A stretch of DNA of 64,000 nt from Squalus acanthias (Eukaryota), in the NCBI GenBank assembly GCA_030390025.1, contig CM059429.1:66960001-67024000 (forward strand). Reading direction: 5' to 3'. Both the position numbers and the translations under genes were made by a program. The notes under the pieces were generated by a model. The model worked only from the letters and a program-made list of their open reading frames with translations, did no database searches and was not told where the DNA came from. Positions 1-64,000 of the stretch are shown here, in pieces (positions within the stretch are counted from its first letter, which is position 1; every line of letters begins with the position of its first letter).

Positions 1-436
1 TGACTGCTGCCCCACAATGACCTCATCAGTGCTAAATTAAGTTTTTTTTTAAATGCATGCTGCTAAATAGAGGTAATTCATTGAAGGTGAAACACTTAGT
101 TACATTGAAAGACACGATAAGGTGCTACATAAATGCATGATCTTTCTTTCTATTCTTTGCCCCAGGCTACGCTCCCCTTCATTCCCGTTGCAACAATTCC
201 TACTCCAGCCTGGCTAGCACATATGGTTAAGTCTGTTATATCTGCAAAGCCAAGTAGTGCTGCATGGAGTATTCTCAAATGGCATTTTTAAATCAAGCAT
301 TAACCTGCACAACATGATGCAGAAATTTCTAAAGGCAATAGTTTCTGTAATGGAAGAATCTGGTACAGTGATAGATGCACAGAAGGACACGTAGAGAGAG
401 GAGAAACTGCACTGCAAAATTACCAGCTCCACTCAC

Positions 437-539
437 CAAAAGGAATGGGGAAAGCCGTTGAGCATCTCTGGTCACAGGATCGGTTATGGCCATCACTTCA
501 AAGTAAACCTGTTCTTCTTTTGGCCGTAATTTAATAGCA
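437..539 (-). CDS. UGGT1: UGGT1 exon (last in window, 103 nt): AIKLRPKEEQVYFEVMAITDPVTRDAQRLSPFLL
   Basis: tag|...|gtgagt; SAIKLRPKE and DPVTR.AQRL.P.LL; gene continues beyond position 1. Confidence 0.95.
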
Positions 540-683
540 CTAGAAAACATCCGAGATATTGGTACACAAAGATAATTCAATCGCTGGAAATAGTTGCATT
601 AAAAAGAAATCACAATTGACTTTTAGGTGAGCAAAAAGTTAGGTCGAGCACGATGAACACCGAGTTTACTGTTTGGTGCTCAC

Positions 684-779
684 CTCAATCGTTCTTCAAA
701 GAACTGGAGGTCAATCCTTGCTTCTCCTTTGGACTTTGATGACAGTAGAGAATCCACTTTCATTACTAGATCACTAGCG
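684..779 (-). CDS. UGGT1: UGGT1 exon (96 nt): ASDLVMKVDSLLSSKSKGEARIDLQFFEERLS
   Basis: cag|...|gtgagc; ASDLVMKVD.LLS motif. Confidence 0.95.
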
Positions 780-1997
780 CTGGAGGAAAAAAGTGATTGA
801 TAGGTATAAATACCAAATGGAGGCCATGGACCATTTAATAGCCAACCTTTACTGGTCAATAAGTGGAGATCTATACCAAGAATAAAACATTATTTTATTT
901 TCTCAGAGCCTTTCACAATCATTTTAAACACTGCAAACATATAATTAAGAATAATTATCCCAATTTAGAAAAATGAAAGGCACACTATAATTGGAGATAA
1001 GCACTTGTAATTAATCATTTTGAAGGTGCCATCTATATAAACAATCAATGGGTTTTATGCAATGTGTTTTAAATGCTTTTCAGTAAAGTTCATTTGTCTT
1101 AAAATATGCAATTACAATTTGTATTAATAATATTCTGTGCAGTTAAGACAAAGCTTATACTTGGTATTTAAAAGGCAAACATTAATCAAAGCCAGTGTAA
1201 AAGTACGGTGGCTAAAAAAAAAACTAGGATGTCGTGGATAAATCAAATTTTACAACATGTAATCAGTGCAAAATACAAATTGGCTATTTTGGACAAGAGT
1301 TAACTTTGAACAAAGTCTGTGAAAAAGTCAAAAGAATACAAGCTCTGGTGAAGCCAAGGACATAGCAGAGCCACGAGAAGTTGAGGTAATCTGTTCCAAG
1401 TCATGATTAGATTGTACGACTAAATAAGAAGCCACCCTGTCATACCGGCTTCAAAAAAAAAAATCACTAAACCACCACAGCTCCATGAAATCTGATCCCA
1501 ATTTCTTATTAGGGCTACAGTTTATGATGTCAAAATTTTGCCCCATTCATTTTGTGGAACACAACACCTTCCAGAATCAACCTCCAACTTCCTTTGCTTG
1601 GCCTAGAAACAGCAGGACATGGGTATTTCCTCTCTACATCAATTACTTCTGCATTGCAATTTATCTCGTCCTCGGATTTCAGTACATGAAAATAATCACA
1701 TCTGCTGGTGCTAGCTACTGTCAAATTACTCACTATTCCTCCAGCAGTGTGGTTAATTGATAGTTCACTTCAATGATCTCGGACATCATGCCATTTGAAT
1801 GACCTTTTTTCCCACCAGATACAGTTGATTGTATTTTGTGAACTATGTATGTTGTGTCTCATTCACCCACTGATACCTTTGTATGGCTTAATACTATGCT
1901 CTGCACACTGCTCTGTCGTGCCTTTGGAATGTTTTAAAAATGAGCAATATTCCTAAATGGCTGCTTGCAGTAGAATTATACTGTATTGCAACTCCAG

Positions 1998-3319
1998 TAC
2001 AAAATTAACAGTCACTTGGACAAGTGTGGATTAATTAAGGAAAGCCAGCACGGATTTTTTAAAGGCAAATCGTGTTTAACTAACCTGATTGAGTTTTTTG
2101 ATGAGGTAACAGAGAGGGTTGATGAGGGCAATGTGGTTGATGTGGTGTACATGGATTTCCAAAAGGCATTTGATAAAGTGCCACATAATAGGCTTGCCAG
2201 CAAAGTTGAAGCCCATGGAATAAAAGGGACAGTGACAGCATGGATACAAAATTGGCTAAGTGACAGGAAACAGAGAGTAGTGGTGAACGGTTGTTTATTG
2301 GACTGGAGGAAGGTATACAGTGGTGTTCCCCAGGGGTTGGTTCTAGGATCACTGCTTTCATGATATATATTAATGACTTGGATTTGGATGTACAGGGCAC
2401 AATTTCAAAATTTGCAGATGACACAAAACTTGGAAGTGTAGTGAATAGTGAGAAGGATAGTGATAGACTTCAAGAGGACAGAGACAGGCTGGTAGGATGG
2501 GCGGACACGTGGCAGATGAAATTTAATGCAGAAAAGTGTGAAGTGATACATTTTGGTAGGAAGAACAAGGAGAGGCAATATAAAGTAAAGGGTACAATTC
2601 TAAAGGGGGTACATGAACAGAGAGACCTGGGGGTATATGTGCACAAATCATTGAAGGTGGCAGGGCAGGTTGAGAAAGTGGTTAAAAAAGCATACAGGAT
2701 CCATAAATAGAGGCATTGAGTACAAAAGCAAGAAAGTTATGATGAACCTTTATAAAACATTGGTTCAGCCTCAACTGGAGTATTGTGTCCAATTCTGAGC
2801 ACCGCACTTTAGGAAGGATGTGAAGGTCTTGGAGAGAGTGCAGAAAAGATTTACGAGAATGATTCCAGGGACTTCAGTTACGTGGATAGACTGGAGAAGC
2901 TGGGGTTGTTCTCCTTAGAGCAGAGAAGGTCGAGAGGAGATTTTATAGAGGTGTTCAAAATCATGAGGGGTATAGACAGAGCAGATAGAGAGAAACTGTT
3001 CTAATTGGCAGAAGGGTCGAGAACCAGAGGACACAGATTTAAGGTGATTGGCAGAAGAAACAAAGGCGACATGAGGAAAACCTTTTTTACGCAGCGAGTG
3101 GTTAGGATCTGGAATGCACTGCCTGAAAGGGTGGTGGAGGCAGATTCAATTGTGGCTTTCAAAAGGGAATTGGATAAGTACCTGAAGGAAAAAAAATTTG
3201 CAGGGCTACGGGGAAAAGGCGGGGGAGTGGGACTAGCTGAAGCGCTCTTGCAGAGAGCTGGTAGGAGCTCGACCAGCCAAATGGCCTCCTTCTGTGCTGT
3301 AACCATTCTATGATTCTAT
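1998..3319 (+). mobile_element. CR1-type LINE, 5'-truncated and frameshifted (RT 3' half)
   Basis: SQHGF..GKSCLTNL, YMDFQKAFDKVPH, SGVPQG, KFADDTK, FFTQRVVRIWN; 3' tail attctatgattctat. Confidence 0.95.
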
Positions 3320-4323
3320 TGGAACATTAGACAGCAATGCTCGGGAGAGCACAATTATACATCTGTAAAAAATCTGTAAAAAGTCTGTCTCACTTTCTTC
3401 TTTATTTGTTTCCATTTCTCCTCTACTTCGATTCATCTCACCTTCACTTGCCTTTCCCCTCTATCTATTCCTCCATTTCTCTCTCGTCTACTTCTTACTT
3501 GCTCAGCTTCTTCACTCCTCAATTTTTAGCTTGCCTCCACTTGAGCCTCTTTGGATTCTTAGCCTTCCTTCATTCCTCACTTTCTTTTGCTCTGCCCCCA
3601 CTGGAAAGCACGCAAGAGAGGGTCAGTCAGCTGGCAAGCACTCAGAAGTGGACACCTTCACAACCCTGCTTGCCTCACCCTCCTCAGACCTCAAAGTCCT
3701 CCTTCACCTGTGGTTTCTGCATCAGCTGTTATTTTTGTTTCCTCTACTGTAGTTGCCAACTATAGTTGCGACTTTGGGTGGGTCAAGGCAGATGAGATTG
3801 CTGATGACTGCAGGCAGGCCACTGAAGGTGCCGGGGAAGTCAGAACTTTAGTAGAGAAGGTAAGTGGAGCCAACTTACAGTGGTGGAGACTTGCAATGAT
3901 TGACATGGACTGCAGCCAATATGTAGCTTATAATAATTTGCTGATCATCAGCCCAGGCAGATTTAAATATATATCCTTTAATCTGTTGCCAACATACCCC
4001 TGGAACAAACCAAAACTAATGAAACTATACATATTTATGTCCTCTCATTTTATTTGATGTTCTGCTGCATTGATTCCGAATGTGATTTGTAATAGATATA
4101 ATATAAAGTAAATTAATTTATAAGTAGCTGCGTGAAGTTCTGTTAAACGTGTAATTCACTGATGACAAGCCTCACAACGACATCTCTCAGCAAGTGGAGG
4201 ATGGAAATTAACACTTCAATTCAAATTTGTACACTGACAGATTTTAAATTTTAAAAATACTTTGAAATGATCTTGGCTGAAACAAATACAAAATAGCTAT
4301 TTTAAATCATTAAAATCACTCAC

Positions 4324-4451
4324 AGATCTTCTTCAATGGCCAGCATTTGGATCTTGATTTTGATCTTCTCTGCTGCCTCAATAGCAATACTCTCCAGCAG
4401 GTGGAAGTCATTCTGATTGAAAATTTCATTTTCTTCCAGTGGGCCAACAAT
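4324..4451 (-). CDS. UGGT1: UGGT1 exon (128 nt): IVGPLEENEIFNQNDFHLLESIAIEAAEKIKIKIQMLAIEEDL
   Basis: tag|...|gtgagt; GPL....FNQ.DFHLLE motif. Confidence 0.95.
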
Positions 4452-4588
4452 CTACCAGAGTTAAAAAGTTACAAGTCTGTTACTATTTCAGACATTCACT
4501 GGATATTGACCATTGACATCCTTGAGATACAAGTTCCCACCTGTTAGGAGTGGTAAGAAACCATATTCAGAACTCTTCTCCCCTGAGA

Positions 4589-4669
4589 ATTACAATTTCT
4601 TCTTCTCTCTCCAGTCCTGAAGAGCTGACTATGATCTTCAGGACTGGAGAGAGGAATAGAAACTATAAT
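4589..4669. repeat. Intronic inverted repeat / hairpin (~35-bp arms, 11-nt loop)
   Basis: ctctctccagtcctgaaga (4605-4623) is the exact reverse complement of tcttcaggactggagagag (4635-4653); imperfect extension outward. Confidence 0.85.
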
Positions 4670-5659
4670 AATTGACTACACCTAAAAGTTGATAAAGGAT
4701 TCCTTTCGGCCAATTTCCACCATAGTACTGAGGAGTATAACTTAAGTTACCTTAATGATGCCACACTGGATTCAACAGGATGTGTTGCAGGTGTCTGGTA
4801 CGAAACAAGTTAAAAATCAATAATGCTATGCTTAAGCGGTAGGCAGAAATTAAAATATTTTCCAGGTATTTCTTTTTCATGCTGCAGAGAAGCTCGCCCT
4901 TCCAATGCATTTGACATTTTCTTTCAGGCTAGGTATGAATACTGTCCTGAATGCACTCAATCAGTGCAGCAAATGGGATGAACTTTATGAACAAAAACAT
5001 GCAACTGTATTGGGCATAGTTAAACTGTATTTGGTAAGTAAATAGAAAGGATATGGCACCAACATTTTCAATCTTGAACATTGGCCTCACACGTCATTGT
5101 GTGTAATGCTACGCTTTAATCTCAGTGCCCTTTAATAATCATTTATGTTCCTGTCTTGGATAATTTGTTTTTCTTTCAGTTTTCCACGTAAAATCACAGG
5201 ATAAAAAAAAATAGTAATTACTTTCATTTTTTCTGTTCCAACTTCTATTAATCCTTGCTTCCTTTTCTCTTTTTATCAATCCTTGTTTACCTTTTCCACC
5301 TTACTTTAATTTTCTTTTAAATTCTTTGTAATATACTTTGCTCCTTTATTTTTTATTTTATTTATTGATTTCTGGTTTCTACTTGTTGCACTTGAGACCT
5401 TTCTCTCCATAAAACAATGATTAATACACTCTTCGCCGTTCTGAGCAGAGCTTTGAGTTTAGTATTACAGACAGACATTGTTGATTTGGATGATTTATGC
5501 CCTTTGCACACCTGAATTTCTTTCAAGAGTTGGTTTCTATTGCAATTAGCAGGGCCAATTTTAAGGATTACTAAAATATCTCTGGTGCAAACTCTCATCA
5601 CATTTGTATTTTACATGCTGTAAGTAACACAGACACAGCATGTACACTCTAACTGCATA

Positions 5660-5752
5660 AAAACAGAAAATGTTGGAAATACACAGCAGGTCAGTCAGCA
5701 TGTGAACAGAGAATTCAGATTCACAATTTGGGTGCAGCCCCTTCATCAGCAC
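5660..5752 (-). mobile_element. Degenerate Penelope-derived pLTR fragment
   Basis: Reverse complement has ctgatgaagggg...gacctgctgtgtatttccaacattttctgtttt, like the other copies; hammerhead GAAA lost. Confidence 0.6.
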
Positions 5753-6112
5753 TAACTGCATGGCAGCCTTCAGATCTCAGATGAGGACTCAACGTGAACT
5801 TTCTTCAGCAGGCAAGCCAAATTCTAGCTTCTCTTGAGCAAATGTCTACTTTAGCTACTGTAAGGGTTAATGTAAGATGGAAAAATATGGTGTAGCTTCA
5901 GAATAGGGTGGAGGCTAGGATAGAATAGAACATTTAGTACAAAATGAGAGATTGTGGGTGGCAGATCAGGGCAAACTAGATTAGTGCAAACAAACAACGT
6001 GTGAAATTGTAGAAATTAGGGGTAAACCTGGAGGAGACGGATACTCAACTCCAGACAAACCACCGAGAAGGTCGTTCTCTGCAACTCCAGATGGGTATCC
6101 CACTTGTGAGTA

Positions 6113-6557
6113 CAGGAAACTCTTTCGTATCCGGCACCCACGGGACCGGGATGGTGCCGGTTGATTAAAAATTCCGGATAACGAAGAAGGGACATGGAGT
6201 GACAATGGCCCAAGGTACAAGAGCCCCGGTCACACAGCCACAAGTGCTGGAGCCCCGATCACACGGCCACAAGTGCTGGAGCCCCGATCACACAGCCACA
6301 AGTGCTGGAGCCCCGGTCACACAGCCACAAGTGCTGGAGCCCCGATCACACGGCCACAGTGCTGGAGCCCCGTTCCACAGGTACAGGGGACCTGGTTACA
6401 CAACCAGAGGTGCAGGAGCCATGGTTACACGGCAAAAGGTACGAGAACCCCAGTTAGACAGCCACAAATATACAGAAGCCTCAAAACCTACTCCAGAATT
6501 TTGCCGGTTATTAGAGAATTCCGGATAATTTGGTGCCGTTTAAACGAGAGTTTCCTG
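6113..6557. mobile_element. pogo/Tigger-like (Tc1/mariner superfamily) MITE with TA TSD
   Basis: TA|caggaaactctttcgtatccggcacc ... ggtgccgtttaaacgagagtttcctg|TA imperfect TIRs. Confidence 0.8.
6221..6371. repeat. 29-bp minisatellite, ~5 copies, inside the MITE
   Basis: Unit gagccccg(g/a)tcacac(a/g)gccacaagtgctg, then degenerate copies. Confidence 0.92.
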
Positions 6558-6736
6558 TATCTAGTTAATATTCACTGGTGTCTGCTTACTTGATTGCCTA
6601 ATAAAGATCCAATTTGACTCATTCTAGTCTCCGACCTTCATCTGGACTTTTAGTCCAGCAGTTACTTGCATGGCTCTGATGGAATATGCCAGAAATCTGG
6701 TGGGTATGGTGATCCAATGGTAATGGCTGGGGAAGT

Positions 6737-6760
6737 ATATATATATATATATATATATAT
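6737..6760. repeat. (TA)n microsatellite
   Basis: direct observation. Confidence 0.95.
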
Positions 6761-7607
6761 TTTATAATGACTTGCTGTGAAAGACACTGGTGCCATAGGT
6801 TAGTGTACCTGCTGGTACGAGACAGGATTGCTTTGCTAAAGTTGCAAATATCAGCATTAGACAAATAGTGCACCTGGACATTGACCCCTTCTAATTAGAT
6901 ATTTTGAGCTATACTAATACTGTAATAATCCATCTACGTAAAGACATCTGGTCTGATTATAATGGTCAAGTTATATATTTTGTAAAAATTAATACTTTTA
7001 CACTCATTGAGAAACAAGTGAATATGCAATTTATTAGCAAACCTTTTTCACTTACTCATCTATTCTAATTGATCATCATTTTCCTATTGCTTGAATTTAA
7101 CATAAAATGTCTGTGATGCTCAAATAAGATTGTTTTCAAACCAGGCCAATGCAGCAGTCTAAAGATCACAACACGGCAGCTAACCAAAAGATGATTGCTC
7201 ATTCATGATGTTCCACCCAAGTACATTGCTCGTGTTTGAAGAACTTGCTTCAGTTTAGAGTCAACTGGTTCAAATTTCTGCTTCAAGAGCCTATTTATTG
7301 CACTGCTGAAATACACTCCTCTAAACAGAAATATAAACCAGTGAGCAATTTCGCCAAGCAGAAGCAATGTGCGTGGTTGGAGCATCACCGCTAACTGATC
7401 AGCTGTTCAGTCAACTGCATTGCTGCATTCTTGGTTCTTGGGGCAGAAGGGAGGAGTCAGAGGTGATCAGTATTAATGACCCAACTGAACTGCACCGTCA
7501 TCATTTTAAATGGACTACTGATAGTTGAGCCATCATGCCTAATTCACTTCAAAGGCCTATGCAATTCATTTAAATGATCTGCATAAACAGGGAGAATAAG
7601 AAAAAAA

Positions 7608-7737
7608 GATGAAAGGTCATCGGCCTGAAATGTTAACTCTGTTTCTCTCTCCATAGATGCTGCCTGACCTGCTGAGTAGTTCCAGCATTTTTTGTTTTTA
7701 TTTCAGATTTCCAGCATCCGCAGTATTTTGCTTTTGT
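7608..7737 (+). mobile_element. Short Penelope-derived pLTR insertion with 5'-truncated hammerhead
   Basis: gatgaaaggtcatcggcctgaaatgttaac...; flanked by direct repeat ataagaaaaaaa (7596-7607 / 7738-7749); an older copy follows at ~7767-7860. Confidence 0.75.
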
Positions 7738-8214
7738 ATAAGAAAAAAAAAGTGTTTCAGTTTTCAGTTCTGACGAAGGGTTCCACTGGAAAAGGTAACC
7801 TGCCTTTTCTCTGTACAGATGCTGATGGACCTGCTGTGCATTTCCAACCATTTTCGTTGTTTCACTAAGGAAATGATTTGTGCACTAGATTTCATTCATT
7901 TAAGTGGGATCATAACTTATTCGATAGTTGTTTACATGAGCTCCACTGTGGTTATAAAATACTTAACATAAAATAATACATTATTCTGGTCAGCCACTTG
8001 CATCAGTGACTGGGAACAGGACCTGGGAAAGAACAGAGATAGAAGCTTTATATTGGGTTAAGTGCCACGCTGGTTCTGACAGCTCCTGATGTGCAAGTCT
8101 TGCACAGCAGTTGGCAGCCCCCAAAGTAAACTTTCCAGATTCACAAAGTCGAGGCGTTGGGACGACTCATCAGGTCAGTGATCATAATTTTCTTTTAGTG
8201 ACCACAATATTTCA

Positions 8215-9130
8215 ACAACTTACATTTATGGAGTGTAGGAAGACATCTCAGAGCGCTGTTCAAAAAGGAGGAAAGTGAACACAGAGCTCAGGGAACAAGG
8301 AGAAACATGGAGAGTTAGGACAGGGAGTTGAAAGCATGATTGAAGAGGGGGATTTTGAAAGCAGGGAGTGAGGTGGCAAGGCAAAAAAAATTGGGTAGAG
8401 ATTTCCAGAGGACAGGAGTGTGATGCTTGAATGATTGTTCACCAATGGTGCAGCAGAGTGGGTGAGGAATAGTGCATTGTTAAGAGATGCAGAGGGCGTG
8501 TGGAGGGACGCAAGGCAGGAGGAGATCACTAAGGTAGGCCACGTGGCGAGGCCATGGCATAATCTGAAAACAAGGACAAGAATTCTGTACTTGGCACAAT
8601 GCGGACAGGGAACCACTGGAACTTTGAGCGAATGGGGATAATAGGAGTGCAGGATTTAATGTAGATGAGAATACAGACTGCAGCGTGTTTGATGAGTTGA
8701 ACTTTGTGAGAAAGGTGTCAGAGTTGAAGCACTCAAGCCCTAAAGTGATGAAGGCAAGAATGAGGGTTTTGGCAACGGAAGGGGATAGGTAGGACTGGAG
8801 GCAGAAAGCGGCTGTTTTGATACCAGAATGAATGTTGGGGAAGAAGCCAAGTTCAGGTTTGAGCAGGACACCAAGCTTACGCTCTTCTTAACTCCGGTCA
8901 GATAGCAGCCTGGGAGATTGACGGAATTGAGGCTGGAGGCGCTGCTGGAGAAAAAGTATTGTCCCAGTCTGGCAGACATTCAGGTGGAAAAAGTTTTGCT
9001 CATCAAGGTCTTAATATCAAACAGGCAATTTGAGAGCTACATCTGGGTCAATGGTGTGCTAAGTGAGGTAGAGCCTGATTGGCATGATCTTGATGATCCA
9101 TTATTTAAAATGTTAAGCACAGATGTAGTA
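8215..9130 (-). mobile_element. Old L2-like LINE remnant
   Basis: Purine-rich antisense 3' region typical of L2; no intact ORF; recognised by resemblance only. Confidence 0.5.
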
Positions 9131-9244
9131 TCGTCTGCACACCAAGGACAGACACCAAATCGTCAAGTGCCAAAAAGAATCTGAACTTGTCTGACTTGAC
9201 CATGCAGTGGCTTTCTTCACAACTGAAACCAACAAAATACTTAC

Positions 9245-9376
9245 TCGTCCATTGCTGATGATGGCCCTCTGCCCTCTCTTCAATTTCACTACATCCTTGC
9301 AGAAAGAACTATGTGACAAAATGAAATCCAGATCGAGACTCTCAAACATCTTTTTGAAGCCAGCATTGTCCATACC
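9245..9376 (-). CDS. UGGT1: UGGT1 exon (132 nt): GMDNAGFKKMFESLDLDFILSHSSFCKDVVKLKRGQRAIISNGR
   Basis: tag|...|gtaagt; DFILSH..FC.DV.KL..GQRA.ISNGR. Confidence 0.96.
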
Positions 9377-10314
9377 CTACAGAAGGGAGAGAAACAGGTC
9401 AAACAAAGCACTGGTGAAAAGTAAATTTAAAGAAAGGATAAACACAAGGTGTTAAATTATTGATCTTCCATGCTTCATTGAACACTGAAGTTATTTTAAG
9501 TAGTTATTTCCACAAAAAAAATATCACTAATAGGTCCTCTGACACAGATAGTTTAGATAATGGAATGCATGTTCCATGCATATTACATGTACTCAGCTGA
9601 TGTCACCACTTTGAAATCCCTGTACTGGTCTTTTGATAATTTATCGAAGGGCAAGTTTCAGACCTGTATGGGTGAGGTCAGATTAAGAGACTTGTGAAGA
9701 GGTTCGGAGACCTCTTGGATGAGAAGCTCGGCGGTTTTCCAATGTCTTTTATTCTCATTTTCTCTGTTATTCTCAACCTTTCATGTGCTGTGCTCGTTCA
9801 GCACCTAATTTCTCTCTGCTGCTTTCTTCCCTTTCTCTTTTTCTGTTATTCACTCCCTGTGTTTGTGAATGTCTTCCTTTCTCTTAGCATTTATCTCCCT
9901 ATTACGCTCTCACCGGCCCCATGTTTTCTTTACTACTTCAGGGGTCTCAGACAACGGCATGCTTTTGTATTAGTGATCTGTAACTGCATCTACCTCCAGA
10001 TATCTCTCAACTGAACTAGCATCAGTTCTAGAAGTAGTGAGTGGCAATGCAGGCAGCAGCCAGAACTGGTCTCAAATGGACAGCTGAGAGCACGTGATCT
10101 GCAGAATGCAGAGCAGCCAGAGTTGCCAACAAAGGGTGGGGCGTTTGAACTGTCAGACTGCAAATGCCTTTAGTCTACTACATATATGTTCTTCACATTA
10201 GGGCTAGGCTGGGACGAGCTCTGCAACACAGAAACATAATTGGGATCACACTGAGGGAGTAATTACAGCGAATAACTTAGGAATCTGTAATTGACAATGT
10301 TGATAAGACACAAG

Positions 10315-11087
10315 GGGGGAAAAATTCAGCTGCTTGCGCCTCCCGTTAGCGCCTTAAGAGGGCGCTAATGGGGCGTAAAGCAGCTAACGCCCGGGCGCAG
10401 CGCCGCCCACGCCTCCCGAAAAATTTAGTGGGAGGTTAGCGGCGGCGGCAGCCGGTAGCGCCCTGTGGCGCTGCGCCGCCGGCGATGACGTCATCGCCGT
10501 GCGCAGCGCCCCGCTCGCGCCCCGGCCGTGATCTTCAGTCGCGCCCCCTGATTTACCGCCAGACGCTATGTCCGACGGGTTCAGGGGGGCGTACGTGCGG
10601 CCGGGGCGGCGATATTTAAAGGGGAGGTGGCAGGCGGCCATTTTTGTTGCTGGCCGCCTGCCAGCACCTGCCCCCGTTGCTGTCCCCGGCCCCCGTGAAG
10701 CCCCCCCAGCGTGAAGTGCCGGCTGCGCTCCAAGAGCCCGGCACTTCTCTTGAGTGCCGGGCTCTTTTGCCGGCACTCCCGATCCCTGGGAGCCCAGCTG
10801 GGCCCCGGTTCGCGCTGCGCAAGGCCCCTCCCCTTTAAGAAGGGGAGGAAGGCCTGCAATACCGCGGCGCGACGTGCCGCAGCGCGTGGCGCTGCGGCAC
10901 GTAGCGCCAGGATATTCACTCGCAGCGCCCCAAGAGGGATGCGGGGTGCTTCCAGTTGCGCCCCGCTTCCCTCTTGGGGCGCAACCACTGAAGTTCCGGC
11001 GCGGGGCCGCTAATTTTTTCGGGGCGCTAAAAGTCGCGCCCCGGCGAGGTTAGCGCCCCAAATGGGGCGCGACTCAATTTTTACCCC
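10315..11087. mobile_element. GC/CpG-rich non-autonomous DNA transposon (PIF/Harbinger-like MITE)
   Basis: TIR gggggaaaaatt / aatttttacccc, 3-bp duplication aag on both sides; related copy at 48704-49601. Confidence 0.8.
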
Positions 11088-11945
11088 AAGATTTCTAATA
11101 TATGTCATGTTTTGAAAATTAACTCCAACAAGCATGTACATTTTTTACAGAATAAGAAAGCTGATCAGTTCTCAAATAAAAGGATTTACAGCAAAATCAT
11201 GTTGTACTGTGCACGATATACTGGGATCGGCAAACATTACTAACTTCTGGATGCCAGTATTAATTAAACTTGTTTCTGGTTTAGTTAATTCTGGTATTCT
11301 GTCCTATTCCATTTTTCTGTCACAGAATGGGATTCCAGCATTAACTAAACCAGGAACAAAAGTACTACTTCATTATATGTTTTTGTCAAACGCATGCATA
11401 ATCAGAGGTGCACCTATCATACATTGATCATATTACATTCTTTAAAAGTTCATACCATCTCAAAGTAACGAATGCCCGCATAACCTGGATCTGATGGCCA
11501 AGTTAGCATTAAAGTTGCATTATAAACTTCACAGTTCAATGAAAGTTAAAAACTGGTGATAATCTTAAATTGTGGGATTTAGCAGCATCTCCAAAGGCAG
11601 TGCTGCCTGTCCCTCACAGCTAAATGGTGCACTCCAATTCTGTGCAATTCAGCAATGGAAGGCCTGTAGGAACATGGCAGCACCGCAGTAAAACAACACA
11701 CTCAGAGTAAACTGGCTCTCTACAGGGAGAGCCACACCCAGGTGTCAGCTGCTGTCAACTGAGCAATATAAATGGGCAATTTTACTCCTGCAGTGCAGTT
11801 ACAGCTCATAGAATGTCCCTATTTTTAAACCACAAAACAGTTTCTCTCACAAAATCAAGCATCCGGCAGCACATTGTCAACATTTTCTGTTCACGTTGTT
11901 CAGGCAATGCTAACCTGATACACACTAGCGAGAAACATCACTTAC

Positions 11946-12152
11946 TCCAACAGCAAATTCCATGATGTCTGCCCCCTCAGCCAATGCCTTTGCAGTCTCT
12001 TCCTTTGCCAGTTTAGTGATGAAGTTCTTGGCATTGTTAACATTTTGTGTGTTAAGCGTGGCCCAGATGGCTCTAGCAATAACCGTGTTCTCTTTGGTGG
12101 GTTCGCTGCTTGGATTGTTTATCAGGCCGATCCTCAAGTTATTGCTGGATTT
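11946..12152 (-). CDS. UGGT1: UGGT1 exon (207 nt): KSSNNLRIGLINNP...NNAKNFITKLAKEETAKALAEGADIMEFAVG
   Basis: cag|...|gtaagt; RAIWA and AKNFITK motifs. Confidence 0.96.
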
Positions 12153-13204
12153 CTGCAAAGTAACACACAAACAGGTTTGCAGAAGCACAGAACAAGTTGT
12201 CTGCTTTAAAAGAAAACTTAACACTTCAGTACCGGAGACGTTGCATATATTTTAATAATTTAAATTTCGAGAAACCTAGATGAAGGACTAAGGGCCACAG
12301 TGCAGAGCACCACCAGGGTTAAAAAGAAGAGATGAGATCAATCAAGAAAGGTTGGTTAGGTGATGCCAAGTTTTTATTCTTAAAAGCCTGCAGATTGTAA
12401 GAGGGCGGGTAGACCGACACAGGTTAAGGAATTGCTGTTTTGAGCTCCTGGGAAAGAACAAAGTAGAGTAAAAGACAGTGAGATGAATCTCTATTTCAGT
12501 GAGCACACAGCTTCCCTCAGCTGTAGAACGCAAAGATCTCAATTTCCAGCCCTATTAATGCTCCTTGCTAACATAAGGCAGGAAAACAACACAAGTTGAC
12601 CATCCAACCTCTCTTTTCACCCAAGGGGTAGAATTCTACCCCATTTCCATTATATATGCTGTCCAGTGACAAAATTGTCAAATAAATGTTATCAACTACA
12701 AGAGCAAGCCAAAGGAACTCAGTAATTATCACAATTACCTACACAATGAGTTCTCAAACTCAGCTGTGTGCCAGAGAGAAGCACAGAGCCAAGACCATGC
12801 ATTTACTTGTCATGGGGGAAATTAGAGAGCAAACAACATCTGCACAAAGTGCTTTCATTACATATAGAATAGAAGACGGTAAGGGGTGAAACACAAATGA
12901 AACAAGGCCATAATTTATAAATGTGCACACAATCCTAAATTACAATGGGAAATCCCCCACAAATCACTGGATTAATCCCTTGCTCCTATGTTATTTTGTA
13001 CAATGCATATATGATCTATCTCAGCGCACAGCCCCCACCTCTCATGTCTACGGAGACAAATGGACAGTCGTTATAGCAGAGGATGTTAGCTGCACAGATG
13101 TGGATATTAACAAAGAACAGCATGTACATAATGCAGCACAGCCATCCAGGGAGGGGGTGGGATTGGGAAAGAGTAAGTTACTGGCTTTAGTTGTAATATC
13201 TTAC

Positions 13205-13299
13205 CAGATGTTTAAGGGATTCATACAGTAACTGCCTCCCTGAAGAGTCATCAAAATCGCCAACGATCCAGAATGTAAGTGGACGAATATACTTATCGT
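13205..13299 (-). CDS. UGGT1: UGGT1 exon (95 nt): DDKYIRPLTFWIVGDFDDSSGRQLLYESLKHL
   Basis: tag|...|gtaaga; IRP.TFWIVGDFD...GRQLLY motif. Confidence 0.96.
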
Positions 13300-14378
13300 C
13301 TATAAAACCAGATGAGGAAACGAAAGTGAACAATATGCATTTCACCACTTTTAAAACTAATCTTCAGTCTCATCAGATATTCCCCAATGCACAATACCGA
13401 TCCCATGCCACAAGAGGTATTAATTGTGTTCATATTCAACCAGCCGGAGGGGCACAAGATAAAGACAACACAGAAACTGTGTAGGTGTTTCCCTTGTGAT
13501 GGAACAACTAAAAGCCAATTCTATCGCAGCTACTGTGCACATTATGTTGCTGCTCTTAGTGGTCATGTAACTTGGTGGCAAATGATCTTTGCCATTTGTT
13601 TTCAATTGGACGAGAGATTGGTGATCAAGATTTAACCTGACCACTGAGACATAAGGTCATGACCCTCCAGTGGGTGGAATCTCAAATCTTGGAGCAACTA
13701 GTGTTACATGCATTGAACTGCTGTAATGATGCACATGCTTTACAGAATAATAATATAGATGCAGAGATTCAAAAGCGTTGTATTTTTACTGCCAGACTCA
13801 TGGACCCCAAAAACTTGACGGTCTAGGTTCAAATCAGAGACAGCAGTGGTCAACAACAGCATGCTTATTAGGAGCATTCTAAATCAGAAAGTTACGTTTC
13901 TAAGGTTACAAATCTGGCTCCCACCACTCTGGATCACCTATCCATTTAATTAAAGTACTAGAGACCCGAGTGTAGGTCATATATATGCTCATTTAGAGAG
14001 TAATGATGCGTGGAATAAAGAGGGTGTAATTTTTTCCCCCAAAGATTACATTGGTATTATTAAGCACTTGGGCTGAACACTTCCCAAGTTTGACAGCTGA
14101 GGAAGACTTTCCAATAACCTTCACAACACACGCCTGTTCAATCTTTTCACTGTCCTTAGCTTTACTTTCAACTCCAATGTCATTTTTATACATAAAGTTA
14201 TACATCTCATGATTTTTACTACCTGCATTTCATTAACCTTTGCAAATATCCCATTTGTTTTTAACCCTCATCATGTTTGAACAAGTGCAGTATCGCACTA
14301 AGGTTTGCTATAGGTAGATTGGTAGGACAGCCAGGTTTGCAACTTTAGAAATTTAATAACTGGCATAGTATTTTAGTA

Positions 14379-14803
14379 CTGGAAAAAAAGCAGGAAATGG
14401 AATAGATTTTAAGGCAGGTGTAGGGGCTGGGAAATGGGGGAGGGGATGAAAGAACAAAAGGGAAGGTCAGTGATAGGACAGAAAGCAGGAGAGATTAAGA
14501 GACATTGAGAGACATTAAGAGACATTCAAGGCAAGAGGAGGTGGTAATGGGACAGGTTAAGGAACAAAGGATGGCTCTAGATGAAGTGTGAATTGCGCTG
14601 GCAGAATGAAGGACAGCTGCCATGTGGGAGGGAAGAAAAAAAGGGCCAAACAAAAAGTGTGGATAAAAAAAAATATATGATAGGGGCCGAGGTTACGTTA
14701 ACTCTGTTTCTCTCTCCACGGATGCTGCCTGGCCTGCTGAGTTTTTCCAGCGTTTTCTGTTGTTATTTCGGATTTCCAGCATCCGCAGTATTTTGCTATT
14801 GTA
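14379..14803. mobile_element. Penelope-derived insertion (inverted 3' region plus pLTR end) with 14-bp TSD
   Basis: atagtattttagta at 14365-14378 and 14804-14817; right part equals the pLTR end acgttaactctgtttctctctcc... Confidence 0.75.
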
Positions 14804-14980
14804 ATAGTATTTTAGTAATTGTGGCTACTATGCCTCTGCTAAGGGGCACACAAGGCACAGGTTTGCATCTGTGATGTCTCATGTGGCAATGCTCTTTATC
14901 TTCAGCTAGCCAGTGACCAAAGGCTGGGCAATCCCCAAAGAATAACAACAGTATGAAATGTTAATGTGCGCTACTCTGGA

Positions 14981-15124
14981 TCATAGAATCTTACAGCACA
15001 GAAGGAGGCTATTCGACCCATGCGCCGGCTCTTTGAAAGAGCTATCCAATTAGTCCCACTCCCCCGCTCTTTCCCCACAGCAGTGAAAATGTTTCCTTTT
15101 TGAGTATTTATCCAATCCCCTTTT
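14981..15124 (-). mobile_element. CR1 3'-end fragment
   Basis: atcatagaatc...acagcacagaaggaggc is complementary to the 3' end of the CR1 at 3200-3319. Confidence 0.75.
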
Positions 15125-15447
15125 CACGGTAGAAGACACTAAAAACATCCCAATGATAATCAAGGGGCTATAGGGAGGGAGGAACTTAAAGCAATCTCCA
15201 TCATGAGAGAAAAAGTACTAGGCAAACTAATGGGACTAAAGGCTGACAAGTCCCCTGGACCTGATGGCCTGCATCCTAGGGTCTTAAAAGAAGTGGCTGC
15301 AGAGATAGTGGATGCGTTGGTTGTAATCTACCAAAATTCCCTGGATTTTGGAGAGGTCATGATGCGGAGATGCCGGTGTTGGACTGGGGTGGACAAAATT
15401 GAGAGGTCGCACAACACCAGGTTATAGTCCAACAGTTTTATTTGAAA

Positions 15448-15489
15448 TCACAAGCTTTCGGAGCTATCGATTGCCCCTTCCTCAGGTGA
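15448..15489 (-). ncRNA. Mirror hammerhead copy, on the UGGT1 sense strand
   Basis: Exact reverse complement of 16565-16606. Confidence 0.75.
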
Positions 15490-15826
15490 AGTAAATTAGA
15501 TACAGAATCGCCAAAGCATATATAGATAGAGAACAAAGCATGTGTACCTTACAATTGCAGACCACTAAATTAAATCATCCTGACTATCTGCCGAGGTGTG
15601 ATAAAGTTAATCAAGTCAGCCAGGAAGGTACCACATCAAAGACATAGCAAGATACAACTGAGACAATGAGGTGTAATCGCAGGGGTTCTAACGTGTCAAA
15701 AGCTGCCGTCTGTATGTAAAACGAAAAGCTTTAAAATTTTTACTTTTTTACTGGGAAAATGTTTACTTTTTTACTGGGAATCACATCTGTGAACAAGCCA
15801 ACAACGACTCGAGTCCGGATCACGTC

Positions 15827-16234
15827 TGCAAGACATGCCAGATCATCAACACGGATACCACCATCACACGTGAGGACACTAACCACCAGGTACATGGTAC
15901 ATACTCATGTGACTCGGCCAACGTTGTCTACCTCATACGTTGCAGGAAAGAATGCACCGCGGCATGGTACATCGGCGAGACCATGCAGACACTGAGACAA
16001 CGTATGAACGAGCACCGCGCAACAATCGCCAGGCAGGATTGTTACCTCCCAGTCGGGGAACACTTCAGCAGTCAAGGACATTCAGCCTCGGATCTGCGGG
16101 TAAGCGTTCTCCAAGGCAACCTTAGAAACACACGACAACGCAAAATCATCGAGCAGAAACTGATAGCCAAGTTCCGCACTCATGAAGACGGTCTCAACCG
16201 GGATCTTGGGTTTATGTCACGATACATGACGTGA
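15827..16234 (+). pseudogene. Open GIY-YIG endonuclease domain of a Penelope-like element (5'-truncated, no RT)
   Basis: CKTC...YSCDSANVVYLIRCRKECTAAWYIGETMQTLRQRMNEH...VGEHF...R..IEQKLIAKFRT..DGLN; no stops or frameshifts. Confidence 0.9.
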
Positions 16235-16564
16235 TCCGGACTCGAGTCGTCGTTGGCTTGTTCACAGATGTGATTCCCAGTAAAAAAGTAAAAATTTTCC
16301 CAGTAAAAAAGTAAAAATTTTAAAGCTTTTCATTTTACATACAGACGGCAGCTTTTGACACGTTAGAACCCCTGCGACTACACCTCATTGTCTCAGTTGT
16401 ATCTTGCTATGTCTTTGATGTGGTACCTTCCTGGCTGACTTGATTAACTTTATCACACCTCGGCAGATAGTCAGGATGATTTAATTTAGTGGTCTGCAAT
16501 TGTAAGGTACACATGCTTTGTTCTCTATCTATATATGCTTTGGCGATTCTGTATCTAATTTACT

Positions 16565-16606
16565 TCACCTGAGGAAGGGGCAATCGATAGCTCCGAAAGC
16601 TTGTGA
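16565..16606 (+). ncRNA. Minimal type I hammerhead ribozyme (Penelope pLTR)
   Basis: stem I UCAC/GUGA; CUGAGGA; stem II GGGGC-aaucgaua-GCUCC; GAAA; palindromic AGCU helix III; CUU triplet. Confidence 0.8.
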
Positions 16607-18829
16607 TTTCAAATAAAATTGTTGGACTATAACCTGGTGTTGTGCGACCTCTCAATTTTGGAGAGGTCCCAGTGGATTGGAAAACTGCAAATGTAACGCC
16701 ACTATTCAAGAAAGGAGGGAGACAGAAAGCAGGAAACTATAGGCCAGTTAGCTTAACATCTGTCATTGGGAAAATGCTGGAATCCATTATTAAGGAGGTA
16801 ATAGTAGGACATTTAGAAAATCATAAGACAATCAAGCAGAGTCAACATGGTTTTATGAAAGGGAAATCGTGTTTGACAAATTTGCTAGAGTTCTTTGAGG
16901 ATGTAACGAGCAGGGTGGATAAAGGGGAACCAGTAGATGTTGTGTATTTGGATTTCCAGAAGGCATTCGATAAGGTGCCACATAAAGGTTCCTGCACAAG
17001 ATAAGAGCACACGGGGTTGGGGGTAATATATTGGCATGGATAGGGGATTGGCTAACTATCAGAAAACAGAGAGTCGGGATAAACAGCTCATTTTCCGGTT
17101 GGCAATCAGTAACTACTGGGGGTGCCGCAGGGATCAGTGCTGGGGCCTCAACTATTTACAATCTATATTAATGACTTGGATGAAGGGACCGAGTGTACTG
17201 TAGCCAAATTTGCTGATGATACAAAGATAGGTGGGTTAGCAAGTTGTGAGGAGGACACAAAGAGTCTGCAAAGGGATATAGATAGGTTAAGTGAGTGGGC
17301 AAAAATTTGGCAGATGGAGTATAATGTGGGAAAATGTGAGGTTATCCACTTTGGAAGGAAGAATGAAAAAGCAAATTATTATTTAAATGGAGTGAGACTA
17401 CAAAATGCTGCGGTACAAAGGGATCTGGGGGTCCTAGTACATGAAACACAAAAAGTTAGCATGCAGGTACAGCAAGTAATTAGGAAGGCTAATGGAATGT
17501 TGGCCTTTATTGCAAGGGGTATGGAGTATAAAAGTAGGGAAGTTTTGATGCAACTTTACAAGGCGCTGGTGAGACCGCACCTGGAGTACTGCGTACAGTT
17601 TTAGTCTCCATATTTAAGGAAGGATATACTTGCACTGGAGGCAGTACAGAGAAGGTTCACTAGGTTGATTCCTGGGATGAAGGGGTTCATGTATGACGAA
17701 AGGTTGAGCAGATTGGGCCTATACTCATTGGAGTTTAGAAGAATGAGAGGTGATCTTATTGAAACATATAAGATTCTGAGGGAGATTGACAGGGTGGATG
17801 CTGAGAGGATGTTTCCCCTTGTGGGGCATAGTTTCAGAATAAGGGGTCGCCCGTTTAAGACGGAGATGAGGAGGAATTTCTTCTCTGAGGGTTGCGAATC
17901 TTTGGAATTCTCTACCCCAGGGAGCTGTGGAGGTGGAGTCATTGAATATATTCAAGGCGGAGATTGACAGACATTTGAACTACAAGGGAGTCAAGGGGTA
18001 TGGGGAGAGAGCGGGAAAGTGGTGTTGAGGCCAAGATTGGATCAGCCATGATCTTATTGAATAGTGGAGCAGGCTCGGGGGGCCAATTGGCCTACTCCTG
18101 CTCCTGTTTCTTATGTTCTTTATGTTCTTAAAAAGGGAAATAAATCAGGAAATATTCCATGAAATAATCAACTTCACGTAAACACCGTCATAAAGCTCAG
18201 TGTAGATCCCAGAGGTTAATCTCTGCTGGTTAGTGGATTGTGGAATAAATTAAGCAGGGCTCTATCTTTTTCAAAGCGAGTGCTTTTAGTGCAAAAGTTA
18301 ATGGAATATGAGCAGCACTGAAAATTTAATCTGCTCAGAACTTAATTTATTCCATCTGAGTCCAGGACAAAACAATGCGCAAAAATCAAAATTACTAGCA
18401 TTAAGACACAAAGGCTTTAGGCATGTCAAGTAAGTGAATGCAAACAGACTACAACATCCAGTGAAATACTTGGTTTGCAGCACACTGGAGCACTATCCTA
18501 CATGGTAGGATGGAGGTGTCCATCGCTTCTTTCAGGCTGTCACCTAGATCGCAGTTTCCTGATCATGCAGAGGGCCAGAGTGGAGACCAGGTACTGCCTC
18601 AAGAGTGAGGATCACTTTAGCTCAGCTCCACATAACTGGTTTCAGACTTATACTAATAAAGACTTGAGAGTAGGTTCCCAACCTGCCTGTGGATAGTGTA
18701 TGGTGACCAACAGAAAGGGAAGGGACAAAAAAAAACCTTTGAACAGGGAGTCTAGCCCTCATATTTACAGACTAAATCTGAACTTTGTCCTCATTTTCAC
18801 CACAAACTAATAAGGAAATAATAAGGAAA

Positions 18830-19050
18830 AATGCCCAATAAACACAGCAGCTCTGCCAGCATCATGTTAATGTTTTGGTTGGAGACCACTCATTTGAACT
18901 GAAATAGGAAGAGGCAGATCCCGATGTTGGACTATTCTGATTCGGGGACTTGGGTGCATTCTTCAGTTTTTTATCGAAAGGTTTCTGCTTGAAATTTGAA
19001 CTGTCTTTTCAGATGTCGAAAGACCTGCTGTGTATTTCCAACATTTACAG
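18830..19050. mobile_element. Old inverted pair of Penelope pLTR fragments
   Basis: aacacagcag..cagcatc on the left vs gacctgctgtgtatttccaacattt on the right; heavily degenerate. Confidence 0.45.
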
Positions 19051-19856
19051 ATGTTTCTTTTAATGACATGCTGCACAATTCAGTCGTTTGTTAGTTCCAG
19101 ATTAGTGCTAACCTGAAGAAATGTACCAAAACACAGCCTGAGTATCTGTTCCCGACTGGTAAGAAAGTTATTAGTCAAGTCCTTATCCATGGACTTATAC
19201 CGTGAAAAGCTGTCATATAACTAGGATACAATTTGAGTGATAACCTGAAACAGGATTGCAGAGGTCCAAAGTAGATCACACCTGCATTTGTCAACACAAA
19301 CATTGGCAATAAAGGTTTGGCATGTGCACTGCCTGCATTGGTGCCAGCCTGCTATTTGTGCCCATTTAACACTAGCAGCAGGATCCATTTTGCATTCACC
19401 AATCTGACAGCAAGGGGCATTTCAGTTTAGAGGAGATAAAATGCAAAGTAATGGGATAACAGCTGCTTAAAATTTGGCAAATAACACCAACAGTCATGCA
19501 AATATGTCTATTAATGTGAGGGGGTAGGTCTAGGATGGTCACACAGACTACTGCTTTAATAATACATTACGTTAGAACAAACTTAGAACATGGTGAGAGG
19601 CAGCAAATTTTGCCACAGACCATCGAAAATTATAGGTATGCCATGCAAAAACTATTGCCATCGCTCCCACCTCCCCATTTTTTTTTAAACATTTTCAAGA
19701 CATAATTATTTAAATGCAACAACACTAGCACATTAATTTGTGAAAATAATCCATATGTTAGCAAGGTGCAAGATTAATTAGCTCATAGTGAATTACTCTT
19801 CCACTCAATTGCATACCAGTGAATTCCAGCACAAAAATAGCACTGTATATTCTATG

Positions 19857-20040
19857 GAAAGAGAAACAGAGTTAATGTTTCAGGTCGATGACCTTTCATC
19901 AGAACGTTCTGACGAAAGGTCATCGACCTGAAACGTTAACTCTGTTTCTCTCTCCACAGATGCTGCCTGACCTGCTGAGTATTTCCAGTATTTTCTGTTT
20001 TTATTTCAGATTTCCAGCATCTGCGGTATTTTGCTTTTGT
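19857..20040 (+). mobile_element. Short Penelope-derived insertion with a ~100-bp palindromic double hammerhead and 15-bp TSD
   Basis: Palindrome centred at agaac|gttct (19905/19906); actg(t/c)atattctatg at 19842-19856 and 20041-20055. Confidence 0.85.
19906..19940 (+). ncRNA. Minimal hammerhead ribozyme
   Basis: GUU-CUGACGA-A-AGGU caucg ACCU-GAAA-CG-UU-AAC. Confidence 0.75.
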
Positions 20041-20927
20041 ACTGCATATTCTATGCAAGTTTGTGTGGTAGACAAATCTCCAACGTGCAATCTTAGGAGT
20101 CATGGTTTTTTTTGGTGACATTGTCACCTTACCCTTCCACCCCTGACATGGTAATGGTCGCCACTCAAATAACTATTTTTCACTTGACCCGAAACAGAGG
20201 CCATCAGCGTGCTATTTGACCTTGAATGGCATTACAACTGAACCCAACCCGAGCCTCGTTAAAAGCCCACACAGCGTACTTTCTAGCAGGGGTCATGGAC
20301 ACTGCTCGACTGCAAGAACTCGGCCCAGGTTTTTTCTCCTCCGCATCTCGGGGGCACTTGGAAAGTTGTTGCACCCAACTGATAGTAGCAGAGATGGAAC
20401 CCAATACCTTCCTGGTCTGTATAGCTTTAGTGCCACACCACACAGCATATTCACCAACTGCGCTGCTAAGAGCTCCCCACTAGGAAATAATTGAGCAGAA
20501 AGTTTCAGTGAACATGGTGCAGATTCGGAAAGACAAAGCTCAGGCAGCTGCTCAATATGTGTTGCCAAATTAGACTTCACACTCCTCACATTAAATTAAT
20601 ACAAGTCTGAAAATTGCCATTAGCTTTTATTTGATCAAATCAAATGTGTAGAAAGAATGAGCTTGATGGGCCAAATGTTCTTGTGCTGTCTCTCTTTCTC
20701 TCCATTTATATTTAAATTTGCACAACAGTAATTCAGTTAATTGAAATATGCGAGCTGGGGTTTGATTCTTAAAGAGTCCAATGTATTGTAACGAGAATCC
20801 TGAATGTATGTGGAATTGAGCGGTTGCACTAAAATCCAATAATAAAGCAATTGAGTGGAAAATATGAAAAATGCATCGCATTGAAGTAGATTTTGGAATC
20901 CGACTAACAAATAGAGCAGAAAGTTAC

Positions 20928-20951
20928 CATAGATCTCTCTTGAAGACATTC
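20928..20951 (-). CDS. UGGT1: UGGT1 24-nt microexon: (G)MSSREIY(D)
   Basis: gtgcag|GAATGTCTTCAAGAGAGATCTATG|gtaact; phase 1/1; matches recalled mammalian UGGT1 KKGMSSKEIYDDSFIRP. Confidence 0.9.
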
Positions 20952-23187
20952 CTGCACAAAAGCATAAAGGACAAAACATAAGAAATAAAAAACATGAATA
21001 GAAGAATAAAGTCAAATTTATAGCAAACAGTTTCAAGCTGCAGCCACATTTAACTTAATAGTGCACATGGTACTGTGTTTCCTCTGACATTAGCGCCTGT
21101 GGCACCCAAATACGGAGAGCAGCCATTTGTAAACCAAATCACCTGAAGGAGAAATGTTTCAGGACAGAAATTCTGAAGATGTGGAGAAATACAGCATTAA
21201 ATCAAATGGTGTCAGCAGCAATTTTTTCAAACTGGTTTTAAACATTCAGATCAAATAATTTAGCAACTTTGAGGTGCCCTTCAGAGCTCACTTTATTTGA
21301 AATCCAAGCTAGACTTTTAACTCCTGATAGAAATGAAAGTGCACTTTTTTAAAAATAAAACTGATTTGATTGCTGAATTCCAGCTTTTTAAAGCCAATTC
21401 CTCTCCCCCCCCCCCCCCACACTTTCACATAGTATCAGCTGACCACAATGTTGGCAGGAAGATGACCTGATCTATAATCAGTCACTTGAAGGCATGTAAA
21501 AGAACAAGTAGTCCCAGTTGACCTGGTGCCAATTCATCCTTCTCTTGTTTGGCAGCAAGATCCTCCTCTTTGTTCAGGTGCAGTGCGATGATATACTAAA
21601 GATTTAAGGCCTGCAAGTCAACAGCCAGCGTAATTGTGGGTTTGTAACACTGTCTAGCACACTACGATCGTGCATCCAAGCGACTGGATTTTGCTTCAAG
21701 CTGCTTCTATATACTTAATTAATAATTCTTTCCCACAACCCAAAAACACGGTTCCCTTGACAGTACTCATATTTTTGGAATCTTAATTAACTTTTGCTGC
21801 TATTTTTAACTTTTTAACAAACACACCAAGTATTTGCCCATAAAGCAAACAATGTAAAAAAGCTATTCATATGCCAAGAGAAAGCAGAAGCCATTTGTCA
21901 AGAAATATCAAATTCAATTAGACATCCTCCATAACATATGCATAGCTCCAACCTAGTACAGCATCAGATTCATGTTGTAATCCACACCGATTGCAACAGG
22001 AAGGGAGTTTATACGAATAAGCTTGAAGTCAATTCTCCACACTAGCACAAAAGGAGGTTTATTTCCCGGTTGTATCAGAACTAAATTACTGGATTGGACT
22101 TCTGTACACCACTACACAACCGCCACAGGTAAATTCTAGATGTAATATTGCACTCAAGTCTGCCCAGAAACAATGGAGAGAACTAAATTATAACAGGGAA
22201 CAGAAGGGAATGAACCAAAAAAATGGCTGATTGAAAAATCAGTAATAGGAATCAAGTTACCACATCTAATCTGGGGGATTAACCCTTCATGGCCACACTG
22301 TACATTGAATGATGAACTGTAGCTTGGAACACGAAAGGCTTACAATTCTTACATTCGTGAAAAATACAAGGCCACTTTTTTTATGTTTATCACAGACGGC
22401 TAATGAAAATGCGGAAACGCATGTTCTTGAAAAGCACAATTGCTGAGAAAGCAACTTTGTTCGAGGTAATAAAGAAATATCAGCCAATCACAGTGCACCT
22501 GTAATGATCCTTTCAACACTTCACAAGCAGCTAATGAACCACTCAATGCATCTCCAAAACATTATTAATGCCGCTGTGGAGTGCACAAGCGTGATAGAGA
22601 ATGGCTCAAGAGCAACAAAAAATGTTATTTGTGATGATGGACTGCAAGATTTGCAATGAAGTGTACCAACAAGATTTTCAGGGCAAGGAAGAACTCCAGA
22701 CACACAGAGAAAGAGGCACTCATGGTAGTATTCGCCATCTATGTGCCCCCACCACCTCACAAAGACTTTAAGAAACTGCCAGAAATTGAGGAAAAACCTA
22801 CACCGTGTAAGGAAGAGCAACAAGATAATGCCTGAATATTACACAGGACATATAAACACACGTGAGAAAATTATGCAGTTGTAAAAGATTTATGCAAAAC
22901 AATCTGTAAATAGAAAAATTAAGAATCGGCAGCTGGTATATTAGCAATGAAAAGAGCAAGAATATACAAATTACATTATACATAGCAGGCTGGGAAGAGA
23001 AAGCACCACAGGCCCAACAATTTCCATGGGTCAACACACCCTGTCTCAATCCATAGCACTCTTAATATAGAAAGACAAAACTTGCAGATAATAGGAGCCA
23101 GAATAAAACAGATGATAGAGCTCTTGAACCAGCAAGATCCAAAATATGTGAGGAGGCAATCACAGATCTTTTCTGGTGAGAGAGAGA

Positions 23188-23524
23188 GATGCACTGCAGC
23201 AACTCGCCAAGGATTCTTCAGCAGCACCTCCCAAACCCGCAACCTCTTCCACCTAGAAGGACAAGGGCAGCAGGCGCATGGGAACACCACCACCTCCAAG
23301 TTCCCCTCCAAGTCACACACCATCCTGACTTAGAAGTATATCGCCGATCCTTCATCGTCGCTGGGTCAAAATCCTGGAACTCCCTACCTAACAGCACTGT
23401 GGGAGAACCTTCACCACATGGACTGCAGCAGTTCAAGAAGGCCCACCACCACCTTCTCGAGGGCAACTAGGGATGGGCAATAAATGCTGGCCTTGCTAGT
23501 GACGCCCAAATCCCATAAGCGAAT

Positions 23525-23528
<4 letters not shown>
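23188..23528 (+). mobile_element. 3' end of a second LINE family (CR1/L2 group), followed by (GA)n at 23529-23558
   Basis: Reverse complement of 35050-35400; ...SFIVAGSKSWNSLP...HHHLLEGN*. Confidence 0.85.
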
Positions 23529-23561
<33 letters not shown>

Positions 23562-23820
23562 GTGTATATTACGGTTTGGGCTTTCTTCTTCTCTATTGCT
23601 TACATAAAAATAGTGGTTTCCATAAGCAGACCGAGTCTCCAATGAACTGAAACTTGCATCCTGTATCAGTGCTGAGAGTGGTGCCATGGGATAACAGCTA
23701 CCACTTAGTTACAATATAACCCATTGGCGAATACAAGACATGCCCATGTTCTCCCTTAAACTCCAAAAGGCAGTAGATACCACACCACCAGCCAGAACAG
23801 TAGATTCTATCAAATTTATT

Positions 23821-24933
23821 GGCCTGGAATTTGCGGTCCCGATGACGGCGAACTGGCAGCGTTCGCCGTCATTCCGTCTTTGAAACTGACCGCAATTCGG
23901 GATTTAGTGCACGCGCAGCCTAATGTGGAAATCCTGAAGTTGTGGTCTGTCATTCACTGTTCCTCCACAGGCTGCACTGTGCTCCCACTCCCTCTCCCTC
24001 CCCCCTCGCTCACCCCCCACCGCCACACAGAGCCGGCAATCAGTGAAATCTCTCAAATCAGGGAAACTGATAAAAACTTCGGCTCTTCTGCAGTAATTCA
24101 CAGAATCACAGAATCCCCACAATGCAGATAGAGGCCATTTCGGCCCATCGAGCCTGCACCGACACATATCCCACCCTATTCCCGCATATTTAATCCCCCT
24201 AACACTAAGGGTCAATTTATCATAGACAAATCAACCTAACCCACACATCTTTGGACTGTGGGAGGAAACCGGAGCACCCGGAGGAAACCCACGCAGACAC
24301 GGGGAGAATGTGCAAACTCCACACAGACAGTCACCAGAGGCCGGATTCGAACCCGGGTCCCTGGCGCTGTGAGGCAACAGTGCTAACCACTATGCCACCG
24401 TGTTGCCCTCGCTGTTAAATTCCCCATTAAAAGTTAGACCCAAAGGGATTAAATGTAACTGGGGTTTTAACAGCATATTGACTGCTAAACAAAGGTTGTG
24501 GGCCTGAAAAACTAATTTTAATTTTGTACAGTGTCAAATTTATCCATTTAAATAAAATTTAAAATTAAGAAACTTTAAAAAAAATTTTTTATAAAGTTTG
24601 TTCATCTTTATTTCAGGTTTGCCTTTTGCCCATGTGAGAGCCCCAATTTTTGTTTTGCTCTCTCCAACATTTTTTAAAAGTTAGAATTTTACAAAATTAC
24701 CCACTTCCTTGTTCGCTGTCTGTGAGAATTCTGCGTTTTGATTGGCTGCTTAGACAGCTTGTGGACATCACAGCAGCTCGCACTAGGGGATTCCCACTGT
24801 ACTACGTTGATCTGAATTGAAGGTCGGAAAACCCGAACTTCTCGACACAGAGATCGCAAAATCTTTGTACGAAGCTTACTTCGGGGTTAGCGGCGAATGC
24901 ATTCGCTTCGCCACTGACCGCAAATTCCGAGCC
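23821..24933. mobile_element. Non-autonomous DNA transposon (Harbinger-like) carrying a nested SINE
   Basis: TIR ggcctggaatttgcggtc / gaccgcaaattccgagcc; paralogous copy at 38780-39462. Confidence 0.8.
24099..24408 (-). mobile_element. tRNA-derived V-SINE (shark HE1-like)
   Basis: Minus strand: A box ggtggcatagtggtt, B box ggttcgaatcc, V-domain gtggagtttgcacattctccccgtgtctgcgtgggtttcctccggg, CR1-like tail (attctgtg)n. Confidence 0.9.
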
Positions 24934-25411
24934 AATAACAAGCAAGATAATTTCACAGAAGCAGAAATACACAGTAAGCTACTGATGGAACAAATACTTA
25001 GAACACAACAATGATAGAATCAGACCACAAGAGGTTAACGTATGGAAGTAGAGTTTCCGATTTAGGTGCAATCAGCGATCCGGGCGCAAATTGCGCTAGT
25101 TTTGAAAAGTATTCTTTCTCCCCCCCCGCCCCCAAGTTTCCACACTCATTTGCATATCGCTGAACACAAAATCTGCCATGAACCAGCGTGATCAGACAGC
25201 GTTTCAGAGTGTTTGTTTTAAAAATACAGCTGAAAATGGGTTTATCACAAAAAATAAGCATTTTAATTAGAGTGTCTAGTCCACCATCAGCGAGTAACCC
25301 GATTTTAAATAACTGAAAATGACTTTAAAAAACTATACAGGATCATTTGCTAGTTATATTGGTGTACAGTAGTCAGTTTCTTAGTAAATTTTAAAAAATT
25401 ATATTCAGAAG

Positions 25412-25546
25412 CAATGTTCTCATTAATTTTTTTTGGGTGCGTGGCCCATTCAAAATACCACGCATGCGCGGTTTTTCCCATTGACCAGCCGGCCTTCCCG
25501 GGAGGTCCAGAGTGATGCGCGGTCGCACAGCTCAAAGGGAACATTG
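25412..25546. mobile_element. 135-bp hAT-type MITE with 8-bp TSD
   Basis: ttcagaag|caatgttctc ... gggaacattg|ttcagaag; nested in a probable larger degenerate element (~25045-25870). Confidence 0.88.
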
Positions 25547-26144
25547 TTCAGAAGCATTTAAAACGTGCCTATTAGTGTCCTTGCACCCAGAAGAATCAAC
25601 TTAATTTTAAGAGCCTCCTCAAAGGTTCGCAAACGAGCGCAATTAGCAGAAACTCGCCATAGTGATTAATTCAATCTGGGGGCATGGCCAGTTTTGCGGG
25701 CGGTGTCGACTTCGAACACGATGACTTTTAAACTGCTGCAAAAGATCGCGGAAACTATTTGCGCTGAGCTTAATTTGCACTTAAAATTCCCTGCTCTTTT
25801 CTGCTACTTTGGCCGATTTAGGGCGAATTGCGTCGAAAAAACCAGCACAACAGAGTGGAAACTCCAGGCCATGTTGCTTAGTACATACTGCTTACACCAG
25901 CCCATTTATCTGCAAGGCTTCTGGATGAAACAGGCTTCCATAGACTTCCCAATGAGATTGTTGTACATAAGCAGGTGCAAAATCCCTGCCCACTGCAGTC
26001 CCCAGTTGTTAATTAGACTGAGGTCAAACTGAACTAAAGTTGGGCAGAATTCTTTATGCTTAAAGAAGCTGTTCCTGTCACAGATGTTAATGCTGAGACA
26101 TTAACTATCTTACTCTTGAGCATGACCCCTGATGGTTCAGCCAA

Positions 26145-26860
26145 TTGAGCAGAGGGATCCGTGGGTACAAATACACAAATCACTAAAAGTGGCAACGCTG
26201 GTTAATAAGGCCATAAAAAAACAAACCAAGCACTAGGGTTTATTTCTAGAAGGATAAAATTGAAAAGTAGCAAAGTTATGCTAAACTTGTATTGAACCTT
26301 GGTTAGACCACACTTGGGGTACTGTGAATAGTTCTGGTCGCCATATTATAAAAAGAATATAAAGGCACTGGAGATGGCGCAGAAAAGATTTACAAGGATG
26401 ATACCAGAACTGCAAAGTTCGACCTATCAGGAAAGGATGAACAGGCTGGGTCTCTTTTCTCTTGAAAAGAAAAGGCTGAGGGGTGATCTAATAGAGGTCT
26501 TTAAATTATGAAAGGTTTTGAGAGCCGGCACAGAGAGTGTTTCCACTTGTGGGGAAGAGAAAAACTAAAGACCATCGATATAAGATAGTCATCAAGAAAT
26601 CAAATAGGGAATTCAGAAGAAACTTCTTTACCCAGAGAGTGATGAGAATGTGGAACTTGCTACCACAGAGAGTAGTTGAAGCGAATAGTACAGATACCTT
26701 TAAGGGGAAGCTGGATAAGCATATGAGGGAGAAGGGAATTGAGCGTTATGCTGAGAATTAGATGAGGAAGGATGGGAGGAGGCTCGAGTGGAGCATAAAC
26801 ACCAGCATGGACTGGTTGGGCCAAATGGCCTGTTTCTGTGCTGTATATTCTCTGTAATAA
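26145..26860 (+). mobile_element. CR1 LINE 3' fragment (subfamily A)
   Basis: RNFFTQRVMRMWN; 3' end ggccaaatggcctgtttctgtgctgt. Confidence 0.9.
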
Positions 26861-27332
26861 TGAATTTCATTTACTTTCTGCAGATCCACAGACTTGAATA
26901 CATCAGCATTTCAAAGAAAAATTGCCCAGCCACCAAGCAAATGTTGACTTCACCAGTTACTGAATAGAAACATTAACCAACAAAGGCTAGCTACCTCCCA
27001 TTGATATGTGCAAAAATCTGGACATCTTCTCATATAGGCCACTTGTCCAACAGAGACAAAAAAACACTTTTCAAGCTACAGCTAGCTGAAGCCAAGTTTT
27101 TATGCTCCTTTACAGTCATATGAAAAATAGATCAAATTATAAGTTTTCTTTATTTGACGCAAGACAAAACCCTCTACGATCATCAGCAAGTGTCTGGAAG
27201 GCAGTGTCTTAGGAGGTTGTAGGAAAGTGCAGAACTTGTGTTATGATATAATTCAAATTCCATTCGCACTGTTTTGACATCTGTCCATAAGTCGCGATTG
27301 TGCACATGCACATAATAGAATGGGTGATGAGT

Positions 27333-27750
27333 AAGAAAGGACTTGCATTTATATAGCACCTTATCACATCCTCAGGACATCCCAAAGCACTTTACAATAC
27401 AGGGATAGCTTCTGAAGTGCAGTCAAAAGTTATCACCTAAGCAAACACTGCAGCCAATTTGCACACAGAAAGATCCCACCGACAATGAAAGAATGACCAA
27501 ATAATCTGTTTTGGTGGTGGTTAAGGGAGGCATCTTGACCAGGAAACCAGAACTCCATGCTCTTCTTCAAATAGTGCCATAGGCTCTTTTACATCCACCT
27601 GAACGTCTCATCCAAAAGATAGCAACGCTCCTCAAGTACTGAACGAACGTGCCAGCCTAAGGTTATGTGCTTAAGTACATAGTGGGGCTTGAACTCTCAA
27701 CCTTCTAACTCAGAGACACAAGTGCATCGAATTGAATCCAGCTGACACTT
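27333..27750 (-). mobile_element. DeuSINE/SacSINE-like SINE
   Basis: Characteristic 3' end aagaaaggacttgcatttatatagcacc..cccaaagcactttaca; related pieces at ~90-150, 32195-32385, 43675-43925, 51395-51460. Confidence 0.65.
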
Positions 27751-27914
27751 AATAAGCACATCTGGTAAGTGTGCTAACTCAGAATGTGCTATCTGTTCCC
27801 TTCACAAAGCAAGGAGAACAAAACTCCCAGAATCTGAAGCAGAACAGTTGCCAGAATAAAGTCTTCATTAAGCACCAGCACAGACAAACGTGGTGAAAAT
27901 TAATTTGTGATATA

Positions 27915-28490
27915 GGGCTTTGGTGAGACCACACCTGGAGTACTGTGTACAGTTTTGGTCTCCTTACCTAAGGAAGGATATACTTGCCTTAGGTGGGGTG
28001 CAACGAAGGATCGCTAAATTGATTCCTGGGATGAGAGGGTTGTCCTATGAGGGGAGATTGAGTAGAATGGGCCTATATTCTCTGGAGTTTAGAAGAATGA
28101 GAGGTGATCTCATTGAAACGTATAAAATTCTTAGAGGGTTTGACAGGGCAGATGCTGAGAGACTGTTTCCCCTGGTTGGAAAGTCTAGAACTAGGGGTCA
28201 TAGTTTCAGGATAAGGGGTCGGCCATTTAGGATTGAGATGAGGAGAAACTTCTTCACTCAGAGGGTTGTGAATCTTTGGAATTCTCTAACCCAGAGGGCT
28301 GTGGATTCAATATATTCAAGACTGAGGTCGATAGATTTTTGGACACGAAGGGAATCAAGGGATATGGGGATAGGACGGGAAAGTGGAGTTGATGTAGCAG
28401 TTCAGCTATGATCTTATTGAATGGTGGAGCAGGCTCGAAGGGCCGTATGGCCTACTCCGGCTCCTATTTCTTATGTTATTATGTTCTTAT
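27915..28490 (+). mobile_element. CR1 LINE 3' fragment (subfamily B)
   Basis: LVRPHLEYCVQFWSP...RGDLIETYK...FFTQRVVNLWN; (ttatgttc)n tail. Confidence 0.93.
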
Positions 28491-29738
28491 ATAGCTGTAG
28501 AAGCACAGGGTGAGTCACAGTACTGGTTGTAAATGTACTGTTGCACAAATCGGTAAGTATGGCGAGAAGATGCTTCCAGCAGTGTCATGCATGGAGCAGC
28601 ACAGGAACAATCAATTGAAACATGTCAATAGCACATCACCATTAGAGGCCTGCTCCAGTAAGTGCCTCTGAAAGCTAAGAGTCCACATCAATCCAACAAT
28701 GGACACCCAGCACTGATGTAGGTCATTGAAGATACAAAGTATCTGTATCCCATACAACTTGCTAGTTGGCCATGCAGTGAACTAGTCACTGACATCATGT
28801 AGCAGCGTCACAGGGAGCTTCAATCTTACAAGCCTCACTTTTGGTCACAAAATTAACAGAAGGACATGATATTGCTCCATGAAACAGAAGAGTACTTCAA
28901 AAAGTATTCCCCCTCAACTTTCCAAAACTAAGCCACATGTTTTTGATGGTACGAATTTTTGACAGTATGAATCTTGGAGCAGAATGTCAGTCCCTTTCGG
29001 CTTTTTTGGCCGCAGAATACCAGGACTCCATTCATTTAGTTAAGTTTACAATTTGATTATTCCTCTTCTTGTCAGCAAAAAGCTGCATAATATTCTGCAA
29101 CGGAAGGACCCATATTACTGATTCCATTCAGTGAACCCTTCAATAGAATAGTTTAAAATAATCTGCAATAATGAATCTCAAATGCCATTTCATATGGATC
29201 AGAATATAATTTAATATGCAAAAGGGCATGTTGAGGATGAGGACCATATTTACATTCCTCCTTTCTTGAACTACATCAACTGGCTTGCTTGATACAGTGC
29301 ACCTTTGTTCTCCAAGTGGAATATTTGCAAGCAGCATATAGTGGAAAAATTTGAAGGGGGCTTTTCTTGATTTTGCTTAGAATAGGCCCAGCAGTTACTA
29401 ACAGATATTTATAACACATCCCTGCACCTGTTCCCACCATCACTGAAATAGCACAACTACTTTCCTGCTAATGACAGTGTGGGATGAACAGTTAAAATAA
29501 GATGGTGAATTTTCAACATCTGCACGCTTCATAACCAAGAGCAAATTAACAGCTTTACACCTCTGACTGCTGCACAAGTGGAGAATCTTAGATGGATTAC
29601 CACACAGAGACTGATCCAGAATACTGGAATCAGCAATCGTGTACTGCACACTCCAAACAATTTGCAAATGACAGGTGCACATTAGAAGAGGCGATATATA
29701 TTTATATATTAGCGGATCTCTTTGTAGCTCACATTAAG

Positions 29739-29833
29739 GTTCTGACGAAAGGTCACCGACCTGAAACATTAACTCTGTTTCTCTCTCCACAGATGTTGCC
29801 TGACCTGCTGAGTATTTCCAGCATTTTCTGTTT
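29739..29833 (+). mobile_element. Short Penelope-derived pLTR copy with hammerhead (29739-29773)
   Basis: gttctgacgaaaggtcaccgacctgaaacattaac...gacctgctgagtatttccagcattttctg. Confidence 0.8.
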
Positions 29834-30474
29834 ATAAGTGTGCGTTAGAAGGATAGAAGTGTTAAAACAATGGAATGCACAATGTAGTATTCAGCTGGTT
29901 ACGGTGAAGCTGTGTCCTTTTAAGGCCACAAAGTCTAATTACTAAATAAACAGAGTCTCAGAGCAATGAGGTTAATTGTTGTTTGATCACGAAACTTTGG
30001 AAATTTGAATAGGCGCGAGAGTTTCAGGCTCCAGCTCATTTTGTTTTGCATCTCTAATAAAGTGTGATGTCTGCACATGCCAACGATTGGTATGTCTAGC
30101 ACGCATTTCCAGTCTGTCACACTGCTCTGCCATATTTCAGGGGTCACTCTCAAGTGTCGATGTTATACTTCAAAGAAATGTATTAACCAACCAAGGATCT
30201 CTCCAAAAAGCCAGGATGTCTACAGCAGCTGCTTCTTAATTGACATTTGTATCAAACCAATGTTTACTTAATAGTAATAAGACTGTCCCCTTAAAGGAAC
30301 TTTAGCATAAGAAACTTTGCGGTTTACACATTAGTGCTCTTATCCTTTATAAACCATCATGTCCTCTGAGTTAACATGAGCAGTACCATGGGGATTGTAT
30401 ATATAGCAAAATAAATTTGACATCATCTGAACAAGGAAGAACAGCAGACATCAATTCAATACTAATTACTGTAC

Positions 30475-30573
30475 CTCTTTTAGACAAGTAGGAGACACTG
30501 TTGGCGACTGCTGCAGACTTTTCCTCAGATTTCAGGAACCCAAAATGGGAATAGTCATCCACACCGTCATTAG
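30475..30573 (-). CDS. UGGT1: UGGT1 exon (99 nt): ANDGVDDYSHFGFLKSEEKSAAVANSVSYLSKR
   Basis: cag|...|gtacag; VDDY..F..L....K.AAVANS..YL. Confidence 0.93.
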
Positions 30574-31337
30574 CTGTAACAAAATGTGGGTTCATTAAAG
30601 ATTTATAAGGGGCATTGTCTAATTCAACCTACAATTACTCATTGTTAAAGGACATTTGATCAAGTCTTGTAAAAGTCTATTCTGTAGAATGCTAAAAGTT
30701 CAATCTGCATGATAGAGTTAAAGATTTTCACGACACAGTTATCAGCCTATAATATTAGTACTGATATTTTAAAGCAGAAATATTTATATAAATTCTTCAT
30801 ACTTGAAGTGAGAACACATAGAGGCAGAAAACATACCTATTCCCCAATCTCTGCCAATGGAAAGTTCAGTTAAAGATTTCAAACTGGATTCAGTATCGAA
30901 TGAATGTTACATAATCAACTCCAGATTGTAAAGTCATTTACAAACAAGTAACTTTCCTCTTTTCTTTTCCTTTCCTCCGGCCCCATCAAGAGTGCAATAT
31001 TTGCTAGTTGAAGCTGCGTCACTCCATTATTTCCGATTTTCAGAGTAATGCACACGTGAGTCTAGTCTCCCTCAAACTTGATTTAATTATCAGTGCTGTG
31101 GAACAATGACCACTTCAGCAGGGTAAATGGAGCTCACAGTGCGGCCTGCCTGAAGTGAGTCGATACCTTCCATGGAGTAAGGAAATGAAGTTGCTCTTGG
31201 GGGTCCATTTAACTTCCTTTTTACATAGTGAATTGCTCAATAAAGACAGGCGTTATTCTCAAAGAAATGAAAAGTAGCAAGCTTCTGCAGCTTATCAAAA
31301 CACTTTGAGCCCAGCCCAAGACACTGATGACTCTTAC

Positions 31338-31458
31338 CGTTGGTAGACAAATCCAGGTACTCTCTCTCAGAGCTGAGAATCCTAGAATTGATTCTTGGAA
31401 CAATTGTCGGCTGATTCATTATGAAATCAACAACATCTTGGTCATTGTTCAGTTCACC
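31338..31458 (-). CDS. UGGT1: UGGT1 exon (121 nt): GELNNDQDVVDFIMNQPTIVPRINSRILSSEREYLDLSTN
   Basis: cag|...|gtaaga; VPRINSRIL...YLDL motif. Confidence 0.96.
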
Positions 31459-31519
31459 CTGAAAAGGACATGATTTTAAATTACTGGGAGGAAGAATGAA
31501 AGAAAAAGAACAAACTTTA

Positions 31520-32180
31520 CATCGAACAAACAGCACAGAAACAGGCCTTTTGGCCCAACTGGTCTCTGCTGGTGTTTATGCTACACGAGCCTCCTCCCAC
31601 CCTACTTCATCTAATGCTATCAACATATCCTTCTATTCCTTTTTTCCCTCATGTATTTATCCAGCTTCCCCTTAAATGCATCCATTCAATTCGCCAGAAC
31701 TACTCCTTGTGGTAGCGAGTTCCACATTCTCACCAATGTCTGGATAAAGAAGTTTCTCCTGAATTCCTTATTGGATTTATTGGTGACTATCTTATATTTA
31801 TGGCCCATAGTTTTGGACTCCCCCACAAGTCAAAACATTTTCTTTACGTCTACCTTGTCAAACCCCTGCATAATTTTAAAGACCTATGTTAGGTCACTCC
31901 TCAGCCTTCTCTTTTCTAGAGAACAGAGCCCCAGCCTGTTAAGTCTTTCATGATAGTTATAACCTATGTTTCCTGTAATTTTTTTTGACTAAGGGGCTGC
32001 GCGGGCCATTCAAAATACCGCGCATGCGTGGTTTTTACATTAAAATGCCGGCAAGCAGGCTGCGCGGGATCCCTGGAGCAGTGCACGGCTGCGCACCTTA
32101 CAGGGAGCACTGGTTATAACCTCTCAGTTCCGGTAACATCTTTATAAATCTTTTTTTGGCCTTCTCTGGTGCCTCTTCTA
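31520..32180 (-). mobile_element. CR1 LINE 3' fragment (subfamily A), interrupted by a hAT MITE
   Basis: Antisense to 26350-26850. Confidence 0.85.
31964..32112. mobile_element. 149-bp hAT-type MITE with 8-bp TSD
   Basis: gttataac|ctatgtttcctgtaa ... ttacagggagcactg|gttataac; core ccattcaaaatacc(a/g)cgcatgcg shared with 25412-25546. Confidence 0.85.
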
Positions 32181-32430
32181 TTATCAACTTTCATGGCAGC
32201 AGAACCTCCCAAAGCGCTTCAAAGCCAATGAAGTATTTTTGAAGCGTTATCGCTGTTGTAATGTAGGGAAATGCAGCAGCCAATTTGCATACACCAAGGT
32301 CCCACAAACAGCAATGAGATAAATGACCAGTGAATCTGTTTTAGTGATGTTTGTTGAAAGAAAAAAATTGACTAAGTCATTGAAGCAGACTACTACAAGT
32401 AAAAGTTACAAAAATGCATGTGTGTGTGTG

Positions 32431-33890
32431 AACATAAGAACATAAGAATTAGGAGCAGGAGTAGGCCATACGGCCCTTCAAGCCTGCTCCGCCATTCAAC
32501 AAGATCATGGCTGATCTTCGACCTCAACTCCACTTTCCCCCCCCGATCCCCATATCCCTTGATTCCCCTAGAGTCCAAAAGTCCATCTATCTCAGCCTTG
32601 AATACGCTCAATGACTCAGCATCCACAGCTCTTTGGGGCAGAGAATTCCAAAGATTCACAAGCTTCTGTGTGAAGAAATTCCTCCTCAGCTCAGTCTTAA
32701 ATGGCCGACCCCTTATCCTGAGACTATGCCCACTAGTTCTAGACTCTCCAGCCAGGGGGAAACAACCTCTCAGCATCTACCCTGTCAATCCTCCTCAGAA
32801 TGTTATATGTTTCAATGAGATCACCTCTCATTTCAGAGAGTATAGGCCCAATCTACTCCATCTCTCTTCATAGGACAATCCTCTCATCCCAGGAATCAAT
32901 CTAGTAAACCTTTGTTGCACTGCCTCTAAGGCAAGTATGTCCTTCCTCAGATAAGGAGATCAAAACTGTGCACAGTGCTCCAGGTGTGGTCTCATCAAGG
33001 CCCTGTACAATTGTAGTAAGACTTCCTTCCTCTTGTACTCCAACCCCCTTGCAATAAAGGTCAACATGCCATTTGCCTTCCTAATTGCTTGCTATATCTG
33101 CATGCTAACTTTGTGTTTCCTGTACAAGGACACCTAAATCTCTCTGAACACCAACACTTAATAGTTTCTCACCATTTAAAAAATATTCTGTTTTTCTATT
33201 CTTCCTACCAAAGTGAATAACCTCACATTTCCCCACATTATACTCCATCTGCCACCTTATTGCCCACTCACTTAACCTGTCAGTATCCCTTTGCAGGCTC
33301 TTTGTGTCTTCCTCACAGCTTACTTCCCCACCTAGCTTTGTATCAGCAAACTTGGATACATTGCACTCAGTCCCCTTCATCTAAGTCATTAATATAGATT
33401 GTAAACAGCTGAGGTCCAAGCACTGATCCTTGCGGCACCCCACTAGTTACAGCCCACCAACCGGAAAATGACACGTTTATCCCTACTCTCTGTTTTCTGT
33501 CCGTTAACCAATCCTCTTATCCATGCTAATACATTACCCCTAACCCCATGAGCCCTTATCTTGCTTAGCAATCTTTTATGCAGCACCTTATCGAATGCCT
33601 TTTGGAAATCCAAATATACTACATCAACTGGTTGCCCTTTATCTACCCTGCTAGTTACATTCGCAAAAAACTAATAAATTTGTTAAACACAATTTCCCTT
33701 TCATAAATCCATGCCGACTCTGCCTAATCATAATATGATTTTCTAAGTGCCCTGTTACTACTTCCTTAATAATGGATTCCAGCATTTTCCCGACGACTAA
33801 TGTCAGGCTAACTGGCCCGTGGTTCCCCCCTTTTCTCTCTCCCTTCTTTCTTGAATAGCGGTGTTACATTTGCTACCTTCCAATCCGTGT
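32431..33890 (-). mobile_element. CR1 LINE (subfamily B), degenerate
   Basis: Tail aacataagaacataagaa; antisense KFADTK, WKVANVTPLFKK. Confidence 0.93.
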
Positions 33891-33895
33891 GGCAT

Positions 33896-33987
33896 GGGGT
33901 GGGGGGGAGGGGGGAGGGGGGGAGGGGGGAGGGGGGAGGGGGGAGGGGGGGAGGGGGGGAGGGGGGAGGGGGGAGGGGGGAGGGGGG
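33896..33987 (+). repeat. (G5-7A)n purine tract, G-quadruplex-prone
   Basis: ~90 nt of G-runs separated by single A/T at the truncated 5' end of the CR1. Confidence 0.9.
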
Positions 33988-34467
33988 CAAAGCAAAATTC
34001 AGCAATTACAACAGTGTTCTGACTGTTCATCTAACTCTTTATTCATACAACTAATAATCCAAAGAATTTCTACTTTCAAGTATTTCTCACTGATACCCAA
34101 AATTTTCATTTTCAAATTGTACTTTCTTGACCAGGGAGTTAACAATACCACTTAATGCTATTTCACATACAATTATTTCAGTGTTTTACAGGGAAAGATT
34201 TATGAAGATTAAAATGTTTTAGCAATGTAATTATTTGGTTCTTCTGAGTTAATTTTTTTTTTAAATGCATCTTTTTTCTAATTCTTCATGAATTCAACTT
34301 CAATCAGACTCAGAGTAAAACATTAAAGCACCAAATCAATATCGATGTAACATTTTATCTCATGGAAACACGACATACAGCTTATCTCAATTATGAAAAA
34401 AGGAAAAGGGTCCTCCCGTAAGTGTTAGCTCTAATTAAATGAGCTCTGACATTACCCTTGAAAATAT

Positions 34468-34800
34468 AGGGTTGAGGGACTTCAGTTATGTGGAGAGACT
34501 AGAGAAGCTGGGATTGTTCTTCTTACAGCAGAGAAGGTTAAGAGGAGATTTGATAGAGGTGTTTGAAATCATGAATGGTTTTCATCGAGTAAGTAAAGAG
34601 AAACTGTTTCCAGTGGCAGGAGGGTCAATAACCAGAGGACACAGATTTAAGATCATTAGCAAAAGAACCAGAGGGGAGAAGTCGAGATTTTTTTTTCCCC
34701 ACACGTGTTGTTACGATCTGGAATGCACTGCCTGAAAGGGCGGTGGAAGCAAATTCAATAGTAACTTTCAAAAGGGAATTGGATAAATACTTGAAAAGGA
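34468..34800 (+). mobile_element. CR1 3' fragment
   Basis: RLEKLGLF..RRLRGDLIEVF..TRGHRFK. Confidence 0.88.
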
Positions 34801-34864
34801 AAAAAATATAAATACAACCAATGCATAGCAAGTTAAACAGCAGCGGATTTTAGAAACTTATGCT

Positions 34865-34979
34865 GGGTCTTTCAACTTCACAGGGGCAATGGAAATGGAA
34901 AAGAAAATTGCGCAGGGTGCATAACGGGCGGCAGATTCGATATTTGCCGTTTTACTCCCCCGCCAAAGTTTAAAGATCC
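34865..34979. mobile_element. Possible small MITE
   Basis: Imperfect TIR gggtctttcaactt / aagtttaaagatcc. Confidence 0.4.
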
Positions 34980-35049
34980 GCCACTACTCACTACAGACTT
35001 TTATGCAATTCTTGTTGAAATCGAGTTGCTAAATATACCTGATAAATTT

Positions 35050-35935
35050 TTTAATTAATTTATGGGATGTGGGCGTCTCTGGCAAGGCCAGCATTTATTG
35101 CCCATCCCGAATTGCCATTGAGAAGGTGCTGGTGAGCCGCCTTCTTGAACCGCTGCAGTCCGTGTGGTGAAGGTACTCCCACAGTGCTGTTACGGAGGGA
35201 GTTCCAGGATTTTGACCCAGCAACAATGAAGGATCAGCGATATACTTCTAAGTCAGGATGGTGTGTGACTTGGTGGGGAACTTGGAGGTGGTGGTGTTCC
35301 CATGTGCCTGCTGCCCTTGTCCTTCTAGATGGAAGAGGTCGCGGGTTTGGGAGGTGCTGTCGAAGAAGCCTTGGCGAGTTGCTGCAGTGTATCTTGTAGA
35401 TGGTACACACTGCAGCCACGGTACGCCGGTGGTGGAGGGAGTGAATGTTTAAGGTGGTGGATGGGGTGCCAATCAAGCGGGCTGCTTTGTCCTGGATGGT
35501 GTCGAGCTTCTTGTGTTGTTGGAGCTGCACTCATCCAGGCAAGTGGAGAGTATTCCATCACACTCCTTACTTGTGCCTTGTAGATGGTGGAAAGGCTTTG
35601 GGGAGTCAGGAGGTGAGACACTCGCCACCGAATACCTAGCCTCTGACCTGCTCTTGTTGCCACAGTATTTATTTGGCTGGTCCAGTTAAGTTTCTGGTCA
35701 ACCCCCAGGATGGCGATGGTAATGCCGTTGAATGTCAAGGGGCAGTGGTTAGACTCTTGCTTATTGGAGATAGTCATTGCCTGGCACTTCTGTGGCGCGA
35801 ATGCTACCTGCCACTGATCAGCCCAAGCCTGAACGTCGTCCAGGTCTTGTTGCATGCGGGCATGGACTCCTTCATTATCTGAGGAGTTGTGAATGGCACT
35901 GAACACTGTGCGAACATCCCCATTTCTGACCTGTA
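35050..35935 (-). mobile_element. Second-family LINE (CR1/L2 group), 3' fragment
   Basis: WADQWQVAFAPQKCQ...IYKAQVRSVMEYSPLAW...LDTIQDKAARLIG. Confidence 0.9.
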
Positions 35936-36292
35936 TAAATGATATACAAGACACGATGGCACCAAGAATCACACAGTACCACCATTTTGATGTTCCTCTG
36001 TTCTCTTTCAGAATTTTTGGGAGTGACATACCAACTGAAGTCCCAAGCACAATTCACCAATAGGAGACATTTTAAGTATTACAAATATATGCTGGATTCA
36101 TCACTGTAGAATCTTGGATTTAAATCAGTTCCATTCACACGTCAGCCCTCATGAAGATTCAAATGAAGCAACTATTCTTTCATGGTGTTCGTATTTGTAT
36201 GGTCTGTTGCAATGCAAATCAATCACAGCGACTGTTTGCTTTGCACCCAAGTCTAATTCAGGCAGGACAACATATTGTATAATATTACTTAC

Positions 36293-36457
36293 TAAGTAAA
36301 CAACTTTCTGGAAGTAGGCTGTATTGTCCAAGATCTTGTGCATAGTCACAGTTTCTAGCTCATCAGGATCCAGCTGTTCCCTCTGGTAAGGCATGCCATT
36401 GTAGAGGGCAATAGGCAGAGAGCCCAGACCTGCCTGCTTATAATAATCTTTACATTC
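36293..36457 (-). CDS. UGGT1: UGGT1 exon (165 nt): ECKDYYKQAGLGSLPIALYNGMPYQREQLDPDELETVTMHKILDNTAYFQKVVYL
   Basis: tag|...|gtaagt; NGMP..REQLDPDELET.TMHKIL motif. Confidence 0.96.
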
Positions 36458-37154
36458 CTAACAAAGAAAAACAGAAAGGTAACAATTTACCACAGACAAT
36501 AATCCCTGTTGTAACAGTTACTTATATTAAACAATTACCCATTAATTATCTTGACATAATTGCAACTTTTCGTTATGTTACCAAGTTTGGGTTTATAGGA
36601 ACAGCAACTGGATTTGATTAGTGTAGAAGCAATTTGTAGGGAGCTTCAGAAACTCTTCATCTTAAGAACTCATCTATCTTGGTCTGCATTTTTATAAAAT
36701 GCCTATTAAATTTAAATTTTTGTTGTTATAAAGTACCTATTAATTTTTTAGGAATGAATTGACCATACTTTAGGATACGCCAAACTGCACCTAAAACTGA
36801 ACAGAATAATTAACAGGAATATTAATCTGAATTAAGTGATAAATCACTCATTTGATATGACATGGCCTAGATCCAATATACAGCTTTCGTTATATTCAAT
36901 CTTTATTACTCTGCTTGAATGTGCATTTTCCAAAAAAAATCTATCACTTGAATTAGTTAAATAATTACATGCATTAGTAATACATTCTTATTAATAACTT
37001 CGAGCATGGTGAAGATTAAGAATTTAAAATTCATACAGCTAATAATGGTAATTTATTCTGCTTCATTCACTTTAGAATACTGAAACACCACATATAAAAT
37101 CCTGACATTAAGATTTTAGATTGTTCCCACATCAAGGTGAAACAAAAACGCAGA

Positions 37155-37565
37155 ACATAGTTACTGGAATAGGCCATTCAGCCCCTCAAGCCTGTTCAGT
37201 CGTTCTATCGGGTCATGGCTGATCTGTACCTCAACTCCATTTACCCGCTTTTGTTACATATCCCTTGATACCCTTACCTAATAAAAATCGACCGATCTCA
37301 ATCTTAAAACTTTCAATTGACCCAGCATCCACATCCTTTTGGGGGAAGAGATTTCCAGATTTACAATGGTGTGTGGAAAAGTGCTTTCTGATTTCACTCT
37401 TGAATGGCCTGGCTCTAATTTCAAGATTGTGCCCCTTTGTTCTGATTCCCCCACCAGGAGTTTCTCTGTATCTACCCCATCAAATCCCTTTATTATTTTA
37501 AAGACCTCGATTAAATCAGTCTTCACCCTTCCAAACTTAAGCGAATACAAACCAAGGTTATCCTG
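37155..37565 (-). mobile_element. Older CR1 3' fragment
   Basis: Antisense YSLKFGRVKTDLIEVFKIIKGFD. Confidence 0.8.
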
Positions 37566-38779
37566 ACAATTTTTTAAAAAATCACACTACAGATTATTTT
37601 CATGAACATGCACTTTCTAAGTGGCTATTGTTAACATTACGATAAAAGAATCCCACAGAATATGACAGGGTTTCTTCGCTTTATTTTGCCATTGCTTATT
37701 TCTGTCACCTGGTGCTTTTGCAAAAATAAACAAATTTTCTGGGGTAAGGTGGATGTGTAGCAAAATTTTAGTCCAGTCGTACCTTTTAGCCTAATGCAGA
37801 ACTGTTCCAAACTATAACTTATTAAATCCCATTGTAGACAATTTACTGTTTACCATAAATTGTAAAATCCTGACCCAAAAATAAAATGCTACCCAATTGT
37901 CCAACAGCAGATTTGATTCCTTAAGAGTGCAACAACCATGACACTGATGCACCATGGAGGTGCCACATATTGAATTTCTGTCATCTGTGGCAGTGCGCTA
38001 GAATTTTAGATTGGTTTTAGGAGGAAATCATTTTTTTAATTAAACTGTCCGTCGTACCGATTGGGTACTTACACACAACAGAAAAGCAGAATGGATTTAA
38101 TATGTGGGTAAAACATTAAGAATGTAATTTTCACCCTCAACGCTTGGGTGGTAATGATGAAAATTGGGTGTCTTTTATAACGGGCGGGTGATCCGCTCCA
38201 CTCCGCTAGGCTATCGTCAAAATCAGCCCAAACACTTCAATTAGTGTGCACACAACCTTGAAATTCTCCCAACTCTGAAGATTATTCCAGCTGCTGCAAT
38301 TGATCCATTTATTGGAAATTAACTACTATTTTTCAGCTATAATCCCTTCCGTACCTCACGAGATCGCCATTTCTCATCTATGTAGTCAGTTTCCAAGTGA
38401 CAGTGGAAAATGCAGTTTTTAATACTCAAACAGAAACCTAGTAAAAATACTTATTACAAAAAAGAGTTTTTTTTTGTTTGATCCTCCTACTTAGATTTAT
38501 ATGGAGATACAGAACATCTGATCCCTGTATTTTTTTTTTGCAATAGAAAGTGATTATACACTTTTTGGGATCAGCAGTACTGAAGACCTTGAGGAAGCTT
38601 TCCTCTGTACTGGATCACAAAATCGTAAACCTGTTCTACATAAACATGTTTACAATTTCATTGCAGCAAGTGCATATTCCCCGGGTTAATGGATTATGGG
38701 CTCTCAACTTTCAGCAACAAATCATTGAACAAAATTCAAACAATGTATCGAATCAACTTAGTTGATGAACAGAATCAAT

Positions 38780-39462
38780 GGCCCTGAATTTGCAAGTATA
38801 TGCGGAAATCCCAAAGTTGCGGTCTGTCAATGACAGCTCCAAAACTGGCTGTGCTGTGCTGTGCCCCCACCACAGTGCCGGCAATCAGTGAAATCTCGTA
38901 CATCATTGAAACTGACGTAAACTTTGGCTCTTCCACAGTAAATATGCTTTTAAATTCCCCACTAAAAGTTAGACCCAAAGGGATTAGGTGTAACTGGGGT
39001 TTTAACAGCATATTGACAGCTAAACAAAGTTTATGGTCCTGAAAAACTAATTTTAATTTTGTGCAGTGTCAAATTTATCCATTTTAATAAAAATTAAAAT
39101 TAAGAAACTTTTCAAAAAATGTTTTTAATTTTTTTTTTTTAAGTTTGTCCATCTTGATTTTAGGTTTGCCTTTTCCCCATGGGAGAGCCCCAATCTTTCT
39201 TTTGCTCTCTCTAACTATTTTAAAAAGTTAGAATTTTAAGGGCTTGCTCACTTCCTTGTTCACTGTCTATGAGAATTCTGCCTTTTGAGTGGCTGCTTAG
39301 ACAGCCTGTTGACATCACAGCAGTTCGCACACAGGGATTCCCATTAAGTTCTGTTGAACTGAATTCAAGGTCAGAAAACCCGAAGTTCTCGACACAGGGA
39401 TTGCGAGATCCCTGTGCGCAGCGTACTTCGGGGCTAGCAGCTAACGCCTTCGCTTCCGGGCC
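38780..39462. mobile_element. Second copy of the 23821-24933 DNA element, without the SINE
   Basis: Colinear internal sequence; termini ggccctgaattt / ttccgggcc. Confidence 0.82.
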
Positions 39463-39569
39463 ATTGGCTTTACTCGAGTTCAGCTCTTCTTTAAGTTCCT
39501 ACCAGTGACCCCTTCGAAACAAACTTGGATGTAATACAAACCTCACCCTCGTGAATTAACTGGTCTCAC

Positions 39570-39701
39570 CTTTCGGTTTCTGTCATACGCTGAACCAGAT
39601 CCCAGAATACTGGTCACTTCTACATTAGAAAAATCCTTCTCCAAGGTACCAATGATGTGCTCAATCGCCAGCTTCTCACCTTCCTTCACCTTACTGTACA
39701 T
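39570..39701 (-). CDS. UGGT1: UGGT1 exon (132 nt): MYSKVKEGEKLAIEHIIGTLEKDFSNVEVTSILGSGSAYDRNRK
   Basis: tag|...|gtgaga; SILG..SAYDRNRK motif. Confidence 0.95.
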
Positions 39702-40518
39702 CTAAAAAAAGAAATAACTATGCATAAAACTCTGGAATGCAAAAAAGCTATTGGCCTATTTAGATTGTTCCTCTGTCTCTCCCCCCCCACCCCCCACACA
39801 CCATCACAGAACATTTAAAATTTGTCCCATTAAAGGCTTCCTCTAACCCACTTGATCTCCTTAGAACGGTGACCACTGTATACTTCCAAGGAGATAAAAC
39901 TCTGAAGTTTCTCCCTAATGCCCAAGGTAAAATTACAGAATGTAAATCTGACCATACAAACTACGATTCAAATTGACCCATGGCATTTCGCAGTAAACAG
40001 CGAGAGTGATAGAGCTATTGGAGTGTAGACAAGACAAAAATCAAACTGCAATTAAATATCCATTAGTATAATAAACTAGATAACTTATTTCCACGGGGAT
40101 AGGAATATTTGAACATGGACGATAAAACAATTAAACTACAATGAGATACCATTAGTCCAATAAACAGAGCATCCCTTTCCTCCTCATGGGGATTTTAATC
40201 TTGGTGATAACAAATGGGAACAAAATTTAGCCTGGCACTAACTGATAACCAAAGCCATTCAGAAAGGATGATAAAAAAGTTAGCATACAAAGTGGAAAGC
40301 TTGGCTGGGGGGAGCATGATGGCATAGCACATTAGATCCCTGATACATAATGCCATGGAATGGGAGAACGTGACTTTGTGTCATTGAGTTCCTGGCATCA
40401 TACCCCAGCATCAAACAGCGCCCTCAGCAAGGAGGGAGGACAACGAACAAAAATAAATTTGGAACGTGAACACTCTCATCCCTGTGGGTCAATCCATAAT
40501 CTATCACATCAATCATAC

Positions 40519-40654
40519 CGAAATGATTGTCTGGAAGGCATTCGTATTGTCCAATTCATCTGCAACAAAGTTAAAAGCCCTGAGAAGTGCGACACCAGGA
40601 TCTTTTAGGCCATCAGCCTCATCTGAGTCATCAACCACAAACACCAAGCCAATC
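40519..40654 (-). CDS. UGGT1: UGGT1 exon (136 nt): IGLVFVVDDSDEADGLKDPGVALLRAFNFVADELDNTNAFQTIIS
   Basis: cag|...|gtatga; frame-consistent. Confidence 0.95.
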
Positions 40655-40784
40655 CTGCAATAAAAAATAAAACCACACATTATCAACGACGTACATTGCT
40701 GGGGTTATTCATGAACAAAAATCACATATTTGATAGTTCATGGTTGTGGCTTTTTTTTGGAATAGAAAATTAAGTAACATGATC

Positions 40785-42210
40785 GCAAATGTTACACCCC
40801 AGTTTAAAAAAAGGGAGAGGGATAAACCCGGCAACTACAGGCCAGTCAGCCTACCATCGCTGGTGGGGAAACATTGAGACAATAATCTGGGACAATATTC
40901 ATTGGCATTTGGAAAAGTATGGGCTAATAAATGTAAGTCAGCACAGATTTGTTAAAGGCAAATCGTGCTTGACTAACTTGATCGAGTTCTTTCATGAAGT
41001 AATGGAGAGGGTTAGTGAGGGTAGTGTGGTTGACATTGTGTATATGGACTTCCAAAAGGCATGTCAAAGTACCACATAATAGACTTTTTGGCAAAATTAA
41101 AGCCCATAGGATTAAAGGGGTAGTGACAGCATGAATACAAAATTGGCTGAGGGACAGAAAGCAGAGAGTAGTGGTGAACGGTTGTTTTTCAGACTGGAGG
41201 GAAGTGTACAGTGGTGTTCCCCAGGGGTTGGTATTTGAACCACTGCTCTTTTTGATATATATTACCGACTTAGACTTGGGTATACAGGGCATAATTTCAA
41301 AGTGTGCAGATGATATGAAACTCGGAAATGTAATAAACAATGAGGAGGATAGTAACAAACTTCAGGAGGAGATAGACAGACTGGTGAAATGGGCAGACAC
41401 ATGGCAGATTAAATTTATGTAGAGAAGTGTGAAGTGATACATTTTGGTAGGAAGAATAAGGAGAGGCAATATGAACTAAATGGTACAATTTTAAAGGGGG
41501 TGCAGGAACAGAGAGACCCGGGCGTGTACGTACACAAAACTTTAAAGGTGGCAAGACAAATTGAGAAGGCTGTTAAAAAAGGGATCCTTGGCTTTATTAA
41601 TAGAGGAATAGATTACAAAAGCAAGGAAGTTATGCTAAACCTTTATAAAAACACTGGTTCGGCCTCAGCTGGAGTATTGTGATCAATTCTGGGCATCACA
41701 CTTCAGGAAAGATGCCAAGGCCTTGGGAAAGGGTGCAGAAGAGATTTACTAGAATGGTACCAGAGCTGAGGGACTTCAGTTGTGTGGAGAGACTGGACAA
41801 GCTGGGGTTGTTCTCCTTGGAGCAGAGAAGGAGAAGAGAATTGATAGAGGTGTTCAAAATCATGAACGATTTCAATAGAGTAAAGAAGGAGAAACAGTTT
41901 TCAGTGGCAGAAGGGTCAGTAACCAGAGGACACAGATTTTAAAAAAGAGCTAGCGGCGACATGAGGAAACTTTTTTTTTTAAACACAGCGAGTTATTGTG
42001 ATCTGGAATGCACTGCCTGAAAGGGTGGTGGAAGTAGATTCAATAGTAACATTCAAAAGAGAATTGGATAAATATTTGAAGGGAGAAGATTTACAGGGCT
42101 ATGGGGCAAGAGCAGGGTAGTGGGATTAATTGGATAGCTCTATCAAACAGCCAGCACAGGCACGATGGGCTGAATGGCCTCTTCCCGTGCAGTATCATTC
42201 TATGATTCTG
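40785..42210 (+). mobile_element. CR1 LINE, degenerate (same family as 1998-3319)
   Basis: GKSCLTNLIEFF, YMDFQKA, SGVPQG, ADD; tail attctatgattct. Confidence 0.93.
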
Positions 42211-42244
42211 CTGCATTTTCAAGGAGAAGGTAACTTTTTTTTAT

Positions 42245-43480
42245 TATTATTCGTTCATGGGATGTGGGTGTCGCTGGCAAGACCAGCATTTATTGCCCAT
42301 CCTTAGTTGCCCTCGAGAAGGTGGTGGTGAACTGCCTTCTTGGACTGCTGCAGTCTGTGTGGTGAAGGTACTCCCAAAGTGCTGTTTGGGAGGGAGTTCC
42401 CGGATTTTGACCCAGTGACGATGAGGTGGTGGATGGGGTGCTTTGTCTTGGATGGTGTCGAGCTTCTTGAGTGTTGTTGGAGCTGCACTCATCCAGGCAA
42501 GTGGAGAGTATTCCATCACACTCCTGACTTGTGCCTTGTAGATGGTAGAAAGGCTTTGGTGAGTCAGGAGGTGAGACACTCGCCGCAGAATACCCAGCCT
42601 CTGACCTGCTTTTGTTGCCACAGTATTTTTGTGGCTGGTCCAGTTAAGTTTCTGGTCAATGGTGACCCCCCAGGATGTTGCTGGTGGGGGATTCGGCGAT
42701 CGTAATGCCATTCAATGTCAAGGGTCGGTGGTTAGACGCTCGCTTGTTGGAGATAGTCATTGCCTGGCACTTCTGTGGCGCGAATATCACCTGCCACTTA
42801 TCAGTCCAAGCCTGAATGTCGTCCAGGTCTTGCTGCATGCGGGCATCGACTGCTTCATTATCTGAGGAGTTGCAAATGGCACTGAACACTGTGCAGTCAT
42901 CAGCGAACTTCCCCACTTCTGACCTTATGTTGGAGGGAAGGTCATTGATGAAGCAGCTGAAGATGGTTGGGCCTACAACACTACTCTGAGGAACTCCTGC
43001 AGCGATGTCCTGGGGCTGTGATGATTGACCTTCAACCAGCACAACCATCATCCTTTGTGCTAGGTATGACTCCAGCCACTGGAGAGTTTTCCCCCCCGAT
43101 TCCCATTGACTTCAGTTTTACTAGGGCTCCTTGATGCCACACTCGGTCAAATGCTGCCTTGATGTCAAGGGCAGTCACTCTCACCTCACCCTTGGAATTC
43201 AGCTCTTTTGTCCATGTTTGGACCAAGGCTGTAATGAGGTCTGAAGCCGAGTGGTCCTGGCGGAACCCAAACTGGGCATCAGTGAGCAGGTTATTGGTGA
43301 GTAAGTGCTGCTTGATAGCACTGTCGATGACACATTCCATCACTTTGCTGATGATTGAGAGTAGACTGATGGGGCAGTAATTGGCCGGTTTGGATTTGTC
43401 CTCCTTTTAGTGGACAGGACATACCTGGGCAGTTTTCCACATTGTCGGTTAGATGCCAGTGTTATAGCTGTACTGGAACA
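42245..43480 (-). mobile_element. Second-family LINE with RT core
   Basis: QFGFRQDHS...ALDIKAAFDRVWHQG...AGVPQ.SV.GPTIFSCFINDL...FADD. Confidence 0.92.
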
Positions 43481-43674
43481 GAACTGCTAAATACTCATTG
43501 GAGCATTCTTATTCCTCAATATGTTTGAGTTTGTTTTTTTAAATATATGAAAATTACCTTTATTTTCCCAGAAATTACTATTTCAAGGGCTCTTCCATAC
43601 AGCCCAGAAGATTCTACTATAATTTTATAAGGAAGCGACATGGCACACTCCAGTGAGACAGGTTCATCTCAGTA

Positions 43675-43925
43675 TCCCTGGGGAGTTATCCCCGGTGTCC
43701 TGGCCAATATTAATCCCTCAATCAACATAATAAAAACAGATTATCTGGTCATTATCACATTGCTGTTTATGGGATCTTGCTGTGTGCAAATTGGCTGCCG
43801 CGCTTTCCACATTACAACAGTGACTACACTCCAAAATGTACTTCATTGGCTGTAAAGTGCTTTGAGACGTCCGGTGGTCGTGAAAGGCGCTGTATAAATG
43901 CAAGTCTTTCTTCTTTCTTTCTTTC
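43675..43925 (+). mobile_element. DeuSINE/SacSINE-like SINE 3' half
   Basis: tgtgcaaattggctgcc...gtaaagtgctttg...aaggcgctgtataaatgcaagt(cttt)n. Confidence 0.7.
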
Positions 43926-44657
43926 ATCAGTTAAGAGATCTCCCCTAGACTATGTCCACCGATGTTAATATAGCTTTAACCATAAAGTGTAACTTTTTTT
44001 CTGAAATTGTTCTACAACCTTTTACAAACTTGGTGGTTACCTTGCCCCTTCACTAAGCTTAGTCTCCGTCTTAGTAGAACTAAAGGTAGAAAAAGATTTA
44101 TTACATGAATGAACCTTACTTAACCTTGACATTATTTTCTTATTTAATGATTTGGTGCTGTGAAGAATAGGCTGCCTGGTCTGAAGAGGCTACTGAAGAA
44201 ACAAAGAATTTGTTTGATCTTCGTAGCGGAAAATGCAACCATTTGTGAAACTGGGCATTCATCTTACTTTAGTTATTTTAATTAATTGATGCCTTGCTGT
44301 GTGTGTCTTAATAACAAATGACTTTTGCTAAAAAAAAAATACAAAATCACTCATCAGAGATGGGGAAGGGTGGTAAAATTTGAAGTGCAAAAAGAAATGG
44401 AATACTGCTCAGCAAGAACAATGCTTATAAAGTCAGAAAAATTTACAAATACCAAAGAATGCCGATAGCAAATGGTCTGATTTCAACTACTTGGTTTTTT
44501 TTTTAAAAGAGTTATTGATGCTAAGATTCTCTAAGCTTAATTTTGCATAGTCTCAAAAGGTGCACCTTTTAAAATACTGAGTACAATGAATGGGCAGTAA
44601 CCAAAATTACAAGATCACCAAACCAAGACCACTTGGTTTCCAACACGGAAAACACAC

Positions 44658-44743
44658 CTGAGTGGGATGTCATTAGTATAAAACATTTCAGCCGTTTTCA
44701 GCAGCTCAGGAGTGCTCTCATCAGTTGGGTCGACAACAAGCAC
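44658..44743 (-). CDS. UGGT1: UGGT1 exon (86 nt): VLVVDPTDESTPELLKTAEMFYTNDIPLR
   Basis: tag|...|gtgtgt; V..VDP...TAEMF...IPLR. Confidence 0.94.
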
Positions 44744-45784
44744 CTAAAATTAAACAGAATGATCAGAAATAGTGTGACCGTATATTGTTGCTCAGCAACA
44801 CAGGAGTCAGAAGCTTCACTCTTAACCGCCAACAGATCAGAGAACCAAATGGAATCTCAGCGTCACGTGCCTCCGATTGCCAAATTGCCATCAATTGCGA
44901 AGAATCTAACTATATTACAGAAAATACTGTCTGAATATTAACACACATTTTACTCAGCCTAACATGTTTGGACACTGCAGTGTTTTGTGCAGTAGAAACT
45001 CAAAATGGGCGCACCACTGTGCAAGCAATTTGCTTAATTTAAACAAATTTTGTAAAACAAGTTTAGAATTAACTTGGCTTAAAATTTTCTCCTTGCGTGA
45101 TATGTCCCTCATAACAAGGTGCGGCAGTAAAACAGAGACAATGCTTTGAAAAGGAGCGTCATGGAAACCAGAGCATGCAGTAGGTCACATAATGTCCTTC
45201 TAACATAAGTACCTAGTTTTACCATTAGTACCTAGTTCTGAGAGTCGCGGACAGTAGGGATCACATTCATTCTGATGGCTGCGAGATGTCCCAAGAGAAC
45301 AAAGTTTAGGCAGTCTAAACCCTGTTGCATATGGGCACGGGTCAACGACACTTGCCCCAATTTGGCACACAAAGGCAACCTCCCTCAGAGAAACCAAAAA
45401 GGATTTTTGGTATAGGAAGTGGAAAAATCAACACTGAATACAAGTACAAGATGCATTAATGGTGGAGTTAAGCCACAATTTTGGAGCAAAGTAACGGAAC
45501 ATTTACTCTACATCAGGTCATGCTCAATAAGAATACCACCTGCAAACAGTCAAAGGATGTTCCATTATCCAGCATTAGCACAAAATTCATCAAAATAGTC
45601 CAGTTTGAAGAGCCAGTGTACATGCTAATTAATTCACATTTTTCCAAAATTGCTTTTAGTAAATTAAAAAATTCATGTCCTATTTTCCTATAAACATAAG
45701 TAACCGTACCAGCTAATTCGAAATGGAGACCTTTGACTACCATGTACATAAACAAAGTTAAATCATTCCTTTTTTTTTACTTAC

Positions 45785-45904
45785 AAAGTTGTGGAAGTTT
45801 TTCCGAATCTGTCGGATAACTCCAGGAAACGTGGGTCTCAGAAGCTCCTGCACACTAGAAGGCCACGTGTTGTATTTGCTATCCAGCTCCAGATTATTGA
45901 TCCA
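45785..45904 (-). CDS. UGGT1: UGGT1 exon (120 nt): WINNLELDSKYNTWPSSVQELLRPTFPGVIRQIRKNFHNF
   Basis: tag|...|gtaagt; highly conserved UGGT block. Confidence 0.97.
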
Positions 45905-46500
45905 CTATTTTGAAGGAAAAAAATTTAATTCTGACCATCATCTATGAAGGGACACATTCACAGCTGAGCTGGTAGCATTTTACAGATAGTTAGTTAGTTA
46001 AAAACAACTAAGATTCATTTTGACATCCCTTTGATTATTTTGCTGTCACTTTGTTGGTTCAATGGAGCACTGATGGTATAATTGAGTTTGAATGTAATTA
46101 ACAAACACAGCTGAAACGGAAGCATCCTGGACTACAATGATGCTCTCACCTGACGTTAGTTCTGCTCTTACACTGTCAGAATAAGTTAGATCTCAAAGCT
46201 AGTACTTCTAATGATGTGATCAAGGCAATGGTTGAAATATGCAAATAAATCAACACAATTGAGAGTGTAGGAAGTGTTGAATCTAATCAAAATTCTGCTT
46301 AAGGGACCTTTAAAGTAAAAAGAGTCCTAGTAACAAGACTCTCTCTTTAAGAATGTATAGCAAAATTTACAATGTACAATCACTGTACTTGGCTTGTAAA
46401 ATTCATTAAACATAGAACCTGTGTCACCAACTTCAGCAGGTAGCCCTGTTTGGACAATGAACAACAAAGCCAAGGGTACAGGCAGAGTAATCAAACTTAC

Positions 46501-46651
46501 ATAGATAGCTGGGTTTCGAATGTCCACACCATAGTCAGAATCCGCTGGTTGCACATTTAGCTTCAGCAGTTCATGCAGCTCATCCCCCTGGATCCCCAGA
46601 TCGTGCAGGCCTTCCATAAGGCGGGCCTCATTGCGCAGCAGGTCCAGAACA
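46501..46651 (-). CDS. UGGT1: UGGT1 exon (151 nt): VLDLLRNEARLMEGLHDLGIQGDELHELLKLNVQPADSDYGVDIRNPAIY
   Basis: cag|...|gtaagt; LRNEAR.MEGLH and DY.VDIR motifs. Confidence 0.96.
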
Positions 46652-46778
46652 CTGACAAACACACAAAGAGAAGATGATTCATTTTGATAGGAAAAATAAC
46701 TCTGCTCAACTGCCAACAATTTATATTCAGGCTGTAAGCATTTATTTACATATATTGAGGTGGACTGACTCTCCATAC

Positions 46779-46870
46779 CTGAAGACATCTTGCACGTCAA
46801 GATCAATACTAAGACCATTGATGAAAAGTGCAGAGTCACCTGGGTGCAGGCCCAGAGTTTCTTTGAAATA
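46779..46870 (-). CDS. UGGT1: UGGT1 exon (92 nt): YFKETLGLHPGDSALFINGLSIDLDVQDVFS
   Basis: cag|...|gtatgg; GDSALFINGL motif. Confidence 0.95.
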
Positions 46871-48293
46871 CTGAAAGTAAAAAATGCATCAGTGTCAAAA
46901 ATCTTTATTTGCATCTCCTACTGCCTCTGCATAAAATTCTTATTTGTGAAGTCCCCAAATGGTCTATAATTTGTCTTTCCAGACAGCAACTGAGACACAC
47001 AGACCAGGGAGATACCCAGTCCCTGCTGCTAGTTGATCCCAACCAGAGAAGCAGTTCAGGTGTTGAGATAGGCTTCTGCGACCCTAGTTTAGGGAGGAGG
47101 AGAGAAAAATAAAATCGACCAAGGTTCCTGATCACTAACTAGCAACTGCTGCAGGAAGTCTGCAAGCGTGCACATCAGCTGTAGACAGGCCAGGCTCAAC
47201 TGTGATGCCCCTACAGTCAAATGCTGAAACAGTGTCACAGATCGCACAAGAATAATGGCCACCTGTGGAATAAAACTGCAGGTAAAGAGTCACTGCCTTA
47301 AGTAGGAGAGCAGGGGAGAAAGTTTTAAATCAGCATGAAACTGGCTGTCAAGCCAGCAGCAGCTGTTGTTACTATTTCACAGTAACGGTAGCAATGTGAC
47401 TTCTTTCAGTTCTTTGCCACTTTCCCCAGTGTTCAGCATGGCAGACAAAACCTCCACAAGTTTTATATTTTTGCCAATATCCAAAGATCAAAAAAACTGG
47501 TATATATTGTCCTAGATGGGCACAGGCCCAAGATCTAGAGATCGAGGGGCTGGAGAAACAGGAAAGTAGAAAAACGTGGAAGAAGAGAGAAACCAGTGCA
47601 GCTGTACTGGACTGAAGATTCTCGATGCTCAGCTGGAACTCTGGCTCACTTTCGGTCACACTAGAAACACTAGTAAAACTACAGAAATGCATGAAAAAGA
47701 CACAAGGTTTTAAAAAATATATAATTAGATGGGTTCCAATTTCCCATTAGTCCCAACGGATGAAGAATTCACTAGGAGAGAATTGTGAACTTGCACTACC
47801 CACAAATTGCCTGTAATGCAAGATAAGCCACAGAACTGACCTTCAGCATAGTACACATCCCAAACACTACAGTAATGTGAAAATAAAACTGAAAGATGCT
47901 CAATGATTTAACAAACTTATCAACTGCTGATGTTCCCAATGACATGAATAACATGTTTATATTTTGACGGTCTGAAATGACTTTGTCAGTGTGCATGCAA
48001 TTCTGCAACAAATACTGCAACAAATGTAGAAACATGCACACTAGCATAAGTGTACCCAAAAAGAGCCACGAACCAAGCTTGAATATTTTCAGAAACTATA
48101 GGACTTTATAAAGCCACTTAGAGAAGCAGCAGTTACCCGGGCTTAACTATCTCAACCTACCTGCATCAGGTCAGTGCAAGCTACCCTACAATTCTCAAGC
48201 CACAGCACTGTATTCAGCTGAACTCGGATGTTTTTCAACCTACAATGCCAATTATTTGAAGCAAGAATAATAGAATTTAAAATGCACACTTAC

Positions 48294-48354
48294 TCGCTGA
48301 TTCTCTTCTACTTCCTTCCTCATGTCAGAGTTCACAACAGTTCTGGTTATAGAT
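48294..48354 (-). CDS. UGGT1: UGGT1 exon (61 nt): SITRTVVNSDMRKEVEENQR
   Basis: cag|...|gtaagt; frame-consistent with neighbours. Confidence 0.93.
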
Positions 48355-48703
48355 CTGTACATTAAAATACAGAGAAAACATTGTACATTCATACTGTAGT
48401 TTAGATACTCAATCAGTCATGGCTTTACAGACATTGAACAACATCTATTAGATGCTCCATTAACATTTTATGAACACCATTATTTTTCCCTGTATTTAGC
48501 CTTGTTTTCTGTCACTTCCGGAAAATCTTTAAAAATTAATAAATCTAGATCAAGTGAAAAACATTTAATGATCCCCTCAAACTCCAATGGTGAAAATGTC
48601 ATCAACTGAGTCATGGAACATCTATATCCTAAAGAAATAAATTCTATTCCACAGTTCCAATGACTCTTCTGCTTATACAACATGGACTTTGAATAAGAGT
48701 ACT

Positions 48704-49064
48704 GGGGGAAAAATTTGGTTACTTTGCGCCTCTCGTTAGCACCCCAAGAGGGCGCTAATGGGGCGCAAAGCAACTAGCGCCCGGGCGTGGCTATGCTCAC
48801 GAAATTGACCAGACATTTTGCGGCAGCGCTAAACACTACTGCCATGATCTCCTGTGCCCGCAGATCATGACATCAGTCGAGCATGCAACGCCCCGGTAGT
48901 GCCCCGGACCGGATATTGAGTGGCGCCCCCTGCCTTTCCGCCTGCCACTAGCAACGACAGGTTGAGGGGAGCGTTTTGCAGTTGGGAAGGAACTGGGGGA
49001 GCGCTATTTAAAGGCGGCCGCTTCCTGACTTTTTTTGGTCGGCGACATTTTTGCACCACGCATT

Positions 49065-49099
<35 letters not shown>

Positions 49100-49601
49100 C
49101 TGGAGAGATTCAATGCTGTGTGAAGGAGTTTTGGGTACTGAGCAGCACTTTGCAGGTTCATTTTGATTTGACCTTCCTTGCATCGATTTAGAAGAGACTA
49201 TGGGGGCTGCACTCTGAGCTCTTTCCCTGGGCCTCTCCATTGTTCTTTCCAGCAGATTTGATCTACAGGTCTCTCCAGGCCGAGATTTAAGGCTGCAATG
49301 AGCAGGGTGTGGATGGAGAGCAAGATCGACCCTCCCCTTTAAGAACAGGCAGGCGCCAGTGTGTCTGTGTTCCATTGCTGACTGACATCACATGAGCTTC
49401 GCCAGCGCTCTGAGGTAGTGCCTCGCTCCTCGGCGTTAGCAACTTAAGAGAGGAGTGTAGCGCCTGAATTAGCGCTCCAATCACCTCCAGGGGCGATAGA
49501 AGCCGAGTTTGCAGTCGGAGGCAATAATTAGCGGCACGCGCTAAACTTTGCGCCCGGCCAATAATTGTGCCCCAAACGGGGCGATACCGAATTTCTCCCC
49601 C
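48704..49601. mobile_element. Second GC-rich Harbinger-like element, with internal (GA)n at 49068-49096
   Basis: Shares terminal ttgcgcc..cgttagc..aagagggcgctaatggggcg with 10315; TIR gggggaaaaatttggt / accgaatttctccccc. Confidence 0.8.
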
Positions 49602-49634
49602 CTAGAGATCAAATAAATATACTCTGAAAATGAT

Positions 49635-50373
49635 GGACCGGATTTTGCTGTGACCGGCGAACAAACCGCGCTCGTTAGACTTGCACATAGATTTTCCATG
49701 GGGTTTTGCATGGCAAGTTGCTGTCAGCGGGACATCCAAGAGGCGCTGCACAATCTACGGGGGAATCTGGGACCTGTGTGAACAGGGCAAGGAACTGCAT
49801 CGCCTTATCCAATCAGATTGAAGAATCGTTAATGAGCTGCGCAGAGTGTGAACCAGGAAATGTCAGTTAGGATATTTAATTTAAATCAGGTACGGAAAGC
49901 AAAATAAAAAGAGAGGGAAAGAAAGATTGAGAGAGATAAGAGGCAGAAAGAAAAAGTAAAAAATAATTTAAATCTCCCAACAATAATTAAAAGCTGAAGC
50001 AATGAGACTCCACACTTGTAAAAGTTAATTTTCAGTGCCAGAGAGGTTGTTTGACAGTAATAAAGACTTATCACGCCGTTAAAAGGATACTTAGACTGGA
50101 ATGCACAAGCCCTAACATTTTGTGACAAGTTTAGTCCATATCTACAATGTCAGTACAGGAACTTCACGCTATTCAATACATCGAAATGGGGAACCAGATG
50201 GCAAGATGCCGTTTTCACACAGCTTATGGAGGAGCGGCGCATCTCGACAGCAACTTCCGTATTTTTACATTTAACTGCGCATGTGCACTCACATGAAGTT
50301 GCTGTCCGATTTGCACATAAATAATGGTGAGCGCCATTAGCCTCACCGTTATTTTCACAGCAAAATCAGGTCC
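49635..50373. mobile_element. Non-autonomous TIR element (Harbinger-like)
   Basis: TIR ggaccggattttgctgtga / tcacagcaaaatcaggtcc (18/19 match). Confidence 0.8.
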
Positions 50374-50460
50374 CATATCTTTAAACAGCAATGTAATTTT
50401 TGTAATATTTTTATACTATCAATACGGCTTACAACAATAAACAGAGGTCTATTATGGTAC

Positions 50461-50560
50461 CTGGCCTTGGTGGGAAAGTTCTGGCTCAAATCACGCATAA
50501 CCATCAAAGCATCAACTGTAGGTGCAGCCAAGATTCGAGCAGCAGTTTGGAAGCTTAGGT
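50461..50560 (-). CDS. UGGT1: UGGT1 exon (100 nt): DLSFQTAARILAAPTVDALMVMRDLSQNFPTKAR
   Basis: cag|...|gtacca; FQTAARIL and SQNFPTKAR are UGGT1-type. Confidence 0.96.
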
Positions 50561-50649
50561 CTGTTAAGATAAATATATATACAAACTTCATAACAAGTCA
50601 AGTCATTAAAGTGGCTAGAAAATATACAAAGTAGCTAGAAATTGGAATT

Positions 50650-50850
50650 TTCAGCCTGGAATGGAGGAGTCGGAGAGGTATTTAAGATAGTTAAGGGAAT
50701 GGAAAAGGTAAATCCGGAATACTACTTCAAATGAAACCGTGAGAGTTAGACAAGAGGGCACAGGTTCAAACTGGTAAACAATTAATTTAGGACTGATATC
50801 GGGAAGTCCTTCTTCACATAAGCACTTAGAAAGGATTGTCAAATAGAGCT
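50650..50850 (+). mobile_element. Old CR1 fragment
   Basis: Degenerate gaggtatttaagata...acaagagggcacaggttcaaact...ttcttcac. Confidence 0.55.
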
Positions 50851-52932
50851 CAAGGACACCGTCTGGAATTTTGGTAGCCATTTCAAAAAATATTATTCTT
50901 TCTGTATGAAAGCTGTAGATATCAGCGCTGCCGTTTCCTCCTCTCGCAGCTCTTGTGGCTTCTTGTTTCATTCTAATGAGACCAAACTAGAGAGGAAGAA
51001 TAGTAAATCTCATTTCAATGAGAGGAAGAGTCTGGTGAGCAAGTCACCCAGTTATCCTCTCAGCCAAAGCTGGTCCATGGCATGGGGAAATGAGACTAAT
51101 TTTTTTTAATGGCATTTTTATTCTAACAGACTCCTAAGCCGATGGTGTCCTGCCTTCCTCTGTATCACTTAGACAAAGACACTGGGACATACTTACACTA
51201 CAAACTGCACAAAAAACCTGTTTCAAGTTCAATAACAAACATCAGTATCTCGAAAAGTATCACTTCTGATATTCCTCCAGCACAGTCATTTTGAAGATAA
51301 ATTAGCACACTGCAACCATGTTATTGAAAACTAATCTGTTCCGACAAAAGTATAACTTTTTTTTCCCCACAACAGTATATTCTTATTTGGACATATACTG
51401 TTAAACGCTTTGGGACGTCCTGAGGTCGTGAAAGACACTGTATAAATGCAAGTCTTTCTTTAATTAATAGGATTTGCTTGGTTCAACTTACCTATAAACC
51501 AAAGCAGAAAGGCCAACTCTGTGACACTAAAAGGGTATATTTTGCTTACGGATAGATATTACATTTCCTACTTTTTGGCAGATATTACTGGATGATCCAG
51601 TAAGTGTATTTGTCAAGAGGAAAGAAATGTACTGGTTGTGAGATAAATCTATCCACTATTTTATTTTAAAATGTTCTTCAGTTACCTATTCCTATCTGAA
51701 CCGAGCGTTACTGTACCCTCCCTTCATTTCCCTTGGCTCAATGTCAGTTTGAAATTGTTTTGACATACTGTAAGTCAGCTTCAACACTGTCCACAAGCAA
51801 CAGCAAGGAACATATTGAGGAAATGAAAGGAGGCAACTGTACCAATGTATATTTAAAGGATATGTTCGAGGATTATATATTTTTTTAATGTTTGACTTGA
51901 ATTTTCTGAGAAACAGGTAGCTCAAAGATTTCTTTAAGAACTTGCAAGGCTTCCATTTTGTCAATAAAGAAGCAAAGCAGAAATGCTACAATGTTAGCCA
52001 TGAAAATGCTTGCTGAACACATCCACTACCCAGCACTGTACAGGATCTGTTTCTGGACCAATCAGGAGTAACCCGATTTCTTGTTGCATCCACTCAACAC
52101 TCAGTGGGGATGAATTTTAAAAAAGACTGCTGTTTAGTTCGGAAACAGATGCAACATTAGATCGGAAGTGATTAGTCTTAGTTGCCTTCTCCTGTAACAT
52201 TTTAGCCTGTTGCGTTCCTGCTAATTCAATAGGCTTGTAATATTCTGAATTAATGCAAATATTTTCGGGGGTGGGGCGAATAAAAGTGCACCTCGTCATC
52301 AAAACTTGATCACGTTGTATGATGACACACGTTTCTATGAACCTTCAGGTCATCAGAATCAATTCAACACTCAGTGAAGTCAACCAATACAAGTGCAGTT
52401 CTGTAAAAAGTGTGCACTGCGGTAGCCTGCCCTCGTGTCTCAGTTTGATATTACTTCCCAAGTTGGTAAAAATCCAACAAAGTTACTGAGGTCGCAACTT
52501 AATACTTGTGGAAGGCAAATGGCCAACGACACCAGAACTCCTCATGTGTCTATGCTTCCAACTTCAGAGGGAGGGGATTGTGAATGAATTGCGAAGCAAT
52601 GAAAAGAGCTAGAGTACTTCTGGGGGCGGGGGGGGAGGGGAGGTGGTGACGGTCGAGAACTACAGCTGGAATGACAAGACAGAATGTGACAAGTGGACAG
52701 CATTGCAATGGTAACAACCACTACAGTAATGGGGCCATTAAAGGTGAAGAAATGATTTCATGTTTCTATTTGTCGATATCAGTATTTTTTAAGCAAAGAA
52801 AACCTGGTGCTTCCATCACACTATCCAAAAATGCTTGAGCTGCATATTTAAACGAGTAAGTTATTTCCATGTAATGACAAGACTGACAACTTCATGACAG
52901 TTCCAAACTGGACAACATCACTCTCAACCTAC

Positions 52933-53033
52933 CTTGCAGCTGCCAGACTTTGAGAGGTGCCATCTCATTTGTGCTTTCAACCAGGTGATTCCTCAGTTCC
53001 TTAAGCTGTTCCTTGATCTCAGGGTACAGCTGT
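52933..53033 (-). CDS. UGGT1: UGGT1 exon (101 nt): QLYPEIKEQLKELRNHLVESTNEMAPLKVWQLQD
   Basis: tag|...|gtaggt; HLVESTNEMAPLKVWQLQD motif. Confidence 0.96.
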
Positions 53034-53932
53034 CTACCAACAAGGAAGAAACAAAACCACAATTACTACAAAAGGAATTCATCCATAACACACTGGCACC
53101 ATCATGCACAGTCATCCTACTCCAAGTAGCCCTCGGTACCGAGGGCAATAATGATTGAAGCTCCTCTTTATATTGCTGTTCACAGAAGGCAATACCTTTA
53201 AGCTTACTGAATCCACCAAAAGGCACAATACTTTGATATAATCTTTAATATAAAACAATAAATATACATTAACGCAAGAAACTCTAGAATGAGGAAAAAC
53301 CATTCCAGTCGTGTGCAATTTACATCAACCTCAACTCCTGAGGGACAAAGTAACCAAAGTTCTCAAAACATTCTTTACAACTCTTGAAAGAAAACTAGAA
53401 TAAATCTCATCTTTCAGTCTGCATTATTCAACCCAATTCGCTACATTCCATAAATTGTATTCTCAAGATTCAAACAGGAATGAGATCATAGGGTATTATT
53501 GATCTCTACTTAGCTTTATACTTTCAGTCTGATCATAACCAGATATCGATCCAGCTCCCAGTTGTAAATGAGTTAATCAACAGTGTACTGTTTTTGATGC
53601 ATTTTATACTCTGTGGGGGAATTTTTGTAATCTCTATTCTCACTTGAAGCATGCCAATTTTGCATTTATGTGCTATGATCACAGCTTAACCTTTAGATTG
53701 CTGGTAATTCTCATACATACAGCCCTGTGCACTGAACCATCTTGAAGTAAAATAAATCATATGGCAACAAATGGCACTGAAATAAAAGTCTTTAACTGAA
53801 ATTTGCACATAAATGTGCCTTATATCTTTGAAGGGTCCCCGGACCACTCATTTGAATGTCTGTATATATGTGAGCAACATTGTCTCGGGGTCCCATTTCT
53901 TAGCATCCCAGTTTTCCTGTGCAGACTCTTAC

Positions 53933-54011
53933 TTCAGCTTGCCAAAGAGGAATCCCTGGACTTCATCAACAGGATCATTTTCATTTATCACAGTGGCATT
54001 CAGTTCAGAGC
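53933..54011 (-). CDS. UGGT1: UGGT1 exon (79 nt): GSELNATVINENDPVDEVQGFLFGKLK
   Basis: cag|...|gtaaga; DEVQGFLFGKL motif; contains N-A-T sequon. Confidence 0.95.
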
Positions 54012-55249
54012 CTGTAAGACAACAATAGAAAGCCAAGGTATGACAGTCATTTCACAACAGGAGTGTTTAAATGATTGGTAATAGATTTAAAAGATGAAGC
54101 TCTCTATTTCCCTATTTCCCCACCACTACCACAATCAACATAGCAAAATCATATCTTCATTAAACTGGTAAGTCATAGAAGAAATCTAATGATCTGTATC
54201 CAAATGAATACTTTTCTTCTCTTGTATCTCCACCGCTGAAAGCAGTGGTTTATACTGGGATACAATCAAAGGGCACCCATGGAATCGTACTCTAACATGA
54301 CTTAGCAACTTGATATAAGTGGAGAAACAAAACAAGAATCACTTCTAAATCCATTTCCACCTTGCTAATGGATACCCTTTCATGACATACATATTATTTT
54401 AAGAAACTCTCAACAGAAAAAAAAATTGCAAGTCCAAATCTTTTTAAAGGTTTGATTTTTCATTGGTCTGCGAAAGAGGAGTGATTCTTCTACTGTAGTT
54501 TTGCCTGTTATAAGTCAATCACTTGCATATGCACAAACAGAATCACAATACCGTACCTACAATTAACAGGCATTCACACAAGCCAGGAAATGTCTGTTTC
54601 CAAACATTAAGTCTTAAAACCAAATGGATTTCATTTGCAGTTCCTTTTCAGAGGAAGGCAACATGATTTGCACAATGCTTTGGGGAGCCTCAGCTTTCCC
54701 TGATGGCATCACCTGGTGTAGCACTAAGCCATAATCAGAAGTTCCCAGGTTCAATACTAAGGTAGTTCATCTCAGCTGGGGCAACAGTTTGCGTGCTATG
54801 ACTGGCTACACCTCCCCTTACTTTCGCTGGATGTGCACACAGAAGAGAACTTGATCAGCCTCTTGTGTGGTGCCCTCCACAGTCAAGCAGCCTGGTGACA
54901 CTGACTGTCGAGTCTCGCATCTGAAAAAGGGCCATTTGGGGGAGGTACCGGAGGTTTCACCAGCGCCCTCAGGGCCATACCCCAGCAAGAATCACGACAT
55001 CAGGTGAGAAAGAGGGGGAAATTGTGACGGTATTCAGCTTAATCCGCTATCATTACAATGTCTATTAATGTTCTAATATTTTTTATTATGAAGTTACTTC
55101 AGCAATAATAAACTATGAATATTATTACAACGGGTTCCAATTTGAAAATGAAGCCTTAAGGGGATACAAGTTTGAGCGCACAATTTAAATTAAGCACCCA
55201 CATTTGTACAAATTTTGAAACGGTACAGAAATTGAATTATTTTAATCAC

Positions 55250-55346
55250 CTGTCACTTGTGTGTCATCTTTGGCCTTGTATTCGGTGCTTTTAATGGCAA
55301 GCTCAACACCATAACCAGAAAGGAAGACCTTCTCCTCACTTGGATT
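55250..55346 (-). CDS. UGGT1: UGGT1 exon (97 nt): NPSEEKVFLSGYGVELAIKSTEYKAKDDTQVTG
   Basis: UGGT signature LSGYGVELAIKSTEYKA; KAKDD is the UGGT1-type variant as recalled; cag|...|gtgatt. Confidence 0.97.
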
Positions 55347-55403
55347 CTGTATAAAAAGTCCAAAAACGTGAACAAACAAATAAACTACGGATACAAACAT
55401 TAA

Positions 55404-57070
55404 GGGCTGGATTTTGCGGGCGGTCAGCGGGCGCAACCGGTGGTGGGTCGGGTGGGAAAAGGTATTTTTCCCCCCAGCGGGTCGGGACCCCCCTGTGAAC
55501 CTGCTGCCACACGCCAGATGTCTGGTCTGCCAGCGGCGGGGGAGGCAATTAAAATCATTAGTGGCTTATTTACAGCCACTTAACAATGGTTTTATCCCAG
55601 CTTTTTGATTTTGACAGGTCACCCACCAGTTTCCCGCTGTGTCTAGACCTTGTCTGTGAAGCTGAGGTGGGAGGTCAGTGGCCATTGAATCAGCTGATGA
55701 GTTGACAGCTTCAAATGTCAAGTCAAAGCTCCCAGCTGATTGAGAAACTGCATTTCCATGACAGATTCAGAATGTGGCAAGTCTTTACACAAGTCTCCAT
55801 CCAAGCTGACCTCATTACCTCTCCTACCACTGGCAGATCACTTCTGTCATCCCTACTTCACCTGCCATCTATTCTATCAGCATGGGTGCCCTTGAAACTC
55901 TCTCACCTTGGTCCTCAGAATCCCACAACGATCAGCTCCAACACCAGCATCACCAGGCACACCAGCAGCACCAACACCACCAACCTTCTCCGCAATCAAC
56001 TGATGCTGCACAGGACACAGGGCATCAGCACCCGAACACATTGCAGCCCGGGAGTCCAGGGATGGCCTCACCATGGCCAGATTTACTTCACTTGATGCTG
56101 TACATCCTGGCTGCCACATGATGCGCCAGGTTGGCACCACCTCACACCAACACCATAAAGCATCCCTACAATGCCCAAGCCATTCCTTTCACACTCATCA
56201 CCATTGCGGGGGTACCATTATGTCTCGCCATTCACTGCAACTCACTAAGACACTTCCAAAAGGTGCACACAAATCTGTCCAAGAACGCAAAGTGTTGAAA
56301 ATAAAGGTTTCAATGTTTGACACCACATTAACAGAAACTTTACAGGAGCATTGCATAAAACACCCAAGTGCCTACCCTTGTGTGTTGTTAGTTGGTATGA
56401 TTGTACTAGAATGAGGGCGAGTGTGAGGGGTGGCCAGTGAAATGGGGATGTGATAATGTAGATAGAGAGGGATGGGTGGAGGTGCAAGGTAAGTTGGTGT
56501 GAGTAAGGATGTGCAGGAGTAGGGTAGGGAAGGCAGAGTGATGGGGATGTGATGAGAGGCACAGCAGGATGAGGTTGAGTGTGGCTTTGTACTAATGTTT
56601 CGTGATCTACTGAGATCATTGAGACGTTTGCGGCATTGCACCCAGGTCCTGCTGACCACATCCCTGCTTGTGCCCTCCTCTGCAATGTGCAACCAGGCTG
56701 TGTTGATCACCTAGGGAGGTCTCTTCCACCCATGGGAAGGGAAGAGGACCTCCCTGTGTGCTGTGACTCAGTCATGGGAGAGCCTGGGTGCAGCCCTGCA
56801 CCTCTGTGCAGTGTTTGCAGCACCATAATGCTGTAGAACACTGACAGCACAAATGTCAAAAGAAAGTTGGCCATGGTCCCTTTAAGGAAACCGGCTGATG
56901 ACGCAACATCAAATGACGTGTCATCAAATGACATCACCAGACCAGCTTCATCTAATTGGCCAGGAAACTCGCTAGGCGGGCTTAACAAGCCCAATCTGGG
57001 GAAATTCATTTAGGTCAGGATGGAGGCAGCAGCGGGGTCGGGACCCGCCAAGGTTCGTAAAATCCAGCTC
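55404..57070 (-). mobile_element. PIF/Harbinger deletion derivative with Myb/SANT-like gene remnant
   Basis: TIR gggctggattttgcg / cgtaaaatccagctc, taa/gaa flanks; minus-strand AWLHIAEE..SRDVVSRTWVQCRKRLNDL at ~56600-56700. Confidence 0.8.
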
Positions 57071-57247
57071 GAAGCGTTTGCTTATTACTTAATTAAATAT
57101 TTGGCAACAATGCAGTAACTCAATTATTTAAAATGTATTCCTGTGACCTCATATGTAAAGATGAATATCTTTCTTTAGTGCTCCATCCCTTAGGACTCCC
57201 TCCAACTGCCTCAAAAGTCCTGCTTCCACCTCTTCTTCTTACAATAA

Positions 57248-58400
57248 ACTTCTTAGGCAGTCCCTCGGAACCGAGGATGACTTGCTTCCACATTAAAAAT
57301 GAGTTCTCAGGTGACTGATGAGTCCAATGCGGGACCTACAGTCTCTGTCACAGGTGGAGCAGACGGTGGTTGAAGGGGCGGGTGGGTGGGGTGCTTGGGT
57401 TGACGTGCGCTCCTTCCGCTGTTTGCGCTTGGCTTCCGCTTGCTCCCGGCGAAGAGACTCGAGGTGTTCGGCGCCTGCAGTCTTGGGCCAGGGATTCCCA
57501 GGTGTCGGTGGGGATGTTGCACTTTTTCAAGGAGGCTTTGAGGGTGTCCTTGAAGCGTTTCCTCTGCCCACCTGGGGCTCTCTTGCCGTGTCGGAGCTCC
57601 GAGTAGAGCGCTTGTTTTGGGAGTCTCGTATCGGGCATGCGGACGATGTGGCCCGTCCATCGGAGCTGATCGAGCGTGGTCAAAGCTTCGATGCTGGGGA
57701 TGTTGGCCTGAGCGAGAACACTGACGTTGGTGCGCCTATCCTGCCAATGGATTTGCAGGATCTTGCGAAGGCAGCGTTGGTGGTACCTCTCCAGTGCTTT
57801 GAGGTGCCTGCTGTACATGGTCCATGTCTCTGAAGCATACAGGAGGGCGGGTATCACTACTGCTCTGTAGACCATGAGCTTGGTGCTGGGTTTGAGGTCC
57901 TGGTCTTCAAACACTCTCTTCCTCAGGCGACCGAAGGCTGCACTGGCACACTGAAGGCGGTGTTTGACTTCGTCATCGACGTCTGCCCTTGTTGACAGTA
58001 GGCTCCCGAGGTATAGAAAGTGGTCCACGTTGTCCAAGGCCTCGTCATGGTTTTTGATAATCGGGGAGCAGTACTGTGTGGCGGGGGCAGGTTGGTAGAG
58101 GACCTTTGTCTTACGGATGTTTAGTGTAAGGCCCATGCTCTCGTACGCTTCGGTGAAGGTGTTGACGATGGTTTGGAGTTCGGCCTCAGAGTGTGCGCAG
58201 ACGCAAGTGCCGTCTGCACACTGTAATTCGATGACAGAGGATGGGACGACCTTGGATCTGGACTGGAGGCGACGGAGGTTGAACAGTTTCCCGTTTGTTC
58301 TGTAGATTAGCTCCACTCCAGCGGGGAGCTTACTGAGGGTGAGATGGAGCATTGCAGCCAGGAAGATTGAAAAGAGCATTGGTGCGATGACACCTGCTTC
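57248..58400 (-). mobile_element. RTE-clade LINE, 5'-truncated
   Basis: APMLFSIF...ELQCADG (degenerate YADD)...GLTLNIRKTK...YLGS...LRWTGHIVRMPDTRLPKQALYSEL...GGQRKRFKDTLK; end gagggactgcctaagaag. Confidence 0.93.
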
Positions 58401-58951
58401 CACACCACAAAGCTGAATGCAACATTGCAAACTTCGCAAATACTCATGCAATCTCTACTCCTTTTAATCCCCATTCTCTCCTACCATTCTGTCTGAAATT
58501 TGTAATGTCACTGTGTGTTGCTGCTGCTATACACCAAGTGTAAGAAAGTGAGCTGGAATAAGAACAACCAGAGCAGCTTGAACAGCAAGCAGTCCCAGAA
58601 ATGTATGTCAATGGGGCTAAAATTGGGGTCAGCACCCCCACATCATGGCTCCCATATGAAAATGGCCACTTAGGCAAGGTACCAGAGAGTGACCTGTGGA
58701 ATCATATACCAGCAAGGTTGTAATGCCTTGCAGAGGGGAAGATAGAGAATTGGCAGGGAAAAATGTGGTTAATGAAAAGTAAATCACCTTATTTAGCAAG
58801 TGGAACTTTCCCAATCCTAATACAGGACCACTTTGACAATACTTGAAAGGAGTTCCCCAGATGACATGACTGACTTATCAACAGGAAGTGAATATTAATA
58901 CACGTGCAACTTCGGAACAGGTTTCATCACAGAGCAGCTTGTTTTACTTAC

Positions 58952-59126
58952 AGCAACATAATGCCGGAGTACATAGTTGACACGTCCGACGTCCGATTTA
59001 AAACAAAGCAGCTTGTGGAACCTCGAAAACTCTTTGGTACCGATCTCACCATACAGAATCACCACCGGAAGTTCAGTTCTTAAGGGTGCCTCAATGTGAT
59101 CCCCTTTAAACAAATAAGGCTTGGGT
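58952..59126 (-). CDS. UGGT1: UGGT1 exon (175 nt): RPKPYLFKGDHIEAPLRTELPVVILYGEIGTKEFSRFHKLLCFKSDVGRVNYVLRHYVA
   Basis: cag| ... |gtaagt; LFKGDH, PVVILY and YVLRHY motifs. Confidence 0.95.
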
Positions 59127-61453
59127 CTGACAATAAAAGATAGAAATCAGAATTAAAAACTGCCATTAAGTTTCACGTAAAATTGTATTGAATGGTCCTC
59201 CTTGAAGACATGCATCAATTGCTAAATTTAACTTAAAATTTCAAAAGTGTTTCCATAGTGGGAACCATTAAATTATTTTATTTTGACTATAATTATTAAA
59301 CAAAAATCTTCAGTCCGACTTTCAAACCCAAATTGAGGATTTATAAAATTAATCCACAAAATACTTTAAAAAAAAGTTCCCTCCAACGTTCTTCCCTTAA
59401 GCTCTCCTGTCCTGAAGGCAGCATCTCATCCTGGGATAGAGCTCCGTTGGTGGTCACAATTTCCACTGCGGCGCCTAGAAGCCATTGTTCAGGCGTAAGT
59501 TTGAGACAGTAAATGTGGGTCGGCTATTCACTCAAGACGAGCCCAATCATGTTCTTACCACACGTGCTCTTCCAACAGTTTAATAATCAAGTGCTTGAAC
59601 TCCGGATAATTTTTCCCCTTCCGAATTCAGGGATGCTGATCCCAGTTGTACTGCCCCCCAAGGCTACCCTAGCGAGAGCAGCTAACTCAACTCAGACAAG
59701 GGACAGAGCCTGGGACTGTTCTGGTCTGTATCACGCAACCTCATGATATGGTGCATTTGCCCATAAAATGAACTGGGGCGAATATAAAGATTCAGCTGTA
59801 ACGAAGTCCAATCAAATGAAAAGACAAGCTGGAAATTTAGTAACTCATCTTACATATTGACACTGAAGTAAATATCTAATGGAGCACGATTTTCATATTT
59901 ATTTATTACCACAGAATGTCTCCTTATAAGACAATGTTTAATTCCTACAGTTTTTTTTTTACATAATTTGAAGTCAGTTAAGGACCTACTAGTGTAAAGT
60001 ATTGCTCTGTCATGCAATCTTTCTTAGCTAGCATGACAGATGTCCAAGTGTGCTTAAATGGCTATTGTAAAAGGATGCGATGGAGGCACTACCTGGGACC
60101 TGACAGTTGTTTTGAAATTGAATCCTTAAAAGGTACTGTTGGTAAATATCAACATAAAAATTAAAAATACTAAACCATTACAAAACTTCTCCCCATCTTC
60201 TCAAACAACAATCTATGGATGCTACTTTCACAGTCCAACATTTATACTTAACACCAGTGAGACTATATAGTTAACACACCAGAGACTATCCAATACTGTG
60301 CACGCTGCTCCAGCAACAACTGGCAAATCACAGAAACTTGTCTTTCTGCAGGGCATAAATCAAAGTCTACAAAATACCAACTCAATGCTTTTTTTCTGTA
60401 TTATTAATGTTCAGGTATAAAACGACTGCTAGTTGATCTGTGCCATTGCTCACAAACAGTAACAGTAACGTCAGAGACCCAGAAGCAGTTTAAGGACTCC
60501 AAACCTCTGAAAGTATCTTATTTTACTCTGGAAGTGGGAAGCTTGGGCATGTGACTACTTGCTGAACTTGTGCAAGGCAGTGTGGAAAAGCTGAGGCTGG
60601 TTTGAGAGGGAGCCAAAGCCAAGGCTGAGCTGGGAGGGAGGCGAGGGTGAGGAGGCTGCAGCCTGGACCACGGCTATGAGGACTTGGGGATCATGGCCTA
60701 CAGGTAGCAGGAGGCCAGGGTCTGCAGCTACAGCTTGAAAGGAGCAGGGAGGTTGGAGTTTGGCTGCATGGTGACAGTTGAGGCAGAAGTGGGGTATTGG
60801 GATGGGGATTGGTCCTTGGTAGTCATGAGTGATAATGCATTAAGAAGCATAAGTTAACTTGGGCCAAACAGATGTGTGGGACACCAAGGACAACCATGGA
60901 TAAAAAAAAATGTATTTATATAGACAGGTACCAAACAGTTATAAATCAGTGATAAATCGCAACATAAACACCCAATAGATCAATAAACAGTAAATATTGT
61001 GACACCCCAATCACCTAAATAAATAGTCACCAAGAATATGGCTGTGACACAGAAAGGAATGAATAATGCTAATTTTTAATAGCATTTAAATAGTGACCAG
61101 TGTTTACTCTGCACCTGTTTTCACAGTCAGGCTGGAGCCTTGGAATGGGTCTTGGTGGATGTGAGCAAATGTGGACTATTCAGGGAAGTTCCAGACCCAG
61201 ATAAAAAGCAAAAGCAGGATTGGTGAGAAAAATGTCCAGGTGCATGAATTAATTCGGAAGGCAGTGGGGAGGAAATGAGGAGCTAATGTGGCTGGAACCT
61301 GGTTGAATTGCCTCAACAATTGGGTTGCATCATGGTGACGTAGATAACATGGATCAATCATAGAATCCATTTGGTGTATGCTGAGCACGTGAAACCAGGG
61401 ACCCATCAGAAACATTAGAGGCTCACAACAATGTTGCAGTCACATGGCTTTAG

Positions 61454-61478
61454 TCACACGCACACACACACACACACA
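61454..61478. repeat. (CA)n microsatellite
   Basis: direct observation. Confidence 0.9.
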
Positions 61479-62309
61479 CGTTAGCAACTGTTTGGGAAGA
61501 GCAAATTTGATTTGAACTGGAAGAAACCCTTCCTAATTAATTCACTTCTGTGGTATTCATGAAACAAAACTCATTCACATTCCTTAAAAAAAACAATAAA
61601 ATATGTCCACTGGTTAAATTTCATCCCGAAGTTAAGTTTGACAATTCCACCAATTTACCATGCTCCGCTTCGCAATATGACGCATCAACAATCCAGTTCT
61701 GAGCTAAACGACAAGCATATTAATTGTAGTTTTTAGATGCAAATCAGAATCCAAATTTTCAGGTTCATAAGCTGGTTCAGCTTTCTATAGCTGAAGCTCA
61801 AATAATTAAAACCCAAAGTACACTGGATCATCAATTGGCCATCATAATAGAGGGACCTCCCTTGGTGCAAATTTCCAGATAAACAAGAGTCCCCATATGG
61901 TCTAATAATACTCTATAAGCACAGGGATAAAGAGTGTACAATACAAATAGCAAAAGGAATTTAATCTTTCTTGGGATTTGACAGGGGAAAGATTAATGTC
62001 AGTGGGGTGTGCAATGAGCCCAAATCCTGCACATGGCTTGGTCATTAGTTGATAATTGGGAATGCAGATAATAGGAGCACCAGTAATTGAGATTTATCCA
62101 TCTAAAGCCCAAGTTCCGCAGCCCAGACAAGAGTACTATTACAACTGCAAGCCCGATGAGCTCAAGTCCCGTACAGTACCCATTCCTCAAGCCCATTCAT
62201 GACTAAATTACAAATTTCCAAGTTAATAACGTACTTTGAATTCCACTACATTTTACAATTTCAGAAATGCTTCCTAACTTATAATTTTCATTCTCGTAGT
62301 TTTCTTTAC

Positions 62310-62422
62310 CTCTCCAGAGCACTCTGAAGAAGCACCTCCAACTTGTCAGGACTGCAGGTTTTCTCTCCATGCACATTTATAAAAGTAGAACAGTCTTCTG
62401 GAGGGGGCTCCTCTGCTGCAAT
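62310..62422 (-). CDS. UGGT1: UGGT1 exon (113 nt): IAAEEPPPEDCSTFINVHGEKTCSPDKLEVLLQSALER
   Basis: tag|ATT ... AG|gtaaag; matches recalled UGGT1 IAADEPPPEGC..VHG.KTC; not in the ORF track. Confidence 0.95.
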
Positions 62423-62524
62423 CTATTGAAAGAGTTGGTATCATTCATATCATCAAAAATAAAAACACAGTTACCAGCTTGCACTGGGACTGAATTCTGT
62501 AAAATACACATGCACTCAACTCAC

Positions 62525-62655
62525 CTGCTGAAACATTTGAACAGTGGCAGAGTAAGCCCGTAGGGACAAGGCAAACTTCAGCAGGTTGGCCTGTACAGGG
62601 GTCAGTAACTCACCAGCTTTCCGCAGTATATAGTGGTAGTATGAAATATCGGTTT
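62525..62655 (-). CDS. UGGT1: UGGT1 coding exon (1st in window, 131 nt): ETDISYYHYILRKAGELLTPVQANLLKFALSLRAYSATVQMFQQ
   Basis: cag| acceptor and |gtgag donor on the minus strand; typical UGGT N-terminal motif; in frame with next exon. Confidence 0.93.
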
Positions 62656-64000
62656 CTGCCACACAAAACAAAATAATTACAATGTTGCATCCTTTCATTT
62701 CCCCCCCGCCCCACCCCACCTCTTCTCTAAATTTTCTCCCCTTCTTTTCCTGAAGGTTTTTACTTATTGCTGGGTAACATTTCATGGGTGCTGGTCACCC
62801 TCCTTGTCTAAGTGGCCACTGTTGATGTGGCAGCCTAGTCAGTGAATGTCGAAATGCTATTTGATCATTGAGGATCGACGAGCCTGGCAATGTCTTCACC
62901 CAAAGTCCACACTTGCACTTCCAATAGGAGTCACAGAAGAGCAATTGTGAATGGAAATCTTGGCTCATTTTTCCCCTTCTCTAAACCCAAGGACACCAAA
63001 CCCAACTATCGTAGCCTTATCGCTGTGCCAGCAAATTCAGCAGACTGGCGGTGGTAAAATCTGGGACGAGCTGCTCACGGGATTAATATGCTGAGCCACA
63101 ACAGTAGCTGCTAGTTTATCTTCAAATGATAAGCATGTCCAAAAATAACATATTTACATTACTTTTACATTAGCCTGAACTTTCCTATTGTGTATTCTTT
63201 TGTAAGAGTATTCTGTGCCTACAAACTATTTTTAGTTGCTAAAAGAATTATGGACAAGTTATTTGAAACACAGGAGGTGCAAGCGCCAGAAGAGGCCCAA
63301 GTAAAAAGATTGAGTGCACACTGAAGGAGGCAAATAGTTGAAATGTCATCCACTTACAACTACTTTCTCTTCACCAGTTGGGACTTTAGAGTGGCCATCA
63401 GCCACCCAGGTAAAGTACTGTCACTCTGTGATACTGATTTTTATAACTGATTTAAGAATTTGATGTCATATGATTCAAAGATTCTGTCCGTACGTCCTGC
63501 GTCCATCCCCACGCAATCAGATCAGAGCCATTACTCCTAAATGCATCCCTGTTGAATAACTGCTTGTTCCATTCGGTGTCAGATCCTCATCCTTGGATGT
63601 GTACCAGACATTGGCCACGCTGCTCCCGATCCACCACTACACTCGCAGCAACGTATTCTAATTATTTTTCCAACAAATTGTGGCGTGATTTCACCACTGG
63701 AGGATCGGGGAACACAACAGTCTAACTTATGGCGTTCGTCACCAATATCGTCTTTGCAGCGAATTCCGGGCCTGTATCTAGTCAGGTACAGGAATGTAAC
63801 AACCAGTCTAGTCTTATGTTAACACTCCACAGTGAACCACAAGAATGCTGGATAAAGTACTTTAGCTCTGGTCTTTATTATTCTTTCTATGTGGTTCAAA
63901 CTCCATAGAAAATTCAATAGTGTGTTGGTCAAACAGGAGAAAAACCACTGGCACACTATGCTCTTAAGAGCCGGACGCCATTCTGAAGAAATACAAGTTT

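What the first reader, a model, noticed from the sequence alone, without database searches (positions are those of the whole stretch)
15345..16668. Young RT-less Penelope-like cassette: open GIY-YIG nuclease domain between 433-bp inverted, hammerhead-bearing repeats
Seen: near-identical inverted arms (15394-15826 / 16228-16660, ~5 mismatches), each with an intact minimal hammerhead. They enclose an uninterrupted 135-aa CxxC + GIY-YIG domain, with no RT. The left arm has a ~35-nt extra tail (15359-15393), and the unit splits a CR1 ORF with a 14-bp duplication. Established: Penelope-like elements have pLTRs with hammerheads, 3' tails and frequent inverted 5' ends; RT-less, endonuclease-only PLE relatives (Hydra) have been reported. 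Inference: this is either a one-off 5'-truncated/inverted insertion or a copy of a fixed non-autonomous unit that looks like a TIR transposon. No start codon precedes the VY-YIG motif, which favours truncation.
Basis: partly seen in the sequence, partly recalled or inferred. Interest (0 to 1): 0.7.

Follow-up and report, generated by a model that had tools for sequence, protein, structure and literature searches.

The report
Truncated head-to-head Penelope retroelement copy
This is a shortened, likely dead copy of a very common Penelope-like jumping gene whose near-identical sisters still carry the reverse transcriptase; its end sits twice in mirror image, likely because it was copied into both cut DNA strands when it landed, a layout already published, so it is ordinary.

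Summary
In detail: 433-bp inverted arms (5 differences), two minimal hammerhead motifs, a one-sided 35-nt tail, a 135-codon open GIY-YIG fragment and a 14-bp direct repeat inside a CR1. The internal junction occurs once in 3.7 Gb. Forty near-identical sister loci start at 39 different points; 22 run past the RT active site, and one has an 881-codon RT+EN frame whose last 135 residues equal the window's. Hydra elements carry RT. So this is a one-off, 5'-truncated, head-to-head insertion of an abundant Neptune-like family (17,923 exact tail matches). Sister copies suggest how it formed: one tailed and one untailed end (12 of 12), mostly 12-bp duplications, a weak symmetric target motif TGNC-N12-GNCA, and repeated hits at this CR1 site. 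That fits two cDNAs primed from the two cut strands (inferred). The layout is published, and this scan noted the same layout, target motif and CR1 hot spot before at other loci of this genome. Low interest.

The parts
15143..15344 (+). Host CR1 LINE ORF2 piece left of the insertion (approximate start)
   Evidence: Open frame 15143.., same phase as the right-hand RT frame; this piece alone has no Pfam hit
15345..15358 (.). Left copy of the 14-bp target repeat; last 4 nt also match the element just after its tail
15359..15393 (-). 35-nt PLE tail; in natural tandem copy L070 it leads straight into the ORF's ATG (+461 from the stop codon)
15394..15826 (-). Inverted arm: element 3' end from 6 nt before the end of the stop codon; tailed (long) end
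15448..15489 (-). Minimal type I hammerhead motif, left copy
15824..15827 (.). Head-to-head junction with 2-3 nt overlap; unique in the genome
15827..16234 (+). 5'-truncated GIY-YIG endonuclease frame (135 aa + stop), identical in protein to residues 747-881 of RT+EN copy L058; no start codon before YIG
16228..16660 (+). 3' pseudo-LTR, untailed (short) end
16530..16566 (+). TATA-like (16530-16536) and initiator-like (16560-16566) motifs; sister copies often begin here. Promoter role inferred; it points away from the EN frame in both arms
16565..16606 (+). Minimal type I hammerhead motif, right copy (4-bp stem I, core, extra A, 5-bp stem II, palindromic stem III; predicted cut after 16602)
16655..16668 (.). 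Right copy of the 14-bp target repeat; first 6 nt also match the element
16669..18130 (+). Host CR1 LINE, rest of ORF2 (broken into several frames) and 3' end (approximate)

Best explanation
This is a single 5'-truncated, head-to-head insertion of an abundant RT-plus-endonuclease Penelope-like family (Neptune-like by motifs), likely dead, and likely made when the enzyme of an intact copy cut both strands of a CR1 element and copied the element's RNA from each cut end. Shown: the pieces, the unique junction, the RT-bearing sisters, one tailed and one untailed end, a duplication usually 12 bp long, a weak symmetric target motif. Inferred: (1) two nicks about 12 nt apart leave two 3' ends; (2) one primes at the RNA site by the ORF start codon (tailed end), the other about 36 nt upstream (untailed end); (3) the cDNAs stopped after about 470 and 835 nt and were joined through 2-3 matching bases; (4) five substitutions accumulated afterwards. 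The endonuclease frame is open because the copy is young; with no start codon before YIG, half a linker zinc finger and the promoter-like motifs pointing away from it, it is predicted to make no protein.
For: Junction: 1 of 41 listed matches spans it (40 of 252 candidates scored); pattern search gives 1 match in 3.7 Gb at up to 2 mismatches. Family size: 17,923 exact tail 30-mers, 5,962 exact ORF-end 30-mers. 40 sister loci (all 37 non-self loci, 3): 39 distinct 5' ends from -184 to -2645, none at the window's; 22 of 40 pass the YIDD codon. L058: 881-codon frame with RVT_1 hit (E 1.5e-8), 99.5% DNA identity to the window. Among the first 100 matches listed I count 20 head-to-head pairs, each with a different spacing (282-4487 bp). 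One tailed plus one untailed end in 12 of 12 two-ended inversions; in 70 unselected tailed ends 47 have an inverted partner and none of the 46 adjacent partners measured carries a second tail. The tailed arm is the longer in 6 of 12 and 6 of 13 (2 ties) pairs. Duplication exactly 12 bp in 14 of 27 and 27 of 49 sites with one. TG-N16-CA in 17 of 27 discovery and 13 of 49 held-out sites (random controls mean 0.24 and 0.43, max 3 and 5 of 2000). Each of the 5 arm differences departs from the family majority. PMC11167929: a purified PLE protein cuts and extends both strands, starts at two internal RNA sites that bound the tail, and is predicted to be a dimer.
Against: The two-primer step is read from end products only. 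A longer hairpin trimmed later by deletion would leave a similar junction. 14 of 41 and 21 of 70 loci gave no clear duplication. The target motif is weak: 14 of 49 held-out sites match neither half, and the window site has TG and CA but not the inner C/G. Arm lengths are not correlated in 13 young pairs (rho 0.19, p 0.54), so nothing shows the two cDNAs were made in step. The in vitro element of PMC11167929 is of another clade and prefers ATT. No RNA evidence on this locus.
Confidence: 0.9

Rival explanations
1. A fixed, mobile endonuclease-only unit that behaves like a terminal-inverted-repeat transposon.
For: Outward look: long inverted arms, an open nuclease frame, a target duplication. pLTRs alone can mobilise passenger DNA in trans in a rotifer (PMC3846280 passage).
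Against: Junction found once; no fixed unit length among 20 head-to-head pairs or 12 two-ended inversions; no start codon before YIG, truncated linker; the loci read that share the window's outer tail junction all have other inner junctions (11 of 11 non-self); Hydra has RT.
Confidence: 0.01
2. Same dead insertion, but the mirror arm arose by fold-back (self-priming) of one cDNA or later copying, as proposed for inverted PLE junctions.
For: PMC3846280 (passage) reads palindromic inverted junctions as self-priming; several tiny sister units have nearly equal arms.
Against: A fold-back from the tailed cDNA needs the tailed arm to reach at least as far 5' as the other; in the window it is 403 nt shorter, and it is shorter in 6 of 12 and 5 of 13 pairs. 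A fold-back from the untailed cDNA cannot add the tail. It needs an extra deletion here.
Confidence: 0.12
3. Two independent insertions at one hot spot, facing opposite ways.
For: This CR1 site is reused: 33 exact tail-plus-site matches; 8 of 12 read lie at this CR1 position.
Against: One duplication encloses both arms with no target DNA between them; the one-tail rule (12 of 12; 46 of 46) is not expected from independent events.
Confidence: 0.03
4. The open nuclease frame is kept and used by the host.
For: 135 codons without a stop.
Against: Zero amino-acid differences from a mobile sister, 99.5% DNA identity: age, not selection, explains it; no start codon.
Confidence: 0.01

Closest known systems
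Canonical EN+ Penelope-like insertion with inverted 5'-truncated copy and one-sided 30-40-bp tail (PMC8557442 Fig. 2 legend, passage; Adineta Pen2a, PMC3846280 passages; D. virilis Penelope form C, PMC2377424 passage)
   Same: Inverted 5'-truncated copy, one-sided tail, target duplication, C-terminal GIY-YIG, hammerhead in the pLTR.
   Different: Here both halves are cut so short that no RT remains; duplication mode 12 bp (8-10 bp in the rotifer examples read).
Neptune (or Nematis) clade PLEs
   Same: Parent copy L058 has GLKF, DKG, YIDD, a C-x4-C-xx-C linker and two Cys inside the GIY-YIG core (motifs as defined in PMC8557442 passages).
   Different: No microsatellite targeting seen among the sites listed; clade not tested by a tree.
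PAc, Poseidon element of Anolis (PMC11167929, parts 1-2 of 4)
   Same: Two fixed 3' ends that bound the tail; both strands primed in vitro; hammerhead near the ORF start.
   Different: PAc starts RT 111-118 nt inside the ORF and cuts at ATT; here the tail ends at the start codon and the target bias is a split palindrome.
Minimal hammerheads of metazoan PLEs (PMC4209133, part 1 of 4 and passages)
   Same: Short helix I, unpaired base before helix II, palindromic helix III; opposite-strand pairs close together were already reported and put down to truncated PLEs.
   Different: Cores here are about 1.1 kb apart (100-700 bp in that paper); helix II is 5 bp.
Hydra clade (PMC8557442 section 11)
   Same: C-terminal GIY-YIG, hammerheads.
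   Different: Hydra has RT, lacks CCHH, has a CxCX5C linker and inserts in (TA)n: not a precedent for an RT-less unit.

Membership tests
EN+ Penelope-like element (parent family) | One ORF with RT and C-terminal GIY-YIG | tested here: met
   L058, 881 codons, RVT_1 hit; its last 135 aa equal the window's GIY-YIG fragment. Pfam did not report GIY-YIG on the whole L058 protein at E 0.1.
EN+ Penelope-like element (this copy as an autonomous element) | RT domain and start codon in this copy | tested here: not met
   Only the last 135 codons remain; first Met after YIG
EN+ Penelope-like element | pLTR in partial-tandem or inverted arrangement | tested here: met
   Window inverted; L070 partial tandem
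EN+ Penelope-like element | 30-40-bp tail at one end | tested here: met
   35 nt, left end only; 12 of 12 two-ended sisters likewise
EN+ Penelope-like element | Hammerhead motif in the pLTR | tested here: met
   Core and stems kept in the common variants; changes fall mainly on N7, loop II, H17, with a double change in stem I
EN+ Penelope-like element | Hammerhead self-cleavage | not testable with these tools
   Needs an assay; PAc needed protein
EN+ Penelope-like element | CCHH motif with two Cys inside the GIY-YIG core | tested here: met
   C-x3-C between VVY and YIG and downstream His residues read from the translation; His assignment by eye
Neptune/Nematis | CX2-5CxxC linker upstream of EN | tested here: met
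   In L058 at residue 742; the window keeps only CxxC
Neptune | RT phylogeny with named Neptune elements | not tested
   No named reference proteins were fetched
Neptune | Microsatellite insertion bias (hypothesised in print) | tested here: not met
   Target sites listed are not simple repeats
Hydra | No CCHH; CxCX5C linker; (TA)n targets | tested here: not met
Non-autonomous TIR unit / MITE | Several copies with the same ends and inner structure at different sites | tested here: not met
Non-LTR retrozyme | Tandem direct repeats each with a hammerhead (10.64898/2026.07.22.740005, part 1 of 5) | tested here: not met
   The two motifs are inverted, not tandem

The most novel reading that the evidence does not exclude
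This copy is a clean footprint of a two-ended integration: a dimeric Penelope enzyme reads a split palindrome (TGNC-N12-GNCA), nicks both strands 12 nt apart and starts one cDNA at each of two fixed RNA sites, one per strand, so that head-to-head units with exactly one tail are the normal product, and the commonest tiny units are run-offs to a transcription start just before the hammerhead.
Probability: 0.5. Interest if true: 0.45.

Novelty: new member of a known kind. Interest (0 to 1): 0.14.

Why it matters
As a locus it matters little: it is one of thousands of stumps in a published layout. Had it been a mobile endonuclease-only unit it would have been a new kind of element; that is refuted. 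What remains of value is the family: young, with nearly 18,000 tail ends and near-complete open frames, it gives large numbers for the open question of how Penelope-like elements integrate (fixed stagger, symmetric site, two priming sites). This scan had already noted those points at other loci of the genome; my tests repeat them on separately drawn loci.

Tried and rejected
Rfam at gathering and E-value thresholds found no hammerhead; single-strand folding is no better than shuffles. Correlation of arm lengths: not found. Junction check in public runs: all runs offered were contigs; none of the listed contigs bridges 15826/15827 in 4 runs (one search likewise uninformative); the tool says a hole proves nothing, so neither assembly error nor absence in other individuals is shown. 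Transcription start and expression could not be read: no raw RNA reads were offered. The protein Atlas gave no answer. 5' ends at the predicted hammerhead cut (+369) are few (L136, L140 exactly): no claim of cleavage in vivo. Microhomology at the outer joints (6 and 4 nt here) is at the high end; sisters mostly show 0-2 nt and I ran no control, so primer annealing is not claimed. Other spacings (TG-N12/14/18-24-CA) gave at most 1 full match per set. No tree and no protein-database search were run, as they would not change the verdict. No complex was folded.

Full report
Observation. Rfam misses the hammerheads. Across 110 fetched loci 141 matches to my motif expression were tallied, a few of them chance; in the common variants the core and both stems are kept while N7, loop II and H17 vary, with one double change in stem I. 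The genome is 3.7 Gb; earlier notes call it shark-type, which I did not test.

Is it a fixed RT-less unit? No. An 80-base query across the inner junction matched end to end only itself among 41 listed matches (40 of 252 candidates scored), and a 29-base pattern with up to 2 mismatches, counted over the whole assembly, matched once. I fetched 40 sister loci: all 37 non-self loci and 3. Mapped on natural copy L058, their main pieces are 99-100% identical to it and begin at 39 different points between -184 and -2645 from the stop codon, none at the window's -409; 22 of 40 pass the RT YIDD codon. L058 holds an 881-codon frame with an RVT_1 hit, and its last 135 residues equal the window's. L070 shows the usual pLTR-ORF-pLTR tandem; there the tail leads straight into the start codon. 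The family is large: 17,923 exact tail 30-mers and 5,962 exact ORF-end 30-mers; among the first 100 of the latter I count by eye 20 head-to-head pairs, all with different spacings. The precedent cited is mistaken: Hydra elements encode RT and lack CCHH (PMC8557442 section 11).

Is the nuclease made? Unlikely. The first Met follows the YIG motif, the first Cys of the C-x4-C-xx-C linker is missing, and the promoter-like motifs in each arm face away from the frame. Each of the five arm differences departs from the family majority (shared by at most 2 of 45-63 copies), as expected of mutation after insertion, so youth explains the open frame.

How it formed. Shown: 3' ends fall in two classes, about +421 to +431 and +454 to +469, apart from one tandem read-through (5 ends without the anchor were left out there and placed). 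All 12 two-ended inversions, the window included, have one of each (about 2e-4 if ends were independent and even). In an unselected set, the first 70 tail matches on contig C1, 47 have an inverted partner, and none of the 46 adjacent partners measured reaches the tail. The tailed arm reaches further 5' in 6 of 12 and 6 of 13 pairs. Duplications were found at 27 of 41 and 49 of 70 loci, exactly 12 bp in 14 and 27 of these. TG-N16-CA around the duplication: 17 of 27 in the discovery set and 13 of 49 held out, against random means of 0.24 and 0.43. After removing repeated contexts, 23 held-out 12-bp sites show T-4 12, G-3 14, C-1 14, G+13 14, C+15 11, A+16 10 of 23 (p 1e-4 to 0.06, uncorrected). 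The bias is weak: 14 of 49 held-out sites match neither half. The window's CR1 position is reused: 33 exact tail-plus-site matches; of 12 read, 8 (the window among them) lie at this CR1 position, 3 at a related CR1 sequence and 1 elsewhere, and none of the other 11 has the window's inner junction. Inferred: two nicks about 12 nt apart leave two 3' ends; each primes a cDNA, one at each RNA site; the cDNAs are joined through 2-3 matching bases. This agrees with PMC11167929 (parts 1-2 of 4 read). Fold-back, proposed in PMC3846280 (passages), needs an extra deletion here because the tailed arm is the shorter by 403 nt; I cannot exclude that.

A side result. Of 42 5' ends scored as young (at least 96% to L058; a few are short alignments of older copies), 14 fall at +322 to +337, a rate of 3.4 per 100 nt per copy at risk against 0.09-1.15 elsewhere. 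A TATA-like motif at +296 and an initiator-like motif with A at +328 lie there (7 initiator-like matches in the arm, so the motif alone is weak). D. virilis Penelope starts transcription in the pLTR (PMC2377424 passages). Run-off to the RNA's 5' end is a likely reading; stalling at the ribozyme fold is the rival. Untested.

Comparison. The layout (inverted 5'-truncated copy, one-sided tail) is drawn as typical in PMC8557442 (passages), and opposite-strand hammerhead pairs were put down to truncated PLEs in PMC4209133 (part 1 of 4 and passages). By motifs the parent is Neptune- or Nematis-like; no tree was built. Searches listed no paper whose title or abstract opening describes a symmetric PLE target motif, and 'twin priming' had no occurrence in the PLE papers listed; the library lacks most subscription papers, Repbase was not seen, and I read no supplements (those of PMC8557442 and PMC11167929 may bear on clade and target preference). 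The retrozyme preprint 10.64898/2026.07.22.740005 was read in part 1 of 5; other papers were seen as listings only. This scan's earlier notes record the same layout, the symmetric motif, the CR1 hot spot and the two-primer reading at other loci of this genome (a word search found none); my reading and the motif lead were written down before those look-ups.

Verdict. Real and ordinary: a young, truncated, head-to-head PLE stump. Interest 0.14.

Noticed in passing
window 19874-19937; also 29742-29770 and 44682-44724: A second, sequence-unrelated hammerhead family: a tiny head-to-head pair at 19874-19902 (-) / 19909-19937 (+) inside a ~200-bp palindrome-like unit, plus single cores at 29742 (+) and 44682 (-). 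A related arm without a core match appears near 14690-14810.
   Followed up: partly
window 16530-16571 and sister loci L092-L161: 5' ends of young sister copies pile up at +322..+337, just before hammerhead stem I and about 30 nt after a TATA-like motif: candidate transcription start.
   Followed up: partly
L162-L173; window 15345-15358: The CR1 site that encodes ...G-E-V-P... is a hot spot: 33 exact tail-plus-site matches. Other contexts recur too, e.g. in L055/L073/L074/L077/L120 and L061/L072/L078/L118/L158.
   Followed up: partly
L059, L063, L083: A second kind of inversion: the inverted piece is internal ORF sequence without its own 3' end (3 of 40 sisters; L064 has a pLTR piece ending at +381), like LINE-1 twin-priming products (recalled comparison).
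   Followed up: no
L058:2709-5351; L070:2088-5839: Near-complete copies exist: L058 has an 881-codon open frame lacking about the first 12 codons; L070 is a full pLTR-ORF-pLTR tandem with a broken frame.
   Followed up: partly
L057, L102, L123, L126: Several tailed or short ends are followed by the same flank beginning like the ORF start and then diverging; L057 shows a 34-bp direct repeat. May be another repeat that targets or captures the PLE tail.
   Followed up: no
window 16274-16319 and 15733-15778: A 23-bp tandem duplication inside the pLTR, present in both arms and in L058.
   Followed up: no
window 57348-58454 (-): 368-codon open frame that reads like a LINE (RTE-type, by recall) reverse transcriptase C-terminal part; other LINE fragments at 27911, 35325, 42247-43111.
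   Followed up: no
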